This document shows, one piece after another, positions 1 to 64,000 of a DNA stretch of 64,000 nucleotides; position 1 is the stretch's first letter, and each line of letters starts with the position of its first letter. The translations under genes and the position numbers were made by a program. Below the pieces are notes generated by a model. That model had not been told where the DNA came from, ran no database searches, and worked only from the letters and a program-made list of their open reading frames with translations. The DNA is from Bacteroidales bacterium (GTDB lineage Bacteria > Bacteroidota > Bacteroidia > Bacteroidales > GCA-2711565): NCBI GenBank assembly GCA_963675215.1, contig OY775914.1:1243779-1307778 (forward strand), read 5' to 3'.

Positions 1-1871
1 CAGGATGAAATTCCATAGGCCGCGGGCAATGTTCCGATTACAATAGCCACGAATCCAACTGAGAGTGCATATGGTAATTGTGTCCTAACATGGTCGATGT
101 GATTACAACTACTTGCCAGAGAGCTTAAAATGGTAGTGTCTGAAATTGGCGAACAATGATCTCCTAAAACAGAACCTGCTAAAACTGCTGAAACAACATT
201 GTGAAATATAGCTAAACTCACATCGTAAGTTAATCCAAACTCATTCGAAATGAGCCATGAAGCAGGTAATAATAAGGGATATAAAATAGCCATGGTTCCC
301 CATGAAGAACCGGTTGAGAAAGAAACCAATGCTGCTAAAATGAATGTTAAGGTTGGAATTAAATAGGGTGAAATTGACATCGCCAGCATACTTTGAGATA
401 TAAAGTCTGCAGTATGCAAATGCTCAGTAACCATTGCAATTGACCAGGCTAAAGTTAAAATGACCACTGCAGTTAACATGGTTCTAAAACCATTTACCAA
501 ACTATCTACGGTGTCTTTTAAACTGAGTAATTTTTGACCCAGAGTTAGTGCGAAAGCAACCAATACACTTCCAAGTGAAGACCATAGCAATGCTTTGTAA
601 GAGTCAGCATTTCCAATAATAGTGGATAATTTTTTTGAAAAACCAAGCGCAGTGTCATTCCAAACCATATCATCCCAACCGGTATATACCAATCCGGTAA
701 AAGTTCCGAAAATAATAACCATTACCGGAATCACTGCATTAAACCATCTTGGTTTAATTTTGTCGGAAATTTCAAGATCGTTTAATTTATTAGAAAACCC
801 ATCATCATCTTTCAATTGAATTACACCCATTGATCTTGCTTTTCTTTCTGCCTTTAGCATGGGGCCATAATCCACTCTTCTGTAAACCAGAATCAAAATG
901 AAGATTAAAGTAAAAATGGGATAAAAAGAATAAGCCAATGAATTCAGAAAAACATTGTAAGCACTTTCTTCAAGATTAAGCGTATCAATCCCGTTTTGAA
1001 TATAACTTATTTCAGCCCCAATCCATGTTGTGATAAACGCTATTGATGCGACAGGAGCTGCCGTTGAATCAACTATATAAGCAAGTTTTTCTCTTGAAAC
1101 CCGCAGCCTGTCAGTTACAGGACGCATGGTATTTCCAACCACCAAGGTGTTGGCATAGTCGTCAAAGAAAATAGCGATGCCCATCACCCAGGTAACTAAT
1201 TGACCTGATCTGGGACTATTTGCATACTTTGATAAAATGTTTACCACACCTTTCATCCCGCCATTTTTCGTAATAATGTTTACCATTCCCCCAATAAGTA
1301 GTGAAAAGATAATTATAGATAGGTGCCCTTGGTCGCTAAGGGTTTCTAACAAATAATGGTCAATAAATGAAAATAAGCCCTGAAAAAAGGCAATAAACAA
1401 ATTACTTCCCTGATAATAAAAAATAATGGTGGTTCCGAATAAAATTCCGATGAATAAGGCTGAAAAAACTTCTTTGATGATTAGGGCCATTAGTATGGCA
1501 ATTAATGGTGGAAGTATTGACATCCACAATGGGATGGGAGAAGTTGTCTTTGAATAATTAAATCCTCCAATTTGAATGTGAGTAGTTTCTTTCTTAATAA
1601 TTTTGTAAGGGATATGGATTACTCCATCTTTTAGCCTGGCTTTTACGGGGTTCCCATTTATCAATATTTCAGGAATACCGTTATTTTTAATCAACTCCTT
1701 AACTTCTGAATTTGGGACTAACTCAATATCCAGGTTTACGCGCTGAACAATGATTGATGGAAAACTTACCTTAAAGTCACTATCTTTAAATTGATAGTTG
1801 CTTGTTAATTGCGAAAACGAAAGTTTTACGAATAAAACCAATAAGGCGAAGAGAAAGAGTTTTTTAAGCAC
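1..1871 (-). CDS. Na+/H+ antiporter NhaC-family membrane protein, 3'-truncated by the window edge
   Basis: Not in the ORF track; translated by hand. GTG at 1871 reads VLKKLFLFALLVLF and is in frame with codons near position 1. It contains FFDDYANTLVVGNTMRPVTDRLRVSREKLAYIVDSTAAP and DHCSPISDTTILSSLAS, both typical NhaC-family motifs. Confidence 0.88.
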   Translation of the reverse strand, partial: MLKKLFLFALLVLFVKLSFSQLTSNYQFKDSDFKVSFPSIIVQRVNLDIELVPNSEVKELIKNNGIPEILINGNPVKARLKDGVIHIPYKIIKKETTHIQIGGFNYSKTTSPIPLWMSILPPLIAILMALIIKEVFSALFIGILFGTTIIFYYQGSNLFIAFFQGLFSFIDHYLLETLSDQGHLSIIIFSLLIGGMVNIITKNGGMKGVVNILSKYANSPRSGQLVTWVMGIAIFFDDYANTLVVGNTMRPVTDRLRVSREKLAYIVDSTAAPVASIAFITTWIGAEISYIQNGIDTLNLEESAYNVFLNSLAYSFYPIFTLIFILILVYRRVDYGPMLKAERKARSMGVIQLKDDDGFSNKLNDLEISDKIKPRWFNAVIPVMVIIFGTFTGLVYTGWDDMVWNDTALGFSKKLSTIIGNADSYKALLWSSLGSVLVAFALTLGQKLLSLKDTVDSLVNGFRTMLTAVVILTLAWSIAMVTEHLHTADFISQSMLAMSISPYLIPTLTFILAALVSFSTGSSWGTMAILYPLLLPASWLISNEFGLTYDVSLAIFHNVVSAVLAGSVLGDHCSPISDTTILSSLASSCNHIDHVRTQLPYALSVGFVAIVIGTLPAAYGISS

Positions 1872-2083
1872 AGGTCTAATTTTTTTGTGTAAAAATAGGG
1901 AATTCTGCGAAAGCACAAAATGAATTAGATGAAGACTTAGAAGTTTTGGATATATCGAAGTGAAATTTTAGTTATTGGATTTATAAAAAGTAATACAATG
2001 GAAGTAAATCGTAATACAATTGTTAATTAAATTCGAATAAATTAAATTTTCAAATTGGCAAATTATCTCATTATCAAATTAAC

Positions 2084-2578
2084 TTATTGTCCATCGTATT
2101 TCTGAATATCTTCACTAAAATAATCCAGCTTAATACCCACTTCTTTAAACATTTCTTCAGATTCGGCAGCGGAGTGGTAACGTTTTTCACATACCACGCG
2201 TTCAATACCACAGTTGATGATGAGCATGGCACAGGTTCGGCATGGCGTCATGCGACAATAAAGCGTTGAACCATCCAATGCAATTCCAAGTTTGGCGGCC
2301 TGGCAAATGGCGTTTTGTTCGGCATGTACAGTGCGCACACAATGCTGAGTTACCGACCCATCTTCATGATTTACTTTCTTGAAAAGATGACCTACATCAT
2401 CACAATGTGGTAACCCTTTGGGAGATCCTACATATCCGGTTACCAGCATTTGCCGGTTCTTAACAATCACACATCCACTTCTTCCACGATCGCAGGTTGC
2501 ACGTTTTGAAACTGCATCGGCCATCTCAATAAAATACTCATCCCAACTCGGTCGCTTATTTTTACTTGTATCTTTCAT
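2084..2578 (-). CDS. dCMP deaminase (ComEB/deoxycytidylate deaminase family)
   Basis: Zinc-binding motifs HAEQNAI and PCRTC; N-terminal RATCDRGRSG. Confidence 0.9.
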   Translation of the reverse strand: MKDTSKNKRPSWDEYFIEMADAVSKRATCDRGRSGCVIVKNRQMLVTGYVGSPKGLPHCDDVGHLFKKVNHEDGSVTQHCVRTVHAEQNAICQAAKLGIALDGSTLYCRMTPCRTCAMLIINCGIERVVCEKRYHSAAESEEMFKEVGIKLDYFSEDIQKYDGQ

Positions 2579-2589
2579 TTTATGTCAAA

Positions 2590-3144
2590 TTATAAAATAT
2601 GTATCATAATTTTTTCAAGTTGATCCGTGAGTTCATCAATACTCCCATTGTTTTTTAAAACATAATCAGCCAACTCAATGCAACGTTTTAAATTTTGTTT
2701 ATTCGGATCGGTTGATTCAAATTCTCGTTCTTCATTTTGTAAAAAAATTTCCTTGCTAACGTTATCGGTAGATGATTTTCTAAGTTTAATCCGATCATAT
2801 CGGATATTTGGATCAGCATCAACAGCTAAGAAATAAAAATTATCTTTTTTTCTTAAGGAGATGATCTCTCCTTCGGTTCGGATACTCTCGATGATACAAT
2901 TATTCCCTTTTTCAATGGCTTGATTATACAATTGATCAACTACAAACGAAGGAGAATTTGCTGCCCTAAGTTCATTGGCAATATGGGTCATGCTGTCCCT
3001 ATTCACCGTTAAATTTCTTTTTTTGATTTCTTCAATCAAAAATCCACGTACAGAATAATGAGTGAACCCCTTTTCCTCAACCAAATAATCTACGATGGTT
3101 CCTTTTCCTGCGCCTAAAGTTCCGGTAATTCCGATGATAATCAT
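2590..3144 (-). CDS. P-loop nucleoside/nucleotide kinase-like protein (dephospho-CoA kinase/NMP kinase-like)
   Basis: Walker A GITGTLGAGKGT at the N-terminus; IIESIR and YDRIKLR motifs; ends 11 bp before the deaminase start. Confidence 0.8.
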   Translation of the reverse strand: MIIIGITGTLGAGKGTIVDYLVEEKGFTHYSVRGFLIEEIKKRNLTVNRDSMTHIANELRAANSPSFVVDQLYNQAIEKGNNCIIESIRTEGEIISLRKKDNFYFLAVDADPNIRYDRIKLRKSSTDNVSKEIFLQNEEREFESTDPNKQNLKRCIELADYVLKNNGSIDELTDQLEKIMIHIL

Positions 3145-3346
3145 TTGGTAAATTTAGTGAAAAGAAGTTTGAAGAAAGTAAGTGGATTGGATTTTATTTT
3201 AACGATTGGAGGTGGTTAATTGATGGATGTTCAATGGATATACGATAGTTATACCTTGTAATACATGGTAATTAGATTGTTGAGGATTGTTTTTAACAAT
3301 GAAACAATCGAACAATGAAGCACATGAACTAATATAAGCTTACATA

Positions 3347-4177
3347 TTATTCGTGAAAAAGCACCGAAACATAGTTTACTACTTCATCCGAAGGTCGGAC
3401 CTCTCCCGAGTGACCTCTCTTTAGTAAGGTAACTTTTGGAGCATCAGAAATCATTTTAGAATATTCAATCAAACTCATGATAGGCCCAAAACCACAAACC
3501 GAAATGTTTTTTGAATTCACCTGTTGTTCAACTCCCACCGAATTTAATTTATAAATTTCTTTTAATACAACGTTGTCGAGTTCTTGTCCGAGTTGAGGTG
3601 ATATGAAATGTGAAAAATCTGAAGAAGCTATAAAAAAGATTTTTTTCTCACTTTCTTTTGCAACATTGAAAATTTCCTGCGCAACTGTTTTTGCATTTTT
3701 AAAGTTTTGAACGGATAATGTGATAGGCACGATTTTGAATTCGTTGTCCATTATATATTTCAAAAAGGGAAGCATCACTTCGGCCGAATGTTCATGCTGA
3801 TGAGCCATGCTTGATTTTGGGAAAATTATTTGATTTATAAAATCAAGATCAAGATCTACCTTACCTAAAGGCGTTTCCCAGGCGTGATTTTCATCGGTGG
3901 CAATGGGTGGGCCAAACCCGGTATGATTAGGATTGACAATGATAATGATTTCTGGTTTTTGTTTAAGTGATTTTAAAATCTCAAAAACATGGATGGCCTG
4001 ATATCCTGAATACATAAAACCTGCATGAGGTACAATGGCACCAATAAGTTTCTCATTAGCCAATTCATAATTTATTTTTATTCGTTCGGATAACAATATG
4101 CTTTCATATAGTTTTTTAACATCCTTTTTATGAGAAGGATAAAATCGACCTGAATGAGCAGCTTTTCTTGTTTTCAT
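3347..4177 (-). CDS. amrB: AmmeMemoRadiSam system protein B (MEMO1 family)
   Basis: GRFYP, VPHAGFMYSG, PNHTG, HEHSAEV, SSDFSH and VCGFGP motifs. Confidence 0.9.
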   Translation of the reverse strand: MKTRKAAHSGRFYPSHKKDVKKLYESILLSERIKINYELANEKLIGAIVPHAGFMYSGYQAIHVFEILKSLKQKPEIIIIVNPNHTGFGPPIATDENHAWETPLGKVDLDLDFINQIIFPKSSMAHQHEHSAEVMLPFLKYIMDNEFKIVPITLSVQNFKNAKTVAQEIFNVAKESEKKIFFIASSDFSHFISPQLGQELDNVVLKEIYKLNSVGVEQQVNSKNISVCGFGPIMSLIEYSKMISDAPKVTLLKRGHSGEVRPSDEVVNYVSVLFHE

Positions 4178-5187
4178 CGGAGCAAATTTTTAAGTATGTG
4201 ATGACCACATGATACGCAGTTTCCTGATTTGTCAAGTTTCTCAACTTTGGTGTTGTAAGCAGATCTCGATATTAAAAGCTCATTACAGTTTGGGCAAAAG
4301 GTATTTTGAGCTTGTAATGTTTTAACATTTCCCAAATATACATAATGAAGTTTTTGGGCTGCGATTTCATAAAGTGATTCTAACTTCGATTCAAGTGTTG
4401 GAATATTTTTAATCTTGAACATGGGGAAATATCTTGAAATATGAAGTACGGTATCTTCCCCGCATTCTTTAACTATCCAATCAACCATGTCCTCAAACTT
4501 AGCACCATCATCATTTAATCCGGTAATGACCAGATTAGTAAGTTCAAGATGCTTGCCCGATTTCTTAATTTGCTTTATCGCGTTGAGCACAGGAGCTAAA
4601 GAGGAAGAAGTAAGATTTTTATAAAAATGTTCGGTAAAAGACTTAAGGTCGATACTAAATGCATCAATGGTTTCGAGTAAAATTTTGAGCGGTTCAGGGT
4701 TTATAAACCCATTACTGACCAGCACATTTTTTAATCCTTTTTGTTTCGCTAGACGTGAGGTTTCAAGAACAAATTCATACCAGATAATGGGCTCGTTATA
4801 GGTGTATGCAATTCCTATATTTTTTGGATCTTCTATAGCTTTATGAACTAATTCCTCTGAAGTATAACTTTTCAAGAAAGCATAATCGTTGACGGTAGCT
4901 TGAGAGATTTCATAGTTCTGGCAAAACTTACATTTTAAATTACATCCAACACTGCCAATCGACAATATTTTCTGAGCAGGATAAAAATGATAGAGTGGTT
5001 TTTTTTCAATGGGATCAAGTGAGATGGCACTAATTTTTTCATAGTTCTCTGAAAATAAAACTCCACCAATGTTTTTACGAACTAAACAAATTCCCGACTT
5101 ACCATCATCAATTTGACAATGGTGGGGGCAGAGATTACATTTTACTTTTTTCTGCCCCAACTGATCGAAAAAAACTGCTTTTTTCAT
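4174..5187 (-). CDS. amrS: AmmeMemoRadiSam system radical SAM enzyme
   Basis: CNLCPHHC...GIC, DPIEKKPLYHF, CNLKCKFCQN (CxxxCxxC) and YTYNEP; overlaps amrB by 4 bp. Confidence 0.92.
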   Translation of the reverse strand: MKKAVFFDQLGQKKVKCNLCPHHCQIDDGKSGICLVRKNIGGVLFSENYEKISAISLDPIEKKPLYHFYPAQKILSIGSVGCNLKCKFCQNYEISQATVNDYAFLKSYTSEELVHKAIEDPKNIGIAYTYNEPIIWYEFVLETSRLAKQKGLKNVLVSNGFINPEPLKILLETIDAFSIDLKSFTEHFYKNLTSSSLAPVLNAIKQIKKSGKHLELTNLVITGLNDDGAKFEDMVDWIVKECGEDTVLHISRYFPMFKIKNIPTLESKLESLYEIAAQKLHYVYLGNVKTLQAQNTFCPNCNELLISRSAYNTKVEKLDKSGNCVSCGHHILKNLLR

Positions 5188-5307
5188 TTTTAAGATTCTA
5201 GATGTTAGACGCTAGAAATTAGATTTTTTTGTAAAAATAAAAACTGATATTCACACTTCATCTAAAAAATTTATCATTAATTATTAGCCACTATTCATTA
5301 GTCATTT

Positions 5308-5898
5308 CTATGCGCTTTCATCTTTTATGTCTCTAATCCAATGTGTCATTTTTACCGGTTCAAAACCTTGCATCTGTTTCATTAAGTCTTCAATATTATC
5401 GCTGATTTTTAAATTATCGAGATGCTCCTGGCGCACAAATCCATCAGCAACAGCTCTTTTTAAAAAACTGAATAAATGATCAAAATACCCATCAATATTT
5501 AAAATGCCTATGGGTTTATCTTGTACCCGTAACTGAGTCATTGTAATCATCTCAAACAATTCGTCAAGTGTGCCCATCCCACCCGGGAAAGCAATGAAAG
5601 CATCAGATATTTTAGCCAATAAAATTTTGCGATCCTGCATGCTGTCAACAACATGAAGTTTCGGCAAATTTGTATGACCAACCTCAATATCAATTAAAAA
5701 TTTTGGAATAACTCCCACAACCTTTCCACCGTTTTCAAGCATGGTATCAGCAAGTACACTCATGATTCCAACATTTGATCCACCGTAGGTAAGTTCAATG
5801 TCATTGGCACAAAAATAGAGGGCCATTTTTTTGGCTTCTTTCTTAAAAATATCCTGATTCCCCATCGACGAACCACAAAACACACTTACGCTTTTCAT
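5308..5898 (-). CDS. LOG family (TIGR00730-type) nucleotide phosphoribohydrolase
   Basis: VSVFCGSS, YGGSNVGIM and PGGMGTLDE motifs. Confidence 0.9.
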   Translation of the reverse strand: MKSVSVFCGSSMGNQDIFKKEAKKMALYFCANDIELTYGGSNVGIMSVLADTMLENGGKVVGVIPKFLIDIEVGHTNLPKLHVVDSMQDRKILLAKISDAFIAFPGGMGTLDELFEMITMTQLRVQDKPIGILNIDGYFDHLFSFLKRAVADGFVRQEHLDNLKISDNIEDLMKQMQGFEPVKMTHWIRDIKDESA

Positions 5899-5943
5899 TT
5901 AGTAATTTTCTTATTTTTGTTTGTTGAACTCAAAGTTAATAAA

Positions 5944-6930
5944 ATGCCCATGAAATCATTATATCCGCTAAAGTTTAATTCCATATTCAAAGATAAGATC
6001 TGGGGTGGCCAAAGAATAAAAACAGTGATGGGAATGGATTTTTCTCCCCTTCAAAATTGTGGCGAAGCTTGGGTATTATCGGGAGTTGAAGATGAACAAA
6101 GCGTTGTTTCGAATGGATTTTTAGCCGAAAATGAGCTCAATGAGTTGGTTGAAATTTATATGGGTGATTTGGTTGGTGAGAAAAATTTTGAGGAGTTTGG
6201 AAATCAGTTTCCCATCCTTGTAAAAATAATTGACACCAATGATTGGCTGTCGATACAGGTTCATCCCGATGATAAATTGGCCGAAAAAAGAGGATTGCCC
6301 AGAGGTAAAACGGAGATGTGGTATTTGTTGGATGCCGAAAAAGACGCCGAAATTATCCTGGGTTTTAATCAGCAGATAAATAAAGATAAATACCAAAGCT
6401 TAATCGAAACCAAAAATCTAAAATCGGTTTTAAATGCTGAAAAAGTAAAAGCCGGAGATGTGTTTTATGTTCCTGCCGGAAGAGTACATGCTTTGGGCCC
6501 GGGAATGCTTTTGGCCGAGATTCAGCAAACATCGGATACAACTTATCGTATCTATGATTGGGATCGGATTGATGTGGATGGCACCATGCGTGAACTTCAT
6601 ATTGAAGAAGCACTTGATGCCATTGATTTTAAAGTTGAAAAAGATTATAAAACCAAGTATGAAGTAGAGAAAAACAAAACTTCTGAACTTGTAAAAACAA
6701 GGTTTTTTACAACCAATCTTATCGATTTAGATGTGCCGCTTAAAAAAGATTATGTTGCGCTTGATTCCTTCGTAATCTATTTGTGTGTTGAAGGCGCATA
6801 CGCTTTATTATTTGGTGATGAAAAACTGACGACCCAAAGAGGAGAGACCATTTTGATTCCGGCCACCATGAACGAGGTGCAAATTATTCCGGCACCCAAT
6901 GCCAAGATTTTGGAGGTTTATATTGCTTAA
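5944..6930 (+). CDS. manA: Mannose-6-phosphate isomerase, class I
   Basis: KIWGG, LSIQVHPDD, GKTEMWY, GRVHA and EIQQTSDTTYR; ATG at 5944 (or 5950) preferred over the track start. Confidence 0.9.
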   Translation: MPMKSLYPLKFNSIFKDKIWGGQRIKTVMGMDFSPLQNCGEAWVLSGVEDEQSVVSNGFLAENELNELVEIYMGDLVGEKNFEEFGNQFPILVKIIDTNDWLSIQVHPDDKLAEKRGLPRGKTEMWYLLDAEKDAEIILGFNQQINKDKYQSLIETKNLKSVLNAEKVKAGDVFYVPAGRVHALGPGMLLAEIQQTSDTTYRIYDWDRIDVDGTMRELHIEEALDAIDFKVEKDYKTKYEVEKNKTSELVKTRFFTTNLIDLDVPLKKDYVALDSFVIYLCVEGAYALLFGDEKLTTQRGETILIPATMNEVQIIPAPNAKILEVYIA

Positions 6931-8159
6931 CTCAATTTAATCCCTAAATATTTTTTAGAAATACGGCGGGTAGGTATCCAAGCCGCAAGAATTCCAATGG
7001 TGCTTACGGTAAAGAAAATATAAATAAAATCAGGCCATTGCATAATAACCGGGTATGCATTAACAATAAATGAGCCGTTCGCATCACCCAAACCTACCAA
7101 CTCAAATTGCATTTGTAACACACAAATGAGGGTTCCTAAAATTAAACCGCTAATGGCACCAATCATCGAAATTAAACTTCCTTCCAGCATAAAAATTCTT
7201 CTGATTAACCGATTGTCAGCACCCATGCTTTGCAATACGGCAATGTCTTTTTTCTTGTCAAGGATAAGCATGCTGAGTGAACCGATGACATTAAAGGTGG
7301 CGATTAAAAGAATAAAAGTCAGAATCATAAAAATGGCCCATTTTTCCGACTTCATTATTTTATAAAGCAATTCCTGTTGTTCGAATCGATTTTTAACTTT
7401 GAATGAATCTCCAAGCAAGGCTTTAATTTCTGATTGAATTCTGTCTGAATTTACATCTTTACTTAATCCAATTTCAACATAAGTAATATCATCATCGTAT
7501 TCTAAAATTTCTTTAACAAAGGGAAATGGGGCAAGGATGTATTTCGAATCAAAACTTTGTTCAACCATAAATACTCCGGAAACCAAAATATTTTGACGGT
7601 TAAAATCTTTTTCAGGATTGATGTTAAAACCTGATGTTTTTTTCGGGGCCAATATACTAATGACCTGCTCTTGTAACTTCATTCTGAAATCCAGATAATA
7701 GGCAACTCCGGATCCGATAACAGCGTGATTAAATCCATCTGGATTGAGCTTGTATTCTCCATCAACGATGCAGGAATCTAGTCCCGTCATATTCGCATAA
7801 TCTTCACTAACTCCTTTGATATGACCAAAATATTGTTTCTCCCCGTTCTGAATTAAAACATTTTCTTCTATCACTTCCATAAAAAAAGCGACACCCTCAA
7901 TCGCTTTAATTTTTGCAGTTGGAAATTGGGAACTTTGAATGGTTTTTCCTTCTGCCGGAGTGATAACCAAATCGGGGTTAAAATTATTAAAAAGAGAAAT
8001 CACCAATCCTTCAAATCCATTAAACACAGATAAAACAATGATCAAAGCCATGGTGCCAATGGTAATTCCTGCAACAGAAATCCCTGAAATAATATTGATG
8101 ATATTGTGAGATTTCTTTGAGACTAAATAACGTTTAGCGATATAAAACGAAAAGTTCAA
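6927..8159 (-). CDS. LolC/LolE-like (FtsX/MacB family) ABC permease
   Basis: YIAKRYL..KKSHN start, IIVLSVFNGF and KKKDIAVLQSMGA; four-TM layout; follows rbfA. Confidence 0.85.
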   Translation of the reverse strand: MNFSFYIAKRYLVSKKSHNIINIISGISVAGITIGTMALIIVLSVFNGFEGLVISLFNNFNPDLVITPAEGKTIQSSQFPTAKIKAIEGVAFFMEVIEENVLIQNGEKQYFGHIKGVSEDYANMTGLDSCIVDGEYKLNPDGFNHAVIGSGVAYYLDFRMKLQEQVISILAPKKTSGFNINPEKDFNRQNILVSGVFMVEQSFDSKYILAPFPFVKEILEYDDDITYVEIGLSKDVNSDRIQSEIKALLGDSFKVKNRFEQQELLYKIMKSEKWAIFMILTFILLIATFNVIGSLSMLILDKKKDIAVLQSMGADNRLIRRIFMLEGSLISMIGAISGLILGTLICVLQMQFELVGLGDANGSFIVNAYPVIMQWPDFIYIFFTVSTIGILAAWIPTRRISKKYLGIKLS

Positions 8160-8165
8160 CGACTA

Positions 8166-8507
8166 TTAGTTTTTAAGTAAATTTTCTATGTTCTCGATAT
8201 AATCGAGTGAATCGTCAATATGAAATTGTAAATCGGGCACAACCCTTAATTGGTTCTTAATTCGACTGGCTAATTTGTGTCTGGTTTTCTTGGTATTCTC
8301 TTTTATTCGCTCTAATATCAGAGCAGTATCGGCACCGGGTGCAAAAATGCTCACAAAAGTTTTGGCAAATGCCAAATCTGGGGTAACTGAAACTTTAGTC
8401 ACCGTTATCATTGCTCCTGAATAAAGACTTTTACTGTCAAGTTGTAAAATTTGACTCAAGTCCTTCTGAAGTAATTTTGAAATTTTTTCCTGTCTTTTTG
8501 ATTCCAT
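8166..8507 (-). CDS. rbfA: Ribosome-binding factor A
   Basis: MESKRQEKI, ITVTKVSVTPDL and LRVVPDLQFHIDDSLDY. Confidence 0.95.
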   Translation of the reverse strand: MESKRQEKISKLLQKDLSQILQLDSKSLYSGAMITVTKVSVTPDLAFAKTFVSIFAPGADTALILERIKENTKKTRHKLASRIKNQLRVVPDLQFHIDDSLDYIENIENLLKN

Positions 8508-8574
8508 AATGTAAAAGTACTACAATTCAGTAAAAATACACAAAGTACTGATTAATGCGAGTTGGCATTTTATT

Positions 8575-8582
8575 TATATTTG
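8575..8582 (+). promoter_or_regulatory. Bacteroidota -7 promoter box (TATATTTG)
   Basis: Matches TAnnTTTG and lies 14 bp before ATG 8597, which supports that start. Confidence 0.6.
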
Positions 8583-8596
8583 CACACAAGCAATTT

Positions 8597-10468
8597 ATGA
8601 AGAATCTTTTCAAAATATTAAAATACGTTATACCCTATTGGGGAAATGCAGCACTAAATGCGCTATTCAATATTTTGTCGATATTGTTTTCATTGGCCTC
8701 GTTTGCCCTTTTTGTTCCGGTTTTGAATATCCTTTTTAAAGCTAGCGATGCTCCTGCTGAGGCGACAGCAGAATTAAATCCAATCAAAAATATAGAAATT
8801 GCTGAATTCAGCCTTAGTTCGATGTCTGCTTACATTGATTCCATTAAAGAATATTTTTATTATAAAGTGGATGTGTTGATTGCTATTGAAGGTGAGATGC
8901 AGGTACTGTTTTATATATGTGTTTCTATCGTAGTTCTTTATTTTCTTCGGAATTTGTTCCGCTATTTAGCGGCATTTTTTCTGGCCCCTATTCGTAGTAA
9001 TGTGGTTCGAGATTTAAGAAATGTAATGTATCGCAAAATTCTAATTCTTCCGCTTTCTTATTATAGTGAGCAGAAAAAAGGAGATATCATAGCCCGCATG
9101 ACTTCTGATGTTCAGGAGGTTGAGGTTTCGATTATGAGCTCACTCGAAATGATGTTTCGCGATCCCATCAACATTATTGTTTATTTAATTGCCTTATTGG
9201 TAATAAATACACCACTAACTTTATTCGTTCTTGTCTTATTTCCGGTGAGTGGTTTTATAATTGGCCGAATTGGTAAAAGTCTTAAAAGATCATCAGTAAA
9301 AGGACAAAGGCGATTGGGAATTTTATTATCAATAATTGAAGAAACCATTTCTGGCTTAAGAATAATAAAGGCATTCAATGCCATTAACTTAAGCGACAAA
9401 AGTTTTAAAGAATCAAATCAGTTTTATACCAAAACCATGATCCGTTTATACCGTAAACGAGATCTAGCGTCGCCTATAAGCGAGTTTCTTTCAACCATCG
9501 TGATGGTGGTGGTTTTATGGTTTGGCGGACGCTTGGTATTAAGTCCTGATACAGATTTGGATGCTGCTCTGTTTATGACTTATTTGATTATTTTCTCGCA
9601 ACTTATACCTCCTGCAAAATCAATGACAACAGCGATTTATAATATCCAAAAAGGTGGGGCATCAGTCGAAAGAATTCATGAGGTGCTGGATGCGGAAGAA
9701 CTGATTGTGGATTCAGAAAATGCCCAAAATTTAAAGGAATTTAATGTTGCCGTTGAATATAAAGAGGTTAACTTTTCTTACGGTAAAGCCAAGGTGCTGA
9801 AAAATATTTCATTAAAGATTGAAAAGGGTAAAACCATTGCATTGGTGGGGCCTTCAGGAGGAGGGAAGTCAACCTTTGTTGATTTGTTGCCACGATTTTA
9901 CGATTGTGCTTCGGGTCAAATTTTAGTTGATGGAATCCCGTTAAAAGATTTAAAAATTGACGATGTAAGAGGGTTAATGGGAATTGTTTCTCAGGAAACG
10001 ATTTTGTTTAACGATACGATTATGGGTAACATCACGATGGGGATGGAAAATGTGAGTGAAGAAGATGTAATAGCAGCTGCAAAAGTCGCCAATGCGCACG
10101 AATTCATTTCAAAAATGGAGAAGGGTTACCATACGAATATTGGTGACCGAGGCATTAAACTTTCCGGTGGGCAGCGCCAACGAATTAGTATTGCAAGAGC
10201 CGTATTGAAAAATCCACCCATTCTTATTTTAGATGAAGCAACCTCTGCACTTGATACAGAATCAGAGCGTTTGGTTCAAGATGCTTTGGTAAAATTGATG
10301 CAGAACCGAACTTCAATTGTTATTGCACATCGACTTTCAACCATTCAATTTGCCGACGAAATTGTGGTGATTAGCAAAGGTGAGATCGTTGAGCGGGGTA
10401 AACATGCCGAATTACTTGCTAAGAAAGGGGTTTATAAAAAATTACACGACCTTCAATCTTTCGCCTAA
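8597..10468 (+). CDS. MsbA-like ABC exporter (TMD + NBD)
   Basis: Walker A GPSGGGKS, LSGGQRQR and ILILDEATSALD; N-terminal TM helices. Confidence 0.9.
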   Translation: MKNLFKILKYVIPYWGNAALNALFNILSILFSLASFALFVPVLNILFKASDAPAEATAELNPIKNIEIAEFSLSSMSAYIDSIKEYFYYKVDVLIAIEGEMQVLFYICVSIVVLYFLRNLFRYLAAFFLAPIRSNVVRDLRNVMYRKILILPLSYYSEQKKGDIIARMTSDVQEVEVSIMSSLEMMFRDPINIIVYLIALLVINTPLTLFVLVLFPVSGFIIGRIGKSLKRSSVKGQRRLGILLSIIEETISGLRIIKAFNAINLSDKSFKESNQFYTKTMIRLYRKRDLASPISEFLSTIVMVVVLWFGGRLVLSPDTDLDAALFMTYLIIFSQLIPPAKSMTTAIYNIQKGGASVERIHEVLDAEELIVDSENAQNLKEFNVAVEYKEVNFSYGKAKVLKNISLKIEKGKTIALVGPSGGGKSTFVDLLPRFYDCASGQILVDGIPLKDLKIDDVRGLMGIVSQETILFNDTIMGNITMGMENVSEEDVIAAAKVANAHEFISKMEKGYHTNIGDRGIKLSGGQRQRISIARAVLKNPPILILDEATSALDTESERLVQDALVKLMQNRTSIVIAHRLSTIQFADEIVVISKGEIVERGKHAELLAKKGVYKKLHDLQSFA

Positions 10469-10564
10469 AATTCAAAAATCATTAAATTGTTTATAAGTGC
10501 CGAAAAGCAAATGTTTTAAGCATTGTTCAAAATATTTAATTTTGCTACATTAGATTCTTAATAA

Positions 10565-11758
10565 ATGAATTCCTTAAAAGAAAAAATAAAAAGTATTGCT
10601 TCTGACTATCTTGATGAATTAATCAAGATTAGAAGGCATTTGCATGCCAATCCTGAGCTTTCAATTCAAGAATATAAAACAGCTGAGTTCATTGCAATTA
10701 AACTTAGAGAATTAGGGCTTGAGGTGCAGACAGGTATTTTCAATACTGGCCTGGTAGCGCTCATTAAGGGAAAAAATCCTGATAAAAAAGTGATTGCATT
10801 GCGTGCTGATATTGATGCGTTGCCAATTCATGAAAAGAATGAAGTTGAGTATAAATCCTTAAATAAGGGGGTGATGCATGCCTGTGGACACGATGTGCAT
10901 ACTTCATCATTAATTGGAACTGCAAAGATATTAAATGAATTAAAGGGTGAATTTGAAGGAACCGTTAAATTGATTTTTCAACCTGCTGAAGAGAAAGCTC
11001 CAGGCGGAGCCAAGCCCATGATTGAGGCTGGAGTACTTGAAAATCCGAGACCTGAACTCATGTTTGGACAACATGTTTATCCTGAATTAGAAGCTGGTAA
11101 AATTGGAATGAGAGCCGGGAAATACATGGCTTCTACAGATGAGATTAACATCACTGTTAAAGGTAAAGGTGGTCATGGTGCGATACCTCACAACCTGATT
11201 GACCCGGTTGTCATTGCATCCCAAATTATTATTTCTTTACAACAAATTGTGAGTCGAAATGCACATTTTAATATTCCTACAGTATTATCATTTGGCCGGT
11301 TTATTGCTGATGGTGCTTACAATGTAATTCCTAATGATGTTGAGTTAAAAGGAACTTTTCGAACTTTCAATGAAGCATGGAGAGCCGAAGCACTTCAAAA
11401 AATTGAAAAGATGGCCAAGTCAATTGCAGAAGCTTCAGGAGCTGAATGCGAGGTTTATATTGAACATGGCTATCCGTTTTTAGTGAACGATGACGAATTG
11501 GTTCAAAGAAGTTTTACTAATGCCAAAGAATATTTGGGCGAAGATAACGTTGTTGAATTGGATTTAAGAATGACGGGAGAAGACTTTGCTTATTTTGCAC
11601 AAGTGTTGCCCGCTTGTTTTTATCGTTTAGGAGTAAGGAATGATGAAAAAGGAATTAATTCGGGTATACATACACCCACTTTCAATGTGGATGAATCCAG
11701 CCTTGAAATTGGAATGGGAATGATGGCCTGGCTTGCCCTAAGTGAGTTAAATTACTAA
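10565..11758 (+). CDS. M20 family amidohydrolase
   Basis: LRADIDALP, MHACGHD, FQPAEE, GEDFA and IHTP. Confidence 0.9.
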   Translation: MNSLKEKIKSIASDYLDELIKIRRHLHANPELSIQEYKTAEFIAIKLRELGLEVQTGIFNTGLVALIKGKNPDKKVIALRADIDALPIHEKNEVEYKSLNKGVMHACGHDVHTSSLIGTAKILNELKGEFEGTVKLIFQPAEEKAPGGAKPMIEAGVLENPRPELMFGQHVYPELEAGKIGMRAGKYMASTDEINITVKGKGGHGAIPHNLIDPVVIASQIIISLQQIVSRNAHFNIPTVLSFGRFIADGAYNVIPNDVELKGTFRTFNEAWRAEALQKIEKMAKSIAEASGAECEVYIEHGYPFLVNDDELVQRSFTNAKEYLGEDNVVELDLRMTGEDFAYFAQVLPACFYRLGVRNDEKGINSGIHTPTFNVDESSLEIGMGMMAWLALSELNY

Positions 11759-11792
11759 CTAAAAACAAACTAAAATTTAGGAAATAAAACTT

Positions 11793-12272
11793 ATGAAAAT
11801 GAAAAGAATTATCTTAACACTGTTAGTTTTAATGGCCTTAACCATTACTTTAAATGCTCAAAATTATTATACCGGAGTCGGCTTTAGAGGGGGTTTATCA
11901 AATGGATTAACCATTAAACATTTTGTAGGTTCTGATAAAGCTATTGAAGGAATTATTGCCGGACGTTGGGGCGGAGTTTTAATTACGGCGCTTATTGAAT
12001 TTGACAATGATTTTAGAGCTGAGGGATTAACATGGTATTACGGTGCAGGAGGACATATTGGTTTTTGGGATGCGCCAAAAAATGCAAGTTGGTGGGTTGA
12101 TGGCGATGTGAGTTCGCCAATTGTTGGTGTTGATGGAATCATTGGTATTGAATACACCTTTTCGGATTTTCCCATCAGTATTTCACTCGATTGGAAACCC
12201 GCTATAAATGTAATTGGCTATACTGGAGCTTGGGCAGACTCGGGCGCTTTATCAATCAGATATGTATTTTAA
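11793..12272 (+). CDS. Small outer-membrane beta-barrel protein, function unknown
   Basis: Signal peptide ending LNAQ; alternating beta-strand pattern; C-terminal Phe (SIRYVF). Confidence 0.7.
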   Translation: MKMKRIILTLLVLMALTITLNAQNYYTGVGFRGGLSNGLTIKHFVGSDKAIEGIIAGRWGGVLITALIEFDNDFRAEGLTWYYGAGGHIGFWDAPKNASWWVDGDVSSPIVGVDGIIGIEYTFSDFPISISLDWKPAINVIGYTGAWADSGALSIRYVF

Positions 12273-12281
12273 AAATAAAGA

Positions 12282-13331
12282 ATGAAAGTTAAGGGCGAAG
12301 AATATCGCACCATATGGATGGAAGGAACTACGGTTTACATGATTGAGCAAAACCTCCTTCCATTCGAATTTAAAATTCATGAAGCAACAACTTATTTCGA
12401 AACTTGCTTTGCGATAACAACCATGATTGTTAGGGGTGCAGGGGCTTTGGGTGCAGCTGCAGGATTTGCTATGGCACAGGCATTTATGCATGCCCCGGTT
12501 GAAGGGTATTGGGATTTTGTGATGCAGGCCAAAGAAGAAATTGAAGCCACCCGACCGACAGCCAATAATTTATTTTATGCCGTAAATAAAGTTTATAAAG
12601 CCGGTAAAAATTCTGCCGAAGATGCCGTGAAAGAAGCCCAACTGATAGCTGATGAGGATGCTAGGGATTCTAGATTGATAGGGCAATTTGGTGCCGAATT
12701 ATTTGGTGATGAAGTACGAATACTGACGCATTGCAATGCTGGTTGGCTCGCTTTTGTAAACTACGGTACAGCACTTTCACCTATTTATATGGCGAATAAA
12801 GAAGGGAAGAAAGTTTTTGTTTATGTGGATGAAACCCGACCACGAAATCAAGGAGCAAAGCTTACAGCCTGGGAGTTAATAAACGAAAAAATAGAACATG
12901 TCATTATACCGGATAATGCGGCTGCCTATTACATGAAACGTAAAATGATTGACTTTGTAATTGTTGGAGCCGATCGAATTGCACGAAATGGCGATGTGGC
13001 CAATAAAATTGGAACCCTCGAAAAGGCTATCGTTGCCAAAGAATATGGGATTCCATTTTATGTGGCAGCTCCTACTTCAACTTTCGATCTTAGTTGTTTG
13101 CATGGGATGGAAATTGAACTTGAAACACGTCATGAGGATGAGGTACTTTACCAAACGGGTATGGATGCCAATGGAAACATGAGTAAAATAAGGGTAGCAT
13201 CTCCAGGATCACATGCCGAAAATCCGGCTTTCGATGTAACCCCGGCAAAATTTATTACCGGATTTATCACCGAAAAAGGGATCATTAAACCTTATGTGCA
13301 ATCCATCAAAAAGATTTGTAAGCCTGAATAA
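12282..13331 (+). CDS. mtnA: S-methyl-5-thioribose-1-phosphate isomerase (eIF-2B alpha-like)
   Basis: VRGAGALG, LTHCNAG, DETRPRNQG, GADRIARNGDVANKIGT and NPAFDVTP. Confidence 0.9.
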   Translation: MKVKGEEYRTIWMEGTTVYMIEQNLLPFEFKIHEATTYFETCFAITTMIVRGAGALGAAAGFAMAQAFMHAPVEGYWDFVMQAKEEIEATRPTANNLFYAVNKVYKAGKNSAEDAVKEAQLIADEDARDSRLIGQFGAELFGDEVRILTHCNAGWLAFVNYGTALSPIYMANKEGKKVFVYVDETRPRNQGAKLTAWELINEKIEHVIIPDNAAAYYMKRKMIDFVIVGADRIARNGDVANKIGTLEKAIVAKEYGIPFYVAAPTSTFDLSCLHGMEIELETRHEDEVLYQTGMDANGNMSKIRVASPGSHAENPAFDVTPAKFITGFITEKGIIKPYVQSIKKICKPE

Positions 13332-13375
13332 ATCTTGATTTTTCATCTAAGTATAGAATGCTTCTAAATAATTAG

Positions 13376-13383
13376 TAATTTTG
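13376..13383 (+). promoter_or_regulatory. Bacteroidota -7 promoter box (TAATTTTG)
   Basis: TAnnTTTG match just before the YgiQ gene start. Confidence 0.5.
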
Positions 13384-13387
13384 GGAG

Positions 13388-15238
13388 ATGATGCAACAAC
13401 TCGATTCAAAATTTAGCATTAACGATTGGCTCCCAACAACCCTCGAAGAAGTAAAGAAGAGAGGCTGGGAACAGTTGGATGTGATTCTGTTCTCGGGCGA
13501 TGCCTATGTGGATCATCCGTCTTTCGGGCATGCGGTGATTGCACGCATCATCGAGCAGGCAGGATTTAAGATTGCTATTGTTCCTCAACCTAATTGGCAA
13601 GACGATTTGCGGGATTTTAAAAAATTAGGCACACCCAGATTGTTTTTTGGTGTTACTGCCGGATGCATGGATTCGATGGTAAATCACTACACTGCCAATA
13701 AACGTATTCGTTCAAATGATGCATACACTGCAGGCGGTAAAGCAGGGTTTCGACCTGATTATACCACCATTGTTTATTCAAATATTTTAAAGAATTTATA
13801 TCCAGAAGTACCGGTTGTAATAGGAGGAGTTGAAGCATCCTTACGCCGAGTTACGCATTACGATTATTGGTCAGATCAACTAAAACCATCTATACTCGAG
13901 GAAAGCAAAGCTGATTTGCTGGTATATGGTATGGGTGAGCAGGCCTTAAAAGAAATTCTGGAAAAACTGAATGAAGGATATTCAATTCATGATTTAAAGG
14001 ATATTCAACAAACTGCTTATCTTTTAAACAAGAATGAAGAGTTACCAGTTTCTGAAGCAGCCACGGTTGAAATCAATTCGCATGAAGAATGCCTCCGTCA
14101 AAAGAAATCTTTTGCTGCTAATTTTAAAATTATCGAGCAGGAATCGAATAAGGTTCAAGCCAGAAGAATCGTTCAAAAAATTGGTAAGCGAACTTTAGTT
14201 GTGAATACCCCATATCCTGTAATGACTGAAGATGAAATTGATGCATCTTTTGATTTACCATATACCAGATTGCCTCACCCAAAGTATAAAAAGCGTGGTG
14301 CCATTCCGGCTTACGAAATGATCCGACATTCGATCAATATGCATCGGGGCTGCTTCGGAGGTTGCAGTTTTTGTACCATCTCAGCACATCAAGGAAAATT
14401 TGTAGCCAGTCGATCCGAAAAATCGATTTTAAAAGAAGTTGAGGCCGTTACCCAAATGCCTGACTTTAAAGGATACATTAGCGATATGGGGGGGCCTTCG
14501 GCTAATATGTACAAAATGAAAGGTGTTCATCAGGGGATTTGCGACAGTTGTGTTCGTTCGAGCTGCATCTTCCCAAAAGTCTGTTCAAATCTGGATACCA
14601 ATCATCATCCCATGAGCGAAATTTATCGCAAAGCTGCCGAGCATCCAAAAGTTAAAAAAGCATTTGTTGGAAGCGGAATTCGTTACGATATGTTGGTTGA
14701 CCGACCTGCTGAAGAAACAAAGAAGAATGGCTATAATGAGTATATTGATCAGGTTGTAAAAAATCATGTTTCGGGTCGATTAAAAGTAGCACCCGAGCAT
14801 ACCTCCGAGCCTGTTTTGAAACAAATGAGAAAACCATCCTTTGCACATTTTCATACTTTCAAAAAGAAGTTTGATCAAGCCAATCAAAAGGCCGGATTAA
14901 AGCAACAATTAATCCCTTATTTTATTTCCAGTCATCCGGCCAGTACAGCAGTTGAAATGGCCGAATTGGCTGTTGATACAAAGGAGTTGGGTTTTCGATT
15001 AGAACAAGTTCAGGATTTTACCCCAACTCCTATGACTTTAGCAACAGTCATTTATTATTCCGGCATAGATCCCTACACCATGAAACCGGTTTATACCGCC
15101 AGAACTAAAAGTGAGAAGTTAAACCAGCAAAGATTTTTCTTCTGGTATAAACGTGAAAATTGGCAATGGATCAGAAATACACTGGATAAAATGAATCGTC
15201 CGGATTTAAGTTCCAAACTTTTATCGAATAAAAAATAA
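13388..15238 (+). CDS. YgiQ family radical SAM protein
   Basis: GDAYVDHPSFG, RGCFGGCSFC (CxxxCxxC), LKVAPEH and QVQDFTPTP. Confidence 0.92.
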   Translation: MMQQLDSKFSINDWLPTTLEEVKKRGWEQLDVILFSGDAYVDHPSFGHAVIARIIEQAGFKIAIVPQPNWQDDLRDFKKLGTPRLFFGVTAGCMDSMVNHYTANKRIRSNDAYTAGGKAGFRPDYTTIVYSNILKNLYPEVPVVIGGVEASLRRVTHYDYWSDQLKPSILEESKADLLVYGMGEQALKEILEKLNEGYSIHDLKDIQQTAYLLNKNEELPVSEAATVEINSHEECLRQKKSFAANFKIIEQESNKVQARRIVQKIGKRTLVVNTPYPVMTEDEIDASFDLPYTRLPHPKYKKRGAIPAYEMIRHSINMHRGCFGGCSFCTISAHQGKFVASRSEKSILKEVEAVTQMPDFKGYISDMGGPSANMYKMKGVHQGICDSCVRSSCIFPKVCSNLDTNHHPMSEIYRKAAEHPKVKKAFVGSGIRYDMLVDRPAEETKKNGYNEYIDQVVKNHVSGRLKVAPEHTSEPVLKQMRKPSFAHFHTFKKKFDQANQKAGLKQQLIPYFISSHPASTAVEMAELAVDTKELGFRLEQVQDFTPTPMTLATVIYYSGIDPYTMKPVYTARTKSEKLNQQRFFFWYKRENWQWIRNTLDKMNRPDLSSKLLSNKK

Positions 15239-15243
15239 ATTCT

Positions 15244-15309
15244 TTCCTTTGTGGTGCATTGAGCGAAGTCGAAAAGTACCACATGGGAATACAGGTTTCG
15301 ACCACACTC
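15244..15309. repeat. Degenerate REP-like palindromic element
   Basis: Stem TTCCTTTGTGGT/ACCACATGGGAA encloses GAGCGAAGTCGAAA (15261-15274), which has an imperfect complement TTTCGACCACACTC at 15296-15309. Confidence 0.55.
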
Positions 15310-15396
15310 GTTTGACGAATACTTCACGTTTGGTCTTTAATTTTTAAATACAGGTCGATTAGAATTCAAGATTGATAATCTTGTAGCATTTTTTAA

Positions 15397-15404
15397 TAAC
15401 TTTG
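15397..15404 (+). promoter_or_regulatory. Bacteroidota -7 promoter box (TAACTTTG)
   Basis: TAnnTTTG match 19 bp before ATG 15424. Confidence 0.55.
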
Positions 15405-15423
15405 AGTTCATCAAATAACGACA

Positions 15424-16671
15424 ATGAAGATAGCGATTATTGGATTTGGGGCTGCTGCCATCGGGTTTATCGAAAAACTCAAAACGCAGAATGTCGAAAT
15501 TCATGTGTTTGAAAAAAGCAAAGATATTTATTCATCCAGCATTTCAGGGATTAGAGCAGACGGGAAATTGTTCGTTTCAACTGAGATGGGAGGAGAGTTG
15601 GAAGTGGATCCCAAACTTCAAAAAGAGTTGGTCGATTTCTGGATCAGTAAAACCAATAATAATGGGGTGGAAACCGGTAAATCTTTTTCCGACCCCCAAT
15701 ATTACAGGGCATTTTATAGCAAGGGGTTTTTGCCTATTCATTCTGATTTTTACCACCTGGGTACGGATCAACTCAAAGAAGTTTTATACAATATTTTTGA
15801 AGAGTATAAAGCGGCTAAAAACATCCATTTTCATTTTAATTATGAAGTTACATCACTCGATATTCAAGATCATACCGTTATCATCAATCAGGAATTTGAG
15901 TTTGAAAAGATGGTGGTTGCGGTTGGCCGATCCGGGCATAAGTTAATCAAACAAATTCTTTCGACTAATCCCGAACTGATTGTTGATAATACCAAAGTTG
16001 ATTTGGGAATTAGGTTCGAGGTGCCTAACCATATTGTTGAAGATCTGAACAGAGAAATGTATGAGTTTAAAGTGAAATTTAAAAGTCGTACTGGTTATAT
16101 GGTTCGTACTTTTTGCAATAACCCTTCAGGTTACGTGGTGACTGAGAAATATGAAGACTTCAAAACGGTTAATGGGCATTCAAAACTGAAAGAAAAAAGC
16201 AAGAATACTAATTTTGCGATTCTCACGACTGTTCAATTAACAGAGCCTTTTAACGACCCCATTGGTTATGGTTCACACATCGCCAGGTTAACAAATATTC
16301 TGGCGGGAGAGAAAGTGATACTTCAAACCTATAGTCATTTTAAAAACTCTAAACGAACTAAGAATTTATATCGTGTACAACCAACATTACCTGCCGATAA
16401 ATACATATTGGGAGATATTAATTTAGCTTTTCCGCGTCGGATTATTGAAGCCATTATCGACTTTATCGAAAACCTAAATGAAGTTGTTCCTGGGATGTCA
16501 AATCCCGATAATTTGGTTTACGCGCCCGAAATCAAATTTTATTCTAACACTTTAAACAATGAACAATTTAAGCATTTAAAATTTATCGGAGACTGCTCCG
16601 GATATACCCGTTCCATTATTTATGCAACGGCACATGGTCATTTAATGGCCGATCAAATTCTAAATCAATAA
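15424..16671 (+). CDS. Uncharacterised FAD-dependent oxidoreductase (COG2509-like)
   Basis: N-terminal Rossmann IAIIGFGAAAIG, DGKL, AVGRSG, DLGIRFE, VRTFCNNP, YAPEIKFYS and IGDCSG. Confidence 0.75.
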   Translation: MKIAIIGFGAAAIGFIEKLKTQNVEIHVFEKSKDIYSSSISGIRADGKLFVSTEMGGELEVDPKLQKELVDFWISKTNNNGVETGKSFSDPQYYRAFYSKGFLPIHSDFYHLGTDQLKEVLYNIFEEYKAAKNIHFHFNYEVTSLDIQDHTVIINQEFEFEKMVVAVGRSGHKLIKQILSTNPELIVDNTKVDLGIRFEVPNHIVEDLNREMYEFKVKFKSRTGYMVRTFCNNPSGYVVTEKYEDFKTVNGHSKLKEKSKNTNFAILTTVQLTEPFNDPIGYGSHIARLTNILAGEKVILQTYSHFKNSKRTKNLYRVQPTLPADKYILGDINLAFPRRIIEAIIDFIENLNEVVPGMSNPDNLVYAPEIKFYSNTLNNEQFKHLKFIGDCSGYTRSIIYATAHGHLMADQILNQ

Positions 16672-16692
16672 ATAAAAATAATTTAAAACAAA

Positions 16693-19600
16693 ATGAGAAA
16701 AAAAAACTTTAGTAATGTAAAGGCATTTCCCCTCCTAATTATCTTAATGGGGTTGCTAATTTCGATGCCATCAACGGCGCAGCGAAAAAAAGGGAAAACG
16801 GATGAAAATAAAGCCGAAAGTGGAATAAAATCAAGTATGGTTTCAGGCTTAAAATTCAGAAGTATTGGTCCGGCATTTATGTCAGGTAGGATTGCTGATT
16901 TTGCTGTTAATCCTGCAAATCATAGTGAATATTATGTGGCTGTAGCCAGTGGTCATGTTTGGAAAACAGAAAATAATGGAACAACTTTCTCCCCGGTTTT
17001 CGATGGACAAAAATCTTATTCAATCGGAGTCGTTACCATGGATCCAAATAATTCAAATGTAGTTTGGGTTGGTACAGGTGAGAATAATCACCAACGAGTC
17101 CTTGGTTACGGAGATGGCGTTTATAAAACTTTAGATGGCGGTAAAAGCTGGAAAAACATGGGCTTAAAAGAGTCCAGACAAATTGGAGGAATTGTGGTTG
17201 ATCCAAATAATTCCAACATTGTTTTTGTGGCTGCCGAAGGTTCTGTTTGGGGCCCTGGTGGCGATCGAGGTTTATACAAAACTACCGATGGTGGTGAAAC
17301 CTGGAAAAAAGTATTGGAAATTTCGGAACATACGGGTGTGAATAATATCATCATGGACCCTCGTGATTCTAAAATATTATATGCTACTTCTGAGCAACGT
17401 CGACGTCATGTACATACCAAAATTGGTGGCGGACCGGAATCAGCTATTTATAAATCTACAGATGGTGGCGAAAGCTGGCGAAAACTAAAATCTGGTTTAC
17501 CTGGTGGAGATATTGGGGGAATGGGTATAGCCATTTCTCCGGTCAATCCTGATGTAATTTATGCCATCATTGAAGCGGCAGGAAATTCAGGCGGATTTTT
17601 CCGTTCAACAAACAGAGGCGAATCCTGGTCGAAAATGAGCAGTTATGCTTCAAGTGGTCAGTATTACAACGAAATTGTATGTGATCCTGTGGATGTTGAT
17701 AAAGTTTATTCAACCGAAACCAGAACCAAAGTTACTGTTGATGCAGGAAAAACATGGACAAGCCTTTCCAATAATGGCCGGCACGTTGATGACCATGCCA
17801 TGTGGATTGATCCTCAAGATACCAAACATTTTATGATTGGCGGTGATGGGGGAGTTTATGAGACTTACGATGATGGTTCTACCTGGATATTTAAATCAAA
17901 CCTGCCAATTACTCAGTTTTACAGAGTAGCAACAGATAATACTTTCCCTTTTTATTGGGTTTATGGAGGTACACAGGATAACAACAGTTTAGGTGGCCCA
18001 ACTCAAAATACCAGCCGCGAAGGAGTCACACAGGATGAATGGATTATTACACAAGGTGGTGACGGCTTTTGGCAAGCAATTGAACCAAGTAATCCTGATA
18101 TCGTGTATTCGGCATGGCAATATGGAAATGTTGTTCGTTACGATAAAAAGAGTGGAGAGTCTATTAGTATAAAACCTTCTCCAAAAGCTGGTGAAGAAAC
18201 CTATAAATGGAATTGGGATGCGCCATATTTTATCAGCCCACATTCTGAAACCCGCTTGTACATGGCTGCTAATAAAGTATTCAGAAGTGATGATCGCGGA
18301 AATACCTGGGAAGTGATTAGCGATGACATTACCTCAAAAACAGACCGAAATACCTGGCCAGTTATGGATCATTATTGGAGCATTGATGCGGTTGTTAAAG
18401 ATGTTTCAACTTCCTTATTTGGCATGGGTGTATCGCTTGCCGAATCAAAAGTTCAGGAGAATTTAATTTATGTTGGTACCGATGACGGCGTTATTTCCGT
18501 ATCTGAACAGGATGGAAAGGATTGGTTTCAAATCAAGAAATTTCCCGGGGTTCCGGAATATACTTACGTGAGTGATATCATGCCTTCTAAATTTGATGCA
18601 AATGTCGTTTTTGCAACATTTAATAACATCAAGAGAGACGATTTCAAACCTTATGTATTAAAAAGTTCGGATAAAGGTAGAACCTGGGTTTCTATTGCCG
18701 GTAACTTACCTGAAGATGAGACAGTACATAGCATCGAGCAGGACTTTGTAAATCCCAATTTGATTTTTGTGGGTACAGAATTTAGTTTTTATTTCTCAGT
18801 GAATGGTGGCGAAAACTGGACCAAATTGGCTTCAGGACTTCCTTCAATACCTGTTAAAGATATCGCTATTCAGGAAAGAGAAAATGATCTTGTACTTGCA
18901 ACATTTGGCAGAGGTTTTTATGTATTGGATAATTTCACTCCTTTAAGAGAGTTAAGCATGGAGTTACTTGATCAAAAAGCACATATTTTCCCGGTTAAGG
19001 ATGCATTGATGTATGTTGAAACAAGTAATAAAAATGCGGATCAGGGATCAACGGTTTATGTTGCTTCAAATCCAACTTACGGTGCTACTTTTACTTATTA
19101 CCTTAAGGATGTTCCGGAAACCTTGAAACAAGTTAGAACAAAAGCTGAGAAAAATCTCTTTAAAGACAAAAAACCTATTCCTCAGCCAAGCATGGATGAG
19201 TTAAGGGCTGAAGAAAATGAAATTGCACCTTATCTGGTTTTCACTATTAAAGATAAAGATGGCAATATAATTCGCACCATAAATCAACGCCCCAAAAAAG
19301 GAGTTAACAGAGTGAATTGGGATTTAAGATATGCTTCTAGTGGAGCAATTCGATTACAAGGAAATAAATTTTCTCCCGTAGCTTCTGAAGGTGGTAGATC
19401 AAGATGGCGAGGTGGAGGAGGAACTCCGGTGATGCCAGGGAATTATTCTGTATCTCTTGAGATGGTAGCTAAAGGTAAAACTACTTCTTTGGTAAGTGAT
19501 GTGAAATTTACAGCCAAAAAACTGAATAATACAACATTGCCAGGTGATCCTGCAGAATTGTTAGCCTTCCAGGAAGAAGTGACTAAATTGTCGCAACTCT

Positions 19601-20025
19601 CAAATGGCACCCAGGCAGTTACCAATGAATTGATGACCAGGGTTCAGTATGTAATGCAAGCGGTAAACAATACTCCTGGCATTCCTCACGAATTAATGGT
19701 AAAAGCTTCTAAGCTTGAAAAAGAATTAGATGATATTTTATGGAAATTTAATGGTCAACAACCAAAAGCAAGTCGAGAAGAAAACTGGCCTGCACCGCCT
19801 GCAATTAATGAGTATTTGAATGTTGCTGCTTATGGTACTTTTGGTTCAACTGCTGCACCAACCCAAACCATGAGGGAACAAATGAAACTTGCAAAAGAGG
19901 CTTTGAAACCTGTGTACGACAGGGTGAAAGTCATTTTGGAAGTGGATATTGTAAATCTTGAAAAAGAGCTTGATAAATATGGAGCTCCTTTTACTCCGGG
20001 TCGATTACCTGCTTGGGGAAAATAA
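16693..20025 (+). CDS. VPS10/BNR (Asp-box) repeat beta-propeller protein, glycosyl hydrolase-like
   Basis: Signal peptide; FRSIGPAFMSGRIAD; repeated SxDGGxTW Asp-boxes; GGTQDN and LVLATFGRGFY. Confidence 0.88.
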   Translation: MRKKNFSNVKAFPLLIILMGLLISMPSTAQRKKGKTDENKAESGIKSSMVSGLKFRSIGPAFMSGRIADFAVNPANHSEYYVAVASGHVWKTENNGTTFSPVFDGQKSYSIGVVTMDPNNSNVVWVGTGENNHQRVLGYGDGVYKTLDGGKSWKNMGLKESRQIGGIVVDPNNSNIVFVAAEGSVWGPGGDRGLYKTTDGGETWKKVLEISEHTGVNNIIMDPRDSKILYATSEQRRRHVHTKIGGGPESAIYKSTDGGESWRKLKSGLPGGDIGGMGIAISPVNPDVIYAIIEAAGNSGGFFRSTNRGESWSKMSSYASSGQYYNEIVCDPVDVDKVYSTETRTKVTVDAGKTWTSLSNNGRHVDDHAMWIDPQDTKHFMIGGDGGVYETYDDGSTWIFKSNLPITQFYRVATDNTFPFYWVYGGTQDNNSLGGPTQNTSREGVTQDEWIITQGGDGFWQAIEPSNPDIVYSAWQYGNVVRYDKKSGESISIKPSPKAGEETYKWNWDAPYFISPHSETRLYMAANKVFRSDDRGNTWEVISDDITSKTDRNTWPVMDHYWSIDAVVKDVSTSLFGMGVSLAESKVQENLIYVGTDDGVISVSEQDGKDWFQIKKFPGVPEYTYVSDIMPSKFDANVVFATFNNIKRDDFKPYVLKSSDKGRTWVSIAGNLPEDETVHSIEQDFVNPNLIFVGTEFSFYFSVNGGENWTKLASGLPSIPVKDIAIQERENDLVLATFGRGFYVLDNFTPLRELSMELLDQKAHIFPVKDALMYVETSNKNADQGSTVYVASNPTYGATFTYYLKDVPETLKQVRTKAEKNLFKDKKPIPQPSMDELRAEENEIAPYLVFTIKDKDGNIIRTINQRPKKGVNRVNWDLRYASSGAIRLQGNKFSPVASEGGRSRWRGGGGTPVMPGNYSVSLEMVAKGKTTSLVSDVKFTAKKLNNTTLPGDPAELLAFQEEVTKLSQLSNGTQAVTNELMTRVQYVMQAVNNTPGIPHELMVKASKLEKELDDILWKFNGQQPKASREENWPAPPAINEYLNVAAYGTFGSTAAPTQTMREQMKLAKEALKPVYDRVKVILEVDIVNLEKELDKYGAPFTPGRLPAWGK

Positions 20026-20048
20026 GATTTAAAATTTTAGAATTTTTG

Positions 20049-20083
20049 AAGAGATGGTTCAATTTGAGCCATCTCTTTTTTTT
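20049..20083 (+). terminator. Rho-independent terminator
   Basis: AAGAGATGGTTCA-ATT-TGAGCCATCTCTT stem followed by a T run, 24 bp after the stop at 20025. Confidence 0.85.
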
Positions 20084-20287
20084 AGTAAGTATGAATTTTT
20101 ACAAGAAAGAATTCAGTAAGAATTTTAAAAAAATTATGCCGATTTGCTTTGTAAATCGGCATCTCAACTTTGTATAGAAAACAAGAAAATTTTTAATGTG
20201 GAGCGAGGATCATTGAATAAGACTATTCCCGGCGTTAAATTCCTGTTAAAGAAATTTAAATATTATTTATAATCGTTATAAAGTTCG

Positions 20288-20295
20288 TAGCTTTG
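20288..20295 (+). promoter_or_regulatory. Bacteroidota -7 promoter box (TAGCTTTG) for the RND operon
   Basis: TAnnTTTG match about 195 bp upstream of ATG 20490. Confidence 0.55.
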
Positions 20296-20489
20296 CGCCC
20301 GAAATAAAAAGTTTTAAAGTTTTCGGTTGTCTAAATATTTTATGTAAAATCAAGTATTGTATATTTTAATTTCACCCCCTTATTTCCTCCATTTACCGAT
20401 CTCAAGTTCCTGGTTTTTGAGAATAGAAATATTATTGCAATTGGAAAAATATGGGATTAAAAAAAGATCGTATTTAATAAATTGAAATC

Positions 20490-21608
20490 ATGATTGGAAG
20501 AAAATTTAAGATTGTAGGTTCAGTCGTGCTACTCCTGGTTATTGCTGTAGCACTTATGAGTGTATTTAGTAGTATGAAAAAGGAACCGCCAAGAAATGAA
20601 AAAGAGGTAGCCAAAGTTTATGTAAAGGTAAAAAAGGTAGTTTACAGCGATATGTCTCCAATGTTTTCGGAAGGTGGGAGACTTGGTTCTCAGAACAAAG
20701 TGGATCTGATGTCGGAAGTACAAGGTAAAATTCTTGCTACCAAAACCACCTTAAAAAAAGGTGAACGGTTTAAAGAGGGAGATCTTTTAATTCGAATTTT
20801 TGATGAGGAAGCTAAAAGTAATTTAATGGCAAGTAAAAGCAGATTTTTAAACTTACTGGCTGGCACTTTACCTGATTTAAATATTGATTATCCTGACAGC
20901 TACAATAAATGGCTTCAATTTTATGAAAGCATTGATATTACAGAAAATCTTCCGGAATTGGTAAAGTTTTCATCAAATAAGGAAAAAACATTTTTAGCAA
21001 GCCGGAGTATTTTAAATGATTATTACTTGATTAAGAGTGCAGAAATCAGATTGAGTAAGTATTCAATTTATGCGCCATTTAGTGGTTCGTTCATGGACGT
21101 TTATTATGAAGTTGGTTCTATCGCCAATCCGGGTAGTCGCATAGCCACCATTATACAAACTGATAAGTTAGAACTTGAAATTCCGGTTAGAGTTGAAAAC
21201 ATTGAATTCTTAAATATTGGTGATGAAGTAAATATTGAAGCGAACAAACACGAGCTTTTAGGTAAAATTGTTAGAATATCTGATTTTGTTTCTGCCGAAA
21301 CCCAATCGGTAAGTGTTTTTATTTCTCTCTATCCAAACAATAAGGTTAAGCTTTTTGAAGGAATGTATTTGAATGCCAATTTCAATGGAAAACCTTTAAC
21401 AAATGTGATGGAAATGCCTCGAAATGCTCTCGTTAATCGCAATCAGGTTTTTGTTGTTGAAGATGGTAAACTTGCCAAAAAGAAAATAAAAATCTTGAAA
21501 TTAAATGAAACAACGCTTCTTTTTTCAGGTTTAGCGAAAAATACAGACTTGGTTGTTGAGCCGCTAATTAATCCAAGAGTTGGAATGAACGTTGAAACAC
21601 TGAGATAG
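20490..21608 (+). CDS. RND efflux periplasmic adaptor (membrane fusion protein)
   Basis: N-terminal TM anchor, SEVQGKI and IYAPFSG; abuts the RND permease. Confidence 0.88.
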   Translation: MIGRKFKIVGSVVLLLVIAVALMSVFSSMKKEPPRNEKEVAKVYVKVKKVVYSDMSPMFSEGGRLGSQNKVDLMSEVQGKILATKTTLKKGERFKEGDLLIRIFDEEAKSNLMASKSRFLNLLAGTLPDLNIDYPDSYNKWLQFYESIDITENLPELVKFSSNKEKTFLASRSILNDYYLIKSAEIRLSKYSIYAPFSGSFMDVYYEVGSIANPGSRIATIIQTDKLELEIPVRVENIEFLNIGDEVNIEANKHELLGKIVRISDFVSAETQSVSVFISLYPNNKVKLFEGMYLNANFNGKPLTNVMEMPRNALVNRNQVFVVEDGKLAKKKIKILKLNETTLLFSGLAKNTDLVVEPLINPRVGMNVETLR

Positions 21609-24600
21609 ATGAAGAAATATATTACCATATTTGTAAAATATCCATTTTATGCCAATATAATTATTGCGGCCATTTTAATTGGTGGTTTAGTTAGTTTGTT
21701 GAGCATGAAAAAATCCTTCTTTCCTGAGATGGAAACAAGGAGCATCTTTGTAAATGTTGCATATCCTGGTGCTTCTCCAACCGAAATGGAGGAAGGTATA
21801 ACTGTTCGGGTTGAGGAAGCCATTCGGGGTTTAGCAGGAATTAAGGAAGTAAATTCAACTTCTTCCGAAAACTTTTCAAGTGTTGTAATTACAACAACCG
21901 GCGAATACGATATCGACGAAACATTAATGGAAGTAAAAAACGCTGTAGATGGAATATCATCATTCCCAGTGAGTGCAGAGCGTCCCATCGTGTTCAAGCA
22001 AAGAGCCAGATCTATGGCCATGTTTTTAGGCCTTTCGGGCGATGTTAGTTTGATGGAACTCAAAAAATATGCCGATGAAATCGAACTAGATTTGCGCTCC
22101 TCCGGTGTCATGTCGCAGGTCAGTGTTGGCGGTTATCCGGCACTTGAAATTTCTATTGAAACTTCAGAAGAGGATTTAAGAAGATACAATCTAACCATTG
22201 ATGAAGTAATGAATGCTGTTTCTTTAAACAATCGGGATTTATCGGGTGGATTGATTAAATCGGAAGTTGAAGAGATGTCAATCCGAATGAGATCAAGAAG
22301 TGTTGATCCCGAAAAAATTGGGAATATTGTTCTCCGTGCCAATCAGGATGGAAGTTATATCCGAATCAAGGATGTGGCAACTATCGATCAGAAATTTGCT
22401 GATGTAGCCAGTTCTTCATTGATGAATGGGAAGCCTTCAATCTCTTTTAATATCAATAAACTGATTGAAGAGGATTTGGTTGAAATATCTGATTATTGTA
22501 AGAATTATGTAAAAGAGTTTAACGAAAAACATACGGAAGTTCAAATGCACGTAACATTTGATTTTCGAAAAATGTTGGGTGCTAGGTTAGATTTATTATA
22601 TCGAAACGGCGGAATTGGTCTGGCACTTATTTTAATTACCCTGGGATTATTTTTGAGTTTCAGGCTCTCTTTGTGGGTGGCATGGGGTATTCCGGCTTCC
22701 TTTTTATTGATGTTTATGGTTGCAGCTACTTATGGCATTACCATTAATATGATTTCTGTTTTTGGGATGATTTTGGTTGTTGGAATTTTAGTTGACGACG
22801 GAATTGTGATTGCCGAAAATATTTACTCCCATTTCGAAAGAGGAAAGAGCCCCAGGCGAGCGGCCATCGATGGCACCATGGAAGTACTCCCTGCAGTTTT
22901 AACTTCAGTTTCTACAACCATCGTTGCCTTTCTCCCTTTAATGATGATAAAAAATGAGCGGATGCAAATGATGTTTGAAATGGCATTCATCGTTATTTTT
23001 AGTTTAGCATTTTCTTTGTTAGAAGCATTTTTTGTTTTACCTGCCCATCTGGCTAGTGAGCATATTCTCCGGGCCAAAAAGAAACAGAATCTTGGAATGA
23101 AGTTGCGGAAAAAACTGGATCAGGCTGTTGAGTGGATGCGTGATAAATTATATGGGAAGTTGTTAAAGTTTGCAATCTCAAATAAATGGCTTGTTTCGTT
23201 TTTACCTTTGGCCTTTATTTTAATTACCGTTGGTTTGTTTAATGGTGGGTTGATAAAAACAACATTCTTTCCTTCAATTCCTTTCGATCAGTTCAATGTC
23301 AACTTGGCATTTAAACCCGGATCAGGAGAAAAACAAACACTGGAATATTTAACCCGATTTGATAAAGCCATTTGGGAAGTTAATGATGATTTGAAAAGTG
23401 AATTTAACGATACGGTTGATTTTATCGATTTCACATTTGTATCAACGGGTGGTGCTTTTGATGGATTGGAAATGGGTTCGCATGCAGGATCAATTTTTGT
23501 GATCTTACGTGATTTAGAAGATGCAGGTGTAAACAGTTTTCAAATTGTAAACAGATTGCGTGATAAAATTGGGGCTGTACCTGAAGCCGAAAAATTTACA
23601 ATTTCCGGTCGAAATACTTTTGGAACACCAGTGTCATTAAGCATTTTGGGTAAAAATTCTGATGACTTAAATGGTGCCAAAACCATACTGATTGAACGAA
23701 TGAATAGCCTTTCTTCATTAAATAATATCATGGAGAATAATGGGATAGGAATGCAGGAAGTTTTGCTTGATTTAAAGCCGAAAGCTTACTTTTTAGGTTT
23801 AAGTCAGATGAGTTTAACCAATCAAGTTCGTCAGGCATTTTTTGGCGGACAGGCTCAGCGTTTGCAACAGGGTAAAGATGAAGTAAGGGTTTGGGTGCGA
23901 TATCCCAAAACCGATCGTCTGAATATTGGACAGCTTGAAAATATGAAAATCAAAACCCAAATGGGTGAATTTCCTTTGTCTGAACTTGCTGACTATAAAA
24001 TTGAAAGAGGCCCGGTTAGCATTAAAAGATATAACGGTTCCAAGGAAGTTCGAATTACAGCTGATTTGGTAAACCCCGATGAATCGGTACCACCAATCAT
24101 GGATAAAATTAATACTGATTTTGTTCCTGAAATTTTAGCGGTTTATCCAAGTGTGAGATTTGAGTTACAAGGTCAGTCGAAAGATGCTGCTGAGTCTGGA
24201 AAAGAACTGGCTATTTATTTTGGAATGGCATTTTTGATCATCTCTTTTATCTTAATGATTCACTTTAAATCATTCGGACAAGGGTTGATTGTTTTGATGA
24301 TGATTCCGTTGGCATGGTTAGGCGGAGTTTGGGGACATGCTGTTGAGGGTATTCCTGTTTCTATGTTAAGTGCATGGGGATTAGTAGCCTTATCGGGTGT
24401 AATCATCAATGATGCGGTTGTGTTTTTGTCAAAGTACAACCTGTCCTTGCAAGAGGGTTTATCGGTTAAAGATGCAGTTTATAAAGCGGGTCTCTCGAGG
24501 TTTAGGCCAATCATATTAACTACTATTACGACTTCTGTAGGATTGTATCCAATTATTTTTGAACCCAGTTTTCAGGCACAATTTTTAAAACCAATGGCTG

Positions 24601-24776
24601 TTGCACTGGCTTATGGCGTATTCATAGGAACAACTTTTATACTTGTATTGTTTCCAATAATTATTCTTTTATTAAATGACTTAAATGTGGCTACAAAATG
24701 GCTTTGGACAGGAGTTCGACCAAAGCCGGAAGAGGTTGAAAAGGCAGTTATTTATGACAAAAGACAAATCGATTAA
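21609..24776 (+). CDS. RND efflux permease (AcrB/AcrD/AcrF family)
   Basis: 1055 aa; YPGASPTEME, GILVDDGIVIAEN, GVIINDAVV and SRFRPIILTTITT. Confidence 0.92.
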   Translation: MKKYITIFVKYPFYANIIIAAILIGGLVSLLSMKKSFFPEMETRSIFVNVAYPGASPTEMEEGITVRVEEAIRGLAGIKEVNSTSSENFSSVVITTTGEYDIDETLMEVKNAVDGISSFPVSAERPIVFKQRARSMAMFLGLSGDVSLMELKKYADEIELDLRSSGVMSQVSVGGYPALEISIETSEEDLRRYNLTIDEVMNAVSLNNRDLSGGLIKSEVEEMSIRMRSRSVDPEKIGNIVLRANQDGSYIRIKDVATIDQKFADVASSSLMNGKPSISFNINKLIEEDLVEISDYCKNYVKEFNEKHTEVQMHVTFDFRKMLGARLDLLYRNGGIGLALILITLGLFLSFRLSLWVAWGIPASFLLMFMVAATYGITINMISVFGMILVVGILVDDGIVIAENIYSHFERGKSPRRAAIDGTMEVLPAVLTSVSTTIVAFLPLMMIKNERMQMMFEMAFIVIFSLAFSLLEAFFVLPAHLASEHILRAKKKQNLGMKLRKKLDQAVEWMRDKLYGKLLKFAISNKWLVSFLPLAFILITVGLFNGGLIKTTFFPSIPFDQFNVNLAFKPGSGEKQTLEYLTRFDKAIWEVNDDLKSEFNDTVDFIDFTFVSTGGAFDGLEMGSHAGSIFVILRDLEDAGVNSFQIVNRLRDKIGAVPEAEKFTISGRNTFGTPVSLSILGKNSDDLNGAKTILIERMNSLSSLNNIMENNGIGMQEVLLDLKPKAYFLGLSQMSLTNQVRQAFFGGQAQRLQQGKDEVRVWVRYPKTDRLNIGQLENMKIKTQMGEFPLSELADYKIERGPVSIKRYNGSKEVRITADLVNPDESVPPIMDKINTDFVPEILAVYPSVRFELQGQSKDAAESGKELAIYFGMAFLIISFILMIHFKSFGQGLIVLMMIPLAWLGGVWGHAVEGIPVSMLSAWGLVALSGVIINDAVVFLSKYNLSLQEGLSVKDAVYKAGLSRFRPIILTTITTSVGLYPIIFEPSFQAQFLKPMAVALAYGVFIGTTFILVLFPIIILLLNDLNVATKWLWTGVRPKPEEVEKAVIYDKRQID

Positions 24777-24795
24777 AAATATTAATACAAAAAAG

Positions 24796-26100
24796 ATGCG
24801 TAAAATATCTATTTTACTAATACTAAGTTTGCTTGTCATTAGCCTTTATTCTCAAAGTGAAATGAGTCTGAGTGATGCTATTGAAAGAGGATTGGAGAAT
24901 AACTATCAAATCAAAATTACTGACAAAAGTGTTGAACAAGCCAAACTCATGAATAATTGGGGAACCGTGGGTCGCTATCCTTCAATTAACTTAGGTGTAA
25001 ACCTGAATAATAAATTTGATAATGCAGATAGCAGAGTAGTAGTAGGCGAAAGGGATAATTGGACTACCAATACTTTGTATCCAAATATCAATGCCAGATG
25101 GACTTTATTTAATGGTTACGGCATTAATATCTCAAAAGAAAAACTTAATTTGCTTGAAATATTTTCTGAGGGAAATGCCGAATTAATCATTGAAAATACC
25201 ATTCAATCAATCATCCTGGGCTACTTTAAAGTTCAACTTGAACTAGAGAAATTGAAAGTAATGACTACATTAAAATCACTATCGAGCGATCGGTATAATT
25301 ATGTCATGCAAAAATATGATTTGGGAAGCTCAGTTACTTACGATGTTTTGCAAGCTAAAAATGCATATTTGAATGATTCTACAAATTATTTATTTCAGGA
25401 ATTGAATGTTAAAAATGCCCATCTCAATTTAAACTTGTTGTTAGGTGAGGAACCGAACAACAGATACGAATTAAGCGATGATTTAAATCCGATTGATGAA
25501 ACCTATGAATTGGGCGATTTAATGGATAAAATGCTTAGCGATAACAAAACCTTACAAAACCAGTACATCAATCAGGAAATTTTGAAAAAGGAAGTTGCTT
25601 TTAAAAAAAGCAGCTTGTTTCCAGTGGTTTCTTTAAGCACAGGATTTGATCATTTTAATTTCCGAACCAAATATTCTGATCAGGATGCCAGCTTCTCAAA
25701 CTCCTACGATTTTTATGCAAATGTTTCTTTAAGCTTTAATTTGTTTAATGGAGGAAACACACGAAGAGCCATTCAAAATGCGCAAATTGATGAGCGAATT
25801 GGGGAACTTGGCCTGGCTGAGATGCAATTGAGATTGAAAAATGTTTTAGCAAATTTATTTGATTTGTTCAGTATCAGAAAGCAATTGTACGATGTTTCAA
25901 TCGCCAATTTGGAAAGTGCAGAATTAAACTTAAAATTATCTGAAGAAAAATTTAAAGCAGGGGTGATCAACTCTTTTAACTTTCGAGATGTGCAGTTGTT
26001 GTATCTTAATATTGCCACACAAAAACTAGAAAGTATGTATAACCTGATCGATACACATACCGAATTGGTTAGGTTGACCGGAGGAATTCTTGCTGAATAA
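24796..26100 (+). CDS. TolC family outer membrane efflux protein
   Basis: MRKISILL signal peptide at 24796; LENNYQIK, LFPVVSLS and NLFNGG; third gene of the RND operon. Confidence 0.88.
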   Translation: MRKISILLILSLLVISLYSQSEMSLSDAIERGLENNYQIKITDKSVEQAKLMNNWGTVGRYPSINLGVNLNNKFDNADSRVVVGERDNWTTNTLYPNINARWTLFNGYGINISKEKLNLLEIFSEGNAELIIENTIQSIILGYFKVQLELEKLKVMTTLKSLSSDRYNYVMQKYDLGSSVTYDVLQAKNAYLNDSTNYLFQELNVKNAHLNLNLLLGEEPNNRYELSDDLNPIDETYELGDLMDKMLSDNKTLQNQYINQEILKKEVAFKKSSLFPVVSLSTGFDHFNFRTKYSDQDASFSNSYDFYANVSLSFNLFNGGNTRRAIQNAQIDERIGELGLAEMQLRLKNVLANLFDLFSIRKQLYDVSIANLESAELNLKLSEEKFKAGVINSFNFRDVQLLYLNIATQKLESMYNLIDTHTELVRLTGGILAE

Positions 26101-26114
26101 GATTTTCTAATCTG

Positions 26115-26147
26115 GGATGGCTTCCCTCTTTTTGAGGGACGCCATCC
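26115..26147. terminator. Hairpin between convergent tolC and rsmA, possibly a bidirectional terminator
   Basis: GGATGGC-T-TCCCTC-TTTTT-GAGGGA-C-GCCATCC. Confidence 0.55.
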
Positions 26148-26217
26148 TAAAGTAATAAAATAAAGCAATGGCTTTCTTTTTTTTATAGATGTCAACCTGC
26201 TTTGATAATATCGTTAG

Positions 26218-26982
26218 TTAATTGGTAACAGCCTTTGTAAGGATCACAAATTCTGCAACTGATAACTGCTCTGCTCGCTTTGTTAGAAGCTTAGTAATTT
26301 CTTCGGTTGGCTCAAAAGTAAAAGACTTCAATGCATTTCTCAAAGTTTTGCGCCTCTGATTAAAGGCTGTTTTAACAACGGCTTTAAAATCACTGTCGTC
26401 ACAACCAAGAGATTCAACATTGTTTCTTTTCAATCTGATCACGGCAGATTTTACTTTTGGTGGAGGGAAAAACACCCCTTCTTTTACCGTAAATAAATAT
26501 TCAATTTTGTAATAGGCTTGAAGCAAAACACTCAATATTCCATATTTTTTGGAGCCTGGAGGAGAAGCCAGCCTTTCGGCCACTTCTTTTTGGATCATCC
26601 CAACAACTTCATCCACTTGGTTTTTATATTCCAGTGTTTTGAAAAAAATTTGAGAGGAAATATTGTAGGGGAAATTACCGATAATTCTAAACTTTTCTTT
26701 GCCAAAAAGTGGTTTTAAATCAAGTTTTAAAAAATCACCTAAGATCAGGTTATCAGAAATTTCAGGGAATGTCGCAGTCAGGTAATCCACCGATTCCTGA
26801 TCGAATTCAATGTATTTGGTGTTTAGGCTTTTGTTTTGAAGCAGGTATTGGCTCAATACACCTTTACCAGGCCCAATTTCAATAATATTTTTTGAATCGT
26901 TACTAAGACTATCTACTATTTTTTTAGCAATATACAGGTCGGTTAAAAAATGCTGGCCGAGTGATTTTTTGGGTTTTACCAT
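26218..26982 (-). CDS. rsmA: 16S rRNA (adenine1518/1519-N6)-dimethyltransferase
   Basis: KKSLGQHFL, EIGPGKG, GNFPYNISS, PPPKVKS and FNQRRKTLRN. Confidence 0.95.
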   Translation of the reverse strand: MVKPKKSLGQHFLTDLYIAKKIVDSLSNDSKNIIEIGPGKGVLSQYLLQNKSLNTKYIEFDQESVDYLTATFPEISDNLILGDFLKLDLKPLFGKEKFRIIGNFPYNISSQIFFKTLEYKNQVDEVVGMIQKEVAERLASPPGSKKYGILSVLLQAYYKIEYLFTVKEGVFFPPPKVKSAVIRLKRNNVESLGCDDSDFKAVVKTAFNQRRKTLRNALKSFTFEPTEEITKLLTKRAEQLSVAEFVILTKAVTN

Positions 26983-26983
26983 C

Positions 26984-28255
26984 TTAACTGATTATATCAT
27001 AACCTGTATAAGAGCGCAGTGCTTTAGGGATTTTAATACCTTCAGGAGTTTGATTGTTTTCAAGCAAAGCTGCAACGATACGAGGTAATGCCAATGCACT
27101 GCCGTTTAAGGTATGTGCAAGTTTGGTTTTTCCATCTTTGTCCTTAAATCTTAATTTTAACCTGTTTGCCTGAAAACTTTCAAAATTGGAAACAGAGCTC
27201 ACTTCTAACCACATTTCTTGGGCTGCCGAAAAAACTTCAAAATCATAGGTGAGTGCAGAAGCATAACTGAGATCTCCTCCACAAAGCCTGACAATTCGGA
27301 AAGGGAGTTCCAGTTTTCGTAGTAAGGTAGCAATGTAATCCTTCATCTCCTCTAAAGTTTCGTATGATTTGTCGGGTTGCTGTACCTGAACAATTTCTAC
27401 TTTATCAAATTGATGCAAGCGATTCAGGCCCCTGACATCTTTACCATAAGATCCGGCTTCGCGCCTAAAACAATTTGAATAAGCCACATTTTTGATGGGG
27501 AAATCGGTCTCTTTTAAAATAATGTTGCGGTAAATGTTTGTGATCGGGACTTCAGCTGTTGGAATCAAATAAAAATTGTCTTCTCCAATGTGATACATCT
27601 GACCTTCTTTGTCGGGCAGTTGACCTGTGCCAAAAGCGGAATCTTCATTTACAAACAAAGGGGGTTGGTATTCGAGGTAGCTGGCAGTAATGGCTTCATC
27701 TAAAAAGAAGTTAATCAGTGCTCGTTGCAACCTCGCACCTTTTCCTTTGTAAAAAGGGAATCCGGCTCCGGTAACTTTACTTCCTAAGTCAAAATCAATG
27801 ATATCGTATTGTTTGGCTAATTCCCAATGTGGTTTTGCTTTTTCGTAGAGTACCGGAATTTCGCCTTCTTTGTAAATTAATTCGTTGTCAGCATCGGTTT
27901 TTCCTACGGGAACAGAAGGATGCGGAATATTTGGCAATTCAATGAGTTTGTCGGTAAGTTCTTTTGAAGTTTTAGTTAAATCATCTGCCAAAGCTTTTGA
28001 AGATTGCTTTAGTTCAGCAGTTTTGGCCTTAAATTTATTGGCCTTTTCAATTTCTCCTGATTTGTATAATCTACCAATTTCTTTTGCCAGTTTATTTGAC
28101 TCAGCTAATTGTTCATCTAATATTTTCTGAATGGCTTTTCGCTCATCATCCAATTTTATAATTTCATCAATAAGTTCAGTCGCATTAAAATACTTAATGG
28201 CAAGCAGGCGAATTGCTTCTGATTTGTTTTCTCGTAAAAAATTAATTTGCAGCAT
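26984..28255 (-). CDS. serS: Serine--tRNA ligase
   Basis: LIPTAEVP, FRREAGSYGKDVRGLNRLHQF, EVSSVSN and HTLNGSALA. Confidence 0.97.
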   Translation of the reverse strand: MLQINFLRENKSEAIRLLAIKYFNATELIDEIIKLDDERKAIQKILDEQLAESNKLAKEIGRLYKSGEIEKANKFKAKTAELKQSSKALADDLTKTSKELTDKLIELPNIPHPSVPVGKTDADNELIYKEGEIPVLYEKAKPHWELAKQYDIIDFDLGSKVTGAGFPFYKGKGARLQRALINFFLDEAITASYLEYQPPLFVNEDSAFGTGQLPDKEGQMYHIGEDNFYLIPTAEVPITNIYRNIILKETDFPIKNVAYSNCFRREAGSYGKDVRGLNRLHQFDKVEIVQVQQPDKSYETLEEMKDYIATLLRKLELPFRIVRLCGGDLSYASALTYDFEVFSAAQEMWLEVSSVSNFESFQANRLKLRFKDKDGKTKLAHTLNGSALALPRIVAALLENNQTPEGIKIPKALRSYTGYDIIS

Positions 28256-28302
28256 CAGGTTAAAATTTTATACAAAAGTAAAGGAATAATAAAATAAATG
28301 AT

Positions 28303-28335
28303 AAAAAAAATCCTCCCGTTTTAGCGAGAGGATTT
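28303..28335 (-). terminator. Rho-independent terminator after rpmA
   Basis: Minus strand AAATCCTCTCG-CTAAAA-CGGGAGGATTT followed by a T run. Confidence 0.85.
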
Positions 28336-28355
28336 CTACAAAAAATTAAATATTT

Positions 28356-28637
28356 TTAATTCGCAGGCGCAGTAGTTACCTCTTCGAAAGGAACAACCGA
28401 TACATACGATTTATTATTTCTTTTTTTTCTGAAAGCAACAGTTCCATCTTTAAGTGCATATAAGGTGTGATCTTTTCCCATCCCTACATTTTCACCTGGA
28501 TTATGAACTGTTCCTCTTTGGCGAATGATGATATTACCAGCTTGTGCAAACTGACCACCATAAATTTTTACACCTAAACGTTTACTTTGTGATTCACGAC
28601 CGTTATTCGAACTACCGGCACCTTTCTTATGAGCCAT
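28356..28637 (-). CDS. rpmA: 50S ribosomal protein L27
   Basis: [24 protein letters not shown]. Confidence 0.98.
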
Positions 28638-28655
28638 AACTATATTTTTTTAAAA

Positions 28656-29192
28656 TTATTCTTTATCAGCTTTTTTTGTTGGAGCTTTTGCCTTTGTTGC
28701 CGGAGCTTCCTTCTTAGCTTTAGGAGCGGCAGCTTTTTTAGGAGCAACTTTCTTTACTGTTTCTTTTTTCTCTGCAGCAGCTTTCGAGGCTTTTGCTTTA
28801 GGTTCAGCTTTAGGAGCGGCTTCTTTTACAGCTTCTGTTTTAGGAGCAGCTTTCGCAGTCTCTTTTTTAGCAGCAGCTTCAGTTGCAGCAATTGATTCAA
28901 TTTGAATTTTGCTTAGGTACTGACGATGACCATTCTCTTTTTGATAACCTTTTCTTCTCTTTTTGTGGAAGACTTTAATTTTATCAGCTTTTTCATGAGA
29001 AAGAATTTTGGCTGAAATACTGGCACCTTTCAAGAAAGGTGTGCCAACACTTACTTTACCGTCATCATCTAATAATAAAACATCATTAAATTTAACTTCT
29101 GATCCTTCTTCTCCTTCCAGACGATGAACAAAAATCGCTTGATCTTTTTCCACCTTAAACTGCTGTCCGGCTATATCAACAATTGCGTACAT
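28656..29192 (-). CDS. rplU: 50S ribosomal protein L21 with an Ala/Lys-rich C-terminal extension
   Basis: MYAIVDIAGQQFKV and KKRRKGYQKENGHRQ, then about 75 aa of low-complexity AKP sequence. Confidence 0.97.
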   Translation of the reverse strand: MYAIVDIAGQQFKVEKDQAIFVHRLEGEEGSEVKFNDVLLLDDDGKVSVGTPFLKGASISAKILSHEKADKIKVFHKKRRKGYQKENGHRQYLSKIQIESIAATEAAAKKETAKAAPKTEAVKEAAPKAEPKAKASKAAAEKKETVKKVAPKKAAAPKAKKEAPATKAKAPTKKADKE

Positions 29193-29287
29193 GTTATTTT
29201 TTTTAAAATTCCGTTATTTTTTGGAAGTGCAAAATTAGCAAAATTATTTTATGTGCAAAGCATTTAACGATAATTTTTTAAACGAAT

Positions 29288-30214
29288 TCATATTTTAAAC
29301 CCAAAGACTTTCAAGCGCTTGGCATTAACTAATAATACGCCGAGTAATATCATTAAAATCCATAGGATATAAACCAATCCGAATTGTTCGCCATCAACGA
29401 TGCCCCAGAAAAATGCAACAATGGGAATTAAATAAGTAACCGATGATGCAAAAATTACCGTATTGATTTTTATTAGATAATTAAAAAAGATAAGCGCGAT
29501 AGCTGTTCCAAAAATGGCAAGTGTTGCGATATAAACCAGTCCCATCCAAAAGTTTGGATCGGTATGGTATTGCTCAATGAAAGGGGTTGAGGTGAATAAG
29601 TAAATCAATGTGGGTAATCCAAAAATAAAAAAAGAAAAAATAGTGATGGTAAAGGAATCAATTTCTTTTAAAAAACTTTTAATCATGTTCCCGTTTAAGG
29701 CGTATAAAATAGTAGCTACAATTATGTATGAAGCATAGCCCAAATTAAACTGAAAACTTGCATTTCCTGAAACAGAAATAAGACCGATAGCACCCAGTAA
29801 TCCAATAAAAACACCAAGCGTATTAAACCATTTAACTTTTACATTGAAAAAAGAAAGTCCAACCAATAAGGTGAAGAGGGGTGTAAGAGAGTTTAAAACA
29901 CCTGCTGTGGCACTGTCGATGCCATGCTGAGCCATTGGGAACAAAAAGGCAGGAGCTGTGCTACACACTCCTACAATGAATAAAACAAGCCAATGTTTTT
30001 TTTGAATTTTTTTAAATCGTTTAAAAGCAAAAGGCATCAATACCAAAAAGGCGATGCCTACCCTCAGGCACCCAACCTGCATGCTTGAGAATACAGTTAT
30101 TCCTTTCTTAATTAAAATAAAGGAACTGCCCCAGGTTATCATTAATGAAAGCAGAATGATCCAGGAAATGATTTCGCTTTTTGAAATTTTAATCATTGTT
30201 ATTTTTGAAAGCAC
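29288..30214 (-). CDS. DMT/EamA family transporter
   Basis: TWGSSFILIK and ASSVTYLIPIVA; about 10 TM segments. Confidence 0.88.
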   Translation of the reverse strand: MLSKITMIKISKSEIISWIILLSLMITWGSSFILIKKGITVFSSMQVGCLRVGIAFLVLMPFAFKRFKKIQKKHWLVLFIVGVCSTAPAFLFPMAQHGIDSATAGVLNSLTPLFTLLVGLSFFNVKVKWFNTLGVFIGLLGAIGLISVSGNASFQFNLGYASYIIVATILYALNGNMIKSFLKEIDSFTITIFSFFIFGLPTLIYLFTSTPFIEQYHTDPNFWMGLVYIATLAIFGTAIALIFFNYLIKINTVIFASSVTYLIPIVAFFWGIVDGEQFGLVYILWILMILLGVLLVNAKRLKVFGFKI

Positions 30215-30275
30215 AAAGATAGAATTTTAAATGTTCGCTAAAAGCACTATAATTTTTCTATCGTCATCAAATTAA

Positions 30276-30283
30276 TATCTTTG
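30276..30283 (+). promoter_or_regulatory. Bacteroidota -7 promoter box (TATCTTTG)
   Basis: TAnnTTTG match 19 bp before ATG 30303. Confidence 0.6.
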
Positions 30284-30302
30284 CAGCGCTAAGCAAAAAT
30301 TA

Positions 30303-32252
30303 ATGATTACTGTAAATAATATCGGATTGAGTTTTTCAGGTAATATTTTATTTGAAAATATTACCTTTTTAATCAATACCAACGATCGGATTGGTTTGGT
30401 TGGGAAAAATGGAGCCGGAAAAACGACCATTTTAAAAATTATTGCTGGTGAATTGCCAACAAATTCGGGTGAAATTGTTACACCTTCTGATATGGCATTT
30501 GGCTACTTACCCCAGGAGATGAAGATTGTAAGTACCCGGTCAATTTACGACGAAACACTGACAGCGTTTAAAGAGATTAGGCAGATAGAAAAAAACATCG
30601 AAAATTTAACGCAGCAAATACAAAATCGTACAGATTACGAAAGTCAGGATTATCTCAAAATTATTGATGAGTTAGCCAAAGAAAACGAGAAGTTTCAAAT
30701 ATTCGGAGGTACTTCAGCTCAGGCTGATGTAGAAAAGGTTTTAAAAGGCCTCGGGTTTAGTCAAAATGATTTAACAAGATCAATTATTGAGTTTAGCAAC
30801 GGTTGGCAAATGCGGGTTGAACTGGCAAAAATTCTACTCCGACGACCACCTTGCTTACTGCTTGATGAGCCAACAAATCACCTCGATATTGAATCCATTC
30901 AATGGCTTGAAGATTATTTGATTAATTATCCCGGCGCATTGGTTCTGGTTTCGCACGACAGGGCTTTTTTGGATAATGTAACGAAGCGAACCATTGAAAT
31001 TACCCAAGGCAAGATTTACGATTACAAGGCATCTTATTCAACGTATGTTCAGTTAAGAGAAGAACGATTAGATCAACAAACCTCTGCTTACAACAATCAA
31101 CAGAAACAGATTAAACAAGTTGAACGGTTTATTGAACGATTCAGGTATAAAAACACCAAATCGAAACAGGTGCAATCAAAAATAAAACACCTGGATAAAA
31201 TGGATAAAATTGACATCGAAGAGATTGATCAATCGGCCATTCATTTCCGATTTCCACCCGCCCCTCCGGCAGGCAAAATTGTTGTAGAAACAAATAAACT
31301 ATCTAAATCTTATGGAGATAAAAAAGTGCTAAGTGACATTAATTTTCTGGCTTTAAGTGGCGAAAAAATTGCTTTCGTTGGGAAGAATGGCGAGGGTAAA
31401 ACTACGCTTGCAAAGATTATTGCCGAAACTTTGGATTATGAGGGTGAATTAAAACCCGGCTACAATGTTGAAATGGGTTATTATGCCCAGAACCAGTGGG
31501 AGATGTTAGATCCAAATCTTACGGTTTTCGAAACAGTTGATGAAGTTGCCAGAGGGGATATCAGAACCAGATTAAAAGGATTGCTGGGAAGCTTTTTATT
31601 TAGCGGCGAAGATATTGATAAAAAAGTAAAAGTCTTATCCGGTGGTGAAAAATCCAGATTGTCTTTAGCTAAACTACTGCTTTCTCCGGCTAATTTATTG
31701 ATTTTGGATGAGCCGACCAATCACCTTGATATGCGATCCAAAGACATCCTTAAAAGCGCTTTGTTGATGTACGAAGGGGCCTTGATCATTGTTTCGCACG
31801 ACCGGGATTTTTTACAAGGGTTAACCACCAGGGTGATTGAATTTAAAAATCAAACCATTAAAGAATATATTGGCGATATCTATTATTTTTTGGAGAAGAA
31901 AAAAATAGAAAATCTTTCGGAGCTTAATGCAGCTTCAAAAAATTTGCAATCGAAAGATAAAACACAATCGGATAATAAATTAAAATACGAGCAGAAGAAA
32001 GAACTCGAAAGAAGTATTCGCAAGATTAATACGCAAATAGAAAAGCAGGAATCGAGCATTGAAAAAATTGAAAATGAAATTGAAGCGCTTGATAACAAAC
32101 TTGCCTCTCCAGATCAGTATCAGGATGAAATTAATTCAGGTGAACTATACAAGAATTACAATGATTTGAAAAATAAACTCAATTCTGAAATGAAGCGTTG
32201 GGAAGAATTGCAGTATGAGTTAGAGATTAGTGAATCAAAATTAGATTCTTAA
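30303..32252 (+). CDS. ABC-F family ATP-binding protein
   Basis: Two NBDs (GKNGAGKTT, GKNGEGKTT), FSNGWQMR, LSGGEKSR and DEPTNHLD twice; no TM segments; C-terminal coiled coil. Confidence 0.92.
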   Translation: MITVNNIGLSFSGNILFENITFLINTNDRIGLVGKNGAGKTTILKIIAGELPTNSGEIVTPSDMAFGYLPQEMKIVSTRSIYDETLTAFKEIRQIEKNIENLTQQIQNRTDYESQDYLKIIDELAKENEKFQIFGGTSAQADVEKVLKGLGFSQNDLTRSIIEFSNGWQMRVELAKILLRRPPCLLLDEPTNHLDIESIQWLEDYLINYPGALVLVSHDRAFLDNVTKRTIEITQGKIYDYKASYSTYVQLREERLDQQTSAYNNQQKQIKQVERFIERFRYKNTKSKQVQSKIKHLDKMDKIDIEEIDQSAIHFRFPPAPPAGKIVVETNKLSKSYGDKKVLSDINFLALSGEKIAFVGKNGEGKTTLAKIIAETLDYEGELKPGYNVEMGYYAQNQWEMLDPNLTVFETVDEVARGDIRTRLKGLLGSFLFSGEDIDKKVKVLSGGEKSRLSLAKLLLSPANLLILDEPTNHLDMRSKDILKSALLMYEGALIIVSHDRDFLQGLTTRVIEFKNQTIKEYIGDIYYFLEKKKIENLSELNAASKNLQSKDKTQSDNKLKYEQKKELERSIRKINTQIEKQESSIEKIENEIEALDNKLASPDQYQDEINSGELYKNYNDLKNKLNSEMKRWEELQYELEISESKLDS

Positions 32253-32260
32253 TAATCCGA

Positions 32261-32337
32261 CTCATTCCGAAGTCCCGCCTGAACGGATGGGCAGTTATTT
32301 CGGAATCTCAGCTTCTCAAATCAGATCCTGAAACAAG
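32261..32337. repeat. Degenerate composite REP-like element
   Basis: ATTCCGAA/TTCGGAAT inverted pair (32264-32271, 32299-32306) around a GC-rich insert, then AGATCCTGAAACAAG; lies between convergent genes. Confidence 0.5.
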
Positions 32338-32383
32338 CTAGTTAACCTGTAGATCAAGTATGATGCAGTCAGATTAGAAAAGC

Positions 32384-33358
32384 TTAGTAATCTCTTTTAA
32401 TCAACCTATCTGCCAATATTTTCAATTCATTTTTACTATTGGCATTCACGTCAATTTTATCAAGGTAAAGCAGTGCTTTATCGTAATAGCGATAAATCTC
32501 ATTCTGTACATGCTTATCAACATCCAATTCAACATAAACCTTTTTAATTTGTTTAATTTTAAGTTTTTGGTTAGGATGATTCTGAATGAAATTGTTGTTC
32601 AATAATTCGAGTGATTCACCTTTGGCCAACTCAAAAGCTTTTAAATAGAGGTAGGTTTTTTTGTTGGTGATGATATCACCACCGGTTTGCTTTCCGAATT
32701 TTTCTTCATCCCCAAAAACATCTAATAAATCATCCTGAAGTTGAAATGCCATCCCCAAATGTTCACCAAAACAATAAATATTGTCGATGTTTTCCGGAGT
32801 AGTTTCGCCGATAATTGCTCCAATTTTTAAGCTGGCACCAAGAAATACCGCAGTTTTTAAGCGAATCATGTCCAGATAATCTTCGATGGTTACATTGGCT
32901 TGATCTTCGTAATTCATGTCCAATTGCTGACCTTCGCATACTTCAATGGCTGTTTTATTAAAAACCGCTAAGATTTCAGCTAAAAATTTAGGATTTGTTT
33001 TGGTGATGTATTTATAGGCTAAAGCGAACATGGTGTCGCCCGATAAAATGGCGATATTCGGATTCCACTTTCGATAAACAGTTTCTTTCCCACGTCGTAT
33101 AGGGGCATCGTCCATAATGTCGTCGTGAAGCAAAGTGAAATTATGAAAGATCTCTATTCCCATTGACGGGTTGATGATGTTTTCATATTCGCCCCCAAAA
33201 ATATTACATGAAAGCATGGCCATAACTGGTCGGATACGCTTTCCTCCTAAGTTTAAAGTATAGGCGATGGGTTGATATAATTCTTTAGGTTCAAATGCAA
33301 AATTTTGATCATTTAAAAATGCATTAAACTTATCAAGATGGTATTCAAAATTCCGCAT
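32384..33358 (-). CDS. Polyprenyl synthetase (GGPP/FPP synthase family)
   Basis: GGKRIRP, HDDIMD (FARM), GQQLD, KTA and FQLQDDLLD (SARM). Confidence 0.92.
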   Translation of the reverse strand: MRNFEYHLDKFNAFLNDQNFAFEPKELYQPIAYTLNLGGKRIRPVMAMLSCNIFGGEYENIINPSMGIEIFHNFTLLHDDIMDDAPIRRGKETVYRKWNPNIAILSGDTMFALAYKYITKTNPKFLAEILAVFNKTAIEVCEGQQLDMNYEDQANVTIEDYLDMIRLKTAVFLGASLKIGAIIGETTPENIDNIYCFGEHLGMAFQLQDDLLDVFGDEEKFGKQTGGDIITNKKTYLYLKAFELAKGESLELLNNNFIQNHPNQKLKIKQIKKVYVELDVDKHVQNEIYRYYDKALLYLDKIDVNANSKNELKILADRLIKRDY

Positions 33359-33365
33359 TCTTCTC

Positions 33366-34232
33366 TTATCCTTTTAGCAAATTCAATAAATAATTGCCAT
33401 AACCGCTTTTAAGCAGTGGTTGAGCAAGTTTTTCAAGTTGGGCAGCATCAATAAATTTACGTCGAAATGCGATTTCTTCGATACAGCCAATTTTTAATCC
33501 TTGTCGGCTTTCGATTACTTCAACATATTGCCCGGCTTGCAACAACGATTCAAAAGTACCTGTATCAAGCCATGCTGTTCCACGACTAATAATTCCTACT
33601 TTTAATTTTCCTTCCTTCAAATAATGCTTGTTTACGTCCGTAATTTCATATTCACCCCGTGCACTTGGTTTAAGGTTTTTAGCAATTTCTACCACTGAAT
33701 TATCATAAAAATACAAACCCGGAACTGCATAATTCGATTTTGGAATTTTTGGCTTTTCTTCAATTGAGATGGCCTTAAACTCCTCGTCAAACTCAACTAC
33801 ACCATACCGTTCAGGGTCATTCACATGATAGGCAAAAACAGTTCCGCCATCGATGTTTTTGGCACTTTCGAGAAGGAGGTTTTGCATGCCACTTCCATAA
33901 AAAATATTATCTCCTAAAACCAAGGAAACGCTGTCATTACCAATAAAATCTGCACCCAAAACAAAAGCTTGTGCCAAACCATTAGGGATTTTTTGTTCAA
34001 CATACGAAAATTTACAACCAATTTGAGACCCGTCACCCAAAAGTTTTTCAAAATTAGGCAGGTCTTCAGGCGTTGAAATAATTAAAATTTCATTGATATT
34101 TGCCATCATTAAAATGGATAGCGGATAATAAATCATAGGTTTATCATAAACCGGCATGAGTTGTTTACTAACTGCTAAAGTGAGCGGGTGTAAACGGGTT
34201 CCTGATCCTCCTGCTAAAATTATTCCTTTCAT
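33366..34232 (-). CDS. rfbA: Glucose-1-phosphate thymidylyltransferase
   Basis: [31 protein letters not shown] and WLDTGT. Confidence 0.96.
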
Positions 34233-34236
34233 GTTG

Positions 34237-34345
34237 TAGATGTTAGATGTTAGACTTTAGACGCTAGATGAGCAACGATTAAAGCCTATTCTTTGTTAGT
34301 TAAATTTCTATTTAGTCTAATTTCTAAAGTCTTAATTCTAATGTC
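34237..34345. repeat. Facing heptamer arrays (TAGAnnn x5 and TCTAnnn-like x4)
   Basis: TAGATGT TAGATGT TAGACTT TAGACGC TAGATGA at 34237-34271; TCTAATT TCTAAAG TCTTAAT TCTAATG near 34316-34343. Confidence 0.7.
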
Positions 34346-34351
34346 TGTTTT

Positions 34352-36754
34352 TTATGCTGAACCTCTGGTATCCAGGTTTTCAATTTCCAGATGATCGATT
34401 TCTATATCTTCTTCTTCATCAAATATAATAAGTAATGGTTCTTTGAATTTCTTAGTTGTGATAAATTTATCTAAAGTTAATAAAAGTGATGGTAAGATAA
34501 ATAAATTTGATAGTAATGCCACTACTAAAGTGAACGAGATTAAGTAGCCAAGTGCCTCTGTCCCTCCAAAATTTGAAAGGGTAAATATCGCAAATCCAAA
34601 AAAGAGAACCACAGATGAGTAAATCATACTGTAACCGGTTTCACGTAAAGCGGCTACGACAGATTCTTTAATGTTCCAATTGTTAAGCTTTAGCTGAAGT
34701 CGATAGCGCGACAAAAAATGAATGGCATTGTCAACAGAAATTCCTAATGCAATACTAAAAATTAGAATGGTTGATGGTTTTATTGAGATTAGGAAAAATC
34801 CCATCATTCCGGCTGTCATCAATTGAGGAATTAAATTTGGAATAAGTGAAATTCCGATCATTCTGGCAGAGGTAAATAATAAAGCCATTAATGCCGAGAT
34901 GATGATCAGCGCAAGTAATAAACTTGTCATTAAATTTTTTACCAGATAGTTGGTTCCTTTTAAAAAAACGACACTCGTTCCGGTTACCGTTACCTCATAT
35001 TTATCGGGCGGAAAAATCTTGTCAATTTCAGGAAGCAGCTTATCCATGATTTTTTTAATCTCCATGGTGCCTATATTTGCCATTTGTACACTAATTCGTG
35101 TCGTTTGTAAATCCTGATCAACAAAAGAATTTAAGATGGTTTTTTCACCTCCATCAACATCCGGAACATAAGAAAGGATAAAGTTTTTTTCCTGACTGTT
35201 AGGCAAGGCATACATTTTTTCATTGCCCTTATAAAAAGCCTGCTTGGCAAATTTTACTACTTCCGATATTGAAAGCGGTTTTGACAATTCAGGATAGGTA
35301 GCCAGAACTTCCTGTAATTGTTCAATTTTTTGAATATTTGAGAGGCGCATTACGCCTTTCTTCTTTTTGGTATCAATGGTGATTTCCAGGGGCATCACCC
35401 CTTTAAAATGTTCTTCAAAAAAGATTAAATCTTTATAAAGTTGATCCTTTTTTGAAATGTCATCTACAATATTCCCGGTGGTTTTAAGCTTGCTGATGCC
35501 AATAAACCCAATCACTAAAATGATTCCTGCAATGGTATAAATAATGGTTCTTCGATACAATACAATAGTCACTACTTTTTCAATAATTTTCCCAACATTA
35601 CTTTTCTCCATATGTTTGGTATGGCGTTTCGAAGGTGGAGGCAAATAGCTAAAAAAGATGGGGATCAAAAACAAAGTAAGCACAAAAGCAAATAAAATAT
35701 TGATAGATGCCACCACTCCAAATTCGACTAAAATTTTATTTCCGGTAACGATAAAGGCGGCAAAACCTGCAGCAGTTGTAGCGTTGGTTAACAAATTCGC
35801 ATTTCCAATTCGTTGAACAACCCTCGAAAGTGCCTTCACTTTATTGCCGTGGTTCATGTATTCGTTATGGTATTTGTTAAGGAGAAAAATGCAATTTTCA
35901 ACCACGATTACGATCAACAGTGGTGGTAAAATCCCTGTCAGCATGGTTATTTTATAACCCAATAATGAGATGCTTCCCATTACCCAAACAACATTAATTA
36001 CAACAATGAGGATGGTAAAAAATACCACTTTTATGGAACGGAAGAAAATTAGCAAAATGATCGATGCAATGATTAAAGCCCCATAAATAAATAACTGTAG
36101 CTCGTCTTCTACCATTTTTGAAGTAATGGTTCGGATATAGGGTAGCCCGGAATACCGGATTGGGATATTGTGTTTTTTACTAAAAATTTCAACGGTTTCC
36201 TTGATATCGTAAATCAATCCTACACGACTTTTGGTGTTTAATTTTTGTTTATCGAGTGTGATCATCATCATGGTTACATTGGTTTCTTTATTAAAAAGTA
36301 AACCTTCGTAAAAGGGTAGTGAATAAATTATTTCTTTGATGCTGTCAAGTTCTTGCTGAGAGGTTGGTCGATCACTGATAAGTGGGTCGAAATCAAACTT
36401 CTTTTTTTCATCGTTACGAATCAATTGATAGAGTTTAGCCACCGAAACAACTTCCTCAACACCGTCAATTTCTTTTAGTTTATGAGTTAAATCATACCAG
36501 TCGTTGAATTCATCCAACTGAAATAGTTTATCGTCTTGTACACCCACAAAAAATACAGATCCATCCTGACCAAATTTTTGTTTGAAGTTTTCATAATCGA
36601 TGCTGGCCGAATCAGTTGCAGGCAGCATTTTAACCATTTCGTAAGAGAGTTGAATCTGGGTAGCTTGGTAGCCCATAAAAGCGGTTATCAAACCGATGAT
36701 GATCAAATTGGCCAGTCGATTTCTAAGAATGATTCTAACTAAATATTTCCACAT
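34352..36754 (-). CDS. MMPL/RND family transporter
   Basis: Two repeats of periplasmic domain plus TM bundle; SGLPYIR, TGTSVVF and GISVDNAIH. Confidence 0.88.
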   Translation of the reverse strand: MWKYLVRIILRNRLANLIIIGLITAFMGYQATQIQLSYEMVKMLPATDSASIDYENFKQKFGQDGSVFFVGVQDDKLFQLDEFNDWYDLTHKLKEIDGVEEVVSVAKLYQLIRNDEKKKFDFDPLISDRPTSQQELDSIKEIIYSLPFYEGLLFNKETNVTMMMITLDKQKLNTKSRVGLIYDIKETVEIFSKKHNIPIRYSGLPYIRTITSKMVEDELQLFIYGALIIASIILLIFFRSIKVVFFTILIVVINVVWVMGSISLLGYKITMLTGILPPLLIVIVVENCIFLLNKYHNEYMNHGNKVKALSRVVQRIGNANLLTNATTAAGFAAFIVTGNKILVEFGVVASINILFAFVLTLFLIPIFFSYLPPPSKRHTKHMEKSNVGKIIEKVVTIVLYRRTIIYTIAGIILVIGFIGISKLKTTGNIVDDISKKDQLYKDLIFFEEHFKGVMPLEITIDTKKKKGVMRLSNIQKIEQLQEVLATYPELSKPLSISEVVKFAKQAFYKGNEKMYALPNSQEKNFILSYVPDVDGGEKTILNSFVDQDLQTTRISVQMANIGTMEIKKIMDKLLPEIDKIFPPDKYEVTVTGTSVVFLKGTNYLVKNLMTSLLLALIIISALMALLFTSARMIGISLIPNLIPQLMTAGMMGFFLISIKPSTILIFSIALGISVDNAIHFLSRYRLQLKLNNWNIKESVVAALRETGYSMIYSSVVLFFGFAIFTLSNFGGTEALGYLISFTLVVALLSNLFILPSLLLTLDKFITTKKFKEPLLIIFDEEEDIEIDHLEIENLDTRGSA

Positions 36755-36974
36755 GCTTTTTGCTTCTCAAATAATAGATTTAAACGACTGGTTTTTACCT
36801 GTTTACTTTTTTAAGTGTTTCATTTCCAGGGTTGCCGAAATTAGCAAAATTATCTGGAATAGAAAAATTAAAGCCCGAAAGAATGAGAAGAATTATTTTT
36901 TTTAACAGCTTGATCAACATGAGATTTGTGTTTTTTATGAAGAATTTCCCTAAATCTGTCAATGACTTAATTCT

Positions 36975-36982
36975 TATCTTTG
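36975..36982 (+). promoter_or_regulatory. Bacteroidota -7 promoter box (TATCTTTG)
   Basis: TAnnTTTG match 10 bp before the ATG at 36993. Confidence 0.6.
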
Positions 36983-36992
36983 CCATAATTAT

Positions 36993-37925
36993 ATGATCAT
37001 GAAGAAAATCCTATTTGTTGATGAAACCCATGAAGTGTTGAAAAAAAGTTTTGAAAAACTGCGATTTCAATGCGATTTAAAACCAAATATCTTGAAAACG
37101 GATGATCCTTTAGCTGATTATCTGGGGATAATTGTAAGAAGTAAGAAGATTACAAAAGAGGTTTTGTTACGTGCAGAAAATCTAAAGTTTATCGGAAGGG
37201 TAGGGGCAGGAATGGAAAATATTGACCTTAAATTTGCTGAGCAGAGAGGAGTGAAATGTTTTAATGCCCCGGAAGGTAGCCGCGATGCGGTAGGTGAACA
37301 TACCGTTTCTTTGTTGTTGGCATTGATGAATAAAATTGTTTCGGCTGATGCTGAAGTAAGAAAAGGGATTTGGAACCGAAATGGAAACTGGGGTACTGAA
37401 ATTAAAGGTAAAACGATTGGTATTATCGGTTACGGGAACATGGGCAGTAGTTTTGCAGAAAAAATCAGCGGTTTTGGAGCCAAGGTAATCGCTTACGACA
37501 AATATAAATTCAATTATTCTAATCGTTTTGTTCAGGAAACAACTTTAGAAGGTGTTTTTGATAACGCTGACATTTTAAGTTTGCATGTACCCATCACAGA
37601 AGAAACTCATTTTATGGTTAACGATGCTTTTTTAAAAAAGTTTAAGAAGCCCATTGTGTTACTAAATACCGCCAGAGGTGAGGTTTTAAAAACCACCGAC
37701 TTGGTAAAGCATTTAAAAACGGGTAAAGTGTTAGGTGCCGGGCTAGATGTTTTGGAATACGAAAAACATGCGTTTGAAAAATTGGAAAGTTTACCCGAAG
37801 ATTTCCAGTTTTTAGCTAATTCTAAAAATGTAGTTTTTAGCCCGCATGTTGCTGGATGGACCAATGAATCCTACCGAAAATTAGCAGAGGTTTTGTTCGA
37901 GAAGATTAAGAAAACACTTGACTAA
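36993..37925 (+). CDS. D-2-hydroxyacid dehydrogenase (phosphoglycerate dehydrogenase-like)
   Basis: RVGAGMENID, GIIGYGNMG, LLNTARG, GLDVLE and SPHVAG. Confidence 0.88.
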   Translation: MIMKKILFVDETHEVLKKSFEKLRFQCDLKPNILKTDDPLADYLGIIVRSKKITKEVLLRAENLKFIGRVGAGMENIDLKFAEQRGVKCFNAPEGSRDAVGEHTVSLLLALMNKIVSADAEVRKGIWNRNGNWGTEIKGKTIGIIGYGNMGSSFAEKISGFGAKVIAYDKYKFNYSNRFVQETTLEGVFDNADILSLHVPITEETHFMVNDAFLKKFKKPIVLLNTARGEVLKTTDLVKHLKTGKVLGAGLDVLEYEKHAFEKLESLPEDFQFLANSKNVVFSPHVAGWTNESYRKLAEVLFEKIKKTLD

Positions 37926-38010
37926 AATCACCATTAGATTAATGATCTTTTCTTCATGATTTTATTAGAAGATTGAAATCAAATAAGTAATAAATAGATT
38001 ATTGCATATC

Positions 38011-38589
38011 TTATCGAATTGTCAAATATCGATTTACTCTTTTTTTGTATTCCAAATATGTGCTTCCATGTTTTAATTCCAAATATTTTTCCTCTTCTAG
38101 AATTATATAATGAAATACAAAGATTAAGCATAAGTATAAAATTATCAAGATAATAGAAGGGAAATAAAACAAATACCCCAAAAATAGAATATCATAAGAT
38201 AGAAAATAGGGATTCCTGCTAATCCGATAAACTCCTTGGGTAATTAATTCCGTTTTTTGATCGTATTGAATTGCAATTCGCCAAGAATTTTTCATTGCAA
38301 TAAAAGAAAGAATTCCTATTAAAAAACCTATTGATACAAGTACAAGGGCTATTATTTTAAATGAAGAAGATTCAGGAAAATTAATTTCTAAAATCCAGGC
38401 TGGTTTTAGGAAAATCAATCGGGACAAGATCAAGAGGTAGAACAGGGTTGACACCGAGAACGACAGGGTTAATTTTTTGGATTTCCCACCAATGCGTTGT
38501 TGAGTGGATAAATGGGTTTTAATGTTTTTAATCGCAAAAGCAGAAATAAAAAGTATCAGTATTAATCCGAGGTAAATTCTTTCAATCAT
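38011..38589 (-). CDS. Isoprenylcysteine carboxyl methyltransferase/PEMT-family membrane protein
   Basis: LITQGVYRISRNPYF, EEKYL..KHG..YLEYKKRVNRY. Confidence 0.82.
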   Translation of the reverse strand: MIERIYLGLILILFISAFAIKNIKTHLSTQQRIGGKSKKLTLSFSVSTLFYLLILSRLIFLKPAWILEINFPESSSFKIIALVLVSIGFLIGILSFIAMKNSWRIAIQYDQKTELITQGVYRISRNPYFLSYDILFLGYLFYFPSIILIILYLCLIFVFHYIILEEEKYLELKHGSTYLEYKKRVNRYLTIR

Positions 38590-38647
38590 TTGTATTAAAA
38601 TTTGTTTAAATTGATGCTTGGTGCAATTTCATCCCCTTTAATAGGTT

Positions 38648-39847
38648 TTATTGTTTAATCCCGTTTGCATAGGTTAGCGTTTTTTCTTTTTCCCCTTCGG
38701 TTGACCAATAAGTCCACACCCCGTCTTTAAGTCTGTTTTTAAATTGTCCTTCCACTTTAATGTTCCCACTTTTATCAAATTCAAAATATTTCCCATCTAT
38801 AATTTCAGGATCTAAGCTTGCATAATATGCAATCCCCTGGCGGATTCCATTCATGAAATAATCTTTAATTATAAAAGATTGAGTGAGCCCATCTTTTTCA
38901 ATTATTCGATAGAATTTGGCTTTGCTTAGATTAGTAGTAGGCTTCCAATATTTATCCAAAAAGATTTTCCCAACATTTTTTGAGAGAAATTCATCATCAT
39001 GAACCTCAATTCTTTTTCTGTCATCGATTGGATGTTTAATAAGCTCAGACAGATGGTAAGAATGTTTCCCTTTTTTTAATTCTTCGTTTAAACTAATTTT
39101 GGTAATCTGTGAGAAATTAGCATTTACGCTGATGTGAATGTCTCCGGTATTTAAATCGGCAACCGTTGAATAAATGGTTTTTGCGAAAATATTTTTTTGA
39201 GCTGTTTTTTTAAGAATTTCAAAAGCTTGTACTACCGATAAATCCGGCTTTATTAATAAGCGTTTTGCTTTCTTAAACCTGGAACTACCAATGTTATACC
39301 AATGAAATTTCTCAATATTTTGATGGTTTGAAATCCTGAAATTTGTGCAAAGCTGATAATGATTTTTTCTTTTTGTAACGGTTAATTCATTGTTTTTAGA
39401 AGTAAGGATCACACTTTCCCCGCTCTTATCTACCACCATCAACTGGGCAACCTGAAATCCGGCCCAATAATATTTTTCAAAGAGCTGGATTACTTCATCG
39501 ACATTGGCGCATTCTTCTAAAATTTTATAAAGTACATTACCTCCGATATTAAATTGGGAGTTGATCGGATGGGTTTTATCCTTGGGGTAGGCTCTCAAAC
39601 CATCCCAAAAGAGTCCTTGATCATTCAAACCCGATTGTAAAGAACCATCATATCCAAATAAAACATGACCATATCTGCCATCTTTTGCAGGGATGAACCA
39701 AAGCTTCGAATCTCGTTTTTTAAAATCTTCATTTCCTCCGATCAAGGTCCTGTTGCCATTGGTAATCATAAAAACGGTACAGGCATGCAAATGGAAACTT
39801 GTTTGCAATATAAAGACAAAAAGAATGATTGAAATTGTTTTTTTCAT
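38648..39847 (-). CDS. Secreted Ntn-hydrolase (C45/choloylglycine hydrolase-like) with a C-terminal MORN/YwqK-like domain
   Basis: Signal peptide followed by CTVF (N-terminal nucleophile Cys), GGNEDF, GLNDQGL, VVDKSG and TNF; C-terminal KDGVWTYW. Confidence 0.72.
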   Translation of the reverse strand: MKKTISIILFVFILQTSFHLHACTVFMITNGNRTLIGGNEDFKKRDSKLWFIPAKDGRYGHVLFGYDGSLQSGLNDQGLFWDGLRAYPKDKTHPINSQFNIGGNVLYKILEECANVDEVIQLFEKYYWAGFQVAQLMVVDKSGESVILTSKNNELTVTKRKNHYQLCTNFRISNHQNIEKFHWYNIGSSRFKKAKRLLIKPDLSVVQAFEILKKTAQKNIFAKTIYSTVADLNTGDIHISVNANFSQITKISLNEELKKGKHSYHLSELIKHPIDDRKRIEVHDDEFLSKNVGKIFLDKYWKPTTNLSKAKFYRIIEKDGLTQSFIIKDYFMNGIRQGIAYYASLDPEIIDGKYFEFDKSGNIKVEGQFKNRLKDGVWTYWSTEGEKEKTLTYANGIKQ

Positions 39848-39927
39848 CAATGGTTTATATAATTTTGAGATTCTTGAATTAGCTTTTCAATCGATAGTAA
39901 GCAACTTGTTTTATAACCAATTAGATG
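39845..39927. repeat. Imperfect palindrome spanning the whole intergenic gap, possibly attC-like
   Basis: CATCAATGGTTTATATAA ... TTTTATAACCAATTAGATG arms pair with single-base bulges. Confidence 0.35.
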
Positions 39928-39932
39928 GACTT

Positions 39933-40556
39933 TTATTTTAAACGAACCTTATTATTTGCAGAAATATAATCCCACCAAAATAATCCGGAGGATAATGCTC
40001 CTTTCCTGATATTTGATTTTTTTATGCTGTGCGATGCTTCCTCATTCGTATGTGCTGTGCGAAACTTCTTTATTAAATAGGCTAAAAATCCACGACGTAA
40101 ATCGGTGATTAATATTATTCCTTCTGGTTTAGTTACTCTTTCAATCTCATTCAACATCAAAACCGGATTTTCAACAATGTGAAGCAGAAAGGTATTTATA
40201 ACTACATCAAAAGTATTATTCTCAAATTGTAAGTTCTGTGCATCTCCTTTCAAAAGGACAATTTGTTCATCTAATCCTTCATTGCTGATGAGATTTCTTC
40301 CAATGTCAAGCAAAGGTTCGCCCAAATCAATTCCGGTAATTTTTGCTTCAGGGAATGTTTTAGCTATTTCAATAGGAACCGAAGCAAACCCGCATCCGAC
40401 ATCCAAAATTGTCCCCTTCACAAAACCATTTGTTTTTAAAAGTTTGGCAAAGCGTTTTCCAACTTGTTTAATGTTTCTTTTGTTTCGATTATAATACCCA
40501 TTTGCCCATTCTTGGTTATCAAATATGCGTGGGTGAAATAAATCAATTTGCTTCAT
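39933..40556 (-). CDS. Class I SAM-dependent methyltransferase
   Basis: ILDVGCGFA, GIDL, KGDAQNL and FDVV. Confidence 0.88.
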   Translation of the reverse strand: MKQIDLFHPRIFDNQEWANGYYNRNKRNIKQVGKRFAKLLKTNGFVKGTILDVGCGFASVPIEIAKTFPEAKITGIDLGEPLLDIGRNLISNEGLDEQIVLLKGDAQNLQFENNTFDVVINTFLLHIVENPVLMLNEIERVTKPEGIILITDLRRGFLAYLIKKFRTAHTNEEASHSIKKSNIRKGALSSGLFWWDYISANNKVRLK

Positions 40557-40800
40557 TATTTTTCCTTGGTTTCAAATTAATATTCTAATTCGTACATTCT
40601 GTATTCTGTTAGAACCATGTATGTGCTTTATAAACTTGATGCTGCGGAATGAATAAATTTCAATAACCAAAGATAAGAGAAATTAACACATCTAAGCAAT
40701 CTTAATATGAAGCTTTTTATCATCTTATAAAAATGAAGCGATTTCGAGATAAAGATTTCTCTTTGCGTTTGGAATGATAAGGTAATGGTTAGTGTGAATT

Positions 40801-41152
40801 TCCGCCGCAGGCGGATAAATGTCGAGAACTAAATACGCTGTTCTTTTGTCTTGACACAAAAGAAGTAAAAAGTAAAAAACATCCGATCCATGCCTTCCCG
40901 CCTTCGTTTCACTTCGGTGGCAAAGCCCACAAGCCACTCCCTGACATCGCGGATGTTTAGGCCTGCGCTTAGAATAAAAAAGTATTTTGAAGCTTCTTTT
41001 TCAGCAATATAGGGTTTGTTTTTCGTTAAGAATATTTGAATCCTTGTAGGAAATTTAGGAAAATGAATCTGGGTTTTGTGTATTGTACAAAAAGACCCTT
41101 GAAAAAGTGTCCTTCCTGTTGCAGCCAGGTCTTTTGCTTCGCCCCAAAAAGT
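40801..41152. mobile_element. Structured non-coding MITE/REP-like element
   Basis: TCCGCC-GCA-GGCGGA hairpin, terminal palindromes TTCTTTTGTCTTGACACAAAAGAA and CTTTTGCTTCGCCCCAAAAAG, internal inverted repeats; no credible ORF. Confidence 0.45.
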
Positions 41153-41182
41153 CGGGATGAGCAATAAATTTCAAGCGGTATT

Positions 41183-41728
41183 TTACTTGGTCGTTGGCCC
41201 TCCCATTTCAGTAAACACACTGTCGATGGGTTCCCAGAGTTCAATTTTATTTCCTTCTAAATCCATGATATGCACAAACTTTCCATACTCGTAAGTTCCG
41301 ATCTCATCCACGATGATTACGCCGTTTGCTTTGAGTTTTTTTACCAATCCTTCAATATTTTGTACCCGGTAATTGATCATAAATTCTTTTTCAGAAGGAT
41401 CAAAATATTTGGTCTTTTCATCAAAAGGGCTCCAGTTTAAATAATTGATTTCATCAGGGCGGTTGGCATTTCTAAACTCAAATGGCGAACCATATTCGGT
41501 GATGGCCAAGCCTAAGTTTTTGCCATACCATTCTTTTACTTTTTGAGGATCTTTAGAGCGAAAAAAGATTCCGCCTATTCCGGTTACTTTAGGGGTTGTA
41601 TCGTTCATGATTGTTTTTTTAGTTTCTGGAGTATTGGTATCAAGTGTTTTTGTTTCATTCTGATCTTTGCTTGTATTACAACTTAAAATCATTAAAACAA
41701 GCACTAGTATTAAGGTTGAATTTCTCAT
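41183..41728 (-). CDS. VOC/glyoxalase family protein with a lipoprotein-like N-terminus
   Basis: VTGIGGIFFRSKDP, FMINYRVQN and DLEGNKIELWEP; ILSC lipobox-like motif. Confidence 0.85.
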   Translation of the reverse strand: MRNSTLILVLVLMILSCNTSKDQNETKTLDTNTPETKKTIMNDTTPKVTGIGGIFFRSKDPQKVKEWYGKNLGLAITEYGSPFEFRNANRPDEINYLNWSPFDEKTKYFDPSEKEFMINYRVQNIEGLVKKLKANGVIIVDEIGTYEYGKFVHIMDLEGNKIELWEPIDSVFTEMGGPTTK

Positions 41729-41740
41729 ATCATTCTTAAT

Positions 41741-42802
41741 TTAAGTTATAGAGCTGTCTTCTTCGTTATGATCTTCAATGCTTTTTTCAACTTTTGTTTT
41801 TAATTCATCAATATTTTTAATCGTTGATTCATTTTTTTTAATCTCATCCTCTTTTCTCAGATTTTTTCCCTTCTTGGTCAGCATTTTTTTTTGATTGCTT
41901 AATTTTTCGAGCTGATCTTTCTTTTTTTCAATTTTTTCTGATTTTATGGCCTTATCAAAAATTAAGTCTTCAGGTAAGGGTTCGACTTTAGAAACCGCTT
42001 TTTTAATAATATCTTTTGGAATAAATTCCTTTTCATTCACACTTCTTTGATTCATGAATGTTGGGGAAACGATCTCAATTTTATTTTCGTGGAGAACATC
42101 CATCACTTTGCCATTTAAAAGCGAGTTTGTACTAAAATATTTGCTGCTATCTTCTAAAAAACCATGAACCTTGTAGGTTACGGAATAATCACCCAGTAGG
42201 GTGATATAAACATAAGGATCTGTTAAGCCGGTTAAGATAGCTGCTTCTTTCAGCGATTCTTCAATTTTTATTCTCGATGTGTCGTAGCCCAACGATACAG
42301 ATGTGGAGATCACGGTATCTGATTTTCGAGTCAGTTTAACCGGAATGGTTGCGATATATAAATTTGGTATGGTAATAAAATTGCTGTCCTCGAGTTGAAT
42401 TTCTGTGTGAAAAATGCTTTTCTTCGTCACTCTTCCGTGGAAATCGCCAATTTTAATCAGATCCCCATTTCTAAAACGGTTCATGGTATTGTTCATAATA
42501 CCCGCAATCAGGTTTCCTAATACAGTGGTTGAACTTAAGGCAATTCCAGCACTTATGATGATGGCAAGAAAACTTATGATTTGTCCTTTAAGTGCATTAT
42601 CGATTGGCATGGTTAAAATAAATGCCAGAACTCCAACAATTATTAATAAAGTTGATATGGAATTTTTTAGAATATTAGCATGTATTTTTACGCTTTTTAT
42701 TTTTCTAAATATCCAAATATTAAAAAATAACAGTAGTGTCAATACAACTGCAATCCCGACTGGTTCGAGTAAGGATTTAATGATGTTTGTTAAATGCTCC
42801 AT
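41741..42802 (-). CDS. Small-conductance mechanosensitive channel (MscS family)
   Basis: Three TM segments; GNLIAG..RFRNGDLI, GRVTKK and ITIPN; Lys-rich C-terminal tail. Confidence 0.85.
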   Translation of the reverse strand: MEHLTNIIKSLLEPVGIAVVLTLLLFFNIWIFRKIKSVKIHANILKNSISTLLIIVGVLAFILTMPIDNALKGQIISFLAIIISAGIALSSTTVLGNLIAGIMNNTMNRFRNGDLIKIGDFHGRVTKKSIFHTEIQLEDSNFITIPNLYIATIPVKLTRKSDTVISTSVSLGYDTSRIKIEESLKEAAILTGLTDPYVYITLLGDYSVTYKVHGFLEDSSKYFSTNSLLNGKVMDVLHENKIEIVSPTFMNQRSVNEKEFIPKDIIKKAVSKVEPLPEDLIFDKAIKSEKIEKKKDQLEKLSNQKKMLTKKGKNLRKEDEIKKNESTIKNIDELKTKVEKSIEDHNEEDSSIT

Positions 42803-42927
42803 TTTTGGTTACTTTAAAAGTCAGATGAACTACAACTAATTGTATAAAGATACAACCATTATAAACCCGCCAATAAAAATTTGTGAGTGATTATTTTACA
42901 ACGTTTTGGCAGCAACGGACTCTTGGT

Positions 42928-43575
42928 TTATTTTTTTTGACATTTTGCCAAGATACATTTTAATGGTGCTTCGTTATCCATGTGTTTAATAGGCTCGTCA
43001 ATTTCATGGAAATCAACAAGACCATAATTCTCAAATTCTTTTTGAACAGTTTTGGAATCGTAAAAAAACACTTTTAGGTGTTTCATAACTTCAAATCGAT
43101 TTCTACTAAGTTTTCTACCCATTCCAAACATGTTTGACTGGTCTGAGACGACTGTAAAAAACATATACCCTCCCGTTTTCAGTTGATTATAGCAATCCTG
43201 AATAAATTTCTTTCGTTCATTTTTATTCAATAAATGGATTACCGCATAACAAAAAATTCCATCGTATTGCTGTTTATCAAATGGCATATCGGTTACAGAA
43301 CCATGGTGGATTTTTATATCAAGTGCATTTTCACTCTTTCCCATTTCAATAGCAGATTTTGAAATTTCAATTCCGTTTACTTTTATTCCTGAATGATGAA
43401 ATATTTTTGCATTACGCCCATATCCAATTCCAGGAATTAAAATGCTTTTAATCTCATGAGCAAGAAAGAAGTCGTGAACAAGAATTGCAGAATCTGAAGG
43501 CTCAAAACCCCAGCTTGTTCTCTCTTCTAAAAATTTGTTTTCCCAGAATTCTACCATTGATTTTAAATTTACCAT
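42928..43575 (-). CDS. Class I SAM-dependent methyltransferase
   Basis: ILIPGIGYGRN, GIEIS, HHGSV and YDGIFC. Confidence 0.85.
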   Translation of the reverse strand: MVNLKSMVEFWENKFLEERTSWGFEPSDSAILVHDFFLAHEIKSILIPGIGYGRNAKIFHHSGIKVNGIEISKSAIEMGKSENALDIKIHHGSVTDMPFDKQQYDGIFCYAVIHLLNKNERKKFIQDCYNQLKTGGYMFFTVVSDQSNMFGMGRKLSRNRFEVMKHLKVFFYDSKTVQKEFENYGLVDFHEIDEPIKHMDNEAPLKCILAKCQKK

Positions 43576-43763
43576 TTATTTCTGATCACTGCGCAATTCT
43601 ATGACATTTTTGATCAGTAAATGGATTGTGTTTATAAAGAGTTCCTGATTCAGCATTATGCTTAGAAAAGTAAGCAAAAAGAGTCGATTAGATCCCTTTT
43701 GGTTTAAATAGAATTGATCAGAATCCCCGGGGATAAATCAGTATTTAAACAATGATGTTATTA

Positions 43764-45290
43764 TTATTTTACAACTTTCTTCCAACCGCTGTTCTTGAGA
43801 GGAAGCAGTGAGCCTTCCAAATCAGGGTATTTTTTTCTTAAAATATCATATTCGGGATTAATAGCCGTTTTACCCCAAATGCCTAACATCAGCTTCAAAC
43901 CTTCTTCATTTTCGGGATACTGTCCCTGATCATCTGTATCAACAATCCATTCATTTAAAATGCCAGCATATTCGTTTAATACTTCAAGGTAATTTGGATC
44001 ATTTGCCAAATTATTTAATTCGTAAGGATCGTTTAATAAATCGTATAATTCTTCAGGTGGTCTCAAATCTGACATAAAGCGATCCTGATCCGGGTTCAAC
44101 TTGTTTTCTGCATGCAATTGATGCATTACCTTCACAAATTCGATACCGTCAAAATCCATGTATGTAGCTTGGGAATAAGGTCGATCAATCATGAAGTTGC
44201 GAATGTATTTATACTCTTTAGAACGTACCGATCTAATGCGATCAATGGTGAAATCACAACGATCGCGAGAGGAAATCACATATTCGCGCTGTGGATCTGT
44301 TTTGCTGAAGAAATTTCGGCCTTCGATATTCTCAGGGATTTCAATGCTGGCGATTGCCAATGAACTCGGACCTATGTCTATTCCTCCAATGAGTTGATCA
44401 TCCACGCTTCCTGCTTTCAAATCAAAACGACCGCTGAAATCGGCTATGATAAAAGGCACATGAATCCCGCCATCATATAAAAATTGTTTGTTTCGGGTCA
44501 TTCGCATGCCATGGTCAGAAAAGAAAAACACAATGGTGTTTCCGAGTAAATCATTTTCATCCAACAGTTTAATAATTCCACCGACCCTTTTATCCGTAAT
44601 TTGTATGGCATCCAAATGATTGGCATACTCTTCGATAATGACCGGATGATAAGGCAAATAGGGTGGAAGTTGAATTTGGGTCCTATCAACAGGTGTTTGA
44701 ACCCGTTCTTTAAAACTGGAAAAAAAAATTTCTTTACCCCCATATAATTGAATTTGTCCGAAGAAAGGCGTTTTGTTTTTTAATTCTGGCAGGTCGATAT
44801 GTACTCCGCTTTTGCCATACAAAGGATGCTGTGAGTAATCCTGATCATATAAGTTTGGTCTATCATAGCTAAAGTTATAATCATCCTTCCCATTATTAAA
44901 AGTAAAATATCCAGCTTGCTTAAAGAGTTCCGGAATGGTTTTTACATCTTCAGGAAGGTAAATAGCAGACTCTTCGGTACGTGAGCTGTGATGATTATGT
45001 GTGCCTAAAGTGGTTGACATGATGCCTGTGATCAGGCTGGAGCGGCTGGGCGAACAAACCGATGCCGACATATAGGCGTTTGAAAATCGGATCCCTTCAT
45101 TTGCCAGATGATCAATATTGGGGGTAGAAATAATGGAAGTGCCATAACAGCCCAAAAGGGGTGCGGTGTCTTCAAGTACGATCCAAAGGATGTTGGGTTT
45201 TTCATCTTCGGCTGCTTGTTGATTGCAGGAGTCCAGTGCCAGAGTAGTAGCGATAACTGGAAGTACAATCATGTTTTTAAATTGACTCAT
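43764..45290 (-). CDS. Sulfatase (Cys-type formylglycine enzyme)
   Basis: KPNILWI, CSPSRSSLITG (CxPxR), FFSDHG and ELYDL..DPYEL.NLA. Confidence 0.92.
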   Translation of the reverse strand: MSQFKNMIVLPVIATTLALDSCNQQAAEDEKPNILWIVLEDTAPLLGCYGTSIISTPNIDHLANEGIRFSNAYMSASVCSPSRSSLITGIMSTTLGTHNHHSSRTEESAIYLPEDVKTIPELFKQAGYFTFNNGKDDYNFSYDRPNLYDQDYSQHPLYGKSGVHIDLPELKNKTPFFGQIQLYGGKEIFFSSFKERVQTPVDRTQIQLPPYLPYHPVIIEEYANHLDAIQITDKRVGGIIKLLDENDLLGNTIVFFFSDHGMRMTRNKQFLYDGGIHVPFIIADFSGRFDLKAGSVDDQLIGGIDIGPSSLAIASIEIPENIEGRNFFSKTDPQREYVISSRDRCDFTIDRIRSVRSKEYKYIRNFMIDRPYSQATYMDFDGIEFVKVMHQLHAENKLNPDQDRFMSDLRPPEELYDLLNDPYELNNLANDPNYLEVLNEYAGILNEWIVDTDDQGQYPENEEGLKLMLGIWGKTAINPEYDILRKKYPDLEGSLLPLKNSGWKKVVK

Positions 45291-45357
45291 TCTTATTGGT
45301 AATTAGGTTAAATTTTGTTCAGAATATGAGCAATAAACATTAAAATTTAAAGATAAA

Positions 45358-45396
45358 AAAAAGGTCACATTTCGACGGGCTTAATCTGACCTTTTT
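45358..45396 (-). terminator. Putative terminator
   Basis: AAAAAGGTCA ... TGACCTTTTT inverted repeat with a T run on the minus strand, downstream of the serine hydrolase. Confidence 0.55.
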
Positions 45397-45514
45397 AGGT
45401 TGTTTTGAAATACAAAGCCTTTATTACAGATTTCTTGCCCAAATGATTGGTCAGGTGGGGTTCCGGAATCTATAGCCTTTAGATGTTATGCGTGAATGTT
45501 TCCAAACCTTCGCT

Positions 45515-46690
45515 TTAATCCATCCAATTGCTTTTCTCAAATAAGATCATGGAATCAAGCATCAGTTTTCTAAATTCATTGATAGGGCTGTTAAACAAAC
45601 CAATGAATAAGATGTCTTTTTCTGGGATGGTGATATAAAAAGCCCTGAAGCCTCCCTGAGAGCCTGTATGATAAATCAGTTTTACTCCAAAATTGGTTAT
45701 TTGATCTCTGAATAAAGATTGTTCGCCTATCATCCAACTATATCCAACATGTGGGTTTAAAGTGTCTGTCCAGTTTTTGGGATGAAAAACAGTTCTGGAT
45801 TCCTGAATCAATTCTTCACTTAAGAAGAGGTTATCTTGAATGGCATCTTCATATTTAGCGAGATCTAAAACCGTACTCCAAACGCCTCCGTTACCAGCTG
45901 CGGTAAATGTTGGAAATTCACCATAATCGTTCTCTACATATTTTTCTCCATCAAAATCGTAGGCATGCGCTACCCCACTTTCGGGATAAGCACCATTCGT
46001 AATTTTACTGTTTGCCATTCCTGAGGGTTTAAAAATGTTTTCCTCAATAAAGATTTGCCATGGCTGATTGCTTAATGATTCGATCATTAAAGCCAAACCG
46101 TTATAAGCCGGATTTGAATATTGAAATTGTGCGCCTGGCTCGAAGTTCAATTGTTCGGCTTTCTTCAAGGGCTCGAAGTTTTCAGCATCTTTGGCCGTTA
46201 AGTAAAATTCTGGATTATTTGAAACCTCTCTCAAATCGGGTAGTCCCGAAGTATGCGACAAAAGATGCTTGATTTTAACTTTTTTGGCAAGTTCTTTATT
46301 GCTGAAGTCAGGGAAGTATTTTAAAAGATTGTCGTTTACAGATAATAGATTTTTTTCATGGAGGATTAAAATTCCATTTGATACGAAGGTTTTTGAAATA
46401 GAGCCGGTATTAAAAATGGTGTTTTCGGTGATGGCCTCTTTGGTTTTCAAATCGGCCAGTCCATAGCTTTTTAAAAAAACGGTTTTACCATTTTTTTTAA
46501 CCAATATGCATCCTCCGGGTTGGTCCGGAGAAAATTCTTTTTTGAATGTTTCATCTAAATCTGCCTCTAATTTATTTCCAGATTTTGGGCTGCTGCATGA
46601 GGTGATGAATAAAATGCTCAAGAAAAATACGAATTGTTTCATCATGTTATTGGGGGAGTTTTTATCTAAATTAATTTGATCTTTTGTCAT
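45515..46690 (-). CDS. Serine hydrolase, beta-lactamase class C/PBP-like, probably a lipoprotein (start may be about 46645)
   Basis: SISK (SxxK), LLSHTSG, YSN and HTG; ITSC lipobox. Confidence 0.88.
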   Translation of the reverse strand: MTKDQINLDKNSPNNMMKQFVFFLSILFITSCSSPKSGNKLEADLDETFKKEFSPDQPGGCILVKKNGKTVFLKSYGLADLKTKEAITENTIFNTGSISKTFVSNGILILHEKNLLSVNDNLLKYFPDFSNKELAKKVKIKHLLSHTSGLPDLREVSNNPEFYLTAKDAENFEPLKKAEQLNFEPGAQFQYSNPAYNGLALMIESLSNQPWQIFIEENIFKPSGMANSKITNGAYPESGVAHAYDFDGEKYVENDYGEFPTFTAAGNGGVWSTVLDLAKYEDAIQDNLFLSEELIQESRTVFHPKNWTDTLNPHVGYSWMIGEQSLFRDQITNFGVKLIYHTGSQGGFRAFYITIPEKDILFIGLFNSPINEFRKLMLDSMILFEKSNWMD

Positions 46691-46722
46691 TTTGTAAGGC
46701 TCATGTTTCTAGCGAGTAAGAA

Positions 46723-46765
46723 CCTGCCAATGTTTTAGAGCCTTTGTTGGGTGTTCGTGTTTTTA
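46723..46765 (-). repeat. Truncated attC-like site (left arm only)
   Basis: Minus strand TAA-AAACACGAACACCCAAC-AAAGG-CTCTAAAACATTGGCAGG; 23 of 25 nt identical to the site after the 47820 gene. Confidence 0.55.
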
Positions 46766-46990
46766 TTTTAATAATTCCTTTTTAAAGTATCTGAATGACA
46801 ATACTATCAAACCAAGCAATCCTAGGATTTTAAGCATTTGTCCGAAAACTTGTCCTGTAGATTTACCAAAATCAAATACTGAATCGTAATTGGGATAATT
46901 GTCTATTAGGGTATAAAGAAATGAAAGAAAAAATATTGCTATCACAATAATAACTAATCTTAGAACCTTGCTGTTTTTCTCGTTTGACAT
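46763..46990 (-). CDS. Small two-TM hypothetical protein (putative cassette gene C)
   Basis: 75 aa with two hydrophobic helices; bounded by attC-like sites. Confidence 0.65.
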   Translation of the reverse strand: MSNEKNSKVLRLVIIVIAIFFLSFLYTLIDNYPNYDSVFDFGKSTGQVFGQMLKILGLLGLIVLSFRYFKKELLK

Positions 46991-47041
46991 ATTTGTTTTT
47001 TTAAGTTAAAATATTCAATTTGTTTGATTTTTTCGCATGAT

Positions 47042-47154
47042 GCCTAACGGTTTTACCATGATTAAGTGGTCTCGCTTTTAGCGGGAACAGGCAGGAATAC
47101 CCTAAGTTTTGATACCCGTCTGAGTGCCATAAACTGTAACTTTTATTAGCAAAT
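47042..47154 (-). repeat. attC-like recombination site
   Basis: Minus strand begins ATTTGCTAAT just after the stop at 47156 and ends CCG|TTAGGC, matching the GTTRRRY consensus; 113 bp. Confidence 0.6.
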
Positions 47155-47155
47155 G

Positions 47156-47599
47156 TTATTCTATAAAAATATTATAAATTCCAGTCTGTTCGTCATACTC
47201 AAATTCGCAACCTTCCAATTTAATTTCATTATATTTGGTGTAAGCACATCTATCGTGTATTCTTTCCGAATCAACATATAAAGTGCAGATTGCTTCACCT
47301 AAAATTTCTAGTCTGTAATTTACAATTTCTGTCTTCCAGCCAATTGTACGAATAAATACTAAACTTCTATCATTAGTAAAAGGAAAGGGGGCGATACTAT
47401 TGTCCGAAAGATTAATTAATTTAACATCACTTGTATAAAGTGTCCCGTTAGTAAGCAAATTCTGCCCTGATACTTTATCAATCAATGCAAATCTTAATGG
47501 AGCAGGACCAGTAAAACATTCATAAGAAGGAGGATCTTTTTTACAAGAATGTAAAATGACTAGTACGAATAAAAGTAAGATTGTTGTTCTTGGTTTCAT
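47156..47599 (-). CDS. Hypothetical lipoprotein (putative cassette gene B)
   Basis: LHSC lipobox followed by KKD; 147 aa; flanked by 10-bp inverted cores. Confidence 0.75.
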   Translation of the reverse strand: MKPRTTILLLFVLVILHSCKKDPPSYECFTGPAPLRFALIDKVSGQNLLTNGTLYTSDVKLINLSDNSIAPFPFTNDRSLVFIRTIGWKTEIVNYRLEILGEAICTLYVDSERIHDRCAYTKYNEIKLEGCEFEYDEQTGIYNIFIE

Positions 47600-47617
47600 G
47601 ATATTTCAAATTTTAAT

Positions 47618-47822
47618 ATTTGCTAATGGTTTATGTAAGTTGAGTGCGGGATTAAAAGTTGGTAACTTTCAAGACCGCACGAAGCCAATTCGTTTATTCA
47701 ATACTTCAAATTTTCCGTCAATCGTCAAAGACGAATTGGCGGTGTTGCAACAACGAGGAACAGTTGATCTACCTGCTGAAACCCGCATTATATTTACATT
47801 TTGTTGTGCGTTCGTGTTTTTA
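47618..47822 (-). repeat. attC-like recombination site
   Basis: Minus strand GCACAAC (RYYYAAC-like) ... CCA|TTAGC; inner arms 47634-47650 and 47782-47798 pair 13/17; perfect internal 10-bp inverted repeat at 47684-47693 and 47731-47740. Confidence 0.68.
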
Positions 47823-48947
47823 TTCCTTTGCAAATAAATTATCATCATCTATTGTAGATAATTCGATATGTTCGGCATCTTTTTTAGTTGCTTTTATATA
47901 ATATCTTGATGGCGAATGAATTATCATTTCAAATTTATTTGAAGTTAAAGAATCCATTACTTCACCATAATCGTTCATTTTCATTAAAAAAGATTTTTGT
48001 TTTTCGTTAGGAAAACCAATTGTTCCTTCAAATACAAAATTATTTGATTCACTGAAAATGATCTGGTCAAACCAACTAAAGGTTGGATGCTCGAATCTTC
48101 TTGTCCATAACGTGTCGCCTATTTCATTTGTCCTTATCACTTGACAATCGGTCATTTGTGGTAAAGTTCTACCTGCTCTACCAACTATAAGGAATCCATT
48201 GTCATGTAATTGTAAAATGTCATTTCCGCCTTCAAGCGAAGGGTGTTCGTCACGTTTATAGGTTTTGCTTAAAAGCTCATTTCCATCTGAATCATATGTT
48301 TTTAAATATACTTGATGTGAAGCATTATAAGTTCCCGTAATTGCAAATCCGTTATTTGATGTAGAAACAATTTGGATTGGAGAATATTTATTATCCTTAA
48401 AATTCTTTTTCCATTGAAGATTGAAATTTTTGTCAAGTTTTATTGTTATACCATATCCAAATAAGATAAAACCTTCATCATTTGTTCTGAGCACATTTGA
48501 AACATACATGTCATCAAATTTAAATTTTTGAATTTGATTCCCATCTTGTGTTAACAGAACAATTAATGCTGAAGAATATATGACATCTCCACCTTCACTT
48601 ATTGAACCAAAACAAACATACACCCCATTACTTAACTGAATAGCTTTTACCATTTGGAAAGAATAAAATATTGATCCCCAGCCTGAGCCATAAATAAGGG
48701 TTCCCCATTCATAGTTATTTTTTGTCCATTCGATATTAAGATTTTTATCAGTTTTAATCAAGGTGTATTTTCCGTTAGAAGGACCGGAAATAAGAAATTC
48801 ATTATCGTTAGTAAAAGATATGTTATCAACATTGTCTAATTGAAATGTTTTGGAAAGATTTCCTTTGAAAGAAATTTCATCGAATTCATCTTTGCATCCA
48901 AAGACAAAAGTCCAAGCTATGAGTATCAGTAAAAATTTTGATTTCAT
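47820..48947 (-). CDS. Hypothetical beta-propeller-like lipoprotein (putative cassette gene A)
   Basis: VFGC lipobox; repeated xxGFxxxG and LxWxK units. Confidence 0.75.
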   Translation of the reverse strand: MKSKFLLILIAWTFVFGCKDEFDEISFKGNLSKTFQLDNVDNISFTNDNEFLISGPSNGKYTLIKTDKNLNIEWTKNNYEWGTLIYGSGWGSIFYSFQMVKAIQLSNGVYVCFGSISEGGDVIYSSALIVLLTQDGNQIQKFKFDDMYVSNVLRTNDEGFILFGYGITIKLDKNFNLQWKKNFKDNKYSPIQIVSTSNNGFAITGTYNASHQVYLKTYDSDGNELLSKTYKRDEHPSLEGGNDILQLHDNGFLIVGRAGRTLPQMTDCQVIRTNEIGDTLWTRRFEHPTFSWFDQIIFSESNNFVFEGTIGFPNEKQKSFLMKMNDYGEVMDSLTSNKFEMIIHSPSRYYIKATKKDAEHIELSTIDDDNLFAKE

Positions 48948-49278
48948 AAGAATAGTTTTTCTTTAAGATGAAATTCATAGTGTAATGGTTGCTTTTAAAA
49001 TGACGCAAACTATTATATATACCTTTCTTGCACAATGACATCCAAATCCTCCAAAGGCGGACAAGTTGGCAGGGATGCTGCAGTTTTTCTTGTGTTTTAT
49101 ATTTCATCGATTTAAATAAATCGAGGCGTTTCTTGTTTTTGGGGAGTTGATGGTCTTAAATCATTGTTTTAAAATCAACCATAAATTTAATAATCAAATA
49201 TATGAAAAATGTAGATGTGTTGGAAGGCTTAGGAATTTCCCATATAAAATGTAGTATGTGAAATGTAAAAAGCAATAA

Positions 49279-49344
49279 ATTGCAACTGTATTACTATTTT
49301 ATTACTACTGAATTACTACTGTATTACCACTGAATAACCATGGT
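49279..49344. repeat. Six degenerate 11-bp tandem repeats
   Basis: ATTGCAACTGT ATTACTATTTT ATTACTACTGA ATTACTACTGT ATTACCACTGA ATAACCATGGT. Confidence 0.8.
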
Positions 49345-49409
49345 ACATGAGCATACCAATAAATATTTACAATCTTCGAATTAAAGAGCTTATGCTTTGA
49401 TTGTTAAAT

Positions 49410-50900
49410 TTAGTATTTCGCAGCTTTACCATCAGGTAAACTCTTTAAAATAAATTCCCTTAAATCGTCGTTGGCGGTTTTTAAATCTTCCTTTCGCAAA
49501 TACATCATATGACCGCTTCGGTAGCCTTTAAAATACATTCGGTCTTTTAGTTTTCCGCTGGGATCAATTTGCCACATCGTATATTTTGAGTTGAAATAGG
49601 TGCAAGCGCCGTCGTAATATCCGGTTTGGAACATGATGTTGAGGTAAGGGTTTTCGGCCATGGCCTGTCGTAAATTATCGCGGGTATTGTTATTGTCGTT
49701 GTTCCATGGGCGAACAGAACCAAACATATTGTATTTAATATCGGTTATAAAATTCAGGTGTTCGCGCATATAGAAATTAATGGCCGGAGTAAAGGTGTGT
49801 AACCACGATTTGATTTCTGCATTAAAATCGGGACTTATACCGGCATCGGTTTTATCCAATCCCAGATATCTGGAATCCAATCGACCGATGGTCTTTCCGG
49901 TTTCATCTCTCAATAATTCTTTCCAGAAAAAAGAAGTAGATATGTCCAAATTATGTTGAAGAATGGCCTTTTTAGAAAGCCCTGAATAATAAGCCATTTT
50001 TTCGGCTACTGCCTGTTTTTCTGCTTCATTAATAAATCCTCCCTTTGCAATGGCAGGCATTAATTTATTGATGGCAAAATCTTCAACCTCCGGTAAAACC
50101 TCGAGTAAATCTTTTTGTTGCAGTACTTCGGGAAGAACTTTATGATGCCAGGCTGTGGCTGCAAAGTAAGGCAAATTAATGGCAGAAGAGATGGCCGGAT
50201 CAGAATTGAAGGCTTTATAATCAGCAGGCGAAACCAGGATTACACCGTTTAAATACATCCATTGCTGATCTTGCAATTCGAGTGCTAAACCCGAAACACG
50301 CGTTCCACCATAACTTTCGCCAATGATAAATTTGGGCGAAAGCCAGCGATTGTGTCGGTTTACAAAAGTGTTGAGCCATTCGGCTAAATATTTGATGTCG
50401 GCATTAATTCCAAAAAACTTCGTGCGATCAAGTCCTTCTCCATTAGCGGGAATCATTCTTGAATAGCCCGTATTAACCGGGTTAACGTAAACAATGTCTG
50501 TCACATCAAAAACAGAAAATTCATTTTCATGCACGCCATAAGGCTGCAATGGATATCCTTCGGGGTCGATATTTAAGGCCATGGGGCTGGTATAGGCCAT
50601 GTGCATCCATGCTGAGGCCGAACCAGGACCGCCGTTATAGGAAACCAGTAGAGGTCGCCTAGCCATATCCGTATTTCCTGATTTTTTGTAATAAGTAAAT
50701 TGAAGGGTGGCAACAGCTTTGCCATTTTCATCCCAAACAGGTTGCATTCCTGCAGTGGCAGTGTAGGAAATTTTGTTTCCGTTAATGGTAGCAGTATGTG
50801 AAGTAACAACTGCAGTGTCGATAGGGATGCTTCGGTTCTGGGCACTTAGTAGATTAATGCTTAATAAAAAGGAAAGCAGGCAAAACGTTAAAGTTTTCAT
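49410..50900 (-). CDS. Serine carboxypeptidase, S10 family
   Basis: Signal peptide; YNGGPGSAS, PVNTGYS, GESYGGTR, GYYD and GHMMY. Confidence 0.92.
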   Translation of the reverse strand: MKTLTFCLLSFLLSINLLSAQNRSIPIDTAVVTSHTATINGNKISYTATAGMQPVWDENGKAVATLQFTYYKKSGNTDMARRPLLVSYNGGPGSASAWMHMAYTSPMALNIDPEGYPLQPYGVHENEFSVFDVTDIVYVNPVNTGYSRMIPANGEGLDRTKFFGINADIKYLAEWLNTFVNRHNRWLSPKFIIGESYGGTRVSGLALELQDQQWMYLNGVILVSPADYKAFNSDPAISSAINLPYFAATAWHHKVLPEVLQQKDLLEVLPEVEDFAINKLMPAIAKGGFINEAEKQAVAEKMAYYSGLSKKAILQHNLDISTSFFWKELLRDETGKTIGRLDSRYLGLDKTDAGISPDFNAEIKSWLHTFTPAINFYMREHLNFITDIKYNMFGSVRPWNNDNNNTRDNLRQAMAENPYLNIMFQTGYYDGACTYFNSKYTMWQIDPSGKLKDRMYFKGYRSGHMMYLRKEDLKTANDDLREFILKSLPDGKAAKY

Positions 50901-50938
50901 GAATTAAATTTTTAAGGCCAAGTTAAAAATTTAATTCA
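50900..50938. promoter_or_regulatory. Perfect 16-bp inverted repeat abutting the S10 peptidase start codon
   Basis: TGAATTAAATTTTTAA-GGCCAAG-TTAAAAATTTAATTCA. Confidence 0.55.
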
Positions 50939-51042
50939 AAAAGAATTTAATACAACTTGTGCTTAAACTTTTAGGCACTTAGTTGCTTTTCTGACCCGCT
51001 TTCTATTCCACTGTTTTTTTATTAACAGTAACATAAAAATCT

Positions 51043-51050
51043 TAGCTTTG
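51043..51050 (+). promoter_or_regulatory. Bacteroidota -7 promoter box (TAGCTTTG)
   Basis: TAnnTTTG match 25 bp before ATG 51076. Confidence 0.6.
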
Positions 51051-51075
51051 CAGGCTAATTCAAACGAGGTATCTT

Positions 51076-51642
51076 ATGAGCGAAATAAAAAATGGTAATC
51101 CTGCAGTTGTTGGTTTAGCCGGATTCGGATTAACGACACTTTTACTGCAATTTCATAATCTTGGTTTAATGGGTTTGGGTCCTGTGGTGGCCATGGCTTT
51201 TGTTTTTGGTGGCTTAGCTCAGTTTATTGCTGGTTTTGCTGAGCAAAAAATGGGCAATAATTTTGGATTCGCAGCCTTTACCGCTTACGGTTCATTTTGG
51301 ATTGGATTAGGTGTAATTTGGATGCTTAATTATTATGGAGTTTACAACTCATCAACTACAGATGTTGGTTACTATTTGGTAGCCTGGACCTTAATAACTG
51401 CAATTCTGACTTATGCTTCCTTTTACATACATTCGGCCATGGCATTTACATTTGTAACACTTTTGATAGGATTTGTTTTATTGGATTTAGGTCATTTTGG
51501 ATTTCCGGTATTTAATAAAATTGCGGGTTTCGAATTAATTGTTTGTGCATTTTCAGCATGGTATATGCTGGCCGGAATCATCATTAATGATGTTGCCGGT
51601 CGTGCTGTTTTAAGCATGGGAAAACCATGGATTAAAAAGTAG
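51076..51642 (+). CDS. satP: Acetate/succinate uptake transporter (GPR1/FUN34/YaaH family)
   Basis: NPAVVGLAGFGLTT, GGLAQFIAG and AFTAYGSFW. Confidence 0.88.
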   Translation: MSEIKNGNPAVVGLAGFGLTTLLLQFHNLGLMGLGPVVAMAFVFGGLAQFIAGFAEQKMGNNFGFAAFTAYGSFWIGLGVIWMLNYYGVYNSSTTDVGYYLVAWTLITAILTYASFYIHSAMAFTFVTLLIGFVLLDLGHFGFPVFNKIAGFELIVCAFSAWYMLAGIIINDVAGRAVLSMGKPWIKK

Positions 51643-51681
51643 GTAAAGCGTTAAATTTATATGAATACAGGTTTTGAATCA

Positions 51682-52542
51682 CTATTTTTTGTGATTTTCA
51701 AGAATACTTGAGCTAACCCAATAAATATCACTTTTCTCGTTTTTATCGTTATACCTGCTAAAGAAAATATATTTCTCATCAGGTGAGAGGCATGGACAAG
51801 ATTCTCCATATTCGCTGCTACTAATGGAAGCATCAAGTTTAATGGGTTCTCCCCATTTATTCTCTTCATTTCTAAATGCAACATAAATGTCACCGCGGTG
51901 ATTAAAGAGGATAAAACTTTCATCTTTTGAAACTGAGGCGTGCAAACCAAAAGGAAAGCCTGCAATTTCTGTTCTTGGATATTCGCCATTTACCATTTCA
52001 GAGCGGTAGGTCTTACGTTCATCAACATTGGAATAATACATGGTATGATTTTCTGTGAAGCTTGCCCAAAAAACCCTATGGGGTTTGTTAACAGGAGAAT
52101 CTAGCAATTCTGCAGATGACCAGCCATCTTCCTCTTTGAAGGATCTCCATAAATTAGTACCGCTATCATCACTGGCAGCAAAGTAAAGCATCTTCCCATC
52201 TGATGTATAAAAGGCTTCCTGCTCCCAGATGTTATTTTTACATAAATTGGCAACTCTGGGATTAGACCAAGTCCCATCATCAAGCTTGTTTGTTGCCATT
52301 AATCCCCCACCCGGATCTTCAGCAGTGAAAAATATTTCATCGTAATTTGGGGAAAATGATATTCCGTATTCGTATCTATCCGCTACAGAGATAAATCCTT
52401 TTGCAAAAATTTTAGGAATAGAATTTGGTGGGTTTTCGAATGGATTAATGCTTAAGCTGTTTGCATTGTTTTGAGCAATAATCGTTGCTGAAATAGCAAA
52501 GACTAAAAGAAATAGAATGCTAAAATGTTTAAGATTCGTCAT
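51682..52542 (-). CDS. Secreted PD40 (WD40-like/TolB-type) beta-propeller protein
   Basis: Signal peptide; SFSPNYDEIFF, CPCLSPDEKYIFFSR and DIYWVS. Confidence 0.82.
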   Translation of the reverse strand: MTNLKHFSILFLLVFAISATIIAQNNANSLSINPFENPPNSIPKIFAKGFISVADRYEYGISFSPNYDEIFFTAEDPGGGLMATNKLDDGTWSNPRVANLCKNNIWEQEAFYTSDGKMLYFAASDDSGTNLWRSFKEEDGWSSAELLDSPVNKPHRVFWASFTENHTMYYSNVDERKTYRSEMVNGEYPRTEIAGFPFGLHASVSKDESFILFNHRGDIYVAFRNEENKWGEPIKLDASISSSEYGESCPCLSPDEKYIFFSRYNDKNEKSDIYWVSSSILENHKK

Positions 52543-52547
52543 AATAG

Positions 52548-52988
52548 TTATATTTTATTCTTATAATCTGGATTACCAGTAAATAAATTATTTACTATTT
52601 TCCACTTATCATTAAGTTTTGCAATATGCAGATATTCGATACATTCATTAAAAATCACTTTTACACTGGCAATGGTAGGCAATGCATCTAAAATGAATAC
52701 CTCAGTATTTAATCGATATTCCCTGTCTGTGTGGTATAATGTAATATAATCCATCCGGGATTTGTTTATGGTTCCTAAAAAGTCAAGACCATCACGAGTT
52801 GAGATACTCCTTTTAATAAATTCAAAATGGACCGCTTTATCAACTCTAGAGGCATCTTTGTAATACCAACCCTCAATATAATCCAGGGCAGCTTGCTTTA
52901 TTTTTATGCTATCATTGGATGTTTGACTTTTTAAAGTGATTGAGATAAATACCAGGGTAATCACAATGATGATTTTTAATGATTTCAT
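52548..52988 (-). CDS. Secreted NTF2-like (putative lumazine-binding family) protein
   Basis: IKQAALDYIEGWY, IASVKV and EYLHIAKLNDKWKIVN. Confidence 0.78.
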   Translation of the reverse strand: MKSLKIIIVITLVFISITLKSQTSNDSIKIKQAALDYIEGWYYKDASRVDKAVHFEFIKRSISTRDGLDFLGTINKSRMDYITLYHTDREYRLNTEVFILDALPTIASVKVIFNECIEYLHIAKLNDKWKIVNNLFTGNPDYKNKI

Positions 52989-53029
52989 ATTTTTCGTTTG
53001 TATTCTATGACCAGATTCTTCGCTACGCT

Positions 53030-53995
53030 TTATGGTTTTAACGATTGCAATTTAAGATTTTCAATGATTTCTGTGGATACCCAAAAGAAATCTTGCCCAG
53101 GTGTGTGACGCATGAAAAACAAATATTTACCATCTGGAGAAACTACTGGAAATCGCTCCATTTTCTCTGTATTTATTTTACCTCCCATATTTATTGGCGT
53201 TCCCCAATTATTGTCATCAGTCTTAAAACAGATGTAAATATCAAGACTTCCATACCCAAGTTCTCTATTAACTCTATTAAAACCTGAAAAGATGAGATAA
53301 CTGTCGTCGGGTGAAACAAAAAATGCCCAAACCGGTCTGAAATCAGGATGAATGATGACGGTATCCGGTTTGGAAAACTTACCATCTGAATATCTAAACT
53401 TCAAAGGTTTTTCATTCCGATTGTAAGCGTAATTACCCATGTGATAAGCATAGCCATTTGGATTAAATGAAGGAGTCCAATCACCGTCTGGAGTATTTAA
53501 AGGTGCTCCAGCGTTAATTGGTTTACTCCAGCCAATTTCTGTCCTGTCAACATACCAAACATCCTTCTCTCCTAATCCACCTTCGATGCCTGTTGAGTAA
53601 AAATATAACCTGTTTCCAGTAGGGCTAAAGCTCGGGCCACCATTTAAGCATGTTAAATGATCTTTTATAAAATCTGCAATGGCAGGTTTCGACCATGCTC
53701 CATTTTTAAATTCTGAGAAATAAATTTGTTCAGAATTTTTCATTGAAGTGTCAGCAGGAGGATATTTTGATGACCAGGCCGACCAATAAATTTCATCTCC
53801 TTTAGGCGAAACTGCGACTTGGCAATGCTCGGCCCAGCTCGTATCAGAGACAATGCCAGGGGCAAAAACTTCAGGTGTTATGCCTGGAGGAGTAAGGCCA
53901 AAATAGGCATCTTCAGTTTCAAGAAAATTATTTTGTGATGAATTGCAACTCACAGCTACAATACCAATCAGTATAAAAAATAATATTTTTTTCAT
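53030..53995 (-). CDS. PD40 beta-propeller lipoprotein
   Basis: AVSC lipobox; YFGLTPPGITPEVFAPG, PSFSPTG, FPVVSPDGKYLFF and DFFWVS. Confidence 0.85.
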   Translation of the reverse strand: MKKILFFILIGIVAVSCNSSQNNFLETEDAYFGLTPPGITPEVFAPGIVSDTSWAEHCQVAVSPKGDEIYWSAWSSKYPPADTSMKNSEQIYFSEFKNGAWSKPAIADFIKDHLTCLNGGPSFSPTGNRLYFYSTGIEGGLGEKDVWYVDRTEIGWSKPINAGAPLNTPDGDWTPSFNPNGYAYHMGNYAYNRNEKPLKFRYSDGKFSKPDTVIIHPDFRPVWAFFVSPDDSYLIFSGFNRVNRELGYGSLDIYICFKTDDNNWGTPINMGGKINTEKMERFPVVSPDGKYLFFMRHTPGQDFFWVSTEIIENLKLQSLKP

Positions 53996-53996
53996 T

Positions 53997-54068
53997 TTAG
54001 TTTGGTTTTAGGTTTTTAATAATGTCTGTTGATACCCAAAAAATATCTTATCCTGGCGTATGATGCAT
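53997..54068 (-). pseudogene. 72-nt remnant of the 3' end of a PD40 paralogue
   Basis: Translates to MHHTPG*DIFWVSTDIIKNLKPN*, matching MRHTPGQDFFWVSTEIIENLK in the adjacent gene; internal TAA. Confidence 0.8.
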
Positions 54069-54124
54069 AGCTTGTGTTGTGCCTCAGGCAAGCTGTTCAT
54101 TATACCGAGTGTTAGTTGCTGTAT

Positions 54125-54895
54125 TTATTCTTCTGCATCATTGAAAAACAATTCAATTGCATGCATATAATTATTTAGAAGGTATATTATCTTATTTGGT
54201 TCATCCGAAATATTATAATGCCAATTCAAACCATCTGGAGCATTGAATTTTAAATTATTTAAGAAGGCTTCATTATAAATATCTTTTGACTTACTCCCGA
54301 AAAGATAGTATTTCACATTTTTATCTTTTAGTTTATCAAAAGCGTTTTTTGAATTGGTTTTATTGGTAATTAATCTAAAATCAGGAATATCTGAAATATA
54401 ACCATCGAATAAATCCGGATATTCAAGCATAAAATAGCTACTTATCAAACCGGTTGTACTACCTGGTCCCCATATTATTTTTTCAGTAACATTGTATTTA
54501 GAATCAAGATATGGTAATAATTCTTCGTGTATGAATTTTGCAAGCAAATTCAAATCAGCTTCTATATTTAACGAATCATATTTAACGTATTTGTATTGTG
54601 GAAATCCTACAACAATACAAGTTGGTATACTTCTATCATATGCCATTAATTCGGTGCATGAAGAGAAGGCTTTAAATGCGGCATGCGGATCCAGTAATAA
54701 AATCAATGGAAATTCTTTGTCCTTCTTATAATTGAAGGGAAGATGAGTAAATATATTTAGACTATCTGCAAGAAGCTCAGACTTTATTTTTGTTGTGAAT
54801 CCTAATTTTGTTAGGGGAGAATCTCCTACATTTTGTCCAATTGAACTAAGTGTTAATAATACTGAGAATATTAAAATAAAGATGTTTTTTTTCAT
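54125..54895 (-). CDS. Secreted alpha/beta-hydrolase-fold (putative esterase family) protein with a degenerate active site
   Basis: LPFNY.KDKEFPLILLLD, IVVG and PDLFDGYI; nucleophile elbow reads GPGSTTG. Confidence 0.65.
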   Translation of the reverse strand: MKKNIFILIFSVLLTLSSIGQNVGDSPLTKLGFTTKIKSELLADSLNIFTHLPFNYKKDKEFPLILLLDPHAAFKAFSSCTELMAYDRSIPTCIVVGFPQYKYVKYDSLNIEADLNLLAKFIHEELLPYLDSKYNVTEKIIWGPGSTTGLISSYFMLEYPDLFDGYISDIPDFRLITNKTNSKNAFDKLKDKNVKYYLFGSKSKDIYNEAFLNNLKFNAPDGLNWHYNISDEPNKIIYLLNNYMHAIELFFNDAEE

Positions 54896-55067
54896 GTTTC
54901 TATTTATTGAGTTTGTATAGAATGTTGTTCTTTATTATTGCATATACATTTTTGTATGCTTGGTTTTGTTCATTATCAATTAGTGATCAATATTTTAAAA
55001 TATCCATTCGTTCAATTGAAGTACCGCAGTATTTCAAAAATTATAATTTTCTCTTTCGTCAATATTC

Positions 55068-55745
55068 TTATTTATTCTTTTGAAATATAATAATGAGCTT
55101 TGGACGGGCATCTTCTTGGGGAAATATAGAAGAGCAAAATAATGCAGAATTAGTTGTTTCTGTATCAATACTAAATCCCATTAAACCATAATTAGGAAGA
55201 CTACCATTATACCATGACTTAACAAAATCGCTAATGTCAACAATATGGTATGTACTCTTTGTTGGCCAATTAGCTAATACTCTGGTTTCGGATAATGTGT
55301 TTGGTTTTTGTCTATAACCAATATCTGCATTCCAAGGTTCGCTTATGCACTCATATACTAATTGTCCTTGTTTATCACCATTATATCCATAACAAACCAA
55401 TTGCATTTTAGCTTCAATTATCTTAATCCCTTTGGGTAGTTCCTTTAAATCCCATTGCATTAAAAACCTTTCATCACAGTCATGATAATCAGCATCCTCT
55501 GTTACTTCATCGTTTTTAAATCTTCCTTGATAATATATTTTCCCTTCTCCATTCGGATTTGCTGTATTTGGTTTGCAGGTGCATATATATAAGTCCTTAC
55601 TTATAGTTGTTAGGACTAATGTGTCATTCAGACTTTTGTCTATAGGCCCTTCATCCGCCTGTGATTTTACATTAAATGCTGATAGGTTCAGCACACATAC
55701 CATTGTAAATAAGAGTAAATTAATTTTAATTTTTTTAAATTTCAT
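55068..55745 (-). CDS. Secreted DNRLRE-domain (CBM96-like) protein
   Basis: RFLMQWDL..LP, IIEAKMQL, DISDFVKSW..G..PNYG and RPKLII. Confidence 0.72.
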   Translation of the reverse strand: MKFKKIKINLLLFTMVCVLNLSAFNVKSQADEGPIDKSLNDTLVLTTISKDLYICTCKPNTANPNGEGKIYYQGRFKNDEVTEDADYHDCDERFLMQWDLKELPKGIKIIEAKMQLVCYGYNGDKQGQLVYECISEPWNADIGYRQKPNTLSETRVLANWPTKSTYHIVDISDFVKSWYNGSLPNYGLMGFSIDTETTNSALFCSSIFPQEDARPKLIIIFQKNK

Positions 55746-55780
55746 ATCAGCTCAATTTTATCCTTTTTTAGTACCAGTTC

Positions 55781-58072
55781 TTATTTGTCATATTCCTGTT
55801 TTATTTTATTAATCAAATCGTTATCACCCGAATTCTTTGATATTGAAACAGCTAAATCCCTTATTTTTTCAGCCTTCTTATTCTGTCCGTCTTTTCTGTA
55901 AACCTTGTAAGCTATTTCAAAACATTTCAAATAGTTTCTATTCTGATTGTTAACGTTCTTTTGATTTTTATCATTAGTCATCTGAACGTTTAAGTAATCG
56001 AGATGAAACACATTTTCTATCAAGTTCATGTTAAAATCCAATAAATTAGTTGGATGTTCAGAATATCTTAATGCCAATCCAGAAACATGCATTTTATCTT
56101 TGTGTGTTCGGTAATATTTTGGAGTTGCGGTAAAACCAACGTAAATAGGTTTGTCACCTTTATAATTACCTAATATATGAGTTAAAACAGCCTCTAAATT
56201 GTAGGGATTTGATTCATAAAACTCATTTTCAAGTTCGATAATATTATGTTTTTCAAACACTTTATCTCTATAACTTTTCACGAGTAACATATCAAAACTT
56301 AATACTGTGACATCAGTCCTAATATTTTTAACGTCTTGTAGCATCCAAAGTGGATAGGTATCATTATCGTTTTGAGTAAATATAATGGCGTTTGGTTCTA
56401 AGGACATTAATACATTATATCCATAATTCAACAAACCTGGTGACATTTCATTTCGTTCAAACCACTTATTATTTACTTCCTTTCGTTTTTCAAAATCAAA
56501 AATGCAATCTGTATAAGTAATCATTGTTGCATGAATACCTCCAAAATCAGGATTCATTTCATAAGCTTTTAAAAGATATGCACCTTTTGTCGGGTCAAAT
56601 CCTCTTTCCGACCAAACAACGTAATTATATGTAAATGTATTTGGCACATTTTCTTTAATCAATTTTACAATCTCAGATCCTAATTTTAGGTAAGAAGATT
56701 CTTTTACAAATTCTTTACTCCAACCAGCTGTTCCTTGTGCATTTCTGTTTGCACGAAAATAATTATACCAATTCAGTTCATTTGTTTTATCTTTTTCAAT
56801 TTCTTTCCACCATAATTCAGCTTGCTCAACATAATACGAATGCGGTTTGGATTCTTGAGCAAATGAAATTTGGTTTTCGGGTTTTTGCCCCAAATAAGCA
56901 TCTTCTGTTTCATTTAAATTACTTTTTTCAAAAGGTTTGTTAATCCATATTTCGACAGGACAGGGAACAGAGGCATAGCTTTTCTTAGGGTCTAATTTTA
57001 CATTTACAATAACAGCATCTATTTTGCCATCTTTATTCATATCACCTAACGCTACTGCCGCACTATTTGAATTTCCCAATCTAAGTTTACTATCTGTAAA
57101 GTGACCTTTACCGTTATTATACCAAACCCTGTTGGGTGCACCACTGCCCATAGGAACTTTTCCGTAACAAATAAACAAATCAAAATCACCATCACCATCA
57201 AAGTCGGCAGTTTTTGCAGCGTTGGAATTATTACCAAGTGCTTGACCGCTATCTTTAAAGTTTCCCTTTCCGTCATTAAAAAATATCATATTTCCACTAG
57301 TGCCATTACTGGCAAGAAATAAATCCATATCGCCATCATTATCAAAATCACATAAAATTGCATTTCGACTTACTGCAGTAGAAATATCATGGCTCCTTTC
57401 AGTAAACTTCTTTTCGGCACTACCAAACCAAATTTTGTTTGCAGAATGCTTCATTGTAGGAGGTGGTGTGTGTGGAATAGCCACATAGATGTCGGTAAAA
57501 CCATCACTATTAATGTCGCCGAAAGTATAACTTGCCTGTCCCCAACCTCCCAGACTTTTACCCGAGTTTGTGAAATTAGCTTTACCGTCGTTACATAAAA
57601 TTCTATCCTCTGTTGTAGAACAACTGATGATATCGATATCTCCATCATTATCCACATCAGCTAATACAGACGAGTACATTATAATATCGGAGGAAAGCTT
57701 GATTTTGAATTCGTAATGATTGTCCCCGTCATTAAGATAAATGCTGTCTTGGCTGACTACATCTACGAATCCATCACCATTGAGGTCTGCAAAACTTGCA
57801 AAAATACCAGAGCCAAAGCTGAGATCTGTTTCGGAAATTTTTCCATTCCCATTGTTTAGCCATGTTTTGCTACCAAAATATGCATCCAAATTACCATCCC
57901 CGTTAATATCTACCAGTTTGATATCCCAAGAATTAGTAGCTTGTATACTTTGCCCATTTGTAATTAATGATACCTGAGCCTTGGCAGTATTAACTTGCAA
58001 TGCAAGTATCACAAGGCCGATAGTTATTCCTTTAAAAAATTTTGCCGTTAATCTGTAATGTTTTTTATTCAT
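55781..58072 (-). CDS. Secreted FG-GAP/VCBS repeat protein fused to a C-terminal domain resembling the DUF2723 extracytoplasmic domain
   Basis: DxNGDGxxD repeats; then AYLGQKP stub; then IIFTQNDNDTYPLWMLQDV..IRTDV. Confidence 0.75.
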   Translation of the reverse strand: MNKKHYRLTAKFFKGITIGLVILALQVNTAKAQVSLITNGQSIQATNSWDIKLVDINGDGNLDAYFGSKTWLNNGNGKISETDLSFGSGIFASFADLNGDGFVDVVSQDSIYLNDGDNHYEFKIKLSSDIIMYSSVLADVDNDGDIDIISCSTTEDRILCNDGKANFTNSGKSLGGWGQASYTFGDINSDGFTDIYVAIPHTPPPTMKHSANKIWFGSAEKKFTERSHDISTAVSRNAILCDFDNDGDMDLFLASNGTSGNMIFFNDGKGNFKDSGQALGNNSNAAKTADFDGDGDFDLFICYGKVPMGSGAPNRVWYNNGKGHFTDSKLRLGNSNSAAVALGDMNKDGKIDAVIVNVKLDPKKSYASVPCPVEIWINKPFEKSNLNETEDAYLGQKPENQISFAQESKPHSYYVEQAELWWKEIEKDKTNELNWYNYFRANRNAQGTAGWSKEFVKESSYLKLGSEIVKLIKENVPNTFTYNYVVWSERGFDPTKGAYLLKAYEMNPDFGGIHATMITYTDCIFDFEKRKEVNNKWFERNEMSPGLLNYGYNVLMSLEPNAIIFTQNDNDTYPLWMLQDVKNIRTDVTVLSFDMLLVKSYRDKVFEKHNIIELENEFYESNPYNLEAVLTHILGNYKGDKPIYVGFTATPKYYRTHKDKMHVSGLALRYSEHPTNLLDFNMNLIENVFHLDYLNVQMTNDKNQKNVNNQNRNYLKCFEIAYKVYRKDGQNKKAEKIRDLAVSISKNSGDNDLINKIKQEYDK

Positions 58073-58087
58073 AGATTACTTCATTTT

Positions 58088-61000
58088 TTATTTTCTTAAT
58101 CGATCAATAATTTTTGCACTTACCCACATTACATCTTCATTCCCACGTACAACCCATCGAGTGAAGAATAGATATTTGCCATCAGGAGATACAGAAGGAA
58201 AACGTTCCTGTTTACCCGAATTAATGTTTGTACCTAAATTTATGGCTTCTGTCCAGGTTCCATCAGATTTCCGGAAACATATATAGATGTCGCCAAGGTC
58301 TTTATCGGGATTTAGGCGATTGGATGAGAACAAAAGATAACTCTCATCAGGAGCAATAAAAGGTGTCCAATTCATGATGCCATCACCAAGGTTTATGCTT
58401 GATGGAAGTAATTCAGGTTTTGAGTATTCTCCCGCATTAAGTTTCATCCTGTAAATACCAAAATCATTCATTGATCCCAAGCCTTCAGCATGGCCCAGAA
58501 AATAGAATGTACCATCCTGAGTTACTGAATAATTATAGGCATACTTAATTTCAGGGAATCGAGAGAGCAGATTCATGCATATTTGCTCGTTCCAAATATT
58601 GTTTTTTTTCTCAACATAATACGGCCCATTTTCCTCACCATTCTCCTTCCCAAAAGGAAGAAAATAAAGTCGCTTGCCATCGGGTGAGAATACAGGTCCG
58701 CTTGTGTATGGGGAGATTTCAGGTGCTTTCCAGGTATTGCCAACACGCTTCATCGTCATTCCAAATATTTGTGTTTCTTTACCTCTTTGGCGATAATTCG
58801 ACTGCCAAAACACTTCGTTGCCATCGGGAGAAAATGTAGGAGCTCCATGTTCGATAGTGGTATCTGTTGATACGATACCAGAGGCAAAAACTTCAGGGAT
58901 ATTTCCAGGAGGTGTTTGACCCAAATAATCTCCTTTTAGATTGGTAAATTTTTGAGGAGAGGCTTCGGGCATAGCCTTCTCTTTAAGCTTTTTGATATTA
59001 TTCGTACTCACCCAATAAATGTTTGGTAAGCCACCATCTTCGTTATATCTACTAAAAAATAAATATTTACCATCCGGAGTGATACTTGGGCATGTTTCAT
59101 TGAAATTAGAATTTACCTCACTACCAAGGTTAATTGGTTTTGTCCATGTTCCGTCTTTCGTCTTAAAACAGATGTGAATATCCTTGTCTTTAGTTTTGTC
59201 ATTTTCTTTTAGGGCATCTATTAGCATAAAGTCCTGAGATGGGGAAATAAAACCATGGCTACCATATTCAATTCCGACTTCGAATATTTCGGGAAATTTA
59301 CCATTTTTGTTGGGAGCATAATACAATTTTCCTTTTGAAACATTTCTATAAAATAGATCTCCATTCTCCGCTGGATTTGAATAAAAAACCATATCATCAT
59401 TTATCGGAGAATCAAGTTTTATTGCATCACTCCACCAGTCACCGGAACGGCTTGCTTGCCAAATTTCAACACCCTTAGAATCACTGGCTGTAAAATAAAT
59501 TTTTGTGCCAATACTATTTACAAAGGCCTCCATTTCGCCCTTTTTTCCTTTTGTTAAATTTGCTTTTTCAGGATTTGTCCATTTATTGTCTATACGTTTT
59601 GAGAAATATATACTTGAATTTTCGCCTTTTCTTTTACCTGTAAAATATATTTCTTCTAAATCAGGAGTAATCGAAACTGCAAATTCATATCTTCCATTTA
59701 CTGAAACAATTCCAGGGGCAAAAATGACTGGCACATCACCGGGTGGAGTTTGCCCTAAGTAATCTCCTTTTAGAATAGGAAAGTCTTTCGTGCTCTGTGA
59801 CTTCAATCCTGATTTCTTATCTGAGGAATTTATGATGGTACCTTCGTATACATCTGAATAATAAGTCCAATCTGGAGCGCTTGTTGTGCCGCCTATCATA
59901 TAAATTTTATTACCTACAGCGGCATAGCCTGCAAAACAGTTAATTTTGGGTAAGGGTGAGGTCTTTTCCCAAGTATCACTTTCAATGTCGTAAATTAAAG
60001 CGGACGACAATGATTTACCTCTTTGATCTTGACCACCTAAAACAAGAATCTTATTATCTATTACTACTGCCCCGGGTTTGAATAGACTGATGGGCATATC
60101 CGCTTTGGTGATCCATTCATCTGTTTTTGTATTATAACATTCAACGGTAGCAATTGTTGTCCAAATGCTTTTATCAGAGCCTGCGCCTCCAATAACATAA
60201 ATTAATGAATCCTTTGTTACGATTGCAGGGTTATTTCTTAATGTAGGTATTGGTGCTTTTTCTAACCAGGAATTAGTTTCCGGGTCATACATCTCATTCT
60301 TTTTCGTAATGTTTTTGAATGAGGTAATCCCACCAATTACATAAATCTTATGATCCACCACGCCGCAATCAATATGTTGCCTGGCAGTTGGCATTGAATC
60401 CAGCCTTTGCCAGGTGTCTTTCTCTGGCGTGTACTCATAATTTGTTTTCGTAAAACCTCCACCTATCGCATATATTTTACCAGAAGCTTCTGCAACAGCA
60501 AGATTTCCTTTTGCTTCGGGCATATTTGCTAGTTTAATCCAAGTATCTGAAGGAATATCATATTTATAAAAATCCGAGGTAATCGATCGCGGAGCGTAGC
60601 TACTAGGAATGTAATATATTTCATTATTCAATACGATTGGTTTGGCTCCTGAAGTTTTATTGGGGAAGGATGTGAGTTTTTTCCAAACAATGGTTTGGTT
60701 AAAGAACTCTTCTTTTTTATCAGGCATTTTCCATGATGCTAATTCTTTGTCGAACAGAATGGCATCGGGGTAATTTTCCTTCACAATAGCTGCATCAAAT
60801 TTTGGAGTGGTAAAATGATAATGGATTGGAAGAATATATTTAGCTCCAATCCCTTCTTCCAAAAACTTTCTTTCAGTTGGGCTATCAGTTAGATAATAAT
60901 GTTGAACAAAGGCAAGGTCAATTTTCTTCTCAGGTAATTGTAAGGCTCTAAACTCTTCAAAAGTGTATTGTTCGTTGTCAAAATCACCGGTTTGAAAGAT

Positions 61001-61531
61001 TGTGATTCCGTTTACCGAGATAAGAAAGCCGATATTTATGATTTGAGAATCTGGACCGTGAGGAAATAGAAAAGTTTCAACAGTGATTCCCCGAACTTCC
61101 TTCTTGTCAGATTTATCTTTTGAAGGATTAAAGCCGATTCTTCGCTCATGAAAATTATCAATTGTATCACGTGCATTAAGTGCATCAACAGTTTGTTTTG
61201 TAGAAGCAAAAATGGCATTCGGATTATTTCTCATATGTTGCAGCACCATATTTACATCAATATGATCGCCATGGGCATGCGTAACCAATACTAAATCCAC
61301 ATCATCAAAAGGAGCTTGAGCATTGTTAAGCTTTTCTTGAATCTGTTCGGGTAAAATATAATCCCCCGCAAAGCCTTTGAATAAAGCATCAACTAAGATT
61401 TTCTTATCACCAATCTGGATTAAAAAACCCGCATTACCAACGTAGGTAACTTCGACATTTGTTTGCTGAGCAAATGTTGGAACCGAAATGTAGCTCAGTA
61501 ATAGAAATATAATGATTGCTTTTATTTTCAT
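58088..61531 (-). CDS. Secreted multidomain protein: MBL fold + Kelch propeller + 2 PD40 propellers
   Basis: THAHGDH (HxHxDH); Kelch IYxIGG and YxPxxxxW repeats; two GDYLGQTPPG...SPDGKYLFF...WVS units. Confidence 0.85.
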   Translation of the reverse strand: MKIKAIIIFLLLSYISVPTFAQQTNVEVTYVGNAGFLIQIGDKKILVDALFKGFAGDYILPEQIQEKLNNAQAPFDDVDLVLVTHAHGDHIDVNMVLQHMRNNPNAIFASTKQTVDALNARDTIDNFHERRIGFNPSKDKSDKKEVRGITVETFLFPHGPDSQIINIGFLISVNGITIFQTGDFDNEQYTFEEFRALQLPEKKIDLAFVQHYYLTDSPTERKFLEEGIGAKYILPIHYHFTTPKFDAAIVKENYPDAILFDKELASWKMPDKKEEFFNQTIVWKKLTSFPNKTSGAKPIVLNNEIYYIPSSYAPRSITSDFYKYDIPSDTWIKLANMPEAKGNLAVAEASGKIYAIGGGFTKTNYEYTPEKDTWQRLDSMPTARQHIDCGVVDHKIYVIGGITSFKNITKKNEMYDPETNSWLEKAPIPTLRNNPAIVTKDSLIYVIGGAGSDKSIWTTIATVECYNTKTDEWITKADMPISLFKPGAVVIDNKILVLGGQDQRGKSLSSALIYDIESDTWEKTSPLPKINCFAGYAAVGNKIYMIGGTTSAPDWTYYSDVYEGTIINSSDKKSGLKSQSTKDFPILKGDYLGQTPPGDVPVIFAPGIVSVNGRYEFAVSITPDLEEIYFTGKRKGENSSIYFSKRIDNKWTNPEKANLTKGKKGEMEAFVNSIGTKIYFTASDSKGVEIWQASRSGDWWSDAIKLDSPINDDMVFYSNPAENGDLFYRNVSKGKLYYAPNKNGKFPEIFEVGIEYGSHGFISPSQDFMLIDALKENDKTKDKDIHICFKTKDGTWTKPINLGSEVNSNFNETCPSITPDGKYLFFSRYNEDGGLPNIYWVSTNNIKKLKEKAMPEASPQKFTNLKGDYLGQTPPGNIPEVFASGIVSTDTTIEHGAPTFSPDGNEVFWQSNYRQRGKETQIFGMTMKRVGNTWKAPEISPYTSGPVFSPDGKRLYFLPFGKENGEENGPYYVEKKNNIWNEQICMNLLSRFPEIKYAYNYSVTQDGTFYFLGHAEGLGSMNDFGIYRMKLNAGEYSKPELLPSSINLGDGIMNWTPFIAPDESYLLFSSNRLNPDKDLGDIYICFRKSDGTWTEAINLGTNINSGKQERFPSVSPDGKYLFFTRWVVRGNEDVMWVSAKIIDRLRK

Positions 61532-61549
61532 GATGATTCATTATTAGAA

Positions 61550-62488
61550 TTAGTTGATAAGTTCTCCTTCATAAACTTCTGTATAATTATCCCAATTTGG
61601 ATTACCACCAACTGTTCCTCCTATTACATATATTTTGTTCCCGATTGTGGTACATCCAAAAAATACATTTTTAATAGGTAGGGGAGATGTTTCTTTCCAT
61701 TGATCAGATTTAGTTTTATAAATAAAAACCTTTTTTGAGGTGTCATTTTTACCATCTATTACGGTCTGTCCGCCTAAAACAATGATTTCTTTATTCACCA
61801 CAACAGCTGCTGTCCCAAATAACAATTGTGGTAAATCATTGATATGTTTCCATTTATTTGTATTGATGTTGTATGTCTCAACTGTCCAAACATCTCCCCA
61901 GATATCTTCTTCTGAACCGGCACCACCTATCACATAAATGAGAGAATCAACAGTTATAACAGAAGCATTTTGCACTAAATAAGGAATGGCTGCTTTTTCT
62001 GACCATGTATTAGTAACGGTATTAAAAACTTCATGCTTTTTGGTAATATTTTTCCATGAAGTAAGTCCACCGGCAATATATATCTCATTTTCATAAACAC
62101 CACAGTTGATATGTTGCCGAGCAGTCGGCATAGGTTTTAATAAATTCCAGTTATTGGTTTTTGGATCGTATTCTCTATTGGCATTCTGGAACTTATCACC
62201 GCCAATGGCATAAATTTTACCATTTAGAGCAGCTAGTGCAAGATTAGTTGCTGGGTTTGGAATGTTAGCTAATTCTTTCCATTCGTTTAGTTGAGGGTCA
62301 TATTCATAAAATAAATTGGTTACAGAACGAGCCCCGCCAGCTACGAAATAGATTTTATTATTCAGTGTTACCGCTTCACCACTTCTATATCCTTCCGGTA
62401 GGGATGCAAGCTTTTTCCATGTTATCGTTTGTGCAACAGATGATAATATGAAAGCGCACAAGGATATCATTAAGATTATTTTTTTCAT
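61550..62488 (-). CDS. Secreted Kelch-repeat protein
   Basis: MKKIILM signal peptide at 62488; six IYxxGG...YDP..N.W repeats. Confidence 0.88.
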   Translation of the reverse strand: MKKIILMISLCAFILSSVAQTITWKKLASLPEGYRSGEAVTLNNKIYFVAGGARSVTNLFYEYDPQLNEWKELANIPNPATNLALAALNGKIYAIGGDKFQNANREYDPKTNNWNLLKPMPTARQHINCGVYENEIYIAGGLTSWKNITKKHEVFNTVTNTWSEKAAIPYLVQNASVITVDSLIYVIGGAGSEEDIWGDVWTVETYNINTNKWKHINDLPQLLFGTAAVVVNKEIIVLGGQTVIDGKNDTSKKVFIYKTKSDQWKETSPLPIKNVFFGCTTIGNKIYVIGGTVGGNPNWDNYTEVYEGELIN

Positions 62489-62551
62489 TGGGATAATAAT
62501 TAGGTTGAATATTAACACAAAAAAAGCACCTTTTTCTTAGGTAGCAATAAG

Positions 62552-62586
62552 TAAAATGACGAATGGTTATTTAAAATGATAAACTG
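62552..62586 (-). promoter_or_regulatory. Putative LytTR binding direct repeat
   Basis: TAAAATGACGAATGG (62552) and TAAAATGATAAACTG (62572), 20-bp period, between the regulator stop and the Kelch gene. Confidence 0.5.
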
Positions 62587-62594
62587 TAAATATT

Positions 62595-63323
62595 TTAACC
62601 CTGGTAAGCCATTTTTAGTTCTTTAAAACAGTTACGACTTACCTCAAAGGGTTCTTCGATATTTTTTAAAAATACCTGATTTCGACTTTTCGAAGAGGTG
62701 TCAATTTTAAGGATAGCCTTTAGGTTAACGATGGTGGAGCGATGGATGCGAATAAAATAAGTCTCGGGCAATTCGACCTCCCATTGCTTGAGGGTTTTTA
62801 GAATGATATAACTGGTGCCATCCTGGGTTAAAATCTTAGAATGGTTTCCCACAGAGGTAATGGCACAGATGGTTTTTATTTCAACAAATCGAGCGGTACA
62901 ATTGTTCTGTTTTAAGAAAATGGAATCATGGTAATCAAATTTTTTCTCACCCGACTTATTGTCGTACGGCTCTTCAAAAATTCGGGTTATAGCCAATTTT
63001 AATCTTTTCGGATCAACTGGTTTTAACAGGTAATCGCTGGCATTAACATCAAAAGCTTTGATGGCAAATTCGTCGTAAGCAGTAACAAAAATGATTTTAA
63101 AATCAACACATACTTCTTTTAACAAATCGAATCCGTTTTCACCCGTTAGCTGAATGTCGAGAAAAACCAATTCCGGTTTTTTTGATTGAACTAAAGCCAC
63201 CGCATCTTTTAGGTTGTCTGCTTCTCCAACAACCGCAATTTCAGGATGTTCTTTTAACAAAAAAAGTAGTTCCTTTCTGGCCGGACGTTCATCATCAATA
63301 ATTATGGCATTAATTGTTTCCAT
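62595..63323 (-). CDS. LytTR family response regulator
   Basis: IIIDDE, VFLDIQL, FVTAYD, DYLLKP and FIRIHRSTIVN. Confidence 0.93.
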   Translation of the reverse strand: METINAIIIDDERPARKELLFLLKEHPEIAVVGEADNLKDAVALVQSKKPELVFLDIQLTGENGFDLLKEVCVDFKIIFVTAYDEFAIKAFDVNASDYLLKPVDPKRLKLAITRIFEEPYDNKSGEKKFDYHDSIFLKQNNCTARFVEIKTICAITSVGNHSKILTQDGTSYIILKTLKQWEVELPETYFIRIHRSTIVNLKAILKIDTSSKSRNQVFLKNIEEPFEVSRNCFKELKMAYQG

Positions 63324-63326
63324 CTA

Positions 63327-64000
63327 CTATTCAGAAATTGTTTTTTTATAATCATAAATGATAATTTGTGAAACAACCCAACCATCTTTTTCAAATAATT
63401 TAAATGCGTAGTTCTCCGGAAAATAAAGCGAAAGCCTTTTTTTGGTGTTTTCAATTCCGGTTTTAGTGCCTTCATTGTTTTTCTCACATTCAATAAGATG
63501 ACCACTGTTATGAACACTTATTTCCAAATGAGAATTAGCCTTGGCAATAATTTTAATATTTAAAGGAGTGGAGCTTGATTGCAGGCCGAATTTTATCGCA
63601 TTTTCTACCAGTGGAAGAATGATGAAAAAAGGAATCTTCATTTGATGAAGTTTTTCATCAATATCATAATCAATATTTAACTTTTCCTCAAATCTGATTT
63701 TCTGAATTTCCAAATAATTTTTGATGGCGTTAATTTCATTCCCAAAAGTGTCGGTCGTTCCATTTTGCGATAAGGAATAGCGAAAGAAATTCGATAGTTC
63801 AGTAATCATATTCCGAGCCACTGTTTTATCTTCTTCAACCATCGATCGAATGGTATTTAATGCATTGAAAAGAAAATGTGGATTAATTTGGTATCGTAGC
63901 ATTTGCAACTGCGCCTCATTGGCCAAATTGGTTGCCTGAAGCGTCATTTCTTTTTGCTTTTTTAAATTAAACCAATGGTTGATAAGGTAATATATGGTAG
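63327..64000 (-). CDS. LytS/YehU-type sensor histidine kinase, 5'-truncated by the window edge
   Basis: LRYQINPHFLFNALN, LVENAIKFG and GTKTGIEN; the frame stays open from 63947 to the window end. Confidence 0.92.
   Translation of the reverse strand, partial: TIYYLINHWFNLKKQKEMTLQATNLANEAQLQMLRYQINPHFLFNALNTIRSMVEEDKTVARNMITELSNFFRYSLSQNGTTDTFGNEINAIKNYLEIQKIRFEEKLNIDYDIDEKLHQMKIPFFIILPLVENAIKFGLQSSSTPLNIKIIAKANSHLEISVHNSGHLIECEKNNEGTKTGIENTKKRLSLYFPENYAFKLFEKDGWVVSQIIIYDYKKTISE

Follow-up and report, generated by a model that had tools for sequence, protein, structure and literature searches.

Between two conserved genes of a Bacteroidales chromosome, a short run of small genes alternates with structured repeats, and the question that this locus raises is whether these are integron-type gene cassettes and, if so, which recombinase handled them and whether they still move. 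A preliminary description had read the locus as a mobile cassette array lacking an integrase and served by a tyrosine recombinase encoded elsewhere. Our analysis of the window, i.e., the whole 64,000-nt stretch of DNA, and of the genome and its relatives indicates that the segment 46691-49125 (minus strand) is very likely a satellite array without an integrase, part of an integron-like system for gene capture, and that this array has since decayed.

Layout of the locus and its turnover among congeners

The segment consists of an attI-like head followed by three cassettes, A, B and C, with no recombinase gene, and all of its features lie on the minus strand. Cassette A (47627-49009) carries an ORF at 47820-48947 for a 375-aa predicted lipoprotein (lipobox ...FVFGC) that matches no family; cassette B (47048-47626) carries an ORF at 47156-47599 for a 147-aa predicted lipoprotein; and cassette C (46698-47047) carries an ORF at 46763-46990 for a 75-aa predicted membrane protein. 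The three ORFs are co-oriented and bear no Pfam, NCBIfam or paralog relation to one another, as had been described, and each of their stop codons is followed by a structured repeat within 2-13 nt, again in line with the description of sites just after stop codons. Defence and family scans of A-C returned nothing meaningful, and no copies of A, B or C were found elsewhere in the genome.

Upstream of the array lies a peptidase S10-family gene (49410-50900, minus strand) and downstream a beta-lactamase-family (serine hydrolase) gene (45515-46690, minus strand), both assigned by Pfam and conserved in congeners; comparison with the corresponding upstream sequence of the congener G207 suggests that the latter gene probably starts at the ATG at 46645. 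The peptidase flank shares 82-84% DNA identity with G207 and G210. Between these same flanks G207 holds a photolyase-like ORF and no site, and G210 holds two other ORFs and one canonical site; the G210 array has no head. None of the 12 other genomes of the genus has gene A. A-C are thus not a fixed, syntenic block, a result in favour of the cassette reading. About 40 homologs of gene A exist in Bacteroidota, including Hanamia, mostly on short contigs. The loci of three of them (L036-L042) gave no covariance-model match, and in one, L041, similarity to the gene A locus extends over the 5' leader and over the tail, AAACACGAA..CAAC, the site body excepted.

An 11-nt tandem repeat tract of about 4-5 copies (49285-49340, minus strand; TRF and a repeat search) lies upstream of the head; its DNA matches adjoin heads in G207 and G204, and similar tracts lie upstream of relatives' heads. 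An Rfam search of the window matched no family, no terminators or T-tracts were found, and promoter-like matches in a promoter scan were not above chance. One -35/-10-like match falls within the head.

Sites, head and present state of the window array

We searched the genome with a covariance model, CM R1, built from 14 sites of a main array elsewhere in the chromosome and none from the window; compensatory changes occur at 7 of the 14 stem pairs in the model. It recognizes 101 sites in the genome, 80 of them in the main array (2,547,040-2,627,090) and 7 in a second array (1,310,426-1,314,231). In the window it matches site 1, an attC-type site of the long form (189 nt, 47621-47809, minus strand; 36.2 bits, E 2e-6 in the window), and site 2, an attC-type site of 110 nt (47042-47151, minus strand; 33.3 bits, E 1e-5 in the window, with an alignment), with genome-wide E-values of 1.4e-4 and 6.2e-4, respectively. 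The next match (16.5 bits, 33956-33987) lies inside a coding gene and was rejected as chance. That two sites match a model derived from elsewhere in the genome, with no recombinase nearby, bears out the proposal of an integron-type array without an integrase. With these two model-significant sites and one half-site within 1.1 kb, attC-like by the genome's own model and not by the standard one, the segment has the composition of a CALIN, i.e., at least two clustered attC sites with no integron integrase nearby.

Site 1 is about 75% identical to the main-array site at 2,624,002-2,624,190 and has copies in five congeners at 80-89% identity. It has an R'' core GCACAAC and an outer stem (ATGTAA..TGCGGG / CCCGCA..TTACAT), and its R' core is mutated to ATTAGCA (GTT>ATT). 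Site 2 belongs to the main family but has diverged and carries an internal deletion. Its R' core (GTTAGGC) is intact, its R'' core is mutated to TGCTAAT (AAC>AAT) and six of its stem pairs are non-canonical; no significant fold was found on either strand. The array ends in half-site 3 (46691-46752, minus strand), which CM R1 does not detect (6.6 bits) and which was recognized only by pairwise homology to the main-array site at 2,615,554. Its R'' core (ACCCAAC) and left arm are homologous to main-array sites and follow their first ~50 nt colinearly, and it stops after GAAAC without a GTT core; a twin site at genome position 2,681,950-2,682,013 is cut off at this very point. The "left-arm remnant" of the preliminary description is hence a half-site, with its boundaries corrected.

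At the other end, the supposed right-arm remnant of an attC site (49073-49030) proved to lie inside the attI-like head (about 49010-49125, minus strand; conserved core ...TGAAATATAAAAcACAAGAAAAaCTG...TTGGATGTCATTGTGCAAGAAAGGTATATATAATAG), which was delimited by alignment with recombinase-downstream sequences and by junction comparison. The head aligns with the sequence just 3' of the recombinase gene in the same genome and in three relatives, and the alignment diverges exactly after TAG|TT (49010/49009), with the crossover G at 49010 and TT at 49009-49008. A 19-nt insert, CCAACTTGTCCGCCTTTGGAGGA, is shared with three other integrase-less heads. An nhmmer match at genome position 1292781-1292888 arises by construction, the window head being among the seven sequences from which the profile was built.

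In integron arrays the start of a cassette is complementary to its end. The inverted core reported around gene B is real: the cassette's ends form a perfect 10-nt inverted pair, ATTAGCAAAT / ATTTGCTAAT, and the chance of 10/10 at fixed positions is about 2e-6. Cassette C, starting with GTTAGGCATC and ending in ..AACACCCAAC, pairs at 6 of 10 bases and all four mismatches are transitions, in agreement with the transitions-only 4/6 given before. The 6/6 match of gene A (TTGTGC/GCACAA), on the other hand, is probably coincidental: the motif is identical in the main attI, in G210 and in both G207 heads and so belongs to the head itself. At the homology-defined junction of cassette A, GTTTGCGTC fits the cassette-end complement (GTTGTGCGTTC) only with two 1-nt gaps.

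The single-stranded folds of sites 1-3 are no better than those of shuffled sequences (z +0.4 to -1.6, or -1.9 with flanks), compared with -4.5 to -6.0 for main-array sites, and "full palindromic" was therefore an overstatement. The CM R1 scores of sites 1 and 2, 33-36 bits, likewise compare with about 120-135 bits in the main array. With sites that fold like shuffles and mutations in two core triplets, nothing supports mobility of A-C today; the mutated triplets and poor folding indicate an array that is decayed and probably no longer mobile.

It is unlikely, though conceivable, that the array is instead a set of still active cassettes. Such activity would fit the intact GTT of the attI-type junction (49010-49008) and of the R' core of site 2, as well as the perfectly inverted ends of gene B. 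It would also fit the presence of an apparently active recombinase and the recent arrival of cassettes in the second array, 20 kb away. Against activity at the window array itself stand the crossover triplets ATT (site 1) and AAT (site 2), the six non-canonical stem pairs of site 2, the missing right arm of site 3, the weak folds and model scores, and the lack of any further copy of A, B or C in the genome. Public runs holding the window DNA, considered as assembled contigs only, contained no recombination joints; the repetition of its core makes such contigs break off in site 1.

A main array behind an insert-less tyrosine recombinase

The decayed satellite reading draws on the main array, in which 80 sites in 80 kb (about 80 cassettes) follow one another in the same orientation directly behind a gene for a 383-aa tyrosine recombinase, P0001 (2,627,435-2,628,583, minus strand), the first site lying 345 nt downstream on the same strand. 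The sites are imperfect palindromes with a conserved stem and conserved AAC/GTT (R''/R') cores, follow stop codons, and thus have the makings of attC sites. The first and last 10 nt are complementary at 9 or more positions in 57 of the 67 main-array cassettes, compared with 16% of random pairs, and the complementarity runs from unit start to unit end rather than within a site (85% versus 15%), so that the genome-wide copies behave as the preliminary description had predicted. All six main-array sites examined fold better as the bottom strand, with z -4.5 to -6.0, the top strand reaching z -2.9 to -4.3, and we infer that attC-type sites recombine as single strands. Here the complementarity spans G|TT, and cassette ends of this kind, together with a G|TT crossover, are a hallmark of integrons. 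An attI was found as well: downstream of the recombinase stop codon, this genome (G000), L010/G210, G207 and G204 share a conserved sequence that extends to TAG|TT, and the first cassettes after it differ among them, L010 being one example. Cassettes of the second array (7 sites), which is also integrase-less and lies 20 kb from the window array, are 100%, 100%, 99.8% and 99.8% identical to main-array ones at offsets of 63.2, 31.9, 28.1 and 0.14 kb; their order is scrambled relative to the main array and the limits of the matches are the limits of the cassettes, implying that cassettes moved recently and in trans. By GC skew the origin falls at about 0.75 Mb and the terminus at about 2.54 Mb; no consistent replication-direction rule for arrays emerged, some being co-directional and others head-on.

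Could the repeats be REP/BIME-like, terminator-like or MITE elements, only superficially like attC and unrelated to the recombinase? They are intergenic, follow stop codons, are imperfectly palindromic and number about 100, and many main-array units lack an ORF (22 of the 67 are 376-400 nt long). This reading is nonetheless highly improbable: 80 of the 101 copies form one co-oriented 80-kb block that starts at the recombinase stop codon, the linkage of recombinase and array recurs in eight genomes of five families, complementarity spans genes rather than single sites, and entire units were copied with exact boundaries. Moreover, no T-tract terminators, target-site duplications or terminal inverted repeats were seen. 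An Rfam search of the main array (L009) matched no family.

The search for an IntI-like or other tyrosine recombinase that had been proposed thus yielded P0001, although it is not an IntI by the accepted definition. Every catalytic residue (R, K, H-x-x-R, H, Y) is unchanged throughout a 30-sequence alignment. In a fold search, whose outcome the catalytic domain dominates, the solved structure nearest to P0001 is the integron integrase VchIntIA (2a3v), with XerA next. Among NCBIfam families XerA matches best, at 192.7 bits, and P0001 falls below the cut-offs of all Xer families. Against the integron integrase model TIGR02249 it scores 178.5 bits (cut-off 265) in two stretches that leave model positions 182-238 unmatched, and its alignment with VchIntIA has the same gap at the IntI-specific insert. 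P0001 therefore lacks the IntI-specific domain by which an integron integrase is recognized (PF00589 plus the IntI-specific profile), and is an XerA/IntI-like recombinase without that insert, which the literature holds necessary for attC recombination. It carries an extra N-terminal domain of ~105 aa, which the full model predicts confidently with beta-beta-alpha-beta-beta-alpha order; a single-sequence model of residues 1-80, at a pLDDT of 51, is too poor to use, and only weak Pfam matches, to DUF5710, were obtained, for 12 of 30 relatives. Two XerC/D-like genes, of 292 and 308 aa, exist separately in the genome.

That a true IntI was missed in the unassembled 4% of the genome or lost very recently, P0001 being a bystander Xer-like gene, would suit the estimated completeness of 96% and the classical site architecture and G|TT crossover, but has very little to commend it given that no gene in the single 4.05-Mb contig reaches the TIGR02249 cut-off, that in four genomes the stop codon of the P0001 ortholog marks the start of the conserved attI, that such orthologs head arrays in other families, and that congeners without one have 4-9 sites compared with 15-101 in those with one.

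The recombinase-headed layout recurs in G207, G210 and G204, with recombinases 76-87% identical, and in four other families of the order at 39-55% identity; a 46% identical homolog in G178 has no array. Homologous recombinases occur in 92 of 201 sampled genomes of the order and on Bacteroidota plasmids, and number thousands among database proteins. On a Klebsiella IncC plasmid, a truncated homolog precedes blaVEB-3 by 110 nt, and the sequence GTTAGCG stands before the resistance gene.

Dispersed attI-like heads and a possible distributed integron

P0001 is the sole recombinase gene of the system and lies 1.33 Mb from the window array. Outside the main array, 10 of the 12 attC loci, the window's included, are preceded on their own strand, at a distance of 0.4-3.3 kb, by an attI-like head (chance, about 1% per locus), and no recombinase pseudogenes or fragments were found beside the dispersed heads, that of the window included. 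P0001 probably acts in trans on the folded bottom strand of an attC-type site and joins it to an attI-type head. The exchange would take place at G|TT, as with IntI, and cassettes would be inserted, excised and copied in this way both in the main array and at the dispersed heads, ten or more in number. By this route the window array was probably assembled; it has since decayed, with GTT>ATT at site 1, AAC>AAT together with a disrupted stem at site 2, and truncation of site 3. We also considered a "distributed integron", in which one insert-less recombinase serves the main array and ten or more scattered attI-like pads, the window's among them, and cassettes are copied between platforms in trans; we give this model even odds. 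The earlier proposal of handling by a recombinase encoded elsewhere thus finds a candidate in the gene that heads the 80-kb array, while the mobility that it assumed is doubtful. Given the decayed sites, the three envelope-protein genes are probably fixed in place now, perhaps transcribed from the head or from promoters of their own.

The system resembles known ones only in part. Like XerA and XerC/XerD, P0001 has a catalytic core of the same length, with no insert between the beta-hairpin lysine and H-x-x-R; unlike Xer recombinases acting at dif, it heads a cassette array and has the extra N-terminal domain. In the "inverted" integron layout of Treponema denticola, intI is transcribed in the cassette direction. 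Typical Spirochaetota IntIs are in reverse orientation, and in archaeal integrons attI lies immediately downstream of intI (Ghaly et al. 2022). As in inverted integrons, the recombinase here is co-oriented with its array and attI lies downstream of its stop codon, but the integrases of those integrons carry the IntI-specific domain that P0001 lacks. With CALINs (Cury et al. 2016, Néron et al. 2022) the window shares co-oriented small unrelated genes, palindromic AAC...GTT sites, complementary cassette starts and ends, and an integrase out of reach; unlike CALINs, each satellite array here begins with its own attI-like head. The primary array, very large, built of species-specific repeats and located elsewhere in the chromosome, recalls sedentary chromosomal integrons such as the Vibrio cholerae superintegron. 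What sets this system apart from both is the recombinase, with its additional domain and without the insert, the sites of 130-190 nt with a 3-nt / 6-nt spacer geometry, and the Bacteroidales host.

The preliminary remark that such arrays are seldom annotated in Bacteroidota agrees with the IntegronFinder 2.0 survey, which reports integrons as nearly absent there, with essentially no complete ones apart from Salinibacter. As the recombinase lacks the insert, standard searches would see no integron here, at best "CALINs"; yet an 80-site array and at least eleven satellite platforms stand behind it in a phylum deemed integron-poor. The truncated homolog near blaVEB-3 raises the possibility that such platforms may supply clinically relevant cassettes. 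If the distributed integron is real, the IntI-specific domain would not be required for integron-type recombination, and integrase-less arrays could be primary insertion platforms and not just debris. Within this picture, the window clearly exemplifies an array with a head and without an integrase, at a locus whose content varies among congeners, and shows what the decay of such an array looks like.

The window locus and a genome-wide family of sites

On the minus strand of the window, a peptidase S10-family gene (window positions 49410-50900) is followed, after a 460-nt non-coding stretch, by gene A (47820-48947; 375 aa), gene B (47156-47599; 147 aa), gene C (46763-46990; 75 aa) and finally a beta-lactamase-family gene (45515-46690), with spacers of 220 nt between A and B, 165 nt between B and C and 70 nt after C. 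Genes A and B carry a lipoprotein signal and gene C is hydrophobic; none of the three matched a family in Pfam, NCBIfam or defence-family searches, and no paralog of them was found in the genome.

Behind the stop codons of both A and C stands a 20-nt motif, which pointed us to look-alike sites elsewhere in the genome, a single contig of 4.05 Mb. One of these lies 3 kb from the genome's best integron-integrase-like gene, P0001 (genome positions 2,627,435-2,628,583, minus strand), 3' of which short genes on the same strand form a long series, each ended by a conserved site of 130-190 nt. A covariance model, R1, was trained on 14 sites of this series, leaving out those of the window, and showed compensatory changes in 7 of 14 stem pairs. 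Genome-wide, R1 matched 101 sites: 80 in this main array (2,547,040-2,627,090), seven in a second array just beyond the window end (1,310,426-1,314,231) and 14 scattered. In a search of the window it recovered site 1 (47621-47809; 36.2 bits, E 2e-6) and site 2 (47042-47151; 33.3 bits, E 1e-5), main-array sites typically scoring 120-135 bits. Site 3 (46691-46752) was missed by R1; it follows main-array sites colinearly for their first ~50 nt before breaking off, and it has a twin at 2,681,950-2,682,013, cut at the same point.

P0001 encodes a 383-aa protein with two tyrosine-recombinase domains, SAM-like and catalytic, and its catalytic residues are all invariant. Among protein families, it scores best against archaeal XerA (192.7 bits; cut-off 220) and the integron integrase profile TIGR02249 (178.5 bits; cut-off 265); the latter match is in two parts, between which model positions 182-238, the IntI-specific insert, are left out. 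The nearest solved folds are VchIntIA, then XerA. An additional domain, modelled with confidence, spans residues 1-75 and matched no family. Orthologs with 76-87% identity stand at the head of co-oriented arrays in three congeners, and congeners lacking an ortholog have just 4-9 sites each. Four other families of the order have arrays headed by homologs of 39-55% identity, whereas in one genome (G178) the homolog heads no array. From this linkage and conservation, we infer that P0001 is the acting enzyme.

Homologs of the recombinase also occur on 49 Acinetobacter plasmids. An IncC plasmid of Klebsiella michiganensis (NZ_CP084417.1, 5142-6763) carries a truncated homolog that shares 44% identity with residues 133-381 and stops 110 nt upstream of a co-oriented blaVEB-3; GTTAGCG lies 37 nt ahead of the blaVEB-3 start codon, and the downstream site is cut off by other DNA.

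Cassette structure and recent movement

For each main-array unit, the 10-nt start (GTT plus 7) was checked for complementarity to the ten bases just ahead of its site (...AAC). In 57 of 67 units, 9-10 of the ten positions were complementary, against 16% for random pairs and 15% for the two ends of one site, a pattern that is the signature of crossover at G|TT. In all six of the sites that were folded, the strand opposite the genes gave better folds (z -4.5 to -6.0) than did the coding strand (z -2.9 to -4.3), in agreement with classical attC sites, whose bottom strand is the reactive one. Judged by these sequence features, the main-array units are cassettes in the integron sense.

Within the main array (2,547,040-2,627,090), 22 of the 67 units measure 376-400 nt, contain no ORF of at least 60 aa and are near-identical copies occurring many times over. 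An Rfam search returned no match for them; RNA genes, promoters or selfish filler are possible identities. The presumed terminus, placed by the maximum of the cumulative GC skew at about 2.54 Mb, coincides with the distal end of this 80-kb array.

The second array (1,310,200-1,314,900, minus strand; seven strong sites) lies 20 kb from the window array, 2.4-7.1 kb past the window end. It has no integrase, and in its head the final codons of a recombinase gene are preserved. The cassettes of this array match main-array cassettes at 100%, 100%, 99.8% and 99.8% identity, at offsets of 63.2, 31.9, 28.1 and 0.14 kb; their order is scrambled relative to the main array, and the match edges are cassette edges. 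The cassettes were thus copied recently and one by one into a platform without an integrase, and therefore in trans.

Heads and decay of the window array

What the preliminary description had called a right-arm remnant proved instead to be part of a ~115-nt module (49010-49125), which can be aligned with the sequence immediately 3' of the recombinase gene's stop codon in the source genome, in two congeners (G207 and G204) and in a MAG ('Bacteroidales bacterium') with an 87%-identical recombinase. Every copy is conserved as far as ...ATATA.TAG|TT and divergent beyond, and the first cassette in the MAG is unlike that of the source genome, its ends again being 10/10 complementary. This conservation up to TAG|TT and the differing first cassette identify the module as an attI-type insertion site. 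A head profile search of the genome placed a same-strand head 0.4-3.3 kb upstream at 10 of the 12 site loci outside the main array, each ending in a GTTRRRY-like core, e.g., GTTAGCA or GTTACCA; no recombinase fragments were found beside the heads. The stretch 2,681,950-2,682,674 comprises a head, matched weakly by the profile (junction ...AAGTTAGCG), and behind it a single short unit with a half-site end. Since this half-site is cut at the same point as site 3, array ending at the site's internal GAAAC is suggested to be a recurrent mode.

Some 275 nt upstream of the attI-type junction, 11-nt tandem repeats in 4-5 copies (49285-49340) match DNA adjoining heads in G207 and G204; as pure speculation, the extra N-terminal domain of the recombinase might use them as accessory binding sites. 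Inside the conserved head, a sigma-70-like -35/-10 match (ATGTCA-18-TATAAT; 49012-49041, minus strand) is directed into cassette A, though Bacteroidota promoters differ from this consensus, and overall counts of promoter-like matches were not above chance.

Between the same two flanking genes, the source genome carries the head plus A, B and C, G207 one photolyase-like ORF and no site (a photolyase/cryptochrome-like gene; 2163-3478 of its locus, L033), and the congener G210 two other ORFs with a canonical site (E 9e-11) between them; the content of the locus thus varies between relatives. Gene A is absent from 12 of 12 other genomes of the genus, and its ~40 database homologs come mainly from short contigs of various Bacteroidota.

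Site 1 ends in ATTAGCA rather than GTT..., site 2 starts with ...TGCTAAT rather than ...AAC and has six non-canonical stem pairs, the right arm of site 3 is missing, and all three fold no better than shuffles do. The ends of gene B still form a perfect 10-nt inverted pair; those of gene C show four differences, all transitions, and a match between those of gene A requires two 1-nt gaps. Given the mutated cores, the missing arm, the poor folding and the mismatched ends of A and C, we read the window array as old and by now largely immobile.

Relation to known integrons

The system's recombinase lacks the specific insert, the defining feature of IntI, which the literature searched treats as necessary; the system resembles the 'inverted' integron group in that integrase and cassettes are co-oriented. 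Almost no integrons have been reported from Bacteroidetes in that literature; the system described here has the same architecture as a sedentary chromosomal integron with satellite CALINs (clusters of attC sites lacking an integron integrase).
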